In this document: piece by piece, positions 1 through 64,000 of the stretch | How positions within the stretch are numbered: position 1 is the first letter of the stretch | Layout of the letters: each line of letters begins with the position of its first letter | NCBI RefSeq assembly: GCF_016433145.1 | Contig: NC_058135.1 | Coordinates: 58,641,075 to 58,705,074, forward strand | Length of the DNA: 64,000 nt | From: Gracilinanus agilis | Taxonomy: Eukaryota | Direction of reading: 5' to 3' | Notes under the pieces: model-generated | The model's input: only the letters and a program-made list of their open reading frames with translations | Told to the model about the DNA's origin: nothing | The model's database searches: none | Position numbers and translations under genes: made by a program

Positions 1-400
1 CTTATTCTGCTCTTCTAATTTTTCTCTGTCAGTAGCATGACCATCCTCTTACTATCTCAGGACCATAATCTTAGAATCATCTCAGAGTCATTTTTTCCTA
101 TCCTAACCCCAATTCAAGCTCTAGCTGCATCCTGTCAATTCTACCACAGAACTCTCCTCTTGAAACTTCTTTTAGCAATTTTCCTGGATCTCTCCCTGTA
201 TCATTTATATCATTCCCTATTTCGTCACTGTTATTTATCTATTTCTCCTTCTTCCTCTCGGCACTCCAGTTCCATTGTAAACTCAAGAGTGGGATCTGCA
301 TAACATCTCTCTTTATGGCCGTAGGACCTAGTCCAATACCTTGCAAAGAGTACTTCAAATAATAATTTATTGAATAAATGGATGTACATGTGAATGAATA
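1..400 (+). mobile_element. L2 LINE 3' fragment
   Basis: Degenerate L2-like body ending in the typical tail (tgtaaactc...caaataataatttattgaataaatg). Confidence 0.7.
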
Positions 401-1499
401 ATAGATAGTCAAGAAACATTTATTGATCTATTGAATCAGAGATGAGTCTGGTTGTAAAATGCTCAGGGGATTGTGTGTCTTTAATATATTCTATTCAAAA
501 CTGAATAAATTGTGAGTAAATGGACATTAAGCAATCAATTCTATAGAAATACGTTGAGCACATGTTCGACAGTACTTTCCAAAGCAATACTCTATGTCCA
601 AAAACACAGAATCTCTTCAAGGTTTTTCTCAGAAGTCAACTAAATGCATTTCCAAGAGAGTACTTCCCATTGCTTCTAACTAGTAGTGAAGTAGTAGCCC
701 ACATGTCTAACAGATTAATAATTCTTCGGATGAAAAGAGCCCTGTACCAGACTGACTTCCTTGACACCTGATTCAGAGGGGATCCATCTTAATCTGAAAT
801 AGGCCAGCACATATCACCACCTCTTTTTTTTAAAGTCTGGCTGCTCCGCGTGAATGCCCAAGTGTGATAGTGAGTTTTCCAAGATACACAATCACCAGAG
901 CCAGGATTGTATACCTTAGATTAGGATCAAGTCTAACGCTGGAAGACCTGCAGGCTCTTAAAACTTATTTAAGATGACATGTTGGTCAGGGGGAGGAGAT
1001 GACGGGCCAAGGAAACAGTAACGTGATATGGGGCTTTTCACCCCGAGGCTCTTGGTTGAAATCCAGCACAGGATCACAAAAAAATTTACAGCTGTCTAAT
1101 GTCCTAGCAGGAGGTGATCTCCATTGAGTACACAGAGGGAAAAGTGACCACCACGTGAAAATCATCGCTACTGATCCAGAATGGAGATGGAGCAAAAAGC
1201 ACACCTTACAAGACAATGGCTCTTTGCCAAAGCTAAAAAGGAAAATGAAGGTCATCAAAAGCCCCTCTTACTGAGGACTGGCTTTCCTTTAAGGATACCC
1301 TGAAAACTTTCCATTATACTTCCTTTCTTTCATATAATCTTGGAAATCCCTCTTAAGGAACGTTGGAGTCTTTAAAGTTACTAGAACCCAAAGCTAAAAT
1401 AGATTAATGTTGAAATGTATATACTTGGCCGCCAATCATTTTTACAGTAAAAACAGTACTAGCCTGTTCTTATGTTCATTGTAAATATAGTTTAGATGG

Positions 1500-1735
1500 C
1501 TTGCACTTTTCAGTCATTTCACTCATGTCTGGCCCTTTGTGACCCCATATGGAATTTCTGGAACAAAGGTTTGCTCTTTCCTTCTCCAGCTCATTTTACA
1601 CATGAAGAAACGAGGCAAACAGGTTAAGTGACTTGTCCAGAGTCACATAGCTAGAGTCTGAGGGTATATTTGAACTCATGAAGATGATTCTTCCTGCTCC
1701 CAAACCCAGAGCTCTATCTACTTCAGCCCCCAAAT
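1500..1735 (-). mobile_element. MAR1-type CORE SINE
   Basis: ccttctccagctcattttaca...gaggcaaacaggttaagtgacttgtccagagtcacatagct, antisense MAR1 pattern. Confidence 0.8.
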
Positions 1736-1849
1736 GGCATGTATCCTGGGACAAAATTTAGATTTACCAAATTCAAAGCAGAAATTCATGTTTTAATAGA
1801 ATCCTACTAAGGATTTATCTCCTTTTATCACAGCAATTCATTAGCTTTT

Positions 1850-1985
1850 CTCCCCTTAATGATTAAATCTTTACATTGGATGTTGAGCTCCTCAAGGACA
1901 AAGACTGTCATTTGCCTTTCTTTGTAGCTCCAATGATTAACACCACGCCTGGCACATGTTAGACATTATATAAACGACCTACTGA
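1850..1985 (+). mobile_element. L2 3' end
   Basis: gagctcctcaaggacaaagactgtc...cctggcacatg. Confidence 0.65.
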
Positions 1986-2204
1986 GGCAACACTGGAAAG
2001 AGAAAACCTATCATTTGTAGGTAACACATCAGATGTGTATGCAACACGTATTACATATGTGTAATATAACATATCAGACCACTTAGAGAAACTGTGTTCC
2101 ATTGGTCTTCTATTAAATTATTAATTCTGAAGTGATAATAATAATTCTATGTATTTGCACTTAACATGTGCAAATAATAAGTCGTCCTGAAGGAGAGATC
2201 ACGG

Positions 2205-2350
2205 AGGCTGTGGATAGGGAGCCACAATCAGGAAGGTCCAGATTCAAGTTTAACTTGATCCATACTAGCTGTGTGACCCTAGACAAGTTGCTTCACTTCT
2301 CAATGCCTCTGAAAACTCTAAGATTTTGAATTGCAGAGAAAGCACCAACT
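2205..2350 (+). mobile_element. MIR/MIR3-type CORE SINE
   Basis: ggaaggtccagattcaag...agctgtgtgaccctagacaagttgcttcac core. Confidence 0.65.
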
Positions 2351-2384
2351 TAACTTGGGAGCCCCCTATTTTCCGCAATGTCAA

Positions 2385-2580
2385 GCACCCAGAGTGCAAG
2401 CGCTTGTAGCCCACAACCCTTCCAAATGCAATCCAAACCAGATTAAAATGTAATTGGGAAATGTGTAACAAAATAAATAAAAATACAATAAAATGTAGAT
2501 AACGTTACATTTTCAAAGTAGGTCAATATGTAGCCCACGGGGATCCTTAAGTATGGTTTAAAGGCCCTCATGTCTATTTT
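2385..2580 (-). mobile_element. old hAT-type non-autonomous DNA transposon
   Basis: ccagattaaaatgtaattgggaa...ctattttgagtctgaca; related copies at 4855-5043 and 48860-49040. Confidence 0.6.
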
Positions 2581-3439
2581 GAGTCTGACATGACTGCCCT
2601 ACACTGTTTCAGAAATAATGGGTCTGGCTAAAAAAACACCCCACAAACAAACCACAGAGATTTTCTCTTTTAAAAAGTCTACATTATCCTGTTCACAAAT
2701 ATATTAATATATACATCATCATGAAAACCTATTACATCTTCCTAGTCACTGGTTTTTCCAAAGATCCTGATAGAAATTATTTAATCACTAGATCCAAACC
2801 AATTCTTTTGAATCAATCAAATGTGCTGATACTTTGGAACATTTTTTCCTGTTTTCCTTTGGAACAACACCTCTTCATCCTGGTCTAAGAGTTGCTGATC
2901 CTTAGTATTCACCATCTTGAATTAGAAGGGAAACATATTCCTCTCTCAGTCATTTCTGTTTCCCAAACATATATTTAGGGAATGATTAAATTGAAGTTTT
3001 GTCTATTGCTCCTTGGTTATTTATGAGGGGTGTGTGTCAATACTAGCTAGGGGGAAAAAATCCAGATCTTGGCAACGGAGCTGTCTACTCCCATGGCATT
3101 TCACTTTACATGTGCAAAAGTTGGCTGAGGGGGGACTGACAGTTAACTGGCATGTGTAAGCAGTTTACAACTCGTAAAGATAAAAAAATGATGCAAAGAT
3201 GGCCTTATGGAAAGACAACCTTGGACTAAAAGCTATGATGCCTTTTTCCAGAGAGTCGGTGTAGACTCATCCTGGGTATATAAAACAAAATATCAGTGGA
3301 TGCAATTTCTCCAGTTTTTCAACAACTCAGGCCTTAAGAACATTAAATCCTACTGGAAAACAGATTTTCATTGTTATGTCAATATCTTTGTTTATAGTAT
3401 ATTACAGAGTACTATTTCTTTCTTTATGTGATGCTTTGT

Positions 3440-3645
3440 CTTATTCAGGAAGCCTTCCCTGATCCCCCTCAAATTTCTAATGTCCTTCCTCTCAAAACTA
3501 CTTTCTCTTTACATTGCATTTATCCTGTTTACACACATATATATATACAGGTCTCAAGCTTTTCTGAGGGCAGGGACTATTCCATTTTTTTATTCCCCTA
3601 GCATCTTATATATTGCAAACACTTAATAAATTCCTATTAATTGGC
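3440..3645 (+). mobile_element. L2 3' end
   Basis: caggaagccttccctgat...ctgagggcagggact...aaacacttaataaa. Confidence 0.65.
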
Positions 3646-3861
3646 TGCTGCCACCATTTTGCCATGTCAGTGTTTCCTTTGCATTCCAATTTCCAATGGA
3701 TCAATCATTAAACATTTATTAAATTTCTACTATGTGCCAGACATTATGCTAATCAGAGACAATAAATTAAAAAGCAAATAAAGTTCTCCCTTCTATTTGG
3801 AGAGAGAAAAATCAATGAATATTTCAGTTAAATTCCATTCAATAAACATTGATTCTACAAT

Positions 3862-4105
3862 CAGCTAGGTGGTGCCGTAGTGCTTAGAGCACTGGGTTGG
3901 AATCAAGAAGACCAGAGTTCAAAGATGACCTCAGACCTTTCCTAGCTATGTGTCCCTGAGCAAGTCCCTTAACCCTCTTTGCCTCAGTTTATAAAATAAA
4001 CCAGAGAAGAGAACAGCAAACCACTCCAGCATTTTTGCCAAGAAAACCCCAAGTAGGATCACAATGGGTTGGACACAACTGAAATGACTGAATCACAAAA
4101 ACAAT
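3862..4105 (+). mobile_element. MAR1-type SINE
   Basis: cagctaggtggtgccgtag...ccactccagcatttttgccaagaaaacccc. Confidence 0.85.
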
Positions 4106-4129
4106 AGAAGAGATCCAAACATTGCTGGA

Positions 4130-4410
4130 ACAATAAACTCCCAGAAAAAAAATAGAATGAACCAAAAAGAAGTCAATGACTCCATAAGACAACAAGAAAT
4201 GTTAAAACAAAGACAAAACACTGAAAATAAATAGAATAAAGCTATTTTATCTCAAAAACAGCAGACCTGAAAAATCATTTCTGGAGCAAAACTACCTGAA
4301 AGTCATAGACCAACAACAAAAAAGCTTAGACATCATTCTTCAAGAAATCTTAAAAGAAAAGCCAGATGTCTTGGAACCAGGGGCCCTAGTATAAATAGAA
4401 GAGTTGGGCA
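4130..4410 (+). mobile_element. L1/HAL1 ORF1 fragment
   Basis: actacctgaaagtcat...ttagacatcattcttcaagaaat resembles marsupial L1 ORF1. Confidence 0.6.
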
Positions 4411-4494
4411 TAACTAAAATGACTACACAAAACCAAAATGCCAACTATGTATCAGATGCTGTGCTAAAACTATGGAGACATTCCACAAAGATAA

Positions 4495-4696
4495 TTTTTA
4501 AAAAAATAACTCTTATCTTCTGTCTTGGAACCAATACATAGAATCAATCCCAAGACAAAAGAGCAGTAAGGGCTAGTCAGTTGGAGTTAAATGACTTGCC
4601 CAGAGTCACACAGCTAGGAAATGTCTGAGGCCAGATTTGAACCCAGGGCCTCCCATCTCTAAGCCTGGCTCTTTATTCAGTGAGTCACCTAGCTGT
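4495..4696 (-). mobile_element. SINE1_Mdo-type SINE (old)
   Basis: Antisense tail tcttggaaccaata...gagcagtaagggctag plus CORE. Confidence 0.8.
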
Positions 4697-4854
4697 GTGA
4701 TACAAAGATAATTAGTAATTAATTCATTTGAAGATTGTAATATAGATCATGATGAGGAATTACAGAATATAATCTTAGCTCATGCAAATGATTTAAAATT
4801 ACTAGGGTCCTGTGTGGCATGGTGAGGCATAACCGTAATCCTGCTCCTAAGACA

Positions 4855-5043
4855 AGTGGGATGAGACTCAAATAGAACAGGGGGCCACTAATCCATACAT
4901 AAGGAGCACTGTAGGCTATAGAGTTCATTATAAAATGAACTGTTATCTTTGTTTTCTTTTTTATGAAATAGTTCCCAATTGCTTTTTAATCTGGTTGGGT
5001 TGTGGGCCACCTGAGGCTTGCAGGTTGTAACTTTGACACCTCT
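4855..5043 (+). mobile_element. old hAT-type non-autonomous DNA transposon
   Basis: actcaaatagaacagggggccacta...ttcccaatt...taatctggtt...tttgacacctct. Confidence 0.6.
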
Positions 5044-5879
5044 ATATGAAGGAAGGGATGGAGGAGGCTGGAGAAATCACATGAGTTTGAGGGTTCTGAG
5101 CTCCAAAAGGGCTAAAGCTGGCTTTTGTCCACACTCTGTCTGCTGAGCCACCAAGAGCAGAGGACCACCAGGCTGCCTAAATAAGGGCAAACTGATTCAT
5201 CTCAAAGCTTCTGTGCTGATTGGCAGAGGGGGTGGCCCCCTTGAGTGGATACCCTACTTCTGTCACATGTGTGATAAGGAAACCCAATCTGAAGGGGAAA
5301 AAATTACTTGGAAGTTAAAGGAATAGAAATATGAAAAACCCAAAAACTCGAATTTTTTTTCCTACTGAGGCTTTTGAATTCTGAAAGCAGTTGATTTGTA
5401 TGCTACTATTAGGAAGTACTTAAACATTGCTAAAACAGATTCTCTTAAGGCAACCACCAAAATCCAGATTCCAGTACACAGCTGGAGAAACCAAGGTAGA
5501 GCAAGATTTTCAAGCCCACCCACTCTCTCAGGGCCTGATAGCAGAACCAGATATGGCCCATGTTCTCTCTCATGAAGCAGGTTAAAGTGAGTTTATACCA
5601 CGTCACACAATTCACGTTAAGTTAAAGGATTCTTGCTCTTTCTCATGGCAGGGACCCTCCTGAAATCCATTAGAAACTTTCCCCAAAGAAAACCTGGTCA
5701 TGAATTATACTTTGTTGTTTCAGTGTTTCCAGGAACTAAAGAGTATATATGTATAGCCCACAAAACCAACTCAGGATACATCGTATTTGTGTTCATAGAA
5801 TCCGTTTATGCAAATAATTAGCGGAAACTACATATGTGTATGTAGCTCCTGCAACAAATTTGTCTTGTTTATGTACGCC

Positions 5880-6571
5880 CTCAATCCCACTGCCTTAGAT
5901 CTACTAGAGCAGATTGCCCCCTCAATCAGCCCTTCTCTAGTTAATCTCAGCCTCTTCCCTTTCTTCTGTTTCCTTCTCTCCAGACTTCAGACAAGTCCAC
6001 ATTTCCCTTAGAAACTAATGCCCCCTGGAACTAGCAGCCTACAGTTCTCCTCCCTTTTCAGTCAAAATCCTTCAGAAAAAAAAAATTCCAGCCACATTCT
6101 TTACCTCCATTTTCCTCTCCTTTCTCAGACTCCTCAACCCTTTGTAATCCAGCTTTTGACCTCATAACTCCACTAAAATGGCTTTCAATAAAGTTACTAA
6201 CAATCTCCTAATTGTCAAATAGGATGGGCTCTCCTAGATACTCTCTCTTCTCTGGATTTTCATGACATTGTTCTCTACTGGCTTACCTCCTACCTGCTTG
6301 ACCACTCCTTCTCAGTCCCAATTGCTATTCTATCATCCCTATCACACCCCCTAACAGTCTGAGTTGTCCAAATGCTCTGAGGGGCCAGCTTTTAACTTAT
6401 CTTAACTGAAAGCAGGCTACTTCTTAGTCATCTCTAAATCAAGCTCTTCCATCTCCCCTTACCCCTCCAATCCCTTTTGTCTTCTCTTTGTTGAATGTAG
6501 ACTCTTTCAGGGCAGGGATTTGTATTTGTATCCCCAATTCTTGGCACATGGAAGTACTTAATATTTTTTTC
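5880..6571 (+). mobile_element. L2 LINE fragments
   Basis: Pyrimidine-rich L2 body and 3' tail (agggcagggatttg...tggcacatg) running into the gap. Confidence 0.7.
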
Positions 6572-6720
6572 NNNNNNNNNNNNNNNNNNNNNNNNNNNNN
6601 NNNNNNNNNNNNNNNNNNNNNNNNNNNNNNNNNNNNNNNNNNNNNNNNNNNNNNNNNNNNNNNNNNNNNNNNNNNNNNNNNNNNNNNNNNNNNNNNNNNN
6701 NNNNNNNNNNNNNNNNNNNN
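6572..6720. other. assembly gap (149 N)
   Basis: N run. Confidence 1.
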
Positions 6721-6769
6721 TTCTTAGTGACCTTGTCAGATCCCCTGTATTTAATAGTCATTTGGTTTT

Positions 6770-6945
6770 GGATTTTGTTTTTAAATCCTTACCTACTCTC
6801 TTAGAACAGATACTAAGAGCTAATCAGATGGGAGTAATTGACTCCCCCAGGATAACACACCTCAGAAATATCTGAGGTCATATTTGAACCCATAATCTCC
6901 CATCTCTAGACTTGGCTCTCTATCTAGTGACCCACCTAACTTCCA
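6770..6945 (-). mobile_element. SINE1_Mdo-type SINE (degenerate)
   Basis: aaatccttacc...tctgaggtcatatttgaaccc...catctctagacttggctct. Confidence 0.7.
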
Positions 6946-7369
6946 GAACAGTCACTTGTATGCTGATGACATATATATATACATATATATATATAGTCAT
7001 AGTTTCTTCTTTGAGCTTCAGTTCTGTATCACTAATTGTTTATTGGCCATTTCAAATAGGATATCACAAAGGTACGTCAAATTCAGTCAAGCAAAACAAG
7101 AACTTGTTGTCTTTGTCTCCCAATACACCTGTCTTATGAACTTACCTACTTTTTTCTAAATCTCTCAGGTTCTTAATCTTCATTTTTATAGCTCTACATC
7201 TCAAGTCATCCCAGGATCACCTAACCTTATGTCCTATGATTGAAAATATAAGTGAGTGTAAGAAAATAAAGGTAAAATATTATATTTCACACTGGTCTCC
7301 AGGGCAGAGAAAAATTCCCAGAACAAATATTAGTCCCTTGTAGTAACATTTCAGACAGTTGTTTTTATT

Positions 7370-7560
7370 TTGAAAAGTGATGCTTTTCTAAGTCGTATTT
7401 AAATTTACAAAGTACTTTCTTCACAACAGGACTGCCTAGTAGTGAATTTTTATTAGCTCCATTTTACAGATGAGGAAATTGAGACTTAGAAAGGTTAAGC
7501 TGCTTAAGTCACTTGCCCAGCTGCGTAGCAGGAAGAGTCCCAGAATAAGTTTAGGGCTAT
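7370..7560 (-). mobile_element. MIR
   Basis: ccattttacagatgaggaaattgagacttagaaaggttaag. Confidence 0.7.
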
Positions 7561-7677
7561 TTCCATGTTACTATAATTTCTATTCTATAATTTTCCTTCC
7601 AACAAATCAAAAAACTTTTTCAAAAAGACTAGACAAAAATACAACCTGACCTTTTCCTTTTATCTTTCATTTAAATA

Positions 7678-7714
<37 letters not shown>

Positions 7715-8318
7715 TCTTCTTGAAATACTTCTTTCTTCTTACAAAATTCTTTGCCACCTTTAAGGAGTTAGTGGAAACCAAACCCCCAAACCAAAGGAGC
7801 AGATCTTTCAATGTCCTCTTTTATTTTTTTGACCCAATGATAATATTCACTTCTAGGTGATTTAAGCTCACCATTCAATGAGCTCAGCTCATAGGGAATT
7901 GTAAGCCCTTTACATAAAGGAAACCTCCAAGATTTTTCCTGAAACAGCTGTCTCTGGAGTTGCTCTTGAAACAGTGATCTTAGGAATTCATTTCTAAGCA
8001 TATTGATAGCTACATTCAAATACAAAAAGAACCCTATCCAAACCACAAGCACATGATGGATAAGTGGTATTATTTAAGGCCAAGTAGGAAAACAAGGTCT
8101 ACATTCAGATCGTGCCAGAATGCCTGACATTTCACAAGGAGAATCTTTGAATTTGGTTTCCCTCATTTCCATTACTTTTGCTTGGCATATAGTCTTATCA
8201 GAAGAGAGTTCTTAAATACCATCACCATAATTGTCACCAGCATCTCGGTTCACTGTGGATAGGACTTATTCCTTTGGGTTATATTCTGATTTATCGCAAG
8301 AAATATTTTATCGAAAAT

Positions 8319-8515
8319 GGGGCAGATAAGTGATTCAGGGGACAGAGAATCAAACCTGGAGGTCTTGGATTCAAATCTGACCTGACATACTTCCTATCTG
8401 TGTGAACCCTGGGCAAGTCACTTAACCCCCATTGCCTAGCTCTTGCCCTCTTCTGCCTCAGAACCAATGCCCAGTATTGATTCTAGGATGGAAGGGAACT
8501 GTTTTAAAAATAAAT
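8319..8515 (+). mobile_element. SINE1_Mdo-type SINE
   Basis: cctgggcaagtcacttaacccccattgcctag...agaaccaatgcccagtattgattctag tail. Confidence 0.8.
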
Positions 8516-9104
8516 AGAGGACACTGTGGAATTTTCATCTTTGGTTAAATGAGAATCTGCTCCTTTTACCTGTCCTTAGGACTTCCGGAGGGATTTCTTT
8601 TGATTCATATTCATACCTAGTGCTTGACATCAGGTTCATATTTTTGGTAGCAGACTGTCAGCTCCATCAAATCATTTATATCACAAAGCATTAAGACACT
8701 ACATTTTGGCAATATATTCCATGCCACATGTCTGAAAACTTTGGAGATGTTAGAGATTCATCAGTGAAAAATGTACATTTTAACAAGAACAGTCTGTTTG
8801 CTGATAGTTAGTTTGCAAATCTCTCTTTTTTTTCAAGTCAAAATAAGCCTTGATTTCTTTTATGTTAGATGATGAATACCAAAGGCACTCTTTCAAGAAA
8901 AGACCAAACACAGAAGGTGTAATAGATCCTTCTGATAATTAGACATGGACAAAATAGCTAGGTTATATATTATTCACTCTATATTCCTTTCAGATCCAAA
9001 TTTATTAATGCTTTTTTTTAATGTAATAAGCTTTCTTTGTTTTCTTTCTTGACACTCTCTACTTGTCTTTGCATGTAAAATATCACTTCAATAGATAGTG
9101 GAAA

Positions 9105-9436
9105 TCTCAAGTATTCACTTCTAAGGGTATTACCCTTATCTATCCAAACTGGTGTCATTTCATTAACCAGATTCGTAGATACTCATCAGTTCTCAAGTAT
9201 TCACAACTGAGGTTATCATCTTTGTCTGTTCAAATTAGATTTGTTCACTAATTAAATTTTAGATGTCCATCAATTCTCAAGCATTCACAACTAAAGATAT
9301 CAAGCTCGTCTATTCAAATGGGATTCAGTTCATTAGATTTTTAGAGTTTCATCAGTTCTTAAGTATTCACATCTAAGGATAGCATCCATTCAAACTGCAG
9401 TTATTTTATCAACTAGATTTTTAGATATCCATCAGT
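9105..9436. repeat. degenerate minisatellite, 4 units of 86/84/82/80 bp
   Basis: Units start tct(c/t)aag(t/c)attcac at 9105, 9191, 9275, 9357 and end tagat...catca(g/a)t. Confidence 0.85.
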
Positions 9437-10224
9437 TTCTAATGACTTAAAATGTATTTACTTTCCTATGGCTGATACTGGGTTTTTAGATGGATGTCTT
9501 ATGCACTGAGTTCTCCAATCATCCTAGGTGCTCTTGATAAGACAGATGAACACAACTTGTATTCTATAAGAGGATACTAGTTGTGGAGGAGGGGAGAGGA
9601 GGAAAAAAGTAATTGAGAGCAAGAGATAGGAAAAGACAAACACAAGAGAAACAAGATAGAGAAACAGAAAAGGAGACAGAGAGATAAGACATAGATGCAT
9701 AGATAGGTGAATAAAAAGATGGTTGAAAATAGCTGGATAGATGATAAATCACACCTCTTTATAGATTTTTTTTCTTCAAAGGAATGCTGGGAAAGTTATT
9801 GCTCTGGTATGCTTTTGAGACAAAGGACTCCCATCTCACACTGCTCTAGGGATCAGAGTAGCTGTGGAGAGAGGTACTACTTAGGAGACAGGATGATACA
9901 TGTTAAAGAGTATTGGCAATAGACAAAGACTGAATACTTGTGTGTGACTTGTTTTCCCAAGTGTACTCTCTTCAAGTATAGCAAACATGTGCAGTCAATA
10001 TGCCTGGAAGCAGAGACTTCAAACCTAGGGATTATTTAGACAATGCATGAGCAGCCTAGAATTTTCTTGCTTGTAGCTTGGGGACTTTCATGCGTTACAA
10101 GCCAAACAAATTATTTTCAGATTTTGAAAAGCAGCTGACCCTTAATCAGAGCCTTAATGATGAAATTTTTAGTGAAGAAAAACTTTTTTATGTTATCATT
10201 ATGATAATAAATCAGTAAAATGCA

Positions 10225-10370
10225 AAATGGAAGAAAAGGGCCTTAATTAGGAGTCAGAGGTCAGAACACCTCATTTCAAAGTTTTATGATCTGCAGCCTC
10301 AGTTTCCTCATCTGTACAATGAAGGGGTTAAACTAGACGAGCTCTACATTTGTTCTAGCTATAAATCCAA
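10225..10370 (+). mobile_element. MIR fragment
   Basis: ggagtcagagg...gcctcagtttcctcatctgtacaatg. Confidence 0.6.
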
Positions 10371-10964
10371 AGGACTATTTATGGGGAAGGAGATTGTATA
10401 TTTGTCTGATCAGACCTCTAGAATGTAGCTCTGACTTGCTCACTAGAGGCTCCATTAGAACAATGAGGGTACAACTTAATCTGAGGGATCAGGAGGAGAC
10501 ACACCGTGTTATACTAAATACCTCAGTGGGCGCACAGAGGATCAGAGCCCTCCACCCCCAAACAACAAGTACAGTTGTTGATTAAAAGGACAGATGGCCT
10601 CTGAGAATGAGAGGGCTCAAAAACTGAAGCATGATACAATAATGCCCGTGTAGATGTTGTAGCCAGATTCCATTACTATTGGGACGTCAAGGAAAGAATG
10701 TATGCAATGAACCTCTGAAGTGAGGGAAAGATGTCTTTGAGAGCTGACTTTGCATGGTTTGTGGGTGGGAAAGTGGGCCCAAGGGGTACAGTGCTGGATT
10801 AGTGAGGTTACACTAGGCTCTCTCATCATCGTTATCCTCAATCCTCAGCCAAATGAATGGGCTATGCCAAAATACGGTTCAACTGAATTTCTCTAGTTCT
10901 TTGCACAGAATCAAATGTTCTCTCCCAGTTTGCCATGAGAAATCCATTTCTATTAGCATATAAA

Positions 10965-10965
10965 T

Positions 10966-11004
<39 letters not shown>

Positions 11005-11099
11005 CTATTTATATAGGTATATAGGCTGTGCAGTAGATATATATAGATATAGATATAGATATAGATATAGATATAGATATAGATATAGATATAGATATA
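10965..11099. repeat. compound microsatellite (CA)n/(TA)n/(ATATAG)n
   Basis: Direct reading. Confidence 0.95.
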
Positions 11100-11274
11100 T
11101 TTTTTTTTATCCTGGGACTCCATTCTAGGAGCATAGGGCCACAACCAGTAGGCAATGGGACACAGTCGCTCAGGGTCACCCAGCTGGGAAGTGTCTGAGC
11201 CCGGACTTGAACCTAGGACCTTTTTTTAGTCTCTAGGCCTGGCTCTCAATCCACTGAGCTAGCCCAGCTGCCCC
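11100..11274 (-). mobile_element. SINE1_Mdo-type SINE (young, variant tail)
   Basis: cagctgggaagtgtctgag...ctctaggcctggctctcaatccactgagctagcccagctgcccc. Confidence 0.85.
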
Positions 11275-11363
11275 TACTTTAGGTTGCAGTTTCTTTAGCA
11301 GATGCAGTTTTTACAGGGTGGGGTTGCTAGCCCCACGCCCAACCCTCCTCCTTTTTTTTTTCA

Positions 11364-11763
11364 NNNNNNNNNNNNNNNNNNNNNNNNNNNNNNNNNNNNN
11401 NNNNNNNNNNNNNNNNNNNNNNNNNNNNNNNNNNNNNNNNNNNNNNNNNNNNNNNNNNNNNNNNNNNNNNNNNNNNNNNNNNNNNNNNNNNNNNNNNNNN
11501 NNNNNNNNNNNNNNNNNNNNNNNNNNNNNNNNNNNNNNNNNNNNNNNNNNNNNNNNNNNNNNNNNNNNNNNNNNNNNNNNNNNNNNNNNNNNNNNNNNNN
11601 NNNNNNNNNNNNNNNNNNNNNNNNNNNNNNNNNNNNNNNNNNNNNNNNNNNNNNNNNNNNNNNNNNNNNNNNNNNNNNNNNNNNNNNNNNNNNNNNNNNN
11701 NNNNNNNNNNNNNNNNNNNNNNNNNNNNNNNNNNNNNNNNNNNNNNNNNNNNNNNNNNNNNNN
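11364..11763. other. assembly gap (400 N)
   Basis: N run. Confidence 1.

Positions 11764-11767
<4 letters not shown>

Positions 11768-11815
<48 letters not shown>
11768..11815. repeat. (TG)n microsatellite
   Basis: Direct reading. Confidence 0.95.
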
Positions 11816-11818
<3 letters not shown>

Positions 11819-11895
11819 CACACATACTACAAAGAGAAAAGATGCCACTTGCTACTTATTTAGTGTATTAGAATTTTTTTTACAAGCTCATTTTT

Positions 11896-12241
11896 ACTTA
11901 TTTGTTTTAAAAATCCTTACCTTCCATCTTAGAATCAATACTGTATATTGGTTCCAAGATAGAAGAGCAGTAAGGGCTAGGCAATGGGGGTTAAGTGACT
12001 TGCCCAGGGTCACATAGTGTTGTGAGGAGGATTACTTAGTTATTATGATCCCAAGTGCAAGCCCTCTTCCTCCTTCCCCATTCCATTTGGAATTCTCCAG
12101 CCCTTCCTGTTAGGTCTCCTACATAATAACTAAGTAATCCTCCTCACAACAATAGCTAGGAAGAGTCTGAGGTCAGATTTGAACCATGGACTTTGCACCT
12201 CCAAGCATGGCTCTCAATCCACTGAGCCACTTAGTTGTCCG
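11896..12241 (-). mobile_element. SINE1_Mdo-type SINE, interrupted by a 134-bp TIR element
   Basis: SINE halves at 11896-12017 and 12152-12241; TSD acaagctcattttt at 11882-11895 and 12242-12255. Confidence 0.9.
12018..12151. mobile_element. MITE-like element: perfect 30-bp TIRs, TGT...ACA ends, 4-bp TSD (ATAG)
   Basis: tgttgtgaggaggattacttagttattatg (12018-12047) is the exact reverse complement of 12122-12151; atag at 12014-12017 and 12152-12155. Confidence 0.9.
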
Positions 12242-12255
12242 ACAAGCTCATTTTT

Positions 12256-13218
12256 TCAAAGAGCTTGAATAAGTACACCAACCAAACAAGAGAGGCGGTC
12301 AAAAACCTACTCAGGTGGTCAGCCCAGCTGTAAAACTATTAAACACATTACTCTTTTTCCCCCATGATAAGAGCAGTTGTTGACATGTGAACCTTGTTCA
12401 TCGAAATTATGTTCTCTTAAGCAAACAACAAATTTCACTCTTGACGCTATAAATGCCATTCATTTGCAATGATGGGGTGGCAGCCTCATCTGCAAGGGGA
12501 CAGCTGGGCCGGGGACTGTACAGAGGCCTCTGCCTCCCTAAGGTGCTCCATCACTGGGCTGAATACACACATGAAGGCTTTCTTTTTGCTCCAGTCTGTA
12601 CTTTTATGGCCCTTCATCAAAATCATGGACTTCCTGAAAACCGTCTCGATTTATGGCGTGCTGCCTTCCTTTATGCAGACACCATGGTGCTAAATTGCTG
12701 AGGCTGATACCTGGCTTTGTAAGTTTTTTGTTGTCAAGCAGACAAGTGTTTTCACTGGGTAAGACAAGGCTAGCTCTTGGTAATCTGAAGCAGACCATGA
12801 TGGTCCAGCAGAGGTGCTCAAAATGGGAATGAGATTCTAGGAAATGTTAGAACATGGGAGAAGCACCAGGATTCACAGCTCCAGCAAAATGGATATTTGG
12901 TTTCCAATATTTGCTCAAACGCAGATCTTTGCCAAGGGCCTGTCTCTACTCAGTGGCTTAAGGATACAAGATATATTTATCCACTGCATTTGGTAGCCTA
13001 GATCTTTTTCTGAAGTGGTTTAAAGATTTCTGTATTAAATGAATAGAGTTCTCATTGGTGCTGCTGATAGTTTTTACCCACTAGGATATAACCGTTGTAT
13101 TCTATGGCACAAAAGTTTGAGAACCAAGATGGGGAAACTTTTTTGAGAAAAGATCCACCATTTTTGAAGCACATAGTGGGTCTAAAATGGTGCCCTTGTT
13201 TTTTCTTTTGGAAGGGAC
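12256..13218 (-). pseudogene. candidate endogenous bornavirus-like nucleoprotein element (EBLN), decayed
   Basis: Colinear translated motifs VPSKRK, EKDL..NAV, HF..VNP, LIPIL, PRAS.LSYPV, TT..SAI*HH, IKEG..I..F..M, HKSTDW, PIIANE, WGKKSN, LVGV then stop; compared by eye with recalled BDV N; has stops, frameshifts and several deletions. Confidence 0.62.
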
Positions 13219-15349
13219 CTTCTGGCCAACTATCTCTAAGACTCACAAGCCAGAACTGAAGAACTAATGAAACAACAACTGTTCAGCTTTCCATAACAGG
13301 AACCTAAAAAATGAACTTTCCTTCTCCATTCTTCATTGGTCTAGTTTGGAATGCTATTAATTTTCTGTGTACTCTAAGATAGGAAAGATCTTATAACCCA
13401 AGGCTGAAGTTGCTACCAGCAAACAGTCTTCCTTAGTCCACTAATAAATTTCTTTTCCTTCAGACCTCCAATTCTTGGGGTCCACTGAGAGTCGAGATTC
13501 TCCTTAGGTTCTCCAGGAACCCAGACTGGTGAGCCTGCCCAACAGCACAGATCTTAGCAAGACATCACCAGTCCCTCCTGATCATTTCCAATACCTTCCA
13601 CAACCAATGTGCATCGCTTGTTTAGATAACATCAATGGCTGGCGAGAAATCTGACTCTCTTGTTAAGATGAAGAATAATATACACAATGACCTTTCCCAT
13701 CTGGATTCTTGTCCTGGTATTGATGTCTGAGACAATAAACACTTACTAGGTGCCTACTCTCTGCAAGGCACTGGGAAGACAAAGATTAAAAAACAATCAG
13801 AGATTAGAGAACCAAACAAAGAAATCACTGATCCAGTTTTCCTTTTTATGTCCCAAATTTTCCCTTAGCTACTTCTTTTCTCAAAACTGTCTTTAAGATC
13901 TTTATGGACAAGCAGGTTAAAAAGAAGGTAAAGTCCAAACCATGACCTCTAGTCTTTTTATAGAGTTTTCAACATGGAAGAAAAATTGTTTTGCTAATTT
14001 AACCTTAATAAAAAGCTATTTCAAATTGCATGTGCATCTAACTTAAAATAAGGAAAAGGCTGAATTATTTGAAGAAAGTGAGTCTTTGTCCAGATTGTCC
14101 AAATCAAATGTTTGAATGTCTAGACAGGAGGAGAACACATTTTAAATAATACTACACGTATACATTCACAAAATAATAGGATAGACATCAAGTAAATGTA
14201 ATATGTCATTTTTACCGGAGCTTTTATGTTCCTCATCTATGAAAGCTGTGTTTCTGTTTCTATTACAACTGCCATGTTTATACATAATGTCATATATAAA
14301 TAGTGAGTGGGAAATTCAAGAAATTCCTTATGATAACACCAGGAAAAAATGCAACATGACATAGGGGGTCATTAAAAAATACTGTCAGTTTCATTCATAT
14401 CTAAAAATGTAAAGATTACTCTTAACTTAAGTTTTGAACTTCATTATGTTCAAAATTAAAATGCAGACATTCCCATGTTCCTAATGCATTTGTGTGGGGT
14501 TTTTGTGTCAACTTAAATTAGGATTTTTTTCCATTAAAACCTTATGTATTACAGTCATGGTTTGGGACTCCTCGCATCTCTTTCCAGTTCTAATAGCTCT
14601 CCATCTCTGATACCCACACTCTAATTTCACTTTCCCCTAGCATTCTCCTTTTCAAACACAGGCCCACTATCCAACTTATTTTGATCTCATAGTTTCCCCA
14701 CATCTCATCTGCCAGCCAAGTATTTTGACCACTTTCTGATCATTTCCTATATATCTCACTTTCTTTAGGTCAAGAACTTTGCTTAAGGATACTTAAGAGC
14801 TGAAAAAGCTCTGCAAACACTTTGCAAGGTGTTTAGCAATAAAATAATAGACACTAAATCCCATCTCTTAGTTGTATAAGAGATCCCTCCACTCCCCGCT
14901 GATCTGTCCTTATGTCATTGTTAAGGAAAGATCATGCATCAGTCCCAGTCTAAGTATCCCTGATCGGTTTCTCTAGGGGATCAATCCTTAAAAGTTCTTC
15001 AGTGATAGAAGTATCTAGACAGATATTAAGATCACAAGAAGCCTCAGAAAAATGAATTTCCCCATAATGCTTTCAAACCTAAAATAATGCATATATCTCA
15101 GGATTCTGGTATCTATTTGTTTCCAACAAGAAAAAAATTATAAACTAGAATAATTATTGATCACTTGATTTGTACTAGGAGTAAAGAAAGAAGAGACCAG
15201 GTTCAGATGGAATCATTGAGAGAGAAGATATTACATATATTGCAATCTCAGAGGTAACTACTTCCAACCTGAATGCTACACTGATCCATTAGGTTTCAGG
15301 GCTAGAGGTACTCCAGAAGTCCATGTAGTGAAAATTATGGAAGTCGAGA

Positions 15350-15560
15350 ACTGCCACAGTTATATACAAGAGGTAGTTCAAATCCAGCCTTCAACACTTA
15401 AAAGCTATGTGATTCTGGTCAAGTCAGTCAACCTCTACTAGTCTCAGTTTCCTCAAGTGAAAAATGAAGATAATAGAATCTACCTTTCAGGGTTGTTGAG
15501 AGAATCAAATGAAATAATTTAAGGGACTTAGTGCAGTAATTGGTACAGAGAAGATACTTG
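15350..15560 (+). mobile_element. MIR
   Basis: agctatgtgattctggtcaagtcagtcaacctc...gtctcagtttcctcaag...ggttgttgagagaatcaaatga. Confidence 0.75.
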
Positions 15561-15710
15561 ATAAATGTTCATTTCCTTCCTTCCTTCTGTGTTTCTTCTA
15601 GATGTTTCCATAATAATTACCATCCACAAAGAGAACAAAGTCAGCACAGCAGAAAGACAAACAATTTTCCTGTCTTTGAAATTTAAAAAAGTATCTCGTT
15701 TTTGTCTTAC

Positions 15711-15736
15711 CACAATGGAAACTGAAGTAAATGAGA
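15711..15736 (-). other. candidate 26-nt exon, gene unknown
   Basis: Minus strand: ttttgatctttttctgttctctcag|TCTCATTTACTTCAGTTTCCATTGTG|gtaagac. Confidence 0.3.
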
Positions 15737-16199
15737 CTGAGAGAACAGAAAAAGATCAAAATGTTTTCATTTGCTTTTCTAATAGAAGAAATTCATCACA
15801 GAGACCAGATAACCTGGAAAGCAGTTGGGCAGGTTTCCCTAATCTATTTGGAAGATGGAGGGAAAATTAAGTCAAAATTGGGTGGGTAACCTAAGTACTA
15901 CAAAGCACATGTCATTCTACTCTGAAACGCCTTTGAGTTAGAGGCCATTGAGAACAGAGGGACCATAGAGAAGAGAGAGGGAAGGGAAGGAAGGAGAGTA
16001 AGCATTTTTATAACAGCTATTATGTGTTATCACTGTGTTAAGTACTTTATAAATATCATTTCTTTTTATGAGAATCAAAGAATAGACAATTAAGCAGATG
16101 CTAGGACGGCTGAAGGGACAAATAATAGATGACATTTAGGTACCATTTTACACCTAGTATTTCACTTGAAGCACATGACAATACCATTTGGTAGGTAGT

Positions 16200-16290
16200 A
16201 GAAATATTATTATTCTATTTTACAGATGAGAAAACTGAGACTCAGATTCAGTGATTTGCCTGAGGTCACATCTAATAAGAGAGATAAACA
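16200..16290 (-). mobile_element. MIR fragment
   Basis: attttacagatgagaaaactgagactcaga...gtgatttgcctgaggtcaca. Confidence 0.7.
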
Positions 16291-16309
16291 AAAGCCTTGA
16301 GCCCAGCTT

Positions 16310-16790
16310 TTTTTTTTTAAATAAACTTTTACTGACATCTTTTCATCACTAGATTTTCTTACAGCCTCCCTTCTTTTGTTTCTCTCAGGGAGTGATTTCA
16401 CATAAAAAATATTTTAAAGGAGAAAAAATAGACAATCAGCAAAAAACAATTAATACAATGAAAAAGTCTAAGAATAAATGCAATGAAACATACCCATAGA
16501 CATCCCTTCTCAACAAAGGAATAGGATGTGGGGGTTTCCTCATATTTCTTCTTTGGGGCCAAGCTTGTTCTTTGAAATTTTGCAATATTCACTTTTGATT
16601 GTTTTGGTTTTCTGCTTTCCATTTGCATTGTTAGAGTCATTCTGAATATTGTTTTCTAACCTCTGCATCAGTTTGAACTGCATCAGTTCAAATAAATCTT
16701 CCCATGTCTTTCTGTCTTCTCCATATTTATCTTTCCTTATAGCAAAGCCCATTGATCTGTGATCCACAATTTACTTAACCAGTCCTCTTT
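16310..16790 (-). mobile_element. marsupial L1 3' fragment
   Basis: ctctgcatcagtt...catcagttcaaataaatcttcccatg...ccacaatttacttaacca. Confidence 0.7.
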
Positions 16791-18076
16791 TCAATGAAAC
16801 CCAGGCCTTGTAGGTCCAAACCCAGGGATCTTTCAATTACACTCAAACTGATGATTTAAATTAGGATAATTTAACCCTTCCTAATGTATAGGCTAGGGCT
16901 CAGACAGACAAATTGGCTGATTTATAACAAAAGATGTCTGGGGACCTGGATAAAGAACCTATTTTTTTGTCTCTTTGGAAGAGGCATACCTAAGACAGAG
17001 AGGTCTTGGATCAAGAAATTATGATATTGGAGGTGGGAAGATTCCCTAAAACAGTCACCTTTTTAAATTACTAAAATATTTAGAGCAATTTTTTTTAAAT
17101 TTGGTTTTCTATGCCTACTCATGTTTGGCTCATGGGAATCCAACTTTCCTGATTTTTCAACGTACCCTTCAATTTTCTTTCTCCAGAAACAAATCTGGGT
17201 GTCCCTTGAACTCATTTATACTCTTCTCCAATTGCCTTCCCTAGTAATTTATTCCATATGTTTATTATCCTTTTCATAAAATGTTCCTTTGCCCTGTGTG
17301 GAAAAAAGACAAAGGCCTCTCTTCAAGCTGACATCTGGCTGTCTCTTCCACAAAACTTAAGATTCCCAATGCTTCTCTTGGGCATTCACATACACTAAGC
17401 TGCTTGAGCTACTGCTGAAATGTCCTTCTTACGTCCCCAGTGAGAAATCCACAACCAGGAGTTCAGAGCACCTCACTCCATAAATAAGTGACCCATTAAA
17501 ACATTATCCAGACTGTCACTTCAGAAAAAGAAACTTTTAACAACTAACATGGAATATACCCTGTCTGTGCTTTTAAAATATTTTGCTTCCTTTTGCAATT
17601 AAATACTTCAGAAGGAGCTTTTTACTTCAGAAATGATTTTGGTGGTAGAGAAAACTCCCTCTATCAATTCAGGTCAGAACCTTATCTGTGACTTAAAGAG
17701 TTAGAGCACTGCGAGTTTAAATCATTGGCTCGGGGTCAAAAGCCAGGATGTATCGGGATGGGATTTGAACCGAGGTTCTCTTAACTTTGAAGCCAGCTCT
17801 TTATTCTATTCACCAACTCCTGGAAGTGAGTCATACAGAATTCTGCCAAAGTTCACATGTGAATAGGTGCATTTGTTGGTATAACAATACATCCTTTAAT
17901 GAAGCCTTTCTCCTGAGTCTCTTGTGGTATAGAGATAATGCTGGACTCCTAAGACCAGGTCTGGAAAATCTTTGTTTGAAAATGGTGCTAGCAAAGGACT
18001 GAAGCCTAAGGTCCAGCTTTAGTAAATTGGAAGAGATTTATTCTACCAGAAGAACTGGTTGGCCACCAGTTTAGGG

Positions 18077-18078
<2 letters not shown>

Positions 18079-18117
<39 letters not shown>
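18079..18117. repeat. (TG)n microsatellite
   Basis: Direct reading. Confidence 0.95.
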
Positions 18118-18121
<4 letters not shown>

Positions 18122-20103
18122 TACACAGAGCATGAAGGTAGGGAATGGAGGGATGAGACATGAAAGCAGAAGTTGAGAATAAAAACTTGTCTGTATACAA
18201 ATCTTACTGTCTGATCTTTTTATTCTCTGAGTCAAATGTGGTTATTTTTCCCCATAAAAAATTACCTTCAAAGAATTCCCAATTGGAAGTCAGACATCTT
18301 AATTCCTTGGACAGTGCAATCACTATTTCTTTCTGTTTTCTCTTTATCTTGAACACCTGACATGCACGTAAGGTTTTTCTTTCCCTACTGGCCTTCTTTC
18401 TTAGTTGTGAGCTTAGAAATAATGCCATTTAATCTATTGGCACTAGTAGATTCTTAAGTGCTCTTACAAAAAAAATTTCATGAAACGGGTTTTCTCTTTT
18501 CTAGTGGTAAAGATACATCAAAGTGACTCCTTTTAAAAAAAACAACAAGGAAACACAGTTCCCTCATTTATCTACTAAGGTCACTGAGACAAGAACTCAT
18601 GAACTAAGAACTCCAAATTGTGACAGTTTCATGACATATAACAGAAAGTGGGGAAAAAGAGGCCTTTGAAAAGGTGAACCAAAACAATCCCATATGCTCA
18701 AATCTGACCCCATTTTAAGAGATCAGAAAGACATTAGAAAGATCTCTACAACTTGTGCTCAAAGATGGGAAAGAAATCAGAACAGTAAAACATTAAAGAC
18801 ACCCCCCCAACAAAAATCGTCTTCAACAAATTTTAACATATAAAGCATTGGTTTTTTCCCATTTGAAATGTTATCATTTCTATCCCTAATAGCATGCATC
18901 AATTCTTTTTTCTATTATTGGCCATGGTCAGTTTCCAGGAGATGTAAAGTTGTCTGTCAAACTTTTTCTGATGCTACGAGAATCCTCATTACCAAAATAG
19001 AGTGGTTTGGAGAATTCCCAGCAAGTAACACAGCCAGGCATGATTCTCTATGGATTCTAATAGAGTCTATTGATTCTAATACGGCATGCTCACATGCTTC
19101 CCACAATTCCATTTTCAGGATGAATGAAGCCCAGGATCTGAGTGGGATGAGGATACAGACAAAAAAGGAAGAACAAAACTGATTTCCTTAAAAAATTATG
19201 TGAAATTCTGATTTAGTTAGTATGATTTTAATTCCTTTTCTCTCTTCAAAAAAAAAGTCTCCTCAGTGGATAATCAGCCCTGGAGTCAAGGAGGACTTGA
19301 CTGATTTGAACAGGGCAGTATGTAGCACTTGTGAACCTCCTATCTGAGTTGACTTTCCATCTCAAGGCTTGGCTCTCTATCCACTAAGCCACCTAGCTGC
19401 CCCTCTATCTATCCAATTTTACAACTCCCCCACAAGAATTCTCTACTCTCATCAAAATAGTCTGTTCACTAACCTATAATGCCCCTGTTCTGTGCATCCC
19501 TAGCTATCTTTCCTGGGAAATAATGTCTTAAAATAGCCTAGAAGTTCACAAAGAATTTGGAAACACTGGAGCATGAAGCTTCAGGAAGGATATCAGCTCA
19601 AAAGATAAATATATGATGGTCTTGTTTAGCAGGGCTACTTGTCACTGTTCTTCATCACAAAAGGAAGATGACTATTTTCATTGGCTCAGAATTTTCCAAC
19701 AATTTCCAAATGATAAATCAGAGCGTGGGGGTTGGAGGTGGGTATGACTAAAGCTGTGTCATCCCGTGTTTTCTTAGCAATATATAGCATGAACCACATT
19801 TCAACAGGGGAATTAAATGCTTTCACCTCAATGAAGCAAGAATTTGAACTATATCAATAACCTTACACAAACCAATGAACCTCTTAGGGTTTCTGTTCCT
19901 CACCTTGAAAACAAAAGGGTTAGTATTGGTAACTCTTTGGGCCTCAGTTTCCTTATCTGTAAAATTAAGGGAATTTGAACAGATGATCACTAAGGTACCT
20001 TTCAGCTCCAAAGCTCTGTCATTCTGACCACATAACTTATTATATACTCAGATCATTATATACTTAAGTTTGGTGAGCTCTCTGACCCAGGAAAGATCTA
20101 TAT

Positions 20104-20297
20104 CAGTGGTTCCCAAACTTTTTTGGCCTACCACCCCCTTTCCAGAAAAAATATTACTTAGCGCCCCCTGGAAATTATGAAACTATTTATTGAACTCAGA
20201 ATAGAATGTAATACAAAAAAAGTGTGGCCATCGCAGCGTTCCCTGGATCACTGCAGCACCCACCAGGGGGTGGTAGTGCCCACTTTGGGAATCACTG
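20104..20297. mobile_element. hAT (Charlie-type) MITE, 194 bp
   Basis: TIRs cagtggttcccaaa / tttgggaatcactg; perfect 8-bp TSD atctatat at 20096-20103 and 20298-20305. Confidence 0.93.
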
Positions 20298-20305
20298 ATC
20301 TATAT

Positions 20306-20665
20306 GAACCAATGCAGATGAAAGGAAACAAAACCAAGAAAACAATATGCACATGAATTATAACAATGGAAAGAGAAAGAGTAATGATTCCAAAAACTAA
20401 AAAGTAAATGCAACACAATTATAAAGATCAACCAATACTCAAATGAAGACTCATGAGAAGATACTCCCAATTGATCCCTTCATTGAGGTTAGGAGGTGCA
20501 TAAGTGCTACACATTACACATTTCCTCAGTTTTTAAATGTTGTGTTGACTTTTCTTTCCTTTTAAAAATAACATCTGTTATATGGGATGGCTCTTGGGAA
20601 AGGAAGTGAGTTACATGATTTACTATAGTGATATAAAATATCAATAAAAATTACTTAAGGAAAAA
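20306..20665 (+). mobile_element. marsupial L1 3' fragment
   Basis: tatgaaccaatgcagatgaaag...ccaagaaaacaatatgcaca...gggatggctct. Confidence 0.6.
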
Positions 20666-21116
20666 AAGAAAATTTCTACATATAAGACTAGTTCAAATGC
20701 TTCATCCAAAGGTCAAAAAAAGAATGAAGGGGATTGATCTCTGAACTTTTTCTGCAAATTTGTTTTTTAAAGAAGCAACAATACAGTTATCATTTCTTTG
20801 ATTCTAAAACAGCTGGTATTGTGCCAAGTTGAACTCAAACCTGAGAGTTCATTGTTAAATTTTCAGGATGAACATTTACAACTTGGAAATTGAAAACACT
20901 AAAAATCAAGGGTTGATGTATTGTTTTAGTCATTGTCAAGATTTAAGAAAATGATTGGGAAGTGTTAATAATAAAGATTAAACTTAAAAATATGTCAGAC
21001 ATGCTTTTTCATTTTCTTCAGAGAGCCTATTGCTAAACATTTACCAGCATAGTACTGGAAACAACCTTTGTGAAGAAGCAACTGTCTCAATTTTCAAGAA
21101 ATAGAATACGCTAGAC

Positions 21117-21332
21117 CTATGTTGGTGAACCTATGGCAAGCAGAGTGCCAGAGGGGGCTGCTCCCTTCCCCCTCTCCACTGCACCTAAGGACATTTCTAC
21201 TTCACCTGCCCCTCTGGCAAGCAGCCCAATGTGAGTCTTTCCTCCCTCCCCTGTCTGGGGTAAAGGGGTGGCTCTCAAGTGGCGTGAAGGTACAATTCGG
21301 GCACTCAGTCTCTAAAAGGTTTGCCATCATTG
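21117..21332. mobile_element. hAT MITE, 216 bp
   Basis: TIRs ctatgttggtgaacct / aggtttgccatcattg; TSD cgctagac / ccctagac (7/8); sister copy at 55610. Confidence 0.88.
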
Positions 21333-22532
21333 CCCTAGACTTTCACTGAATCATTACTGCCAGAAAGAACCTTACAGATCATCTAATCAGACTCATTCAT
21401 TTTAGAGATGAGGAAACAAAGAGGAGAAATTACTTGCCCAAGATCACATGACTCTAATATCTTTTTAACTCATTTGTTCCTTCTTCCATCTTCAATTATG
21501 ACTAGATTCATCTTTAAAAGTTTAAAGGTTACTTTGCTGAAGAAAGGCATAATCACCAGGTCTGTGAATACTTATTCTACCACTCTGCCCCATTTATCTA
21601 CCATTTTAAATTATTTTCTTTTCTGTTTCTCATGGGAGAAGAACACTAAAATCACTGTTATGTAATAAAAGGAAGACCCCCACAAAAAAGGATTCCATCT
21701 TAAATTGAAGAAGCTCAGAAGTTTGCTAGAGATTCAGAAAAAGAGAAAAGAAAATTAATCTGCCAGTCTTTCACCATGCCATTTTATCAATGACAAAGTG
21801 ATCAGAGATGTCATGATCTGCTCCCATAAAATATGCTGTTGTTTCTAAAGTTATACTGACATAAATCATCTACATAGGTCCAAACAGAAAGTGATGGCTT
21901 TTGAATAAAGGAAAGACCACCAGTTAACTGAAGCATACAAGTGGCCTGTGAAAACAAAGACATACTTGAAAATGGACAAAAGCCGTTTGCTAATTTTTTC
22001 CAAACAACAACAAACCATTGAGCAGATGGGAAGACCATAACATTTGCAATTTATAACATTTTTATAAACTCTATTCATCTATAAATTTTGTGTTGTTAAC
22101 TCAACTCAGTCTTCTTTTCAAATAAGTCTAAAATGGAAAAGGATTGAGTTCAGCCTCTTTCATACTTTCAAAACATGTTTACATATTGGGTCAAATTTTC
22201 ATAATGTTTATATCTTCAATGAGAACAATTTTTTTTTTTAAATTTAGAATGTTTTGTAGGAAACTAGGATTTTTTTTTCTTGGTCTGTTTCAGGTAAAAA
22301 AAAAAAAGTGCCCACACTGGTCTGAGATTAAAGAGATCAAATACTGTACTGATTTCTGGTTAAATATAAATTAGCAACTCATACTCTCATACATGTATAA
22401 GATCCAGTATCAGTGGTGGCACTTTTTAAATAATAATAATAACAGCAATAATAATATAATGCCTTGCATTTGAATAGTACTTTATCAGGTTTATTCTGTT
22501 TTGTTTTGTTTTGGGGAGGGGGAAGTTGTTTG

Positions 22533-22940
22533 TTTTTTAGATTGGATTCCACATCTCACCCAGGCTGGAGGTGCTATAGCTACTCAAGGGAACTATTCCA
22601 TACTGATTATATTTTAAATTTTTTATTGGTTAATTAAGAAAATTTTTCCATGGTTCCATGATTCATGTTCTTTCCCTCCTCTCTGTCTAACCCCCTCCTG
22701 TAGCCAACGAGCAATTCCACTAGGTTTTACATGCGTCATTGATCAAGACCTATTTCCATATCCATACTGATGTGCTGAATCTCACCTAGACAACTCCCCC
22801 CACCATACACCAGGCTCCCTGGTACATACATACACTCTGTGGGGCTCATCACACTGGTGCCAGACGTAGCTCAGACCTTAATTCTCCAGCCTCAACCTCC
22901 CCTGGAGCAGGGATCATGGGCATGGGCTCCACTCCTGCCC
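22533..22940 (-). mobile_element. 7SL-derived retroposon or pseudogene (P7SL-like), split by L1
   Basis: cccaggctggag..gctactca and ctccagcctcaacctccc..gggatcatgggcatg match antisense 7SL ends; catcacactggtgccagacgtag matches part of the S domain. Confidence 0.75.
22608..22760 (-). mobile_element. 5'-truncated L1 3' end
   Basis: gcaattccactaggttttacatgcgtcattgatcaagacctatttccata; TSD tccatactgat at 22597-22607 and 22761-22771. Confidence 0.85.
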
Positions 22941-23289
22941 TTTGTAGTGTTGAAATTACTTATAAACATTTACACATATATCTGTATATATAAAATTTCA
23001 GGGACTTTCCCCAGAATCCTTGTGATGGGGTCAGGGCAGGTAGGGTCATTCCTCAGATAAAGAATCTGAGGCAAAGAAAAGTCACACGACTGAGACTTGT
23101 TCTGACATTGACTGATAACCAAATACTTCAAGTCTCTGAGCCCCAGGGTCCTCACTTACAAAATGGGCATGAGAGAATTTCACTTATCTAATTCATGGAA
23201 TCATTATATTATTAGTAGTAGTAATAATAATAATAATGACAATGATAAGAAGAATTTACATTTATAGTGTTTTAAGATCTGCAAAACAT

Positions 23290-23820
23290 TATATATTTGT
23301 AAAATCTCATTTTATCGTATATATATATGGATATGTGTTATTTCATATGTTTTAACTTAAAATTTGTAAAAATTTAATTCTGAACTTGAATTTCAGTTAT
23401 GTGTGTGAGTGTGTGTGTGTGTGTGCTGTGTATATAATTGAAGCTCAGGTTTTTCTTTGTGTGTGGAGATATATATGTGTGTGTGTATATTATATCACCA
23501 GATACATAGATTATATAACTTGATTTGTATATTATATATACATATATAAGCTTGTATATATGTGTGTATAACTGAAATTCAGATTTTATTCCTATGTGTG
23601 TATATATATAATATATATAATATGTGTAATAATACAAATATAAAATACAAATAATACAAATATAACATATGTAATAATACAGATATAATAATCATACTAT
23701 TATATTGGTTGTGTATTATATATCCATACTAAGCATGTGTGTATATAGTGTGTTTATATACATATGAATACATGTATATACATACATGTTCATATACACC
23801 TGAATATCATGCATGTGAAT
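23290..23820. repeat. (TA)/(TG)-rich low-complexity tract with embedded unique blocks
   Basis: Direct reading; blocks shared with 24815-25080. Confidence 0.8.
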
Positions 23821-24529
23821 CCTGAAACTCAGCTTACATGACTTGCTCAAGACCACAAAAAACTCCAAGATACCATTCAAACCCAGAAACAAGTACTTGC
23901 TGCCTTTTTCCCCCTTTATCCTTTCAACACAGAACTTTTGCCACTTGCTTCTATTGACGAAATGTCGTCTTTCCCTTCTAGGGGAGAGGGGAAACAAGCA
24001 TGTATTCCACACCTACTATGTACCAGGCACCATGCTAAGCACTTTGCAAATATTATTTGGTAATGAGTGGTCCTTTTCCCTTGGACTTTGCTGCTATATC
24101 ACTCATAAATGGTCTCATTTCCTTCCTCCAGTCTTCCCGAGTTCCCCAGCGATTCAACAGGAAACCTAAAGACGTGTTGCTAACTTCAAGTCATATCTCC
24201 CATGTGGCCTTAATCAAAAGAGAGTAGAATTCATCGGAGCAGAGATCTGTCCTGTGTAAGCCCTCCCCACTTAACATGAAAGTCCTGCCTCTTTTCTTCC
24301 CTGGTATATCCCTGCAAAGGCGACCGACCCCCTTCAAACAGAAAGAAAAACTCCAGAAAAAAATATTCTCCATTAGCTTCAGTAGGTTATAGGAAACCCC
24401 TAGTCAAACCTCTTGACCAAAGACAGGACTCTCCAAATCTTCTGGCTGCTTTCTCCAATTTCTATTTGTTATATTTCTCTATGAGTCTGAAAAAAAAAAA
24501 GTCTCTCTTGCTTATTTTCATCGTGAAGA

Positions 24530-24813
24530 TGTAAATAATGTCTGACCTCATCAGCTCCCCTGAGTTCAATTATCATCTCAGTATAGATGATTCCCAGACC
24601 TCTATTTCCAGTCCTAGTTTCTCCCCTAAACTAGAGTCATGTATCTCCAACTGCATCTTGGACTTTTCAAACTGGATGTCGCCTAAGTATCTCAAACTCA
24701 ACATGTCCAAAAAGGAACTCATTATCTCCTTCCCCACCTCAGATCTCCCCTCTTCTGAACTGTCCTTTCAAGAGCACCATCATTCTCCTGGACATGGAGA
24801 CCCTCAACCTTGG

Positions 24814-24861
<48 letters not shown>

Positions 24862-25270
24862 CTGGAGCTCAGATTTTATTCATTTTTGTGTGTCTGTAGA
24901 TGTAGAGCTATATTACAGATTTACAACCTAATTTCAGTTCTGTATTCTATATCCATACATAAGTATCTATGAATATAGAGGACATATTTACACATGGATG
25001 TTTGCATACACATGAATAGATGTGTTATATGTGTGTGTCCTGAAACTCGGTTTCAGTGACTTGCTTCAAGCCCACAAAGAACTTGGTGTCATCCTTGGCT
25101 CTTCACTCTCATTCTTCTCATGTAGCTAGTCAATGGCCAGATCTTTTCATTTCTACCTCCACGTTTTCTCTACACCCCTCTTTCTCCACTCATAAAGCCA
25201 CAAGACTATTTAGCTCTTCCTTCCTTACCTTCTAACTGGCCTCTCTGCCTCAAATTTCTCCCAACTTTTT
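24530..25270 (+). mobile_element. L2 LINE, interrupted at about 24812-25080
   Basis: gatgattcccagacctctatttccagtcct...ctcaaactcaacatgtccaaaa...ggtgtcatccttggctcttcactctc. Confidence 0.85.
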
Positions 25271-25307
25271 AACTCAGCTGCCATGCCAGAATAAAAGATC
25301 GTCCAAG

Positions 25308-25495
25308 GAGGGCAGCAAGATGGCTCAATGAATAGAGAGCCAGACCCAAAAGATGGGAAGTTCTGGGTTTAAATCTAGCCTCAAATACTTCCTAGATGGG
25401 AAAGCCATTTAACTGCAGTTGCCTAGCCCTTACCACTTTTCTGCCTTTAACTAATACACAGTATTGATTCTAAGATGGAACAGAAAGGTTTAAAT
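25308..25495 (+). mobile_element. SINE1_Mdo-type SINE
   Basis: gcctagcccttaccacttttctgcc...atacacagtattgattctaagatggaa. Confidence 0.8.
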
Positions 25496-26659
25496 ATATC
25501 ATCCCAGGGCTTTCCAATTCTCACAGGAGACGTGTGCCTTTCTTTCACAGTAATATATCATCCTACTTGCCACATGTATTAAGTACAAATAAAATAACAG
25601 ATATGAAGCATTAAGCAGAATAGAAGTATAACTTTCTTTTGTGCTATACTCTTATTTAAATCATTTCTTAAGGTTTTTTTCTTCACATTTTCAGGGAGGA
25701 AAGTTCAGTACCATCCATCATGAGAAAGAGTCTCGGCTTATGGATTCTATCCATCTGGTTTCTAGGACTGACTGATTCTTGCTTATACAAGTCATCTAAA
25801 CTCTTTTGGCCTCGGTCTCCTCATCAGATAAATGAAGGGTTGGCCTACATGGCCTCTGAGGACACAAATCCCTTTTTTGGCTGTCATACTGATTTTCTTT
25901 ACTGTAAGTCCAAAGGCCTCTGGGCAAGAGAAATATTCTTGAAAACAAGTTAATCTTTCATCAAAATGAGCTACTGTTATTTTCTAGTTGACCAAATATC
26001 TGACAATTGGGAATCATTATAAAATTTGCTTCCAAGAATTACATGGAAACATTTATGAGTTCCTATGAATCAGACCAAGCTCCAGCTGAGCCTACCATGT
26101 TGGAAAGGCTTGGATTTCAGAGCTGCCTAGTATCCAAAAATTAGAACATCTAAATGTGGAGCAGCGTCCTGTTGGAGAGTTGGCCACTAAGTGATGGCAA
26201 CGATGAGGATGAGGATGTTTGCCATGGGAACTTAAAGATCCCCCAACAATGATGTGGAAGGGCTATGATCTGTTGTAATGATACAACTTTTAATGGATTG
26301 AAAAATACAGTTGACAGAGATTTTAATTTTTCACATCCATTTTCTCATACAGCACTTACTGCATGAGCTGGGAGGGAGGACAGAAAATTGGCCAAACGAA
26401 TGACTTACATGCTACTCATTCTTTTTTGGTCTGTTTCTTTAACTCTCAGAAATCCCTTCATTTTTCACTCTGGCAATTATAGAGTATCTGCTTCCTTTCT
26501 AAAATTCAAGTTGGCATGGATCACCATACCATGCATTACAAATACTCTTTCCACACTCTATAGGACATCATCAAGCTAGTCACCTTCATTTCTTTCTCTG
26601 ATGAAATGGCTTTAAAAAAAAAAGAACATGATAACTGCTATGTAGTTTTGAATCTGCTA

Positions 26660-26975
26660 GATGACACAGTAGATACAGCTCAGGGCCTGGAGTCAGTAAG
26701 ATCTGAGTTCAAATCTAGCCTCAGAAACTTATAAATTGGGCAAGTCATTTAACCTCTGCCTGCTTCAATTTACTAATTTGTAAGATGAGGAAAATATACT
26801 TAACTTCCAGGGTTGTTGTGAGTATCAAATGGTATCTCATTTGTTTTTGAGAAAGCTTTTTATTTTTATCAAAAATATCAGTACACAGGGAAACAGACAC
26901 AGGGAAAGGCAACTACAAAAATCCCAAATTTGGTCACAAAGAGTCAGACACAACTGAAACAACTGAACAACAAAA
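26660..26975 (+). mobile_element. MIR/MAR1-type SINE
   Basis: ggcctggagtcagtaagatctgagttcaaatctagcctcaga...gagtcagacacaactgaaacaactgaacaac. Confidence 0.75.
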
Positions 26976-27172
26976 TCAATCATTATTATTATGCCATTTT
27001 TAATACTAGTTGCTATGCAGCAGACAGATCTTAGAACTTCCTATTAATTAGATGGGCACATGACAGGCTACCATAACCAAAGGCAATAAAAATAATAATA
27101 ATCCAGAACCTATAACAGGTCTGACTTTATAACCTATGAGGTAGTTATTGTCTAAAATATCATGACTTTTTC

Positions 27173-28114
27173 AAGTTCAAATCTGGTGAATGGGGAGACA
27201 CCCCTCAAAATTGAACAAACAGCTTGGACTGGGCTCTTAAAAGGACTTTATCAGGACTTTTTCTCTGAGCAAAAAGTTTTTCCGTTCCTAAGAAAGTCCG
27301 ATGCTCTGTAGATTTTTCAAAAATCCTAAATCTACTAACAAGATTGACATCCACATTGTCTACCAGTATCTACACAGACAAAGTGCAACACAGCATTGAA
27401 ATAACCTCACGCTAAATCAAACTTTCCTCAAATGTATTTAGCTGCAAATTATTGCTTTCATCGCAAGTTTGTAAAAATTTCTTTTTATTGTCTTTCCCAG
27501 AAGGAATCCACATGTCTGAATGAATGAATGAATGAATGAGGGATGAAACACAATCCTTCCACTTTACTGCCCCCATCTATAAAAATGCTAATTTCACACA
27601 AACAAACCTAACCCAAACCTTTTCCCCTCTGCCTAGGCTAGGCTCTGTGAAGTGATGCTGATCCACGATGATCTCATGGAGCAGGGAAGTTATTAGGAAA
27701 CTTATCCTCTTAGAAAATCATCTTGAACAGGCCCAAGGAGAGAGAATTTGAGGTTCAATATAAAATGACAGATTGGTAGCACTACAGAGTCGGAGGTGGG
27801 GGGAAGAAGGAGGCGGGAAAGAGGGACAATAGGGATTGTGTGAATTACTCTATCTTGAGATTTCCCTATCTGGAGCATTCCTCCTCTTTCCAACCCAAAG
27901 CTCTCCAGCAAGTGGAAAAGTGCCAAGAATGTGAAAGTCTGCTGAACTCTGTCGCAGTTTTGTGAAATTGGCAAATGTCCACAAAGGTTTAGGTCAGCCC
28001 ACCACATCCATCTGAGCTCTGAACCAAAAACACTCTGGAACGGAAAAGTTCAAATCTGGTGAATGGGGAGACACCCCTCAAAATCGAACAAACAGCTTGG
28101 ACTAGGCTCTTAAA
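27173..28114 (+). repeat. 69-bp direct repeat pair (27173-27241 and 28046-28114)
   Basis: aagttcaaatctggtgaatggggagacacccctcaaaat(t/c)gaacaaacagcttggact(g/a)ggctcttaaa; 2 mismatches. Confidence 0.95.
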
Positions 28115-28749
28115 TTTTCTCTGTACTGAGTGGAGAACAAAAAAAGGTGGGGGGGGGGGGCTTCTACACTAGAGAGAGAAAGAAAGAAATTCTGTTTTAG
28201 TTATTCCTGAGTAATTGTGAGTAATCTCCTCTTCTGATGTATTTTCTTGACCTCTTAAGAGGAAAAAAAAAGCACAGGAAGAAAACTACTTCTTTAACCC
28301 CCTGATGACAGAAACAAATTGTTTTGCAGCTCTGGGAAGAGATTTGTCACAAATGTGCAAACCAGATCTCGCATCCTGGATACTGTGCAGAGCTACAGGT
28401 CTACATTTTCAATGAATACCAGCGTTATTCTCTAATAACACTAGAGATGTTTGAAACTTGAGGCTCTCCGCTGATGTTTCACAGGTATGTTTTTATGGTG
28501 ACATTCCCCACCCCAAAAAATGTGAGGTTTTGATTTTAAGTATTATTTTATTATTTGAATTGGTTCTTAACATGCCCAATTGGAATTTTTTAAAACACTT
28601 TTCCAATCTCCCTTAAATGCCTAGCTCAAAATGAGGCTAAGGTTGAAAATGGGCTACCCCAAATGCTTAAAGTAAATGACCCAAGTAAGGCCTGGCACCA
28701 TCTATAAAAATGCTCATTTCACACCCAAGCTGTTCCCCTATAAAATCTC

Positions 28750-28980
28750 AGGGGATCTAGGTGGCACAGTCAATAGACTGCCATGTCTAGAGCTATTAAG
28801 ACTTACCTTCCTGAGTTCAAATATTGTCTCAGATACTTACTGGCTGTGTGATCCTGAGCAAGTCACTTAACCCTGTTTACCTCAGAAAAAAATAGCAAAC
28901 CACTCCAGTATCTTTGCCAGGAAAACCCTAAATGGGATCACAAAGAGTCAGGCACAACTGAAAACAACTCAAAAACAACT
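28750..28980 (+). mobile_element. MAR1-type SINE
   Basis: ctaggtggcacagt...gcaaaccactccagtatctttgccaggaaaacc. Confidence 0.85.
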
Positions 28981-28999
28981 GCGTGGCTTTGGATAGATG

Positions 29000-29880
29000 G
29001 CTGAATCAAATAGCAAACATTTAATAAGCTGGAAACAAGACAAAAAAAGGTAAAAACAGTGCCTGCCTGGGAGAAGCTTTCATTCTACTGGGGGTGGGAG
29101 GTAAATAAGTAGATACATACAAGATACATATAGAGTGTCTGGAACATAAGTTGAGTAAAAGATTCTATTGGCTGGGGGACCAGGAAAGATCTCCTTCAGA
29201 ATCAAGAAGAAAGACAAAGAATTCTAAGTAGAAAAGAGTCTCTTAAGGGCTTAGCCTCTCTGATTCTCATTTTCCCCAACTATAAATTGAGAGAAATTAA
29301 TCTAGATGACAGAGGCTGGACCTCAAAGGTCAATTCTGCCTCCAAAAAGACAATCTTATTCTTATTTCAGGAAAGTACTCTAGCCCTTCCATAAGACAAA
29401 AGTCCAGGCTACCATTGCTTCCAATATAAGTCCCAAATCTGGTGCATAAACTTGGTTTTTACAATTAATGTAACTGGTTTCCTTTTAGTACTACATATTT
29501 TATTTTATGGATTCAGAAACACTTTTTGAGATAGCCAAAAGCTTCTTAACATTGCCAGAGGAGTCTACTAACACACACAAAAAAAGGTTAAGAATCCCTG
29601 GCAGGGACAGAAAAGAAGAGGGACCAGGACAGAGTCTTGTGGGATACAAGTGAGCATGACTTTCATGATGAATTCAGTAACAGCAAAGGAGATGAAGAAG
29701 GAGTGACCCAGGTAGGAAGGGAACCAGGAGAGACCAAATCATTAAAAACCCAGAGAGGAAAAATATCCAGGAAAAGATGATCAACAGCCAAAGGCTATAG
29801 AAAGGCCAAGTAGGATGACCACTGAAAAAAGACCATTAGATTTGGCGATTAAAAGATCTTGGGCAACTTTGAAGAGAGTG
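29000..29880 (-). mobile_element. L2 fragments with a nested MER5/Charlie-like hAT piece (about 29450-29600)
   Basis: aaacatttaataag..., aaaaagaccattagatttggcgattaaaagatc; aaaaaggttaagaatccctg TIR. Confidence 0.6.
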
Positions 29881-32119
29881 CATTCTGGGGTAGTATCAAA
29901 CTAGAAGTTAAAATGACACCAGGACCCAGTCAAAGAACAGCAAGAATACATTCAAGCAACATTCAAAAAAAATAAAACATTTTTTAATTTTCCAAAAGGA
30001 GGACAGATACTGCTTTTAATGACATAAGCAAATCACCTGAAAATTCAATGCAAAGTTTCAGCGAAGCATCTACTTAGGAAAATAACTAACCAAAATTACA
30101 TTTGCCAGAATTAAATCAATGGTAAACATGACTTTCTTATAAAGGGGATGAGTATCTCCGCATACACACCCATCCCCAATTTTGTGGTCAGTAAAGAAGT
30201 CAGGAGGAGTCTCAAAGTAATCAGCTCAACTAGCTAAAATCCAAAACTGAGAAGAAACTATTGTGGAAAATGGTCAATTCTGGTTCCAAAATTTCTTTGG
30301 TAACAAGCAAAACTTAATGTGTTCTACTTTTCTAACATCATTAGGAGAGAGGAATGCCCCATGGGAGAATGTGGCATTACCAAGAAAGGGTGGGAAATGT
30401 GAATACTATTTCTCATTCATCTGACTTTTTTCAACAATTAGCTATATTCACAACGATCACTCAAAGAATGATAGTCTGCACTGAGAAACTGAGTAGATTT
30501 TCCTTTTTTTTTTTTAGAAACACTTTTCTCTTTATTAGAAAATATTTCTCTTCTCTCAATAGATGAGACACACACCCCATGCAAAATGTTCTATATCTCA
30601 CTACAAACTGTTTCCACTTAAGCCACAAAGAAGTCCTCCTTAGCATAAGCTACACAACATGCTCAGTTATTTTGCCATTTTGTTCCCTTCTCCATTCTAT
30701 AAAAAGATAGCTGACCATTCATTTCCCTTTGTAGGACAGAAGACAGTTGACAAATAATGAAAATAGGATTCTTATTCTCTTTTCTTCAAATGTAGAAATA
30801 AGTGGTTTTTGACATCTGTGCTTCAAGTAAGAGGAGTCTATAATTTGGCAGATTAATTCGTGAACTCATAGAGGCCAAGAGAAAACATGCTTCACTGATG
30901 CAATTCTTTTAGAATTGCTCCAAATCCTAGAGTTTAGAGCTCCCTCTAAGACCATAGACCTTCCCCAAATGACTCTTCTTTTTATCAAAGCCTAAATATA
31001 TTGGAGTTTGCCAACAAATAAGGCAAATAAATGTGATAGCACTAAATCTAGAAATGGGAATCTGAATCTGAATTGTCTGAGTTTGAAACCTTATACAGAC
31101 ATAGTATCTATCTCGCAGGGTTCTTGTGAGGATCAAATGAGACAGTATTTTTAAAGTGCTCTGCAAATCTTAAAATATCATATAAATATATTATTTTTTA
31201 TTAACTTCAAACCTTTTCACCCATTCTAATTTGATAAAGGGAAAAAACAGATAATTTGATGTTCTTGAATGACTGACAAATATAATTTAAAAATCTATTT
31301 CTGTATATGGGTTAATCTAGTTCAAATAGTTTTATACAAGGTGACAGGGGAGAACAGCTATCTTAGGTTGTAACACCAGATAATAGAAATCTAGGGTCGA
31401 AGTACAGCCACTGAAACCTGGACCTCTGAAGGATGCTATTTATTTCTTTGTCATTTCCAAAGGTCATATTTTCCTATACTAAAATAATGCTCAAAGATTC
31501 TGCAGAAACTGAAATTAAAATGGGCTTTTTCAGAAGACCCTTCCTAAATGAAATGTTTCTATAATATAAACTATCAGCATTTGATTTCATTTGCATCTGA
31601 TGTTCAGCAAATTATCTACATCTGGTTAAGAAACTCTATTTATACTACATAAATAGGCATGCCATTTCCCTTGTAAGCTCCTAGAGGACAGGGACTGTTT
31701 CATTTTGTCTTTGTATCTCCTTTGTCTAGCCCAGTATTAGGCACATAATAAGAGTTAAATAAATGATCCTTGATTGATTAAGGCCAAGACTGATCAAAAT
31801 GCAAGGTCTGACATGCCTCAACAATGGGAGAAAAAAATCCTATTCCTCTTCACATCAGTCAGTCAGTCAATAAACATTTATTAAGCTCCTACTATGTACC
31901 AGAAACTGTGTTAAAGCTGAGGATGCTAAAAAATGTAAAAGACAGTCCATGACCTCAAGGAGCCCCAAACTTCATCATCATCACCAATTAATTTTTGTCA
32001 GGAAGAATAACCATCTTATCTATCAATAAAATTTCCCCCTCTGTAGGTACTAAAGAAGAGTTAAGAAAGAATGAGAAGGAAGAATAAGAAAGAAATTCTT
32101 CAATTGCGGGATAGCCAAA

Positions 32120-32350
32120 TAAATTCTAGTAGGTGAATAGAATGGAATATTATTGTTCCATAAGAAATAACAAATGTGAAAAATTCAGAGAAACTTGGGA
32201 AGACTTGTATGAATTGGTGCAGAGTAAAGTAAGCAGAACCAGAGGAAACATTTACACAGTGAGCACAACGATGGGAAGTAAAACGCCAAAATACTTTCAG
32301 AATTCTGATCAAAGCAGTCATCAATCAACTGACAATGAAGCCTCTCTCTC
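32120..32350 (+). mobile_element. marsupial L1 3' fragment
   Basis: ttcagagaaacttgggaagacttgtatgaattggtgcagagtaaagtaagcagaaccagagg. Confidence 0.85.
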
Positions 32351-32424
32351 CTCTTTTTCAGTTGAGTCCAACTCTTTGCAATTCCATTGGAGTTTTCTTG
32401 GCAATGATAATGGAATAGTTTTGT

Positions 32425-32600
32425 CATTTTCTTCTCCTGCTCATTTTACAGATGAAGAAACTGAGGCCAAGAGGAATAGGTGACATGCCCAAGATCACAC
32501 AGCTAATAAATATCAGAAGATAGATTTGAATTCAGGAAGATAAGTCTTCCTGGCTCCATGCCCTGGTCGCTCTATCCATTGTACCACCTCGCTGCTCAAA
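32425..32600 (-). mobile_element. MAR1-type SINE
   Basis: ctcattttacagatgaagaaactgaggcc...ttcaggaagataagtcttcctggctcc. Confidence 0.8.
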
Positions 32601-33703
32601 GAGGTGATAGAGCCAAAAGATGTTTGGTTTGTTTTTGTTTTTGTTTTGCTTTGTTATACATACTTATTAAAAATGGATTGCTTCAATTCGGTGTTGGAAG
32701 GTCCAGGGGAAGATTGTGACAATGATTTTTGAAAAATGAAATGCTATAAATTTTTTAAAAGAAAACTTGGGTTAAGCATAAGTGTGGTTAGAGAACAAAC
32801 GGCAGCCCTAACTTGCTTTTCGTTAAAAGCACTAAATTATTTGTGAAAACAAAGGTAAGTTAGTTTGTCTTATTTTTCCAAAAAGCGATGCAAAATGAAG
32901 GTCAATGAATGAATAATAAAGGGCGTCACTGGGAGATGAAATCCAACCTATCTCGGAGAACCCATAAAGTGGCCAAGTAGAGATCATTTCTGCCACTGCC
33001 AACAACTCATTGAGTTAAAGAAATCCATATGTATCTATGGAGAATGTTCAAAGAATATGTTGAAATATTAATTTGGCTTAACGAGTTCAATTGGAATTTA
33101 TGATATAAGGATAACAACTTGAGGGCTAAATCTTAACAAATTAAGTGTCTTTCTGGGCAAATGGATTTAATATTTAATGATTAGAGATTCAGTATTTCCT
33201 CAAGGAACTGCATACAATTCAACTGAGAAAGAAGACCTATAACCATACTAAAAGATATAAAGTTAAGGACCAAAATGCCCAATGAAGGGGGGAAAAATTC
33301 TATTCAATGTATAGTAAGAGACTTACAAAACCATTAAGGGATCTAGTTAAAATAAAATTCCTGTATCCAATTTTAAGTTCTTATGATATATTAAAATATT
33401 ACTTTATGACTATAACATAATATTACTATGACTATAACATTACGTGTGTAGGTATGAACATATACAGTTATATGTTCATTATTAACTCAGAAACAATTGA
33501 ATAAAGTTCAAAGACATAAAATTACAAAATTTATACTAAAGGATATAAATAAAAAAACCACACAATGGTTCTGTATGTGTCTTTTTAAGGTATAAATTTA
33601 GTATTCAGTGACAAAATTATTTCATCCTAAGTATCTTCTGATGAGTTTTTTGTCCATCTCTTTGCTCAAATCTCTCCTAGGACCTCTACTTATCCTCTAA
33701 GGC

Positions 33704-34100
33704 AGGAGTTCTTAACTTGGTATCTTTCACTTGTTTCTTTCAAATATTTTTATCATTTTCTTTCACTATAAATGGTTCCTTAAGGGGGCAGCTGGGTAGC
33801 TCAGTGGAGTGAGAGTCGGGCCTAGAGACGGGAGGTCCTGGGTTCAAATGTGGCCTCAGCCACTTCCCAGCTATGTGACCCTGGGCAAGTCACTTGACCC
33901 CCCACTGCTCACCCTTACCACTCTTCCACCTATGAGACAATACACCGAAGTACAAGGGTTTAAAAAAAAATTATAAATGGTTCCTTAAGTAATTCTTTGT
34001 ATTTTATTTTATGTACTGAAAAATATTCTAAAAGAGGTTCATGAGTTTCATCAGAATCTCAAAGGGGCTCATGACATACAAAAAGGTTAAGAATCCCTGA
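33704..34100. mobile_element. old MER5/Charlie-like hAT element, split by a young SINE
   Basis: TIR-like caggagttcttaact ... aggttaagaatccctg. Confidence 0.7.
33785..33971 (+). mobile_element. young SINE1_Mdo
   Basis: Full length with CpGs retained and A tail; 18-bp TSD tataaatggttccttaag at 33767-33784 and 33972-33989. Confidence 0.95.
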
Positions 34101-34444
34101 TGTAGGTCTTCCAACATTTCCTCCATATCATTTAACACTTGGGCTGTCCACCTGGAATCCCTCATTCTCACTACATTATAAAATTATGATCTGTTATTCT
34201 CATGACATGAGGACATCTCTCAATGAATTCTAGTCACTTGCCCCCAACTCTCTACATATGAAAAGCATGGCAAAAGGGAAAAGTTTTCATTTGTCCTACA
34301 AGGCCTTCTTTCATTTTTCCTCTCTCACTTCCTTGACAAATTCACACTCCATCAAGAATCAAATGAAGAAAAGGAAAGGAATTGAGATGATGGTGATTTA
34401 GAAGTTGTAAAATTCTGAGGCAGGATCTTTTTGTGTATTCTTGT

Positions 34445-35310
34445 ATGACACATTTTCTTTTAAGAAAACATATTTTATTTTCCCAATTACATATAACAAT
34501 TTTCCACATACATTTTCTGAAGTTATAAGACCAAATTGTCTCTCTCCCTCCTTCCCTTCCCTCCCCAATTCTGGATATGGGAAACAATTTGGTCTGGATT
34601 ATACATATATTATCATGCAAAACACATTTCCATATTGGCTATTGTTGTAAGAGAATACTTATATAATACCAAAACCCCAAAATAAGAACACAGATAATAT
34701 ACTAAAGTGAAAAATAGTACACTTTGGTCTGCATTCTGACTCCACCAGTTCTTTCTCCAAAGGTGGATAGCATTCTTTGTCAAAAATCCTTCAGAATTGT
34801 CCTGGATCATTATATCACTAAGAGTAACTACGTCTTTCATAATTGATTATTGTACAATAAATATTGCTGTTCCTGTGTATAAAGTTCTCTTGGTCTTGCT
34901 TATTTCACTCTGCATCATTTGATGTAGATCTTTCCAGCTTTTTCTGAAATCGCCCTATTAATCATTTCTTATAGCACAATAGTATTCCATCACCATTATA
35001 TACCACAATTTGTTCAGCCATTCCCCAATTGAGGGCCAACCCCTCAATTTCCAATTCTTTGCAATCACAAAAAGAGTTGCTGTAAATATTTTTGTACAAA
35101 CAGATTCTTTCCCCTTTTTAAAGTTTTATAGCCCTTTGGGCATAGTTCTGAATTGCCTGCCAGAATGGTTAGATCAGTTCTGTACCAACAATGAATTAAT
35201 GTCCCAGTTTTGCCACATCTCTCCTCTAACATTCATCACTGTCCTTTATTGACATATTGGCCAATCTCATGGGCATGAGGTGGTACCTCAGAGTCATTTT
35301 AGTTTGCATT
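34445..35310 (-). mobile_element. marsupial L1 (ORF2 end and 3' UTR)
   Basis: ataccacaatttgttcagccattccccaattga...ttccaattctttgc...ggtacctcagagt. Confidence 0.9.
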
Positions 35311-35482
35311 TTGTACATCACATTTTCAAGAGGATGATGCTCTATTATCATAGAGTATTTTACCTGGGTGGTTTTTTAATATTAAATGCTTTTGATGGAC
35401 TGCAAAACAATAATACTATTGACTAGTTTCTGTAAATGTACAAACTATAGTTTCTACATTAACAGGGATTTACTTTTTAAAC

Positions 35483-36045
35483 TTGGCACTCTTTTTGTGG
35501 TGACAACTGGAAACTAAAGAGGTACTTAGTCAGGAAATGGAATGGATGAATATATTATGGTATATGAATCTTATGTACTATAATTACAATCTTAAAACAT
35601 TTTTGTTTTGCTGTAAGAAATGAAAGCCATGGATTCAGAGAAACCTGGGAAGACTTGTGTGAACTGGCACAGAGTAAAATGAGCATAGTTAAAAGAACAA
35701 TTTGTAGTAGAATATCAATATTATAAAAAAAATTTTGAAAGACCCAACAACTCTGATTAACTCAATAATCAATCATGATTCCAGAAGATTAATGAAGAAG
35801 AATGCTATTCATTTCACCACAGAGATTAGTCCATCACCTGATAAATAAATATATAGAATGAGAAACAAATTTTTGGACATGGCTAATGAGGGAATTTGCT
35901 TTGCTTGACTATGTTTATGACTAGGTGTTCTTAGTTAGTCTCTTTTTCTTTTCTTCTTTTCTTTTTCCATTGGAATGCTGGAGAATTGAGGGAAAAATAA
36001 ATACTTGATAATTTTGAAAATAAAAATTTAATTAAATTTTAAAAA
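35483..36045 (+). mobile_element. marsupial L1 3' end
   Basis: ggattcagagaaacctgggaagacttgtgtgaactggcacagagtaaaatgagc. Confidence 0.85.
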
Positions 36046-38102
36046 ATTCTAGAGCATAGAAATTGAATAGGTCTAATTGAATTCACAAGTGGCATACTTA
36101 TATGAATGCTTAAGAAATTTTGTTGATGATGATAATCTGTTTGAATAACTGGTTCTAGAGCAAAGCTAAGGTTTAGGCTTGGCTTAACACAAGTTAGCAC
36201 AACCACTGTTTAAACCCAAACTTTTTTTATTTTTTAATTTGGTGACAAACTTACAAGTTTCTAGATTTTTTCCATGGAATGAGAAGGTTCTCTGAACCAT
36301 AGGTAAAGCCCAACAGTTCTCTAAGATTATAAATCACAGAACATTTGCCAGTCTGCTTTGGTAAAGGGAATTTCCTCACTGACAAAAACATCAATGAAAT
36401 CTAGGATACCAAGTTTAAAAGAAAATCTACATAATAAATATATGTGTATATATATATATATATGTGCACATATGTATCTGATAAACACAATAAACTTTCA
36501 CTAAAGTTCTAATCTGACGTCTCAGGACAGCACAAACTATATAAGGTACTTTATGCTCTAGTAGGTCCTGTCAGAATAACACAATGATGGACTAACATTT
36601 AGTGAAGGACTAGCCCAAGCCAACCAGAAAATTAACCACAAGGTGGTGAATTCTTTTTGGCCACACCTAATCATAAAGACTACTTGATAAGTCATAGAGG
36701 AATTATAAATCTAAGTCAGTGGGGAAACTCTCCATATTGTCAAAATTACAGGCCTTATGATGTATTCTAGATGGTAATAATCTTAATTGTTGGTAACAAT
36801 ATTCAATAATGTGAAAAAAGGCATAAAATATAAATTTTGTAGATATGCAGATATCTACACAAAAGTCAAAACATAAAGTAGGCAGGCCATTATAAAAATA
36901 GAACAAGTAGTTGAGGATAACAGGCTATGGAATAGTACAATGAAAAGAATATTTTTTATATTACTTATTTTTTCAAAGCAAAAATTCCCATTCTCCATAC
37001 CTTATAGTTATTATTGAATTATTCAATTTGAAAATCTAAAAAGGAAGGTTTAAAGCTATCAGTGGACAGTAACACACTTCTTTGTTCTCAAAAACTCTTT
37101 TAGGAGGTAAATTTGAGTTCACACTTTCCCTGAGGGATTTTCATACCATGTCTAGGGTATACAGTACCTTATCTTCACTCAGATTGCCAACATAGTCAAA
37201 TAGGGAAAGGAAATAAATATACATTGGCACCTGCAGCATGGAGGAGTCAATGAGTGGGCACTGATGATGTGACAAGTAATTGAAGCACAATGCCAACAAG
37301 CTACTAAAATGTTGACTTCTTAAATTAAACTGTTTATAAACAATCAGATTTTTAAAAAACTCCAACCACCAACAGAACTAGAACTGGCAGCGAATACATG
37401 AAGAGAGAGACTTGTTCCCTAGAATGACATAAAATATAGTTTCTCTACTGGAAAATTAGGAATATGACCCACTTTACTTTGCCATCTGAGTCCCAAAGGT
37501 CACATGGAATATCTACTAACTATATCTACTATCTTCAAAATAGAAAGGAAAAAACCATATGAAATATTACACTAGTACCTAAAAAATGGAGCCATCTAGA
37601 CTAACAAGTGGAAATAAGCATTGAGTAGCCTTCTTTAATGGGAAGAGCCACTGGGAATGAAGTGAAGTATATTTGGAGTTCTAATCAAGAGAGGTCCTAA
37701 GGTTTAATTAAGGTCCTAATCTTTAGTGAATAAGTGTCAAACTTGGAGTTAAGAAGACCAGGATTCTGACAAATGCCCCTTCTGGCTCCATACAGGCTGT
37801 GCTCCCATGGGTGAGTCACTTAACCTTTTGCAAATTTCAGATTCTGCCTTTAAAAATTAGAATAACACCTGAAACCCTTTTCTCCATGGATTGCTGTAGA
37901 GCTAAAGGGAGACTGTAAATACAATACTTTCCAAACTTCAAAGCATATATGAATATCAGGCATCATTGTGATTTATTAATTATCTCACGATGCCCTGGGA
38001 CAAATTCCTTTTTTCCCAGCTTTTAAATACAGTAAAAAGACTTGGGATCTAAGTTAGCAGCACTGTAACTAACTAGTGGTAAAATCCTACCCAACCACTT
38101 AC

Positions 38103-38120
38103 CTGCTCTACAGCTAAATT
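38103..38120 (-). other. candidate 18-nt microexon, gene unknown
   Basis: Minus strand: tctgatgacttctttttttatttgaag|AATTTAGCTGTAGAGCAG|gtaagt. Confidence 0.3.
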
Positions 38121-38149
38121 CTTCAAATAAAAAAAGAAGTCATCAGATT

Positions 38150-38400
38150 TTGTTGTTGTTTAATGATTTCAGTTGTGTCTGACCCTTGTTGACCTCATTT
38201 GGGATTCTCTTGGCAAAGATACTGGAGACGTTTATCATTCTCTTCCCCCAGTTCTTTTTTTAAGGATAAGGAACCGGAGACAAACAGGATTAAGTGACTT
38301 GCCCAGCATCTCATGGCTAGTTTTTGAGGCTGGATTTGAACTCAGGTCTTCCTGACACCAATTCAGTGTTCCCCATCCACTGCAGCATCTAACTGCCCAA
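38150..38400 (-). mobile_element. MAR1-type SINE
   Basis: tcttggcaaagatactggag...ttaagtgacttgcccagc...gctggatttgaactcaggtcttcctgac. Confidence 0.8.
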
Positions 38401-38892
38401 TAACACAGATAGGTATTGTAAATGCCAGAGAAGGAAGTTTAGTTGTAGGCAATCTTAAGAACTGTGAGAGGAGCCACAGGACCAGAGATTCTTTTTCTGT
38501 AGCAATGGCAATATCAATTTAATTATGATTCCTAGAAAAGAAATATGACATGAGCAATTGGAAAGGGGTTGGAGGATGGGGGAAAGGGAATGAAGAAATG
38601 CGGGGCATATGGCAAGATAGCAAGATTTTCCTTGTAGACTTTGGCATCAATGTAAATAGCTGGATAGGATCACATATCTGGGTCTGGGGCTCAAAGATTC
38701 GAGATGAGTTTTTTGTTCCTTCACTTGCCCATGGGCACAGCTCAGCCCTAAGAGCCCAACAGATAGGACAAAACATATCCTGTGAAACATACAACAGTGC
38801 TAGAACTATGCTTTCAACATAGTTATTTAGTAAACATCTATTTGGTTTGATGGTGGGAAGCAGAAACACATTGCTCTTTGATCAGATAAACT

Positions 38893-39027
38893 NNNNNNNN
38901 NNNNNNNNNNNNNNNNNNNNNNNNNNNNNNNNNNNNNNNNNNNNNNNNNNNNNNNNNNNNNNNNNNNNNNNNNNNNNNNNNNNNNNNNNNNNNNNNNNNN
39001 NNNNNNNNNNNNNNNNNNNNNNNNNNN
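38893..39027. other. assembly gap (135 N)
   Basis: N run. Confidence 1.
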
Positions 39028-39847
39028 TGTGATCAATGATCACCCTGAGCCAGATGGGCCAAGCTGGCCTTTGATTTGTCAGGCTCAAAATAAAATGTGA
39101 CCTCTAAGCCTTAAATCACCCAACCCAACCTTCCCTGTTCCCAAGCCTGAAGTCAACTGAGAGCCTTTCAGCTGCCCAGATCAGAGGGTGTTCATACCAT
39201 ACAACCACACCCTATTTTCATATCTACTGGATTTTTATCTTGACAGGTGATAGAGAACTGGATCCAAGTTTACATGATCTGCCAGCTCTTAACCCCTTCT
39301 TGCAAGGTCTCATTATGCCACCCTTTTGGAGCTGAAACAAAAGAGACTGGGAATCAAAGCTTTGTGGAGATCTGAGGCGGCATGGGGGATTAGAACCTTC
39401 TCCTTTAGAATCATGAGAGCAAAAGCTTTCCTTAAATCCTGGTCTTTATATATGATACCAGGCTAGACACTGAACACAGTGACAGAATCAAATGCCATTC
39501 CTGGCCTCCAGAAGCAAAAGCAGACCCTACCTGTGAGCATATGGGAAAATGAATGCTCACCAAAAGGAATGTTTCAGAGATGAACTGGGAATCAGAAAAC
39601 CAAGGATTTCTTCCTAGTCCTTTACTTACTTGCTGCAAAAACCCTGAGCCTCAATTTCCACAGTTCCAAGAAAAAAAAAGCCACATGGAGTATAGGATAG
39701 AGAGAAGACCTAGAATTCAAGAATTCTCCTGACACAGTCATTAGACTGTGTGAATGTGGGCAAAGAATCACAAGGCTCTAGGCAACTCTCTAAGGTTACA
39801 AGTCATAGCAAAGAATCTGCATTGGGGACTATCTGCCTGTACCAGTG

Positions 39848-40027
39848 NNNNNNNNNNNNNNNNNNNNNNNNNNNNNNNNNNNNNNNNNNNNNNNNNNNNN
39901 NNNNNNNNNNNNNNNNNNNNNNNNNNNNNNNNNNNNNNNNNNNNNNNNNNNNNNNNNNNNNNNNNNNNNNNNNNNNNNNNNNNNNNNNNNNNNNNNNNNN
40001 NNNNNNNNNNNNNNNNNNNNNNNNNNN
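39848..40027. other. assembly gap (180 N)
   Basis: N run. Confidence 1.
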
Positions 40028-41254
40028 CAGGTGAACAGATGGATTGATGGATGGATAGATAGAGAGATATGTAGAAATAGATGGATGGATGAGGAAAAAG
40101 AGGAGAAAGAAAGAGAGGGAGAGAAGAGGAGGGGAAGTTAAAAAGGGAAAAAGAGAGAGAGAGAGAGAGAGAGAGATGGATTCTTTACCTCACCTCACAG
40201 GGTTATTATAAGGAAAATACTTTGCATACCATAAAATGAAATATACTAGTGAGTTATTTTTATTATGGAGAGATGGGTGACAGAAGGATATTGCCAGCAA
40301 GGTTAAGATTATAGTTACAGTTAAGAAATGCTTCATGAATATTAGTATATTCATCCAGCATTTAAAATAGTGGTCTGGCGCATACTAGGTGCTTAATAAG
40401 TGTTAACTGGATGATTGATTTGCCAGTGAGGAAATTAAAAGGCTGTTTACAGAGAATCATGAGAAGTTTGGAGAGGTAGGGTGGGGTCAAATTATGGGTG
40501 CCCTGAAGACCAAGATGAGGAATTGTGTTGACAATTCAGTAGACGGTAAGAAAGTGAAGACTTTTTGAACAGAGAAAGGTCATGATGAATGTGTTACCTA
40601 AGAAAACCTAACTTCGAGACAGTGAGCAGGATAGAGTGAAACAGGGAAGGTGAGGAGGTAGATCAGCTAGCTCCATCTGATAAGACATCAGAGAAGTACT
40701 TATATCATATGCTACCAGAACAAGCTTTATAGTGTATCCTCACTGTTGATTTCATGAAGATGAAAAATGACACCTTCAAGGAATCATTCCCAGGCACAGA
40801 TATTAAGAGAACGAAACCAGCATGGCACTAGAAATGTGAGCACACAAATATTATCCTCTCCAAGGACCTATTACGAGGTGCCAAATGAGCATACAGTTCC
40901 ATCTTTTCCTGGCAACTGCAATTTTCCCATTAAAAGGCAGAGTCAATCTTTCCATATAGTAGAGGTTGTTATAAATTGTAATGTTTGTTATATGCCCTTG
41001 AGAAATCTGTTCAACAGATATAGCCCTGAGGGACAGATTCATGATTTTCTCAGGGGACTCGGGAAGACTAGGGTTCCACAGTATTACTTAAAAAGATGGT
41101 ATATCACATTAATAGCACAAGACACAAGTCATCCTAGATTATGAATTCTCTGAAGACAGGGACCACATCCCCTATATCTCTCATATCACAGAGTATCTAG
41201 AACAGTCTTCTACTATGGTAGAAGAGTAATAAATGTTGATGCCATTAATGACTA

Positions 41255-41480
41255 ATGGCACTGGGGGCATAGTGGATAGAATAGTAGGTCTGAATTCAAG
41301 AAGACATGAGTCTGAATCAAATATCAGAAGCGTACTAGCTGTGTAATCCTGGGTAGGTCATTTAAACTCTGTTCGTCTTAATTTCTTCCGTGGTAAAATT
41401 GGAACCTACCTCTCAGGATTATTTTGCGGATCAAATGAGATATTTGTAAAAGCACTTAGCAGGGTGCCTGGTACACAGTA
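41255..41480 (+). mobile_element. MIR/MAR1-type SINE
   Basis: gggggcatagtggatagaa...ggatcaaatgagatatttgtaaaagcacttagcagggtgcctgg. Confidence 0.8.
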
Positions 41481-41554
41481 GGTGCAACAGAATTACTTAT
41501 TCCCTTCCCTCTCTTTTCCTTCCCTTCCCTAATACTGAACATAGTCTATACTTG

Positions 41555-41995
41555 TGTTCATTTGTTTCAGGCATGTCCAACTCCCTCTGGCCCTTTCTGG
41601 GGGTTTTCTTGGCAAAGACACTGGAATGGTTTGCCATTTTTTGTTTTTAGCTCATTTTACAGTTTTTTTTAACCCTTAACTTCTGTGTATTGGCTCCTAG
41701 GCAGAAGAGTAGGTAAGGGTGGGCAATGGGGGTCAAGTGACTTGCCCAGGGTCACACATCTGGGAAGTGTCTGAGGTCAGATTTGAACCCAGGACCTCCA
41801 GTCTCTAGGTCTGACTCTCAATCTACTGAGCTACCCAGCTGCCCCCTCATTTTACAGTTGAGGAAACTGAGGCAAACAGAGTTAAGTGATTGGCCAAGGG
41901 CCACATAACTAGGTGTCTGAGGATAGATGAACTCAGGAAGATAAATCTTTCTGACTCCAGGTCTGGCACTCTATCTACTGTGCCACCTAGCTGCC
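41555..41995 (-). mobile_element. MAR1-type SINE, split by SINE1_Mdo
   Basis: ggggttttcttggcaaagacactggaatggtttgcc ... gaggaaactgaggcaaacagagttaagtga. Confidence 0.85.
41665..41845 (-). mobile_element. young SINE1_Mdo
   Basis: 14-bp TSD ctcattttacagtt at 41651-41664 and 41846-41859. Confidence 0.93.
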
Positions 41996-43256
41996 CTATA
42001 ATCTACACTACCCAGTCTCAATTCGCTACTTTTTCAATGACAAACCTATTCAAAAAGAGCCCCCCAAAAACATTTAAACAAGATAATATTGAAGTAAGTT
42101 TGAATAACTCATTCTAGCTGTTCAGAACTTCTTGTTTCCCTTATCCTACTCTTGGACTCAATTTGGATTTGAGATATTTTTATTATAATTTAATTAAATT
42201 TTATTATAATTAAAAATACTTGGGGTAGTATAGTGAAGGGGGAGTTGGACTTGGAGTCTGGAGAGTCTTGGATTTGAATATTACTTCCAATAGTTACTCC
42301 CTCTGTGACAACAGAAAAGCCATCTAATTTCTCTGAGCCTCAGTTTCCTTATTTGTGGCTTCACAGTTGCTGATTCTCCTTCTCCACACACTTTTGAATT
42401 TCCTAGGAAAGGTGGAATGAACACACATATGATAACAATGAAGGTGCTACATTTGATCAACCAATTTAATTGACTGGTGCATATAGAAGAGTGAAAAATA
42501 GAGGAATCACGAAAAGACTTCATGGCAATTTAACAATTATTTTAATGATTGTACTCCTCTAATTTTATCTGAGAAATTCATTTTTTCCATGTTTCTCAAC
42601 CCTAATAAGCGTCCTAAAGAAGAAGGCCTGGAGAAGGGCAAGAGGCAAGGCCAGCTGGCAAAGTTGCTTTCACCATCCAGTTGGTTGGGGGAGTGGGGAG
42701 ATAGAACTGATCTTCAAGACAGAAAGAAGATGGTTCATATCAAAGAGAAGAGCAGCACGGAGCAGGGTGAGTTAATTGATGAAATCAAGGTTGCTTTTTG
42801 ACATTTGCCAAGGACCCAGATCATGCAAATGAGTCGCCAATAACTCAATTTATTTTGGCCGTGCATTGTCTGAAATCCGACATGTGACTGCTGGACAGCT
42901 GTCAACACTCTCTTCAGTGACACCATTTACTGGAAGTCAGAGGGCCAAAACAGAAGAATTCTCCAACTTTCACCTATAATTCAATTAGATTCATGCATCA
43001 TCTTTTTTCATCCTTTTTTTCAAGGAAAAGGTGACTAATTGGCTTCATCATAAACCAGAATCAGTGACTCATAGTGGTGATAGGCTTGGTGAGTTATTAA
43101 ATGAAAATGTTTTCAATTCCTTGCCCCAACTGGGTAAAAGAAACACAAATTAACTCTTGGACTTTCAAACCAAATTCTACAATCTCCCCTCAAAATAAAG
43201 GCCCATTTGCAGTGTCTCCCTCTTATGTCCCTTCAAGTCATCAAGATGCTCAATCT

Positions 43257-43460
43257 TTTTTTGGCCTTTTCCTTCTTTTTAGAATCAATATTTAGAATCA
43301 ACATTGGTTCCAAGTCAGAAGAGCGGTAAGAGCCAGGCGAGGGGGATTAAGTGACTTGCCCAAGGTTACACAACTAGGAAGTGTCTGAGGCCAGATTTGA
43401 ATCTAGGACCTCTCATCTCCAGGCCTGGCTCTCTATTCTCTGAGTCACCCTAGCTGCTCT
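43257..43460 (-). mobile_element. SINE1_Mdo-type SINE
   Basis: attggttccaagtcagaagagcggtaag...gtgtctgaggccagatttgaatctagg. Confidence 0.85.
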
Positions 43461-44059
43461 CAACCTCCAATCTTAAAACAAAATATACAAACAAAAAGCC
43501 CCATCTTGCCTGCTCCCTCCACTGCCAAACTTCTAAAATGGGAGATCTACACTTGATGCCTACAACGATGGGATAAGAGATCTAAGGATGCTTCATAAAT
43601 GATGTTGTCCAACACTCTGTTTTTGCAATAGGGGAAAATGAGGTCCAGAAAGACTGAGACTTTTCCAAGCTCCTAGTCATAGCCATTTTTTCAAATTGGT
43701 ATCTGGTTCCAAATCCTACATCTTTTTCAATGTTCTGCCCTTTCCTTGGCACCCCAACTCACTGCAATCTTAAATCTATTCTAACTATTCTAATGAAATT
43801 TTTTAAGATTGTTCTTGTTATTCAATCCAATGACTTTTTCCTTCATCTACCTTCTCCCTTTACTCTCTGAAGTATTTTATTCTGATCATCAGTCCCTTTT
43901 CTCAATATCCTTTTCTATCTACTTTGCTTCATGATTCTCTTCCTACTTCTCTGGCCATTCCTCTTCTGCTTTTATTTTCAAACCTGGTAGAGCTATTAGA
44001 GACCTAAGCAGCTCTCCAGTCCAAACCATACCTGAAAAAAGTGTCCTCTCTACAATATG

Positions 44060-44710
44060 ACCTGTATCTAATTAGAAGAAAATTTAACAGATAGATATGA
44101 GGTCCTGCGGTTTTGTTTTAAAAAATCAACTGAACCAATACACAACAATGGACATATTGTGATATGACAGAAGATCTAAGGATTTTAGTGGGCTGTGAGC
44201 TCAATATGTGTGTCAAAGTCAGCCTTAAAAAAAAAGAGAGAGAAATTTAACTAAAGCAATATTAGGTTTAGAAGAATAATGTTCAGAACAACAACCCCAA
44301 AAAAAGTTGTTAGTTTTTATGTACTTTGATCTCATTCCCATCTGGAGCACTGTGTTCAGTCATGGATACCACATTTTTGGAAAGATGTTTCTTAGCTGGA
44401 ACATACCCAGAATAGGGTGACAAAGTGGTAAAGGGACTTGAAATCATACCATTTGAGCACAAGTTAAAAGAAATGATGCTGTTTAGCTGAGAAGGAAGAT
44501 GACCTAGCTAGAACATGACAGCTGCCTTCAAGTATTTAAAGAGCTGTTATATGGAAAAGGGATTGGGCCCTTTTTTTTGGCTTAACTACAAAGGCGCAGT
44601 GATGGGATATTGAAAAGAAGCAGAATAAATTTGTTAACAATTAGCGTTGTCCCAAAGTGGATTGCCTTGGGAGGCAATGAACTCTTTATCAGTTATGAGT
44701 TGAACTTTCC
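44060..44710 (+). mobile_element. L3/CR1 LINE 3' fragment
   Basis: catctggagcactgtgttcagt...ccacattt...gctgccttcaagtatttaaagagctg. Confidence 0.8.
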
Positions 44711-46109
44711 ATAATGAGAATCTTTGATTAGCTATCTATAGGCACATACATAGATGAGCAGCTGGAGGGAAGGAAGGAGTAGAAAAGAGAAAAAGGGAAG
44801 ATGAAGGGAGAGAAAATTAAGAACATTTAACTTTTGCACATTCTAAGAACTCTTTGAGACTAAATCTATAAGGTGCAAAACAGCTGCTGACCTGCCTTCG
44901 AAGAGTTTCCTTACCAGGAAACTAAAGAGAGCAAATCACAGATAAGACATCTACTCCCCCTAAGTAAACAAGTAAATACCAAAAAACCCTACTCTGATAT
45001 GTCACCTTCACACTGAAGTGACTCTGAATTATTGAAGATTGTACCAGGAGAGTATAAGCTCTGGCAGATCCAAGCAAGCTAGACATTTCAGATCTAGATC
45101 TAATGATAGCCAGTAAGTCTCTCATCTGAAGTCCAGCCCAGATTCATAAAGGATATTTACCAGAGTGACCGTGGGTGAGATGAGTTTTTTGGTCACATTA
45201 GATTTTGCACATCATCTTCTGAGACATAAATCAGGTAAGGAGAGAACCCACCGGGATGTAATCACAGATCCTTGAATTCTTGCAGAAAATTTATTCGAGC
45301 AATAGATTAGTATTCTTTTAGCATCACTTCAAAGTTCTTTCTGGAATCAAGGAAGTAATTGAGAATCTTTTATAGTCGTGTAATTTACAATTTTTCTAGG
45401 TTCCAAAATAATTTAGAGAAATATTTTTTAAGGATGAAACAGTAAAACTCATTTCACTCTTATAAAAATGCAAATATTTGCATTTACTAATTTCCCTGGA
45501 ATGATAAAGATTAACTAAAGTCCATGATCATAACTTAGTGCACAGACCTGGAGTATTATGAACAGTTATGTAACTCTGATGCCCCACTGGAGAATAGAGC
45601 TGGGCTGGGTTTTCAAAGGCTCTGACAGTAAGGCAGGAACTCTAGGAAGTCCTTCTAAAAGGAAAAACACATATTAGCCTAGAAACAATGTGCATCAGTC
45701 ATCAAAGGAATAACCCAAAACCATTTGAAGAGATTATTCACCAAAAGGTAGATACCAAATGCTTGAAGGAGTAGAGATCTGTACTGGTGAAGGAAATACC
45801 AACACCAGAGCAATTGTGACTCCTCGGAAGCATTAATGGATTATCTGTATGCAAGTCCTTTTTCTTAACTTTATATTTGTCTTTCAGAGGAAAATAAATG
45901 TATTTATCATTGGCAAAAGGAAAACTTTTACTATGGTATAAACATAATTTATTTTGGATCAAATCAAAGAGGAAATATTTTCACCTGAAACTTTAAAAAC
46001 CTAAAATTTTTCATTTCAAGCTAAGTAGCTTTGGAATTTGAATTATTTTAAGCTTCTTATAGAAAAGAACCATCACATTTTCTTCTATTATCATATACCC
46101 AGCAATTTA

Positions 46110-48110
46110 TCACCAGATATTTCTAGGGCACTGAGGATAGAAGTTCAAAGAATGAAATTATTCTTGCTCACAAGAAACTTGCATTCTAAAAGGAGAAATG
46201 AGGAGGACATATATAAAGTCATTAACTACAAAAGGCAGTTATGAGGGACCACACCAGTGGCTGGCAGAGAAAGGCTTCATTCAAAAGATGGGGCTGGAGC
46301 TGTATTTTAAAGGAAAGGAGGAAGTCTGAAGCAGAGGTAAAGAGGGAATACATTCTAGCCAGAGACAATGGCCAGTCCAAAGGCACAGTTAAGAGAGATG
46401 GAATACAATATGTAACAAAGAAAAGGCCAGTTTGGCTGGATTACAGAGTGCAATAGAGGGATTAGTGTCCAGTGAGGCTGGAATGATAGGTGGAGGACAG
46501 TTTGGATAGGACTAGAAAAGCATAACTGAAGTGCTTATATTTTAATCTAAAGACAAGAGGAAGTCATTGGAGTTGATTAAGTAGTGAGGTAAGGGGGTCA
46601 GATCTGCAGTTAATGAAAATTACTTGGGCAGCATGTGCAGAATGGACTGGATGGATAAGATACTTGAGACAGGGAAGCTAAGTTTTTCAATAAGAGATGA
46701 TAAGGACCTGAATGACAGGGATGGCTATTTAAATGGAGAGGAGTCAGATGCAAGAAATGCTGAAAAAGGTTTTTAAAAAAGGCAAGTTTTCACCCTTTAT
46801 TTGATTGTGGGGTGAAAGAAAATGAGTTGAGGTTATCAAGCTTATGAACTTGGGAGATTTGGGGAGGGTGGTTGACATCCTCAAAAGGAAGCACAGGAAT
46901 ATTTGCAAGAAGGAAGAGTTTTGAGGAAAGATAATGAGATCCATTTTGGGCATGTTGATTTGAAACATTCCCAAGACATCCAGTTTGAAATGGTCGATAG
47001 GCAATAGTGATATGGAACTGACACTGAAAGGAGAGATTGAAACTGAATATCTAGATCTATGAATAGTCCAAAGAAATAAAGATTGTTAAAGCCATAAGAA
47101 TTGATGATGTGAGCAAAAGAGAAAATGTTTTTTTAAAAGGAGATCACTAATATTTGAAAAGAGCAGATTCAATCAAATAATAATGTCTGAAGTCATATGG
47201 AAAGGATTGAGAGGTGAGGAGAAAGCAAATGAAGGCAGCAAGAATTGATAACTTCTCAAGAAGTTTGGCTAAAAAATGAGACAAAGGATGATAGTTTGAG
47301 GTGACAATAAGGTCTAGTGAGGGACTTTTAAAGATGGGATAGACCTGGACATTTTTGAAGGCATAAACAAAGAACCAGTAGATAGGGAGAAGTAGAAAAA
47401 ATGAAGGAGAGATAGCAGAAGACGGGCGAGAAAGAGAGAGGGTGGATGATGCTGAGGAGGATAATGATGATATCTTCTGAACAACACAGGAGATGATGGT
47501 TCCGATGCATATGTAAAAGAGTTGACCTTGACAAGGAAAATGGCCACCACCATACTATCAAAGATTGAGGGAGAAAGGGAGAAAGAGAGGGTTGATGTCA
47601 AGGGAACCTGAGATGAGGACAATGGGACAGGAGGAAGCTTACATAAAATTACTTCAATGTTCTCATTAAACTAAAGAAGCAAAGTCCTCAACTGAGGATC
47701 AGTGGTGAGGAAAAGGCACAGGTGGCTTGAAAATGGAAAATTGAAAATAATGTTTGGAATATCTTTGATTGGGAGTGAGACATGGAAAAAATTAGAGAAA
47801 AATAAAAGGATTTCTTTTCTGCATTGACATTCCAGTTGAGTCTAGTTAAAGATAATATAGGACATTCTCCAGCTATGTTCAGCAGCTGATAGATAGGAGA
47901 AGAGGAGGCAGATGATAGTACTAATCTAGGGCTGAGACTGGCAAAAGATGAACAGTGGTAGGTCAAGGGGGCAAGGGATTCAAGGGCAGAAAATAGCATA
48001 GAGTTGAAATGGCCAGCTATGGGGTGGAGGTTGGAAAGGAAAGTGAAATTGGAACAGGGATAATCACCTAAGGAAGTACTGGTGGCAAAAGGATTAGAGG
48101 TCTCAGTGAA
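46110..48110 (-). mobile_element. long degraded L2
   Basis: Purine-rich antisense L2: gatccattttgggcatgttgatttgaaa...catccagtttgaaat...gatagtttgagg. Confidence 0.8.
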
Positions 48111-48859
48111 GGTATATAATAGATTGCATTATTCTCAGTCATAATAAAATTGTATATTAGAAGATATCGATTTTAACCTCAATATGTTTTGGAGGGGAAA
48201 AAAACTAAAGTAGTAAAACTAGTGTTACCCATCTTAGCAATGCATTGCCATAAAAGTTTTAAGGTTTTATGTAGTGCATTCATATAAGAATTCCAACTAA
48301 TAACAATTTTAATCTCCATTCCATGAATGGGAAAACTGAGACTCCAAGAGGATAAAGAGTATTTCCACAATAATACTAGTTGGCAGTCAAGCTCAATAAA
48401 AAGACCAGGACTTCCGACCACCATCTAATAGCTATTAACTTAAAGTGTTTAACCCTTTGATACAGAAGTCTCTAAAAATTCAACACAGTGAAATTTCTAC
48501 TTCTTTTGAAAAAGAACATACATACTTTTTTTCAAAATCAATATATTAAAATTTGGTTAATTATTCTTTCTCTAACTCTTAAAAAAACAAACAGAAATTG
48601 GAAACATCCCTGTTTTGACATAATGGGGTAAAGAAAATCCTGAATTCTTTATCATGAAGCCTCTGGTTACTGATTAGATTCTAATACTGACAAGAAAACA
48701 ATTTCAAACAACAAAGAAGAATTACATAAACCAGTCCAACTAACCCATGATAGTGGCAGATTTAAAGATTTTAAAGTACAAAATCACGGACGGTAAGATA
48801 TAGATGATTTGGGAGCTGAAGTATGAGAATGTACCTATATGTATTTTATTACAAGTGAG

Positions 48860-49040
48860 GTCATGGAGGTACTGAAGTCAAGAATGGTTTAAAGTCCAGA
48901 AATGTCACCACCCACATTAAAATGGGTGTTTAATTGGGAACATTTAATAAAAATATAACATGGATAATGTTAACTTGTGATTTTCAAAATCAATATACAA
49001 CCTGCAGAAATCCATTTCTGTTTGAGTTTGACATCTCTGG
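48860..49040 (-). mobile_element. old hAT-type non-autonomous element
   Basis: taattgggaacatttaataa...ctgtttgagtttgacatctctg. Confidence 0.6.
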
Positions 49041-49374
49041 AAGCAATGGCCTGAACCATGCACTGAATCATGGAATCTGATGATATACCTGGATTTCCTA
49101 GGAGTAAATTATTCATTTAGACAAACTAAATGCTGCATCTTGAGTTCTCTTTCAACATTGATGGGGATGGTCAACCTGTGAACTATACACTGAATCTCTT
49201 GTACTTTGTTTAAATAGGGATAGCCAGTACTATCGGCAATTTTAATATATAATCCTAGTTTTCAAACTTTACAAATGGGTTATGATCATTTTTTCTCTTG
49301 ATGAGTTTTGGAAGTAAATGTATTTTACATTGCTTGATGAAAAAACAACCTAACCATTTTTTCATTTCTTTAAG

Positions 49375-49452
49375 TGCTGGAAAAAGAAATTCAATGATTT
49401 GGGTTTTCCTTTCTATGGTCATATAACAAAAAAGGGAAGTTGTTGCCAAGAT
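49375..49452 (+). other. candidate 78-nt exon (open in phase 0: CWKKKFNDLGFPFYGHITKKGSCCQD)
   Basis: cctaac branch point, attttttcatttctttaag acceptor, GAT|gtaagt donor; peptide not recognised. Confidence 0.25.
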
Positions 49453-49745
49453 GTAAGTAACAGAAGTGGAAATTTCAGTAGATAAATCTTTAACACTAGG
49501 GTTTGCTTTACTATTAGTTTTTAGCTTGTACAATAAAAGTTTTCACCACTTATAACTTATGGTGCATTTTCTTTATGGGTCCACCATAAAAGTATTTGCT
49601 CATCAGGAAGTCTGATCATTCTTAGGGTGGAAAATTTTTTGGCCACGGGATAAAACACAGCAAATATCCACAGCATACAAAGAGGAAATAATAAGGGGGT
49701 TTTATCATCACTAAGGTTCATTTCTTGTTCAAAACTAAAAGTCCA

Positions 49746-49930
49746 GGAATAGCTAGGTAGCACAGAGGATAGAGTGCCTAGAGTTGGGAAGACGTAGGTT
49801 CAAATCTGGTCACAGAGACTTCCTAGCTGTGTGACCCTGGGTAAGTCATTTAACCCCAAATGCCTAGCTCTTAATTGCTCTTTTGCCTTAGAATGGATCA
49901 ATTCTAAGAAATTAAGAGTTTTTTAAAAAG
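49746..49930 (+). mobile_element. SINE1_Mdo-type SINE
   Basis: cttcctagctgtgtgaccctgggtaagtcatttaacccc. Confidence 0.8.
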
Positions 49931-50614
49931 CTTACTTTATTTCAAAAAGGAATGAGTATTTGGATCCATCAGAGGGCTCATATATGTGTGACTTGCTCTG
50001 CAAAGTTTTGACTAAGCCCCACTCCAGTTTTTGGTTTTTAACAATTTAGACAACAGATGGCACTTTGTTGTCTAGGACTTGATTCAACCCTTCATTCTCC
50101 TTTTCTTCTCATATTACAGATTGGAGTCTAGAATGAAAGATTGGTAAGCAAGGAGATTGAAAGAAAAGATTCACTTCAGTGAAGCCTTATATGATGTGTC
50201 GGACCACCCTGTTTTGCCTTAATCTGCCTATACAGGTTAGGGCAGAAAAAGGAGGATTATGCTAACAAGAGTCAGGGGGATTCAGAGGAAAGGTAGAATG
50301 CCTGCGTTCTACTACATTAGAGCCTTTGCATTCTTTTAGGAGTCCCTGCATAGACACATAGACATAACAGGACTAGTTCATGGTAAATGGACTCTGAAAC
50401 TTAATTATGAATTACCTGGTTTCAAAGCAGATTGGCATTTTATTTAGAGAAATTTATGTAATTGTGAGTTAAAACTTAAAAAAGAAACCTAGCACAAGAA
50501 TAGTCAAAAATGAATGAATACTTGTGGAATGATTGAAATGTAAAGGAACAATTTTATTAAGCATTGTGAGCTAGCATGGCATTGTAGTAAGCAATTTTTA
50601 TTAGGTAGAATTGA

Positions 50615-50790
50615 AATTTGTCTTAGGGTTATATATATATATATGTCTAAGTATCTATTCTAAGATAGAAGAGTGGCAAGGACTAGGCAATTAGAGTTGA
50701 GTGTCTTGCCCAGGGCCACATAGTTAAAAAGTGTCTGAGGACCCAACTCCAAGCCTAGTACTCTAACCACTATACTACCTTGCTACCCCT
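50615..50790 (-). mobile_element. SINE1_Mdo-type SINE (degenerate)
   Basis: taagatagaagagtggcaaggactaggcaatt...cttgcccagggccacatag. Confidence 0.75.
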
Positions 50791-52471
50791 AAAAATAAGT
50801 TTTTAAACCAATACAGTTTTATTCTAGTGGTCCACCAAAGATCAGAGATATGGAGCTGAATGGGATGGATAGATGGATGGATGAATGGATGGAGAGAAAG
50901 ATAGATGAATGAATGAAGCATTTATTAAGCTCCTACTATAAGAATAGCACTCTGCTAAATCCTATGGATACAAAAAGAAAAGTAAGATATATCCTTCTCT
51001 AAAGGAACTTATATTTTAATGGAGGAGGCAGCAAATATGGAAAATGTCCAATCTTCTCATTTAATAGCTAAAGAAATAGAAGCTGATAAAGGTTAGATTC
51101 ACAAAGTAGGATTTAAACCCAGGTCCTCTAACTCCAAAGCATGTATCTATTAACTCTTCTCTAAGGTGCATTTTCCCTCTAAACCAATCCACTGCTGTCT
51201 AGTAGAATATTGGAGATCTGCCTTTAATTTTGGACCTTTTTTTGTTCCATTTCTGACTTAATTTCTCCAGGTCTCAGTTTCCATAAGAACAAGAGGAAGG
51301 GTTAGAGGAAATGATCTCTAACATCCTCTCTAGGTGTAACTCTATGATCCTAATCACAGAGTCAGGTGTGCTCCATTGCAAAGAATTAATATTTGAACCA
51401 CTTTAAATAGTATATTATTGCTATTTTCAAACATATATCCAGGAAACTATATCCATGCTATAAAGTCATGATTCTGTGCTTTTTGGACATGTCAAACATG
51501 CCAAACAGATTTAGACTAGAAATTCAATTTCACATCTCATCAGGAAAATATTCCATTTACCAGCTTGACTCCTCACAACAGAGGATGAAAGTACATGACC
51601 CACTATTCCCATAAACAGGCTCCATTTTGTAAATGTTTAAGAATAAGGCAAGACTAGTAGCTTAGGAACCATTAGCATTTCCAAGAATATTACGTTAACT
51701 GTTCCTAAGTGTGACATTTAATTTTTAAAAGGGAAAGTGGTAATTAATTCACAGCCATTCTTGCTACCCAATCTGTTCTAAGCAATCATGAAGTCATACA
51801 ATCCTTTGGCCAAACACTGATATTCTCCTATGTAAATATAGAGAGTGCCAATAAATATGAAAAGAAAGGTCTCCTCCAGCTATGAAATGTTACAAATAGA
51901 TCTATAAAATGGAAGAAAGGCCATGATAAATCTTTTTGTGCAAATCTCTGAAAACAAAATTTTTCTGCTTTGTTCATCTAGTTTATAAAGTCCCTCTGAT
52001 AACGTTCCATGACCATCTTTTACATTACGTCATCTTGCATAAAGTAGTTCTGGATAAGTTTGGACTAGACAAGTTGAGCAACAACACCTCAAGATTAGCT
52101 ATTTTTGAAACAGGTTTTCTTGTTTATTTTGGTTTTTTGTTTCTTGCTTTATGACTTGTGACAAGGCCAAGGATTATAATGGCACCAAGATTTAGAGGTT
52201 AAAACCGTTCCCTTATAAACTACCCTGATGGATCTCCTGATACATAATAGCCCCCAAGCCAGAAGCTCTGATGGCTTAGGAAGGAGATGATTCTTCACCC
52301 AGGAGCACATTCTCTCAGAGGCACCAATACCAAACTAATGCAATAGCAGAAATGGCTTCCATCATCCTGTTGAATACACAACTTGAGCATTCTTCAGTCA
52401 CTTTTTAAAAGCAAATATAATAACAAAGACCTTGCTGAGAAATTTATTTATGTCTTTTTTTTAAATTTTAT

Positions 52472-52475
<4 letters not shown>

Positions 52476-52506
<31 letters not shown>
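52476..52506. repeat. (CA)n microsatellite
   Basis: Direct reading. Confidence 0.95.
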
Positions 52507-52507
<1 letters not shown>

Positions 52508-53739
52508 AACCACTCTAACTTTGGAATTAGAATAACCATAGCCAGCACAGTTAAAGCATTGTCAGATAAACACATCTTGAGTAAATAATATTCTGATAAA
52601 TAGTAGGTAACAAGAAAATCCTTTTAGCCTTCTTCCCAATTTACACTTCACTCAGACATTTCAGAATCATAAAAGCATCCAGGGAGGGAGATTTAAAAAT
52701 CATTATACTACAATATTTGTTTAATAGAAAGTGATGGCTTAAATGTTACAATATGTTTCTTGAATATCTTCACATTAAATAGTAATTGAACAAAAACCCT
52801 CCTGGTTCGGCTCAAGGGCAAGTCCCCCAAAGCTCCTCATTATTGTAATTTCCAACTTGGAAGCCAAACTAAATAACAACGAGTAATTTGCCAATTAGAA
52901 CTTCCTGCTCTTTTCCCTTTATTCCTTAAACACCGTTCAGAGGCTGAAGCAGTCAAACACTTTTAGCTTCAACACAGCAACCGAAAGGATTTAATTTGTG
53001 TCTCTCCGTGGTGAACCTGTCAAAAGGCAGCAGTGATGCATACCATGTCCCAGTGCAACGATTTCCCTTCCGTATAGAGAAATGGGTTTCCATAGTCCAA
53101 TCGAACATGGAGTTTCCTTTTCTCATTTCCTTCCATTTTACTTCCATCGATGATCTCTTCCCCCCAAAACATACACACACAAAAATTATACTTGCTTATC
53201 TCCTGCGTCTTTAAATGCCTTAACAATGGCTCCTGGCATGCAGAATGACCTTAAGAGTAACGGGCCCTCTTGTGATAAATTGAGAGAATCAAACAAAGAA
53301 AAGGGAAGAAAGCAGGACGCATTTTTTGTGGCAAGGACCCAGGGAAGACTCTGGGTCCCTTCTCAGGGGGATATTGGTGAGTAATTGAAGGAAATGCTGA
53401 GTTTCAGAAAGAGGTTAATGAAAAGAAAGACGTAATTTTTTTAATCATCCTTATTAATAGCCCCAACCATCTCAAGATAAAGAATCCCTTGCTATAAATA
53501 ACTGGGAGCCTGAAGAGGGACCTTGGTCCTGGTCTAAGTCTCAGAAAAAGCGGCAGAGACTGTTAAGGGAAGGAACTCTAGCTAAAGCCCCCTGGCATTG
53601 CTTTCCTGTAGATCCAAGTTTTACTTGTAATCTGAGGCGTGTACTTGTTAGTCAAAAACCAGTTGCAGATCCCAAAAGATTAACAGAATTTGTATGCCGG
53701 CTTTCTAATTGCAAGCACATTTACAGATTACCACAAGAT

Positions 53740-54200
53740 TGATCAACTCAATCCCCATTCTCCTGACCTAAGGTTCCCTCCCCCCCCCCCCCCACAAGGT
53801 CCGGGGCTTCCCCAACACCTGAGAGCACTTCCCTTGCCTTGCTCACCGTGGGCACTCCGCCCCCCCCCCCAACCACGGGGGATACGCACATGGCGGAACT
53901 CTAGCCCCAGGAAATTAGTGAAGGAGAAACTGCTTTTCAGATGTTTACTTTTAAAAGGCATTTGTAATCAAGGCTTCCAGTTTGTTTAGTTTCTCCTTTG
54001 CCCGGATGGGTCCTGGAACATGTGGGGGAATAGGACGTTTCTTTCCAGGTCGCTTTGGCCTCCACTTAAAGGAAGTCAGTCGCTGATAGTCGTGATGGCC
54101 CCCAATGGTCCACTCCAAAGGCAAGATAAAGGAAAGGCTTTTACAGTTGAAGGGCAGCAGAGGTCAGGATGCTTAAGTTCAGAGGTCAGAGTGGCCTCTT
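53740..54200 (-). promoter_or_regulatory. promoter-like, CpG-retaining unique segment
   Basis: GC box GGGGCGGAG (53855-53863), YY1-like ACATGGCGG (53888-53896), C runs, minus-strand donor ACG|GTGAGC at 53847. Confidence 0.4.
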
Positions 54201-54429
54201 CCTCTTTCCACGCATTCCCACTGTAGGGCCTCTGGCTAGAAAGCTTTGAAAGGATTCTGATCATTAAGTAAAACTGACATGGGAATTGGATCATGCAATT
54301 ATATGTTATCTCAAGTTTAAATACATATTCTACATCGCATCCATCCCTTCCCTTAGAACCACCTCCAAGGCTCAGTGATGCTAAGGATAACAATAATGGT
54401 CATTAGACTAATAATTCTGATAGAATGAC

Positions 54430-54670
54430 AATAACTAGCATTTACATAGTTCTTTAAGGTTTACAAAGTGCCTTACAAATATGATGTGATTCTCCCACCA
54501 CCCTTGGGAGGCTGGTAATGCTGTTAACCCCATCTTACAAACGAAGGATCAAGGCAGACGGAGGTAAAATGTCTTGCCCAGAGTCAAACAACTGGTAAGT
54601 GTCCATGGCTGGATTTGAACTCAGTCAGGTCTTCCTGACTCCAGCACTCTATTCTCTGGGCCATCTGGCT
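54430..54670 (-). mobile_element. MIR
   Basis: ctagcatttacatagttctttaaggtttacaaagtgc...ggctggatttgaactc. Confidence 0.8.
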
Positions 54671-54869
54671 GTTTTACATCATTTAAATTTCACAGTCCCT
54701 CAAAATAACAGCCTTAAACAAAGCTGGAGAAAAGAAGATGACATATGATATCTAATGTATCTAATAATCTAAAATACTTCAAACTACTCCGATTAGTAAG
54801 GGGGGGGGCGGTGGTTTGAAGTGTTGTGGCTGAAGAACTACATCCCCCAATGAGTCCCAGGGGGTCCCT

Positions 54870-55025
54870 TCCCCTTACTTCCTGGCATGGGATTGGTCTT
54901 GAATAGACCAATCCCGTGCTGGGGGAGGGACCAGGGACCATGCGCCCCCCCCCATTTCCTGGTGTGGGATTGGTCCTGAATAAACCAATCCCGTGCTAGG
55001 GTAGACCACACCCCCTACTTCCTGG
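54870..55025. repeat. tandem of two palindromic CCAAT/ETS modules (period 77 bp)
   Basis: GGGATTGGTCT-tgaat-AGACCAATCCC (54889-54915); second copy 54966-54992; (A)(C/T)TTCCTGG at 54877, 54954, 55017. Confidence 0.9.
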
Positions 55026-55149
55026 AACTTTGAATCTGAGATGATTCAGTAGTTAATTTCAGCCTAGGTGAACTCCACAAATTTTTTCTTTAAATAAAGT
55101 TTTAGAAGGATTAAAGATAGAGGTTTGTTTTTTTTTTTTTTTAGCATCC

Positions 55150-55385
55150 TCAAGTGGTACTGTGGCTATAGTGTCAGACCTAGAGTTGGGAAGATTCGAG
55201 TTCAAATCCAGGCTCAGACATACTAGCAATGTGACTCCAGGACAAGACACAAGCTCAATCTCTTCCATTTAAAATGGGAATAATAATAGCACCCACCTTG
55301 AGGATTAAATGATATAATATTTGTAAAACGTACTTGGCACAGTGCCTGGCACATAGTAGGAGCAATAGAAATGCTTATTCTCTTC
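55150..55385 (+). mobile_element. MIR/MAR1-type SINE
   Basis: ggaagattcgagttcaaatccaggctcagacatactagc...ggcacagtgcctggcacatagtagg. Confidence 0.8.
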
Positions 55386-55609
55386 ATCTTCCTCCTGCTA
55401 ATCTACTATCTCACACCTTCTGTTAACAGAATAAAATAATTTGAGAGGTGAAAAGGGAGCTAGCTGTATAACCAACCAAGTGGATCCATATTCCAAAGGA
55501 ATCCCTATTATAATATTATTAATAAGTATCAATTTTAAAGACTTCCAAGGAGGAGAGACCTAAAAGCTCTAGAATGGAGATTTTTACCAGGAGTCCATAG
55601 ATCCTAGGG

Positions 55610-55814
55610 CCATGTTGGCAAACTTAACGGCACATGTACCAGAGGAGGCTGTTCCCCTTCCCCTCTCCACCATGGCTGAGGACATTTTTTCACATCACCC
55701 AGCCCTCTGCCCAGCAGCCCAATGGGAGCACTTCCTCCATCCCCTATCTGAGGTAAGGGATATGTGAGGTAAGGTAGTTTGGACACTTGGTCTCTAAAAG
55801 GTTCGTCATTACCG
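55610..55814. mobile_element. hAT MITE, 205 bp
   Basis: TIRs ccatgttggcaaactt / aggttcgtcattaccg; TSD tcctaggg / tcctaaag; internal sequence shared with 21117-21332. Confidence 0.85.
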
Positions 55815-56569
55815 TCCTAAAGGGGAATCAAGGATAGGTTTCAAGAGTCCATGAATGTGGATAGGGGGAAAATTTTTCTTTGTTTCTTTTGTAATTCTAT
55901 CCATTTTATTTTATTAGAGGGGGCAGGCTTTATCAGACTGCTAGAGGAGTCCTTGGCACAAAAACTGTTGAGACTGTTGCTTTAGGGGCATCTCAGTCCT
56001 CTTATGGAGAGCTCTAATCATTTTGAATTTTTCATCGTCCTACCCTCTTCCCTATCTGTTTACTCCCCTCACCCTCAACATCTGTTACCTCATCTCAGCT
56101 AAGGTGTTAGCTAATCCAAATTTAAGGTTTCTTCCATCTCAAGGGAGTATATGCATTTGGTTGAGACTTTTTGGAGCCATGAAAACCCCAAAGAATTATT
56201 AGCCAATAGTAGAATGCTGCTGGAAATGGAAGAAAAGTCTATTCTATATCCTCCAAATGTCAAGAGAAAAGCTCTGCCTCAAAAAACTGCTCTGAGCACA
56301 AGAATCTTTGGCATTGCTATTTACTGGAAATTTCCCTGATATTTTACTTCTTATTGTAAAATTACCAAGACTTATTGCCCTCCGTTTTACAGATAGGAAC
56401 ACTGAGAGTCAAATAAAGAGAAAAATTCAGGTAGTTCACAGTAGATTTTATTTATGCTTCTAAAAAACCCTGAAGATCCATCAAAGTGGCCACTTATGGA
56501 CTCATTGAAACAGAAGACAAACTATACTAGAAAACTATTAGAAAAGAATAGGTGGTACAGAAAAGGGCT

Positions 56570-56775
56570 TAGAATCAAAAAGATTCAGCTTCATGAGTTT
56601 GAATCCTGCCTCAGATGTTTATATAAGACCCTGGGCAAGTCAGTTAACCCTCATTTTCCCTATCTATAACATGAGCTGGAAAAGGAAATAGCAAACTACT
56701 CTAGGATCTTTGCCAAGAAAAGCCTGAATGGGGTCAGGAAGAGTAGGACACAACTGAAATGATTGACCAACAAAG
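56570..56775 (+). mobile_element. MAR1-type SINE
   Basis: gagctggaaaaggaaatagcaaactactctaggatctttgccaagaaaa. Confidence 0.8.
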
Positions 56776-57889
56776 GAATTAAGTACAGAAATATTCCTTT
56801 TCAACCTCTTACTCTAACCTGAAGGCCATGATTCCCATCTAGGCCATCAGATGTTATCTGATGATTCAGTCATCATAGCAGGATGTGTTCGTTCCCTCCA
56901 TATTTCCAGTGCTTATGAGTGGGTTGGACTCCCATTTTGGAAAAAAGAGCTCTCAATGTCACTGCCTTAAAGCTAAGTACCAGATATAATCATTCAATAT
57001 GGAAAGAAAAAATAAATGGGAGAGGCCTGGGAAGTTAAATAATTATTGAATTGGGAGAAAGGAGTGGTGTTTAATTCTAACACCTACATAGGATTTTAAT
57101 GTCTACCATCTTAGATTAGTGTGTACGTGTGTGTGTGTGTGTACCTATATCTGTGTGCGTGTGTGAATACAAAAAGAGAGAGCCAGAAAGAGACATGGAG
57201 AGAGACAGAGACAGAGAAGGTATTGGTGTAGAAAGGGAGAGCAGGGCACAAAAAATAGAATGTCCTGATTGCTACTTTCCCAGCAGACTTAAGGAAATGG
57301 AAATGCACCATCGTTTGTCTTTTTTACAGATACCCTGCTCTGAGAAAATTCCAGTTAGAATAAACTAAACTAAAAGGAAGTTAAGGACTGTGGTGTTAAA
57401 TGGCATCTCCTATTCCCTATGCAATTTTTTCCCAAACATTTAGCATCTACAGAGAGCTTTCCAGACGCACAAGTGTAATCGCAACCAGTTACTTGTTATG
57501 ATCATTACCAAAATTGGACATCTGTGGCCATGAAATCACACCAGTTGGTATACACTGTGGTCTACAAATTATCGTGACTCTTACCTAGAGCCTTTATGGG
57601 ACAAGAACCCTTGAAAAGTCATTTCTTAGCGATCAAAAGAGGATGAAGAAAAGTTTAATATACTGCACTTGGTTGATTAAGGTTGGCACAATGGAAAGAG
57701 TATTGGTTTTGAAATCAAAGATCTATGTGACCTTGGGCAAATTATTTAATCTGTCCTGGCTTCAGTTTCCTCCTCTGTAAAAATGAGGAAGTTGGACTAG
57801 ATAGCCCCTGAGGTTGGTCAGATGAGTAAGATCTATAAATGAGTACATATTTATTAAGCCTTAGCACTAATTACACCATAACACTAAAC

Positions 57890-58590
57890 TCTACAAAACA
57901 GTAACATCCTCCATTAAGAAAGGCATAATATCCAAGCAATGGTAATATTTCAATCCTGGAATATTCCATTCAATTCTGGATAGTATGCTTTTAGGAAGAG
58001 AATTAAAAAGCTGATATATTTCCAGAAAAGGTCATCCAGGATGGCAAGGGTCCTAGAGACAATGCTGTGTAAGAATCAATTAAAATACAGAAAATAGGAG
58101 TCAGTTAGGTGGCCCAGTGGATAGAGAGCCATGCCTGGAGATAGAAGGACCTGGGCTCAAATCTGACCTCAGGCATTTCTTAGCTGTGTGACCCTGGGCA
58201 AGTCACTTAAACCCATTTGCCTCACCCTGATCACTTTTCTGCCTTGTAAAGGTTTAAAAAAATAACTAGGAATATTTAGTCTGAAGAAGGAAGGATTAAG
58301 GGAACTTATGTTAGCAGTCTTAAAATAATATTTCAAGGGCTGGCATGTAGCAAAACAATTAGATTAAATGGTAAAAGTTGCACAGAAATAAATTTTGGCT
58401 TGATATCAAGGTAATGACGCAGCTAATTAAAAAACTTTCTAACAAATTAGGGTTATTAAAAAATGGGTTCGACTGCCTTGGGAAGTAGTAGAGTCCCTCT
58501 CACTAGATACTGTCAAGCAAGCACTTGATGACCACTGTTCAGAGATGTTACAAAACTTATTAGACCTAGATCGTCATTGAGGCTCCTTCC
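57890..58590 (+). mobile_element. L3/CR1 fragment with a SINE1_Mdo inserted at about 58097-58264
   Basis: ttcaattctgg...tccagaaaaggtcatccaggatgg...ctgccttgggaagtagtagagtccctctcact. Confidence 0.8.
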
Positions 58591-58632
58591 AGTGCTTAAG
58601 TGTCCGTGTTTGGGGCTTGTAAATCTTATAAA

Positions 58633-58880
58633 GGGCAGCCAGGTGGCAACATAGTGCATGGAACACCAGTCCTGGAATCAGGGAAGACCTGAGTTCAACT
58701 CTACCCTCAGACCTGCTGTGTGACCTTGGTAAAGTCACTTAACTCTGTTTGCCTCTGTTTCCTCATCAGTACAATGAGTTAGAGAAGGAAATGGCAAACC
58801 ACTCCAGTATCTTTGCTGAGAAAACCCCAAATGGAGTCCCAAAAAGTCAGACATAACTGAAACAGCTAAATAACAGTAAC
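58633..58880 (+). mobile_element. MAR1-type SINE
   Basis: agagaaggaaatggcaaaccactccagtatctttgc. Confidence 0.88.
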
Positions 58881-60371
58881 TAATCTTCAAAGCCCTATAA
58901 AAATATGAGTTTTATTGATGGGAATGGTTTTCCAGCTTTTACACTAACTAATGATACAAGTACCTTAAAGTATAGAAAACTCGGAACACTATCAATAAAT
59001 CCCCATCAATGACTATTTATTGTGCTTACTGTTGCATGTGATTCTTCTCTGAATGGTGATGATTTTATATAAAATAAGGAAAATGTAGTCTTAGCCCTGT
59101 GGGAGCTTACAATATATAAAAAAGAAAAAGAAATCTATGTTGGCAGGATCCAAATGTCTGACTTTAAGCCATTGGGAAAATATATGTTCTGTCATGGAGG
59201 TGTAGGAGCAGCTTAATATAAATGAGTCTACAGATTACAGCAAATCAGACATCCACACGGATGTTGAATTGTGGGACATCTCAAGAATCTGGCCCTAACC
59301 ATGACTTGGATTTTATTTACGGCTCAGTCTTTAGATTTTGGGGGTCTTTTATCCTGTTGCCAATAAAAAGGCAGAGGCGAGAGGTAATGGAAAGCAAAGA
59401 GTAGCTTGCTGTTCTGTGCAATTAGATGGATGATAATGTAGATGAATGCTAGATGATCAGGAGGCCATTTAGGGTATTTAGATTTAATAAATGTGTCTGA
59501 ATTGATAGCCTGCAGGAAATTGTCCCATATAAACATGTAAAAGATGATGACATATAGCCTCTAATGTATCCAATAATCTGAAATACTTCAAATAAAGCGA
59601 CTCCTATTATTTGGTGGAAGAGGAAATAAAGTCACCGATGGACTACTGAGATGGTCTAAGCCATAAGTGCTGTTGTATCATGTGGTGCTTTCCTCTAAGA
59701 GTTAACTTGCCCCCTTTGTGATTCTCAAAAAAGAGAATCTATTAGGCTTCTTAAGTTTCTGAAGTCTTGGCAGTTCTCCTCTGTCTAGTTAATCAAGTAA
59801 TACCTCCTAAGGGTACTTCTGAGATGAGTAAAAGCTGGGGTCATAATTTCTAAGCTGTCATGAAAATGGGATCTTATACATGGGACCAACCCCAGGGGTG
59901 TTACACAGTATGCAAAATCATTTCTGTCTGGAAAAGCAGAGAAAAGAAATGTATGGATGTGGTGAAAAGGTCTTGCAGTTTTCTAATTTATTTGAACAGC
60001 ATGTTTCACAAATAATTGAGATTAGGAAAAAAATAATCAACAGTTATATAAGGTAAGGAAATTGTACCTAAGGCTAATGGAAGAGGGAAAAAAAAACAAC
60101 TTTTCAGGTCACTGGTAAAACTCGAAGATGTAACTTTTATTGCCTACTTACAAATCTCAGTAACTGAATGTATTACATAGGACTATGCTTTTTTGTTTAA
60201 CATTGTGCCCTCTGAATAAAAGTTTGGGAGAGGAGGAATTATCCCCTTGACTTTTGCTGTGGGATTTTCTTGTGAAAGAAATACTTAACGGCTGAAAATA
60301 ATAATTCCATCTTGTAAGTCACTTAACATCTCTCAGTTTTCCCATCTGTGAAATGAGAAGAATGGTCTAGA

Positions 60372-60617
60372 TCAGGAGTTTTTAACCTGGAGTTTGAGGA
60401 TAGATTTCAAGAGTTCTATGAACTTGGATGGGAAAAGTTACAACTTAATTTTTATTAACTTTTTAACTAAATTTTAGCATTTTCTTCAGCTCTGATTTTT
60501 TAAAAATTTTTCTAAAAAAAGTTTTAATTAAAATATTTTTAAATATCCATGGATTTTACCAGATTGCCAAGGAATCCATGAGATGCCTGGGCACATATGC
60601 ATGCATGCATGCAGACG

Positions 60618-60664
<47 letters not shown>

Positions 60665-60695
60665 AGGATCAGAACAGCCAAGAATCCTTGCCTAG
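60372..60695. mobile_element. old MER5/Charlie-like hAT element containing a (CG)n(CA)n microsatellite
   Basis: caggagtttttaacctgg ... aagaatccttg termini. Confidence 0.6.
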
Positions 60696-60769
60696 GTAGC
60701 CTCTGGGGGGTTTTCCAGCTCTTAATCAAAAATAAATATGAAAAACAAAATGATCATAAAAAACCTGCA

Positions 60770-61200
60770 AAAACTTGCATGAAGTGATGCAAAGTAAAGG
60801 GAGCAGAACCAGGAGAACATTGTACACAGTAACAACAATCATGTATGATCATCAACTGTGAATGCCCTAACTGCTATCCCACAAAGTAAGGATCCAAGAC
60901 AACCCCAAGAGACTCCTGATGAAAAAGGATACCCACCACCATAGAGAGAACAGTCTGTACACAGATCGAAACATACCATTTTTCACTCTATTTTCTCCAT
61001 AAATTTTTCTCCAGTGTAAGCAATATGTGTCTTGTTTCACAACATGATGAGCATGGAAATATATATTATATAATAATATATGTACAACCTATATTATTTT
61101 TCCTGCCTTTATTGGGAAGGGGTGGGAGAAAACATGGATTACAAAATGTCAGAAGACAAATATTTAAAATTGTATCAATGTTAAAAAAAATTTTTTAAGT
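60770..61200 (+). mobile_element. marsupial L1 3' end
   Basis: gagcagaaccaggagaacattgtacacagtaacaaca...atgtacaacctatatt. Confidence 0.85.
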
Positions 61201-63002
61201 AAGTAGAATTTTCTCAAACTTTGAGTCCTTAACCTTATAAATCTGTAAACTGAAAATTTACTAGTTCTTCAAAAGGTAAAGAAAGGAAATGTCCAGGTAT
61301 TAAAACGATTACTCACTGGGCCTGGGTTCATCAGAAGACCTGGATTTCATGAGTCTTTGGATCACTGGATTTTATGAGCTTAAAAATCCTAATCATATGG
61401 AAAGAACTTTGAGAATCAACAATAGTCCAAATCATTTTTTTTTCTTTTTTTACTGATGAACTAAATGCAACCCAATGAACTGAAGGGCCTTCCTCAAGGC
61501 TGCAAAGGTGGTAAATGGCAAAACAAGAATTCAAATCCAACATATTGAACTCCAAACCAAAAGTACTAACTCTTTCTCTTTTACAAAGGTGTCTCTAGGC
61601 CTTCTTTTCTTCCTCAGTTTCCTCACTTATAAAACAAACTGGATGATCACCAAGTTCACTTCTAGCTCTAATATCTTAGTGATTTTGTAAACTGTTTCAG
61701 CAGCAAAAAAATTAATTAGCTAGATAACTTGCAGAAGACTAAATTACCATTCAAGTTTCTGATTTGATTCAGAAGACCTTTGATACTCTCACAGATTTTA
61801 TTACTACTTAGCATTTCCCAGTCCAAAACAGTTTACAATATTAATTATAGAAGTTAAATTAAATAGTTATTTGTTAAAGTTATTTACAAATTAACTATTC
61901 CTCCAGTAAGTTTCTCTCTTAATTTGAAATTACATACTAGTCTTGATGACAGACTAGAAACAGAAGTGATGCCCTTTCTGGGGTCTTCAGCCTGAATACA
62001 AAGTTAAAACAGGAAATATATATTCCTTCATATATTACATATTATACATATAGCTTTGTATAGTACAATGAATATTGGGTTTTGTGCCATTTAGAAAATT
62101 GGGTGGCAGTAGAATTGTGTGTCGGCTAAGGTGGGGTTAGAGGGGTTTGGGGGAAAGGGAAAGAACATGAAATATGTAACCATGGGAAAATATTCAAAAT
62201 TAAAAAGGAAAAGAAAAAAGAAAAAAGAAAGAAAATTAGATGGCATCTTGATTGAATATGGGGTTTTTGAGTCAAGAAGACCTGAATTCAAATTCAGATG
62301 TTGGTTGTATCACTTGGGCAAGTTACTTTACCTCTGATTGTTTCCTCATCTGTAAAATGATAATAACAATAATAGTAACTCCCTCCACAAGGTTATCAAG
62401 AAGGTCCAATGAGGTAACCTAGGAAAGTGCTTTCCAAATAGATGCCCTCATTATCATTATGTTATCTAATTCACCTGCCCTTCCACACATCTTCATTACA
62501 ATGTGATTGATATTCATTATGATGACATTCCCTCAAGGTGCTAAATGACCTCAGAGTGCATCTAGAATATGAAATAAGAAAGGTGAATTTATATTCTGTA
62601 GAGTTTTAGGATTAAGTGTACATTTCTATTCTAATTCTTTCAAAATTATCAATCCATAGATTTAGTACTTGAATATTTGATATTCTTCTAGATTCTTCTG
62701 CCATTAGAGTTTCAAAGAATGTTAAAGTTAATCAAATCCAAATTCCTTGTTTTAGAAATGAGAAAACTGAGGCAGTGAAGAGACTTGCCAAGGTCACATA
62801 GGTAGCATCTTTCAAGAGTTTACAGTACCCGCTCCACCACCAAAGACAAGGGAGAATTCTTTAGTGTTTTAGACTAGTTAGAACAAACTACCTCTGTATA
62901 GATTTGGTTTGGTTTGGGAGTGTCAGATACCATAGACCAGTACCAGATCCACCAAACAAATAAGTAATCCAGCAGATTTAAGCTCTTTAGAAAGTCAACC
63001 AC

Positions 63003-63287
63003 ACTCAGAGGAAGAACTGCAGGAGTGGAAACACAGAAGAAAAACAACTGCTTGAACACATGGGTTGAAGCAGACATGATTGGGGATGTAGACTCGAAAC
63101 TACCACACCAATGCAACTATCAAAAATATGGAAATAGGTCTTGATTGATGACACATGTTAAAACCAGTGGAAATGTGTGTCAGCTATTGGGGGGGATGAA
63201 GCGGGGTGAAGGGGAAAGTAAGAGCATGAATCATGTAACCATGTTAACTTTTCTAAAAAATAAATATTATTAAATGTTAAAAAAAAA
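63003..63287 (+). mobile_element. 5'-truncated L1 with A tail
   Basis: 14-bp TSD agaaagtcaaccac at 62989-63002 and 63288-63301. Confidence 0.92.
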
Positions 63288-64000
63288 AGAAAGTCAACCA
63301 CCAAAATTGATTTTTTGAATGGAATAACCTATATAGTCCCAATTCCACTCTCACCAGACAGTGGATAGATCTCTACACTTAAAATGAGAAAGAACTGAAT
63401 TCAATCTCATCTCAAGCACTCACTTTCTAAGTGAAGTAAATCCCTTCATCTCCCTTAGTCCTAAATTTCCTCAAATCTATGATCCCATCACCCTCTTTCC
63501 AGGAGAAAGCTAGGTGGCCCAGTAGATAGAGTGCCAGGCTTGGAGTGATGCAAAGCTATGAAGGGAAATGGTGGAATCACTGTCCTCTGAGATCTTTAAG
63601 AATACAATAGACAAAGATAACCATCTTTCTTACATAGCTTAGGAATACCACCTATTCCTAAGGGTATTATGCAGCAGTAGATGATTATAGTACATGAGGT
63701 CCTTTGTAAAGGTGAAAACTTTATTTATCACGTTTGCAACATCCTTTTGCCCTTGCCACAACCCCAGGACAAGTCCCAATAACACCCTTTCCCCTTCTCT
63801 GCTCCCAACCTTAAACTATCTATTCTCTTCCATGTATAGCATCCAATCAATCTCTTTGTTTTCCTGATAAACAGAATGCTTCAATCTGCATTATGACCAT
63901 TTCCTCTAGCATTTTCTTAAATCTAGACAATCAACAAAACAATAATTCAACTACTGATCCAAAGGGTTTGCCAGTTTCCCAAGTGTTAATGCTCACACTG

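Follow-up and report, generated by a model that had tools for sequence, protein, structure and literature searches.

A 134-bp insertion with perfect inverted ends in a marsupial SINE is most likely a rare LTR-retroelement accident rather than a Ginger-like MITE family

The window, a stretch of 64,000 nucleotides of Gracilinanus agilis DNA, contains at positions 12018-12151 an insertion that most likely originated in a rare LTR-retroelement accident rather than as a member of a Ginger-like MITE family. Our leading account, which we hold with roughly even confidence, is that an LTR-retroelement end, most likely of the ERV1/gamma type, was miscopied, integrated once and has been immobile since. 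An earlier note on this DNA, written from the sequence, had read TGT...ACA ends with a 4-bp target-site duplication (TSD) as the signature of a retroviral-type integrase and had offered both an LTR-derived miniature element and a Ginger-like MITE as its source. The signature stands and the LTR-derived miniature is favoured; the MITE option is not. The features of the locus, with strand and basis, are listed below in order of position.

11882..11895, plus strand: left 14-bp TSD of the host SINE (family D8, 100%)
11896..12017, plus strand: 5' half of the host SINE, marsupial SINE1-like (SINE alignment, copies in the window)
12014..12017, plus strand: left copy of the ATAG TSD (sequence and SINE alignment)
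12018..12151, no strand assigned: 134-bp insertion with TG...CA ends (direct sequence inspection)
12018..12047, minus strand: left arm, repeating in inverted orientation the final 30 bp of a high-copy repeat end (30/30 complement of 12122-12151)
12048..12065, no strand assigned: 18-bp joint, low-copy in its present arrangement (depth in run X1)
12066..12151, no strand assigned: 86-bp end fragment of a young repeat at very high copy number, the probable end of an ERV1-type LTR (depth and contigs of X1)
12122..12151, plus strand: right arm, the native end of the repeat (depth in X1)
12152..12155, plus strand: right copy of the ATAG TSD (sequence and SINE alignment)
12152..12241, plus strand: 3' half of the host SINE (same locus occupied in organisms B and C)
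12242..12255, plus strand: right 14-bp TSD of the host SINE (family D8, 100%)

The first and last 30 bases of the 134-bp insertion are perfect reverse complements (30 of 30 positions), the match being broken at base 31, and BLAST of arm against arm within the window returned E = 1.6e-10. The arms enclose a spacer of 74 nt in which 53 bases are pyrimidines, as the earlier note had described, and TGTTG is read at both ends. Apart from (CA)n and (AT)n runs, this is the sole perfect inverted repeat in the window with arms of at least 15 bp spaced by no more than 3 kb, and BLAST revealed no second copy of the 134-bp form within the 64 kb. A 12/12 match to the terminus at 51569-51580 stands without repeat context and was therefore attributed to chance. 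A transcript of the insertion is predicted to adopt the perfect hairpin that had been proposed for it, with a free energy of -54.9 kcal/mol (z = -11.2; 0 of 200 shuffles folded equally well), and the insertion as single-stranded DNA is also predicted to fold (z = -10.6). Rfam gave no match at gathering score across the whole window, which thus displays no known structured RNA or miRNA family.

The reality of the insertion was assessed against other copies of the host SINE. From 17 other BLAST hits in the window, eight of the longer copies were aligned; these are 68-78% identical to the host over the whole SINE. At the insertion point the gap is exactly 138 bp (134 + 4) in seven of the eight copies and 149 bp in the eighth. 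The exact 138-bp gap in these sister SINEs shows that both the insertion and its duplication of ATAG are genuine, as had been claimed. The host, which spans 11896-12241 and which we take to be a didelphid SINE of the SINE1_Mdo-like type, carries its own 14-bp TSD; the 134-bp element is therefore younger than the SINE, in agreement with the order proposed previously. The 6-bp target, represented by this one site, reads cATAGc. An L1-type insertion was rejected, as poly(A) is lacking, the TSD is 4 bp and the TG...CA ends are sharp.

Public sequencing runs were searched with 11900-14900. This listed 22 runs, of which four, DNA-type or unlabelled and all consisting of contigs, were aligned to 11990-12420 at 84% likeness. 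The listing named no RNA run as a carrier of this sequence, which counts neither for nor against expression. X1 (organism A) derives from the window's species, X2 (B) and X11 (C) from two close relatives, and X21 (D) from an outgroup. X1 contains 0.90 of 314 sampled words of 11900-14900 and displays no differences over 12211-12420. In total 10,506 X1 contigs were aligned, with individual alignments listed from eight; depth is present in all 29 bins, and none of the contigs listed spans the whole insertion. Summed contig depth is used here as an order of magnitude relative to the unique flank (27.6 in X1) and not as a copy number. Pieces of 29-30 bp are near the limit of the alignment method, and 215 X1 contigs fit two places. 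Contig joints that skip the element derive from other SINE copies and were not counted as evidence for an empty allele.

Over the right piece of the insertion the summed depth in X1 is 158,757-583,664, compared with 27.6 in the unique flank. Relative to single-copy depth, successive values across 12065-12139 are 8,670, 21,147, 19,775, 10,282 and 5,752, while the adjoining SINE block reaches 79,800. Seven of the eight listed X1 contigs start at 12066-12069 and stop at 12151-12158, with 6-11 differences, and 44 X1 contigs extend before 12066 with a GA-rich tract unlike the 18 bp found in the window (agreement 0.48; compared by eye, the two have only a 5-letter match at equal spacing). The common breakpoint at 12066, together with the end at 12151, identifies 12066-12151 as the sharply defined end of a repeat of very high abundance, present at ~6,000-21,000 times single-copy depth in X1, and shows that the left part of the insertion is not the normal continuation of this repeat. 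Variants at six sites, accounting for 6-96% of the depth in X1, suggest that the parent repeat has subfamily structure. The listed X1 copies, which are the divergent tail that assembles with flanks, differ by 7-13% from the window copy. Neither AATAAA, ATTAAA nor TATAA occurs in the 86-bp piece, which is all that is present here of any LTR. No exact match to the arm's initial 22 bases was found in viral contigs, metagenome contigs or the full texts of papers. A viral panhandle or copy-back genome as the origin of the insertion was dropped because the X1 contigs revealed that the arm is part of a host repeat.

The left side of the insertion has a different profile. Depth in X1 over the left arm is 25,327 and 18,678 (918 and 677 times single-copy) and falls to 1,409 just inside it, while the bin 12050-12064 stands at 51 times single-copy, or 0.24% of the core. 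The 18-bp joint has no match elsewhere in the window with fewer than four mismatches; it may be filler, come from another part of the parent or belong to a variant of a rare subfamily. With a joint depth of no more than ~51 times single-copy, against ~21,000 for the right part, the 134-bp form is low-copy, at 1 to ~50 copies, and the Ginger-like MITE family that had been suggested is not supported. The earlier note had itself stated that its proposal would fall if the arm matched the end of a catalogued LTR or MITE, or if the element were single-copy, and the results go a long way in that direction: the arm forms the terminus of another repeat, and the structure is single- or low-copy.

A TIR family would be expected to contain second ends in numbers similar to the first. 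Depth over the left arm is 0.16 of that over the right arm, and where the right arm meets the spacer there is no step in depth (164,618 at 12122, 162,722 at 12123 and 152,182 at 12125, all in X1). Together these values argue, indirectly, for a parent family that bears the 30-bp arm at one end, as in an LTR, and not at both. Depth over the left arm also fades inward (ratio of 0.74, below the 0.80 expected for even cover to 12046), a pattern that fits short contigs derived from the extreme terminus of the repeat. The letter at 12122 is uncommon in the family (no more than 3.7% of the depth), yet it is mirrored at 12047; this fits, weakly, a single molecule that templated both arms, the chance of coincidence being ~1 in 4 (~4:1).

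The relatives of G. agilis place the insertion in time. Organisms B and C both have this SINE's right half joined to the same unique flank, at 4-6% divergence: X2 record 18 (B) runs from the unique flank into the SINE half over 12156-12414 with 15 substitutions in 259 bp, and X11 record 13 (C) does so over 12157-12420 with 11 substitutions in 264. Depth in the bins 12035-12049 and 12125-12139 is zero in B, C and D; since the contigs of B and C end within the SINE, it is missing cover, and not a bridging contig, that indicates the empty site. As the arms are absent in B and C while the SINE half is orthologous, comparison of these sequences indicates that the end of the repeat and the 134-bp insertion probably arose in lineage A after the ~4-6% split. 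The parent repeat reaches ~40 times single-copy depth in C over 12080-12109 only (a core of 30-45 bp) and ~1 or less in B, and is absent from D; its abundance in A represents a large, recent burst specific to that lineage. The perfect 30/30 arms fit a young age, identity of this kind having P = 0.22 if each arm has decayed by 2.5% and P = 0.046 if by 5%.

Some further observations concern the abundance and the distribution of the two repeats. In A the parent repeat gives about a quarter of the SINE signal (21,000 versus 80,000 times single-copy depth). In the outgroup D, X21 record 32 matches the unique flank over 12268-12420 at 14% divergence and continues for ~156 letters toward the SINE without matching, which suggests that D has no SINE here; this type of SINE is ~30-fold scarcer in D.

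The TG...CA ends, the 4-bp TSD and the lineage-specific burst indicate that the parent is probably an ERV1-type LTR, a label that rests on the ends, one TSD and abundance. The insertion possesses the TG...CA termini and, at its one site, the 4-bp TSD of an ERV1 LTR; as a whole it is not an intact LTR. A 4-bp TSD is described as typical of gammaretroviruses (PMC4643047), and marsupial ERV1 solo LTRs are reported to have 4-nt TSDs, in an account in which class I ERVs contribute 60% of the opossum RT-domain ORFs (PMC4408412). These solo LTRs, exemplified by a Tasmanian devil ERV1 related to opossum LTR104d, have TG...CA termini and a 4-nt TSD in common with the insertion, and both they and the parent repeat are lineage-specific expansions with subfamilies (PMC4408412). 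However, the Tasmanian devil solo LTRs are given as ~600-700 nt long with two different ends (PMC4408412), whereas the insertion keeps 86 bp of one end and carries part of that end again, inverted, on its other side.

Such a structure could arise if, during reverse transcription, a growing cDNA strand came off its template and then copied the 30 nt at its own start; alternatively, two like cDNA ends might have been joined. The result would be a short duplex with an identical CA-3' integrase attachment end on both sides, which the integrase of the element could insert with its normal 4-bp stagger. The fold-back strand would have to become a full duplex before integration, and the 18-bp joint would require a second switch or filler. 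Retroviral-type integration is described as the joining of two 3'-OH ends in concert by integrase (PMC3104679). The integrase of Ty1 is reported to insert non-Ty DNA that merely ends in TG...CA, and composite Ty1 inserts were ascribed to template switching during reverse transcription (PMC2939329). These yeast insertions resemble the one described here in that a non-standard duplex with TG...CA ends is flanked by the usual TSD. In contrast, the Ty1 events, as reported, took place in laboratory yeast and involved a 5-bp TSD and foreign DNA (PMC2939329), while the present case is a natural germ-line insertion of an element's own end, inverted. As the insertion contains no primer-binding site, polypurine tract, direct repeats or excising enzyme, it cannot replicate by itself and should be dead after integration. 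Literature searches, which included PMC5381603, returned no description of the element or of a natural mammalian LTR fold-back; the parent repeat may be catalogued.

The main alternative is that an ordinary solo LTR (or a longer copy) was inserted with duplication of ATAG and later collapsed within the chromosome. A replication fork entering the native TG... end would have jumped to the opposite end by way of the short terminal inverted repeat, replicated 30 nt there and come back near 12048-12066, the rest of the LTR being deleted. On this route the direct TSD would stay intact, and perfect arms with a minority letter shared by 12047 and 12122 would follow, without any call on an unusual integrase substrate, and a 6-bp repeat at 12060 and 12099, which may mark slippage (shuffle frequency 0.03, found post hoc), hints in the same direction. 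We nevertheless consider the collapse unlikely, since a single locus would have had to undergo two or three switches in the brief interval after its lineage parted from B and C (4-6% divergence) and the homology at the native left end is assumed, whereas the chances for template switching are far more numerous in reverse transcription.

The termini of the insertion also invite comparison with integrase-type DNA transposons. Ginger1 is defined by TGTNR termini, TIRs of ~40-270 bp and a 4-bp TSD of CCGG or CCGT/ACGG, and Ginger2/TDD by TIRs of ~50-180 bp, a 4-bp TSD and a preferred target of RTATAY, in the description of these groups (PMC2836005). In common with both, the insertion has TGTNR termini (TGTTG at each end), a 4-bp TSD and long perfect inverted ends. 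It differs from them in its shorter TIR, which at 30 bp lies below the range of either group, in the absence of a transposase, in arms that are not family-wide by depth, and in its target site, as ATAG is neither CCGG nor CCGT/ACGG, and cATAGc (one site) is not RTATAY (a preference). With both the TIR length and the target site outside the Ginger definitions, the insertion was not filed as Ginger.

That the parent itself is a TIR transposon of a young integrase type is, in our judgement, improbable. It would account for the Ginger-like TGTNR ends and 4-bp TSD, and for the 215 X1 contigs that fit both arms; a non-autonomous Ginger2 of 252 bp is on record (PMC2836005), and opossums are reported to have acquired hAT transposons horizontally (PMC5857283). 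The 30-bp arm and the target site do not agree with such a parent, however, for the reasons given above, and neither do the left-arm depth of 0.16 with no inner-border step or the joint at 0.24% of the core, which stand indirectly against long TIRs at both ends. Furthermore, organism C has the inner core without the end, which is the reverse of the conservation seen in TIR elements, and mammalian DNA transposons are described as rare and mostly ancient (PMC5857283).

The insertion is also out of keeping with a MITE of another superfamily. A MITE family should comprise numerous uniform copies of the entire element, whereas here the joint is present at no more than ~51 times single-copy depth and the right part at ~21,000, which leaves room for 2-50 copies at most. 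The TSD rules of hAT, Tc1/mariner and piggyBac MITEs exclude a 4-bp duplication other than TTAA. Those elements are likewise short, non-coding and equipped with TIRs that fold into a hairpin; the insertion differs from them in its 4-bp non-TTAA TSD and in not having been amplified as a unit.

It is quite improbable that the 134-bp form is a small family of up to ~50 copies, in which an LTR end turned TIR element was re-amplified by an enzyme that recognises its ends. The 51-fold depth at 12050-12064 leaves room for such a family, and the two ends are perfect. That depth is, however, entirely explicable by chance overhang of the adjacent bin, which is ~240,000 deep, no second copy lies in the 64 kb, and retroviral integrases do not excise, while the piece carries no reverse-transcription signals. 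Taking this possibility together with that of a young marsupial integrase-type DNA transposon as the parent, at the 10^4 scale, we doubt that either holds; if one did, it would be new for mammals. Finally, an assembly error that created the inverted left arm at a high-copy repeat is very improbable: no listed contig spans the insertion and X1 contains 0.90 of the 314 words of 11900-14900, but depth is present in all 29 X1 bins, and a clean direct TSD, a gap of exactly 138 bp against sister SINEs and a separate 18-bp joint would be unusual for a collapse or a chimera.

If the insertion is indeed a miscopied LTR end, it would represent a natural germ-line case in which a retroviral integrase accepted a tiny substrate with two like ends, and an LTR end would have become a perfect TIR in one step. 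It would then provide raw material for the route from LTR to DNA transposon that is discussed for Ginger1, a 'reverse evolution' proposed in the same account (PMC2836005). In mammals, the combination of TIRs and a 4-bp TSD does not alone prove a DNA transposon. A single dead copy carries little biological weight, and the more useful lead may be the parent repeat, which climbed from almost nothing to the abundance of a SINE in a single marsupial lineage within ~5% divergence.

Two small folds were noted in the 86-bp piece, either of which may be a pause or switch site. One is a palindrome with 6-bp arms at 12080-12093, inside the core common to organism C, and the other a small bulged hairpin at 12108-12123 extending across the right arm's inner border.

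The earlier note had placed an EBLN next to the insertion. Six-frame translation of 12240-13700 revealed no Pfam family, its three minus frames gave PDB matches only at E 0.47 or worse, and one 80-aa ORF had no usable Atlas match; the EBLN label is thus unconfirmed within 12240-13700, and it plays no part in the verdict on the insertion. For a retrocopy with its end at the T-run near 11873-11881, no TSD could be detected. The ~1.4-kb stretch at 12256-13630 is possibly the EBLN that was meant, and the host SINE adjoins the T-run at 11873-11881, a minus-strand A-tract that forms the edge of this stretch.
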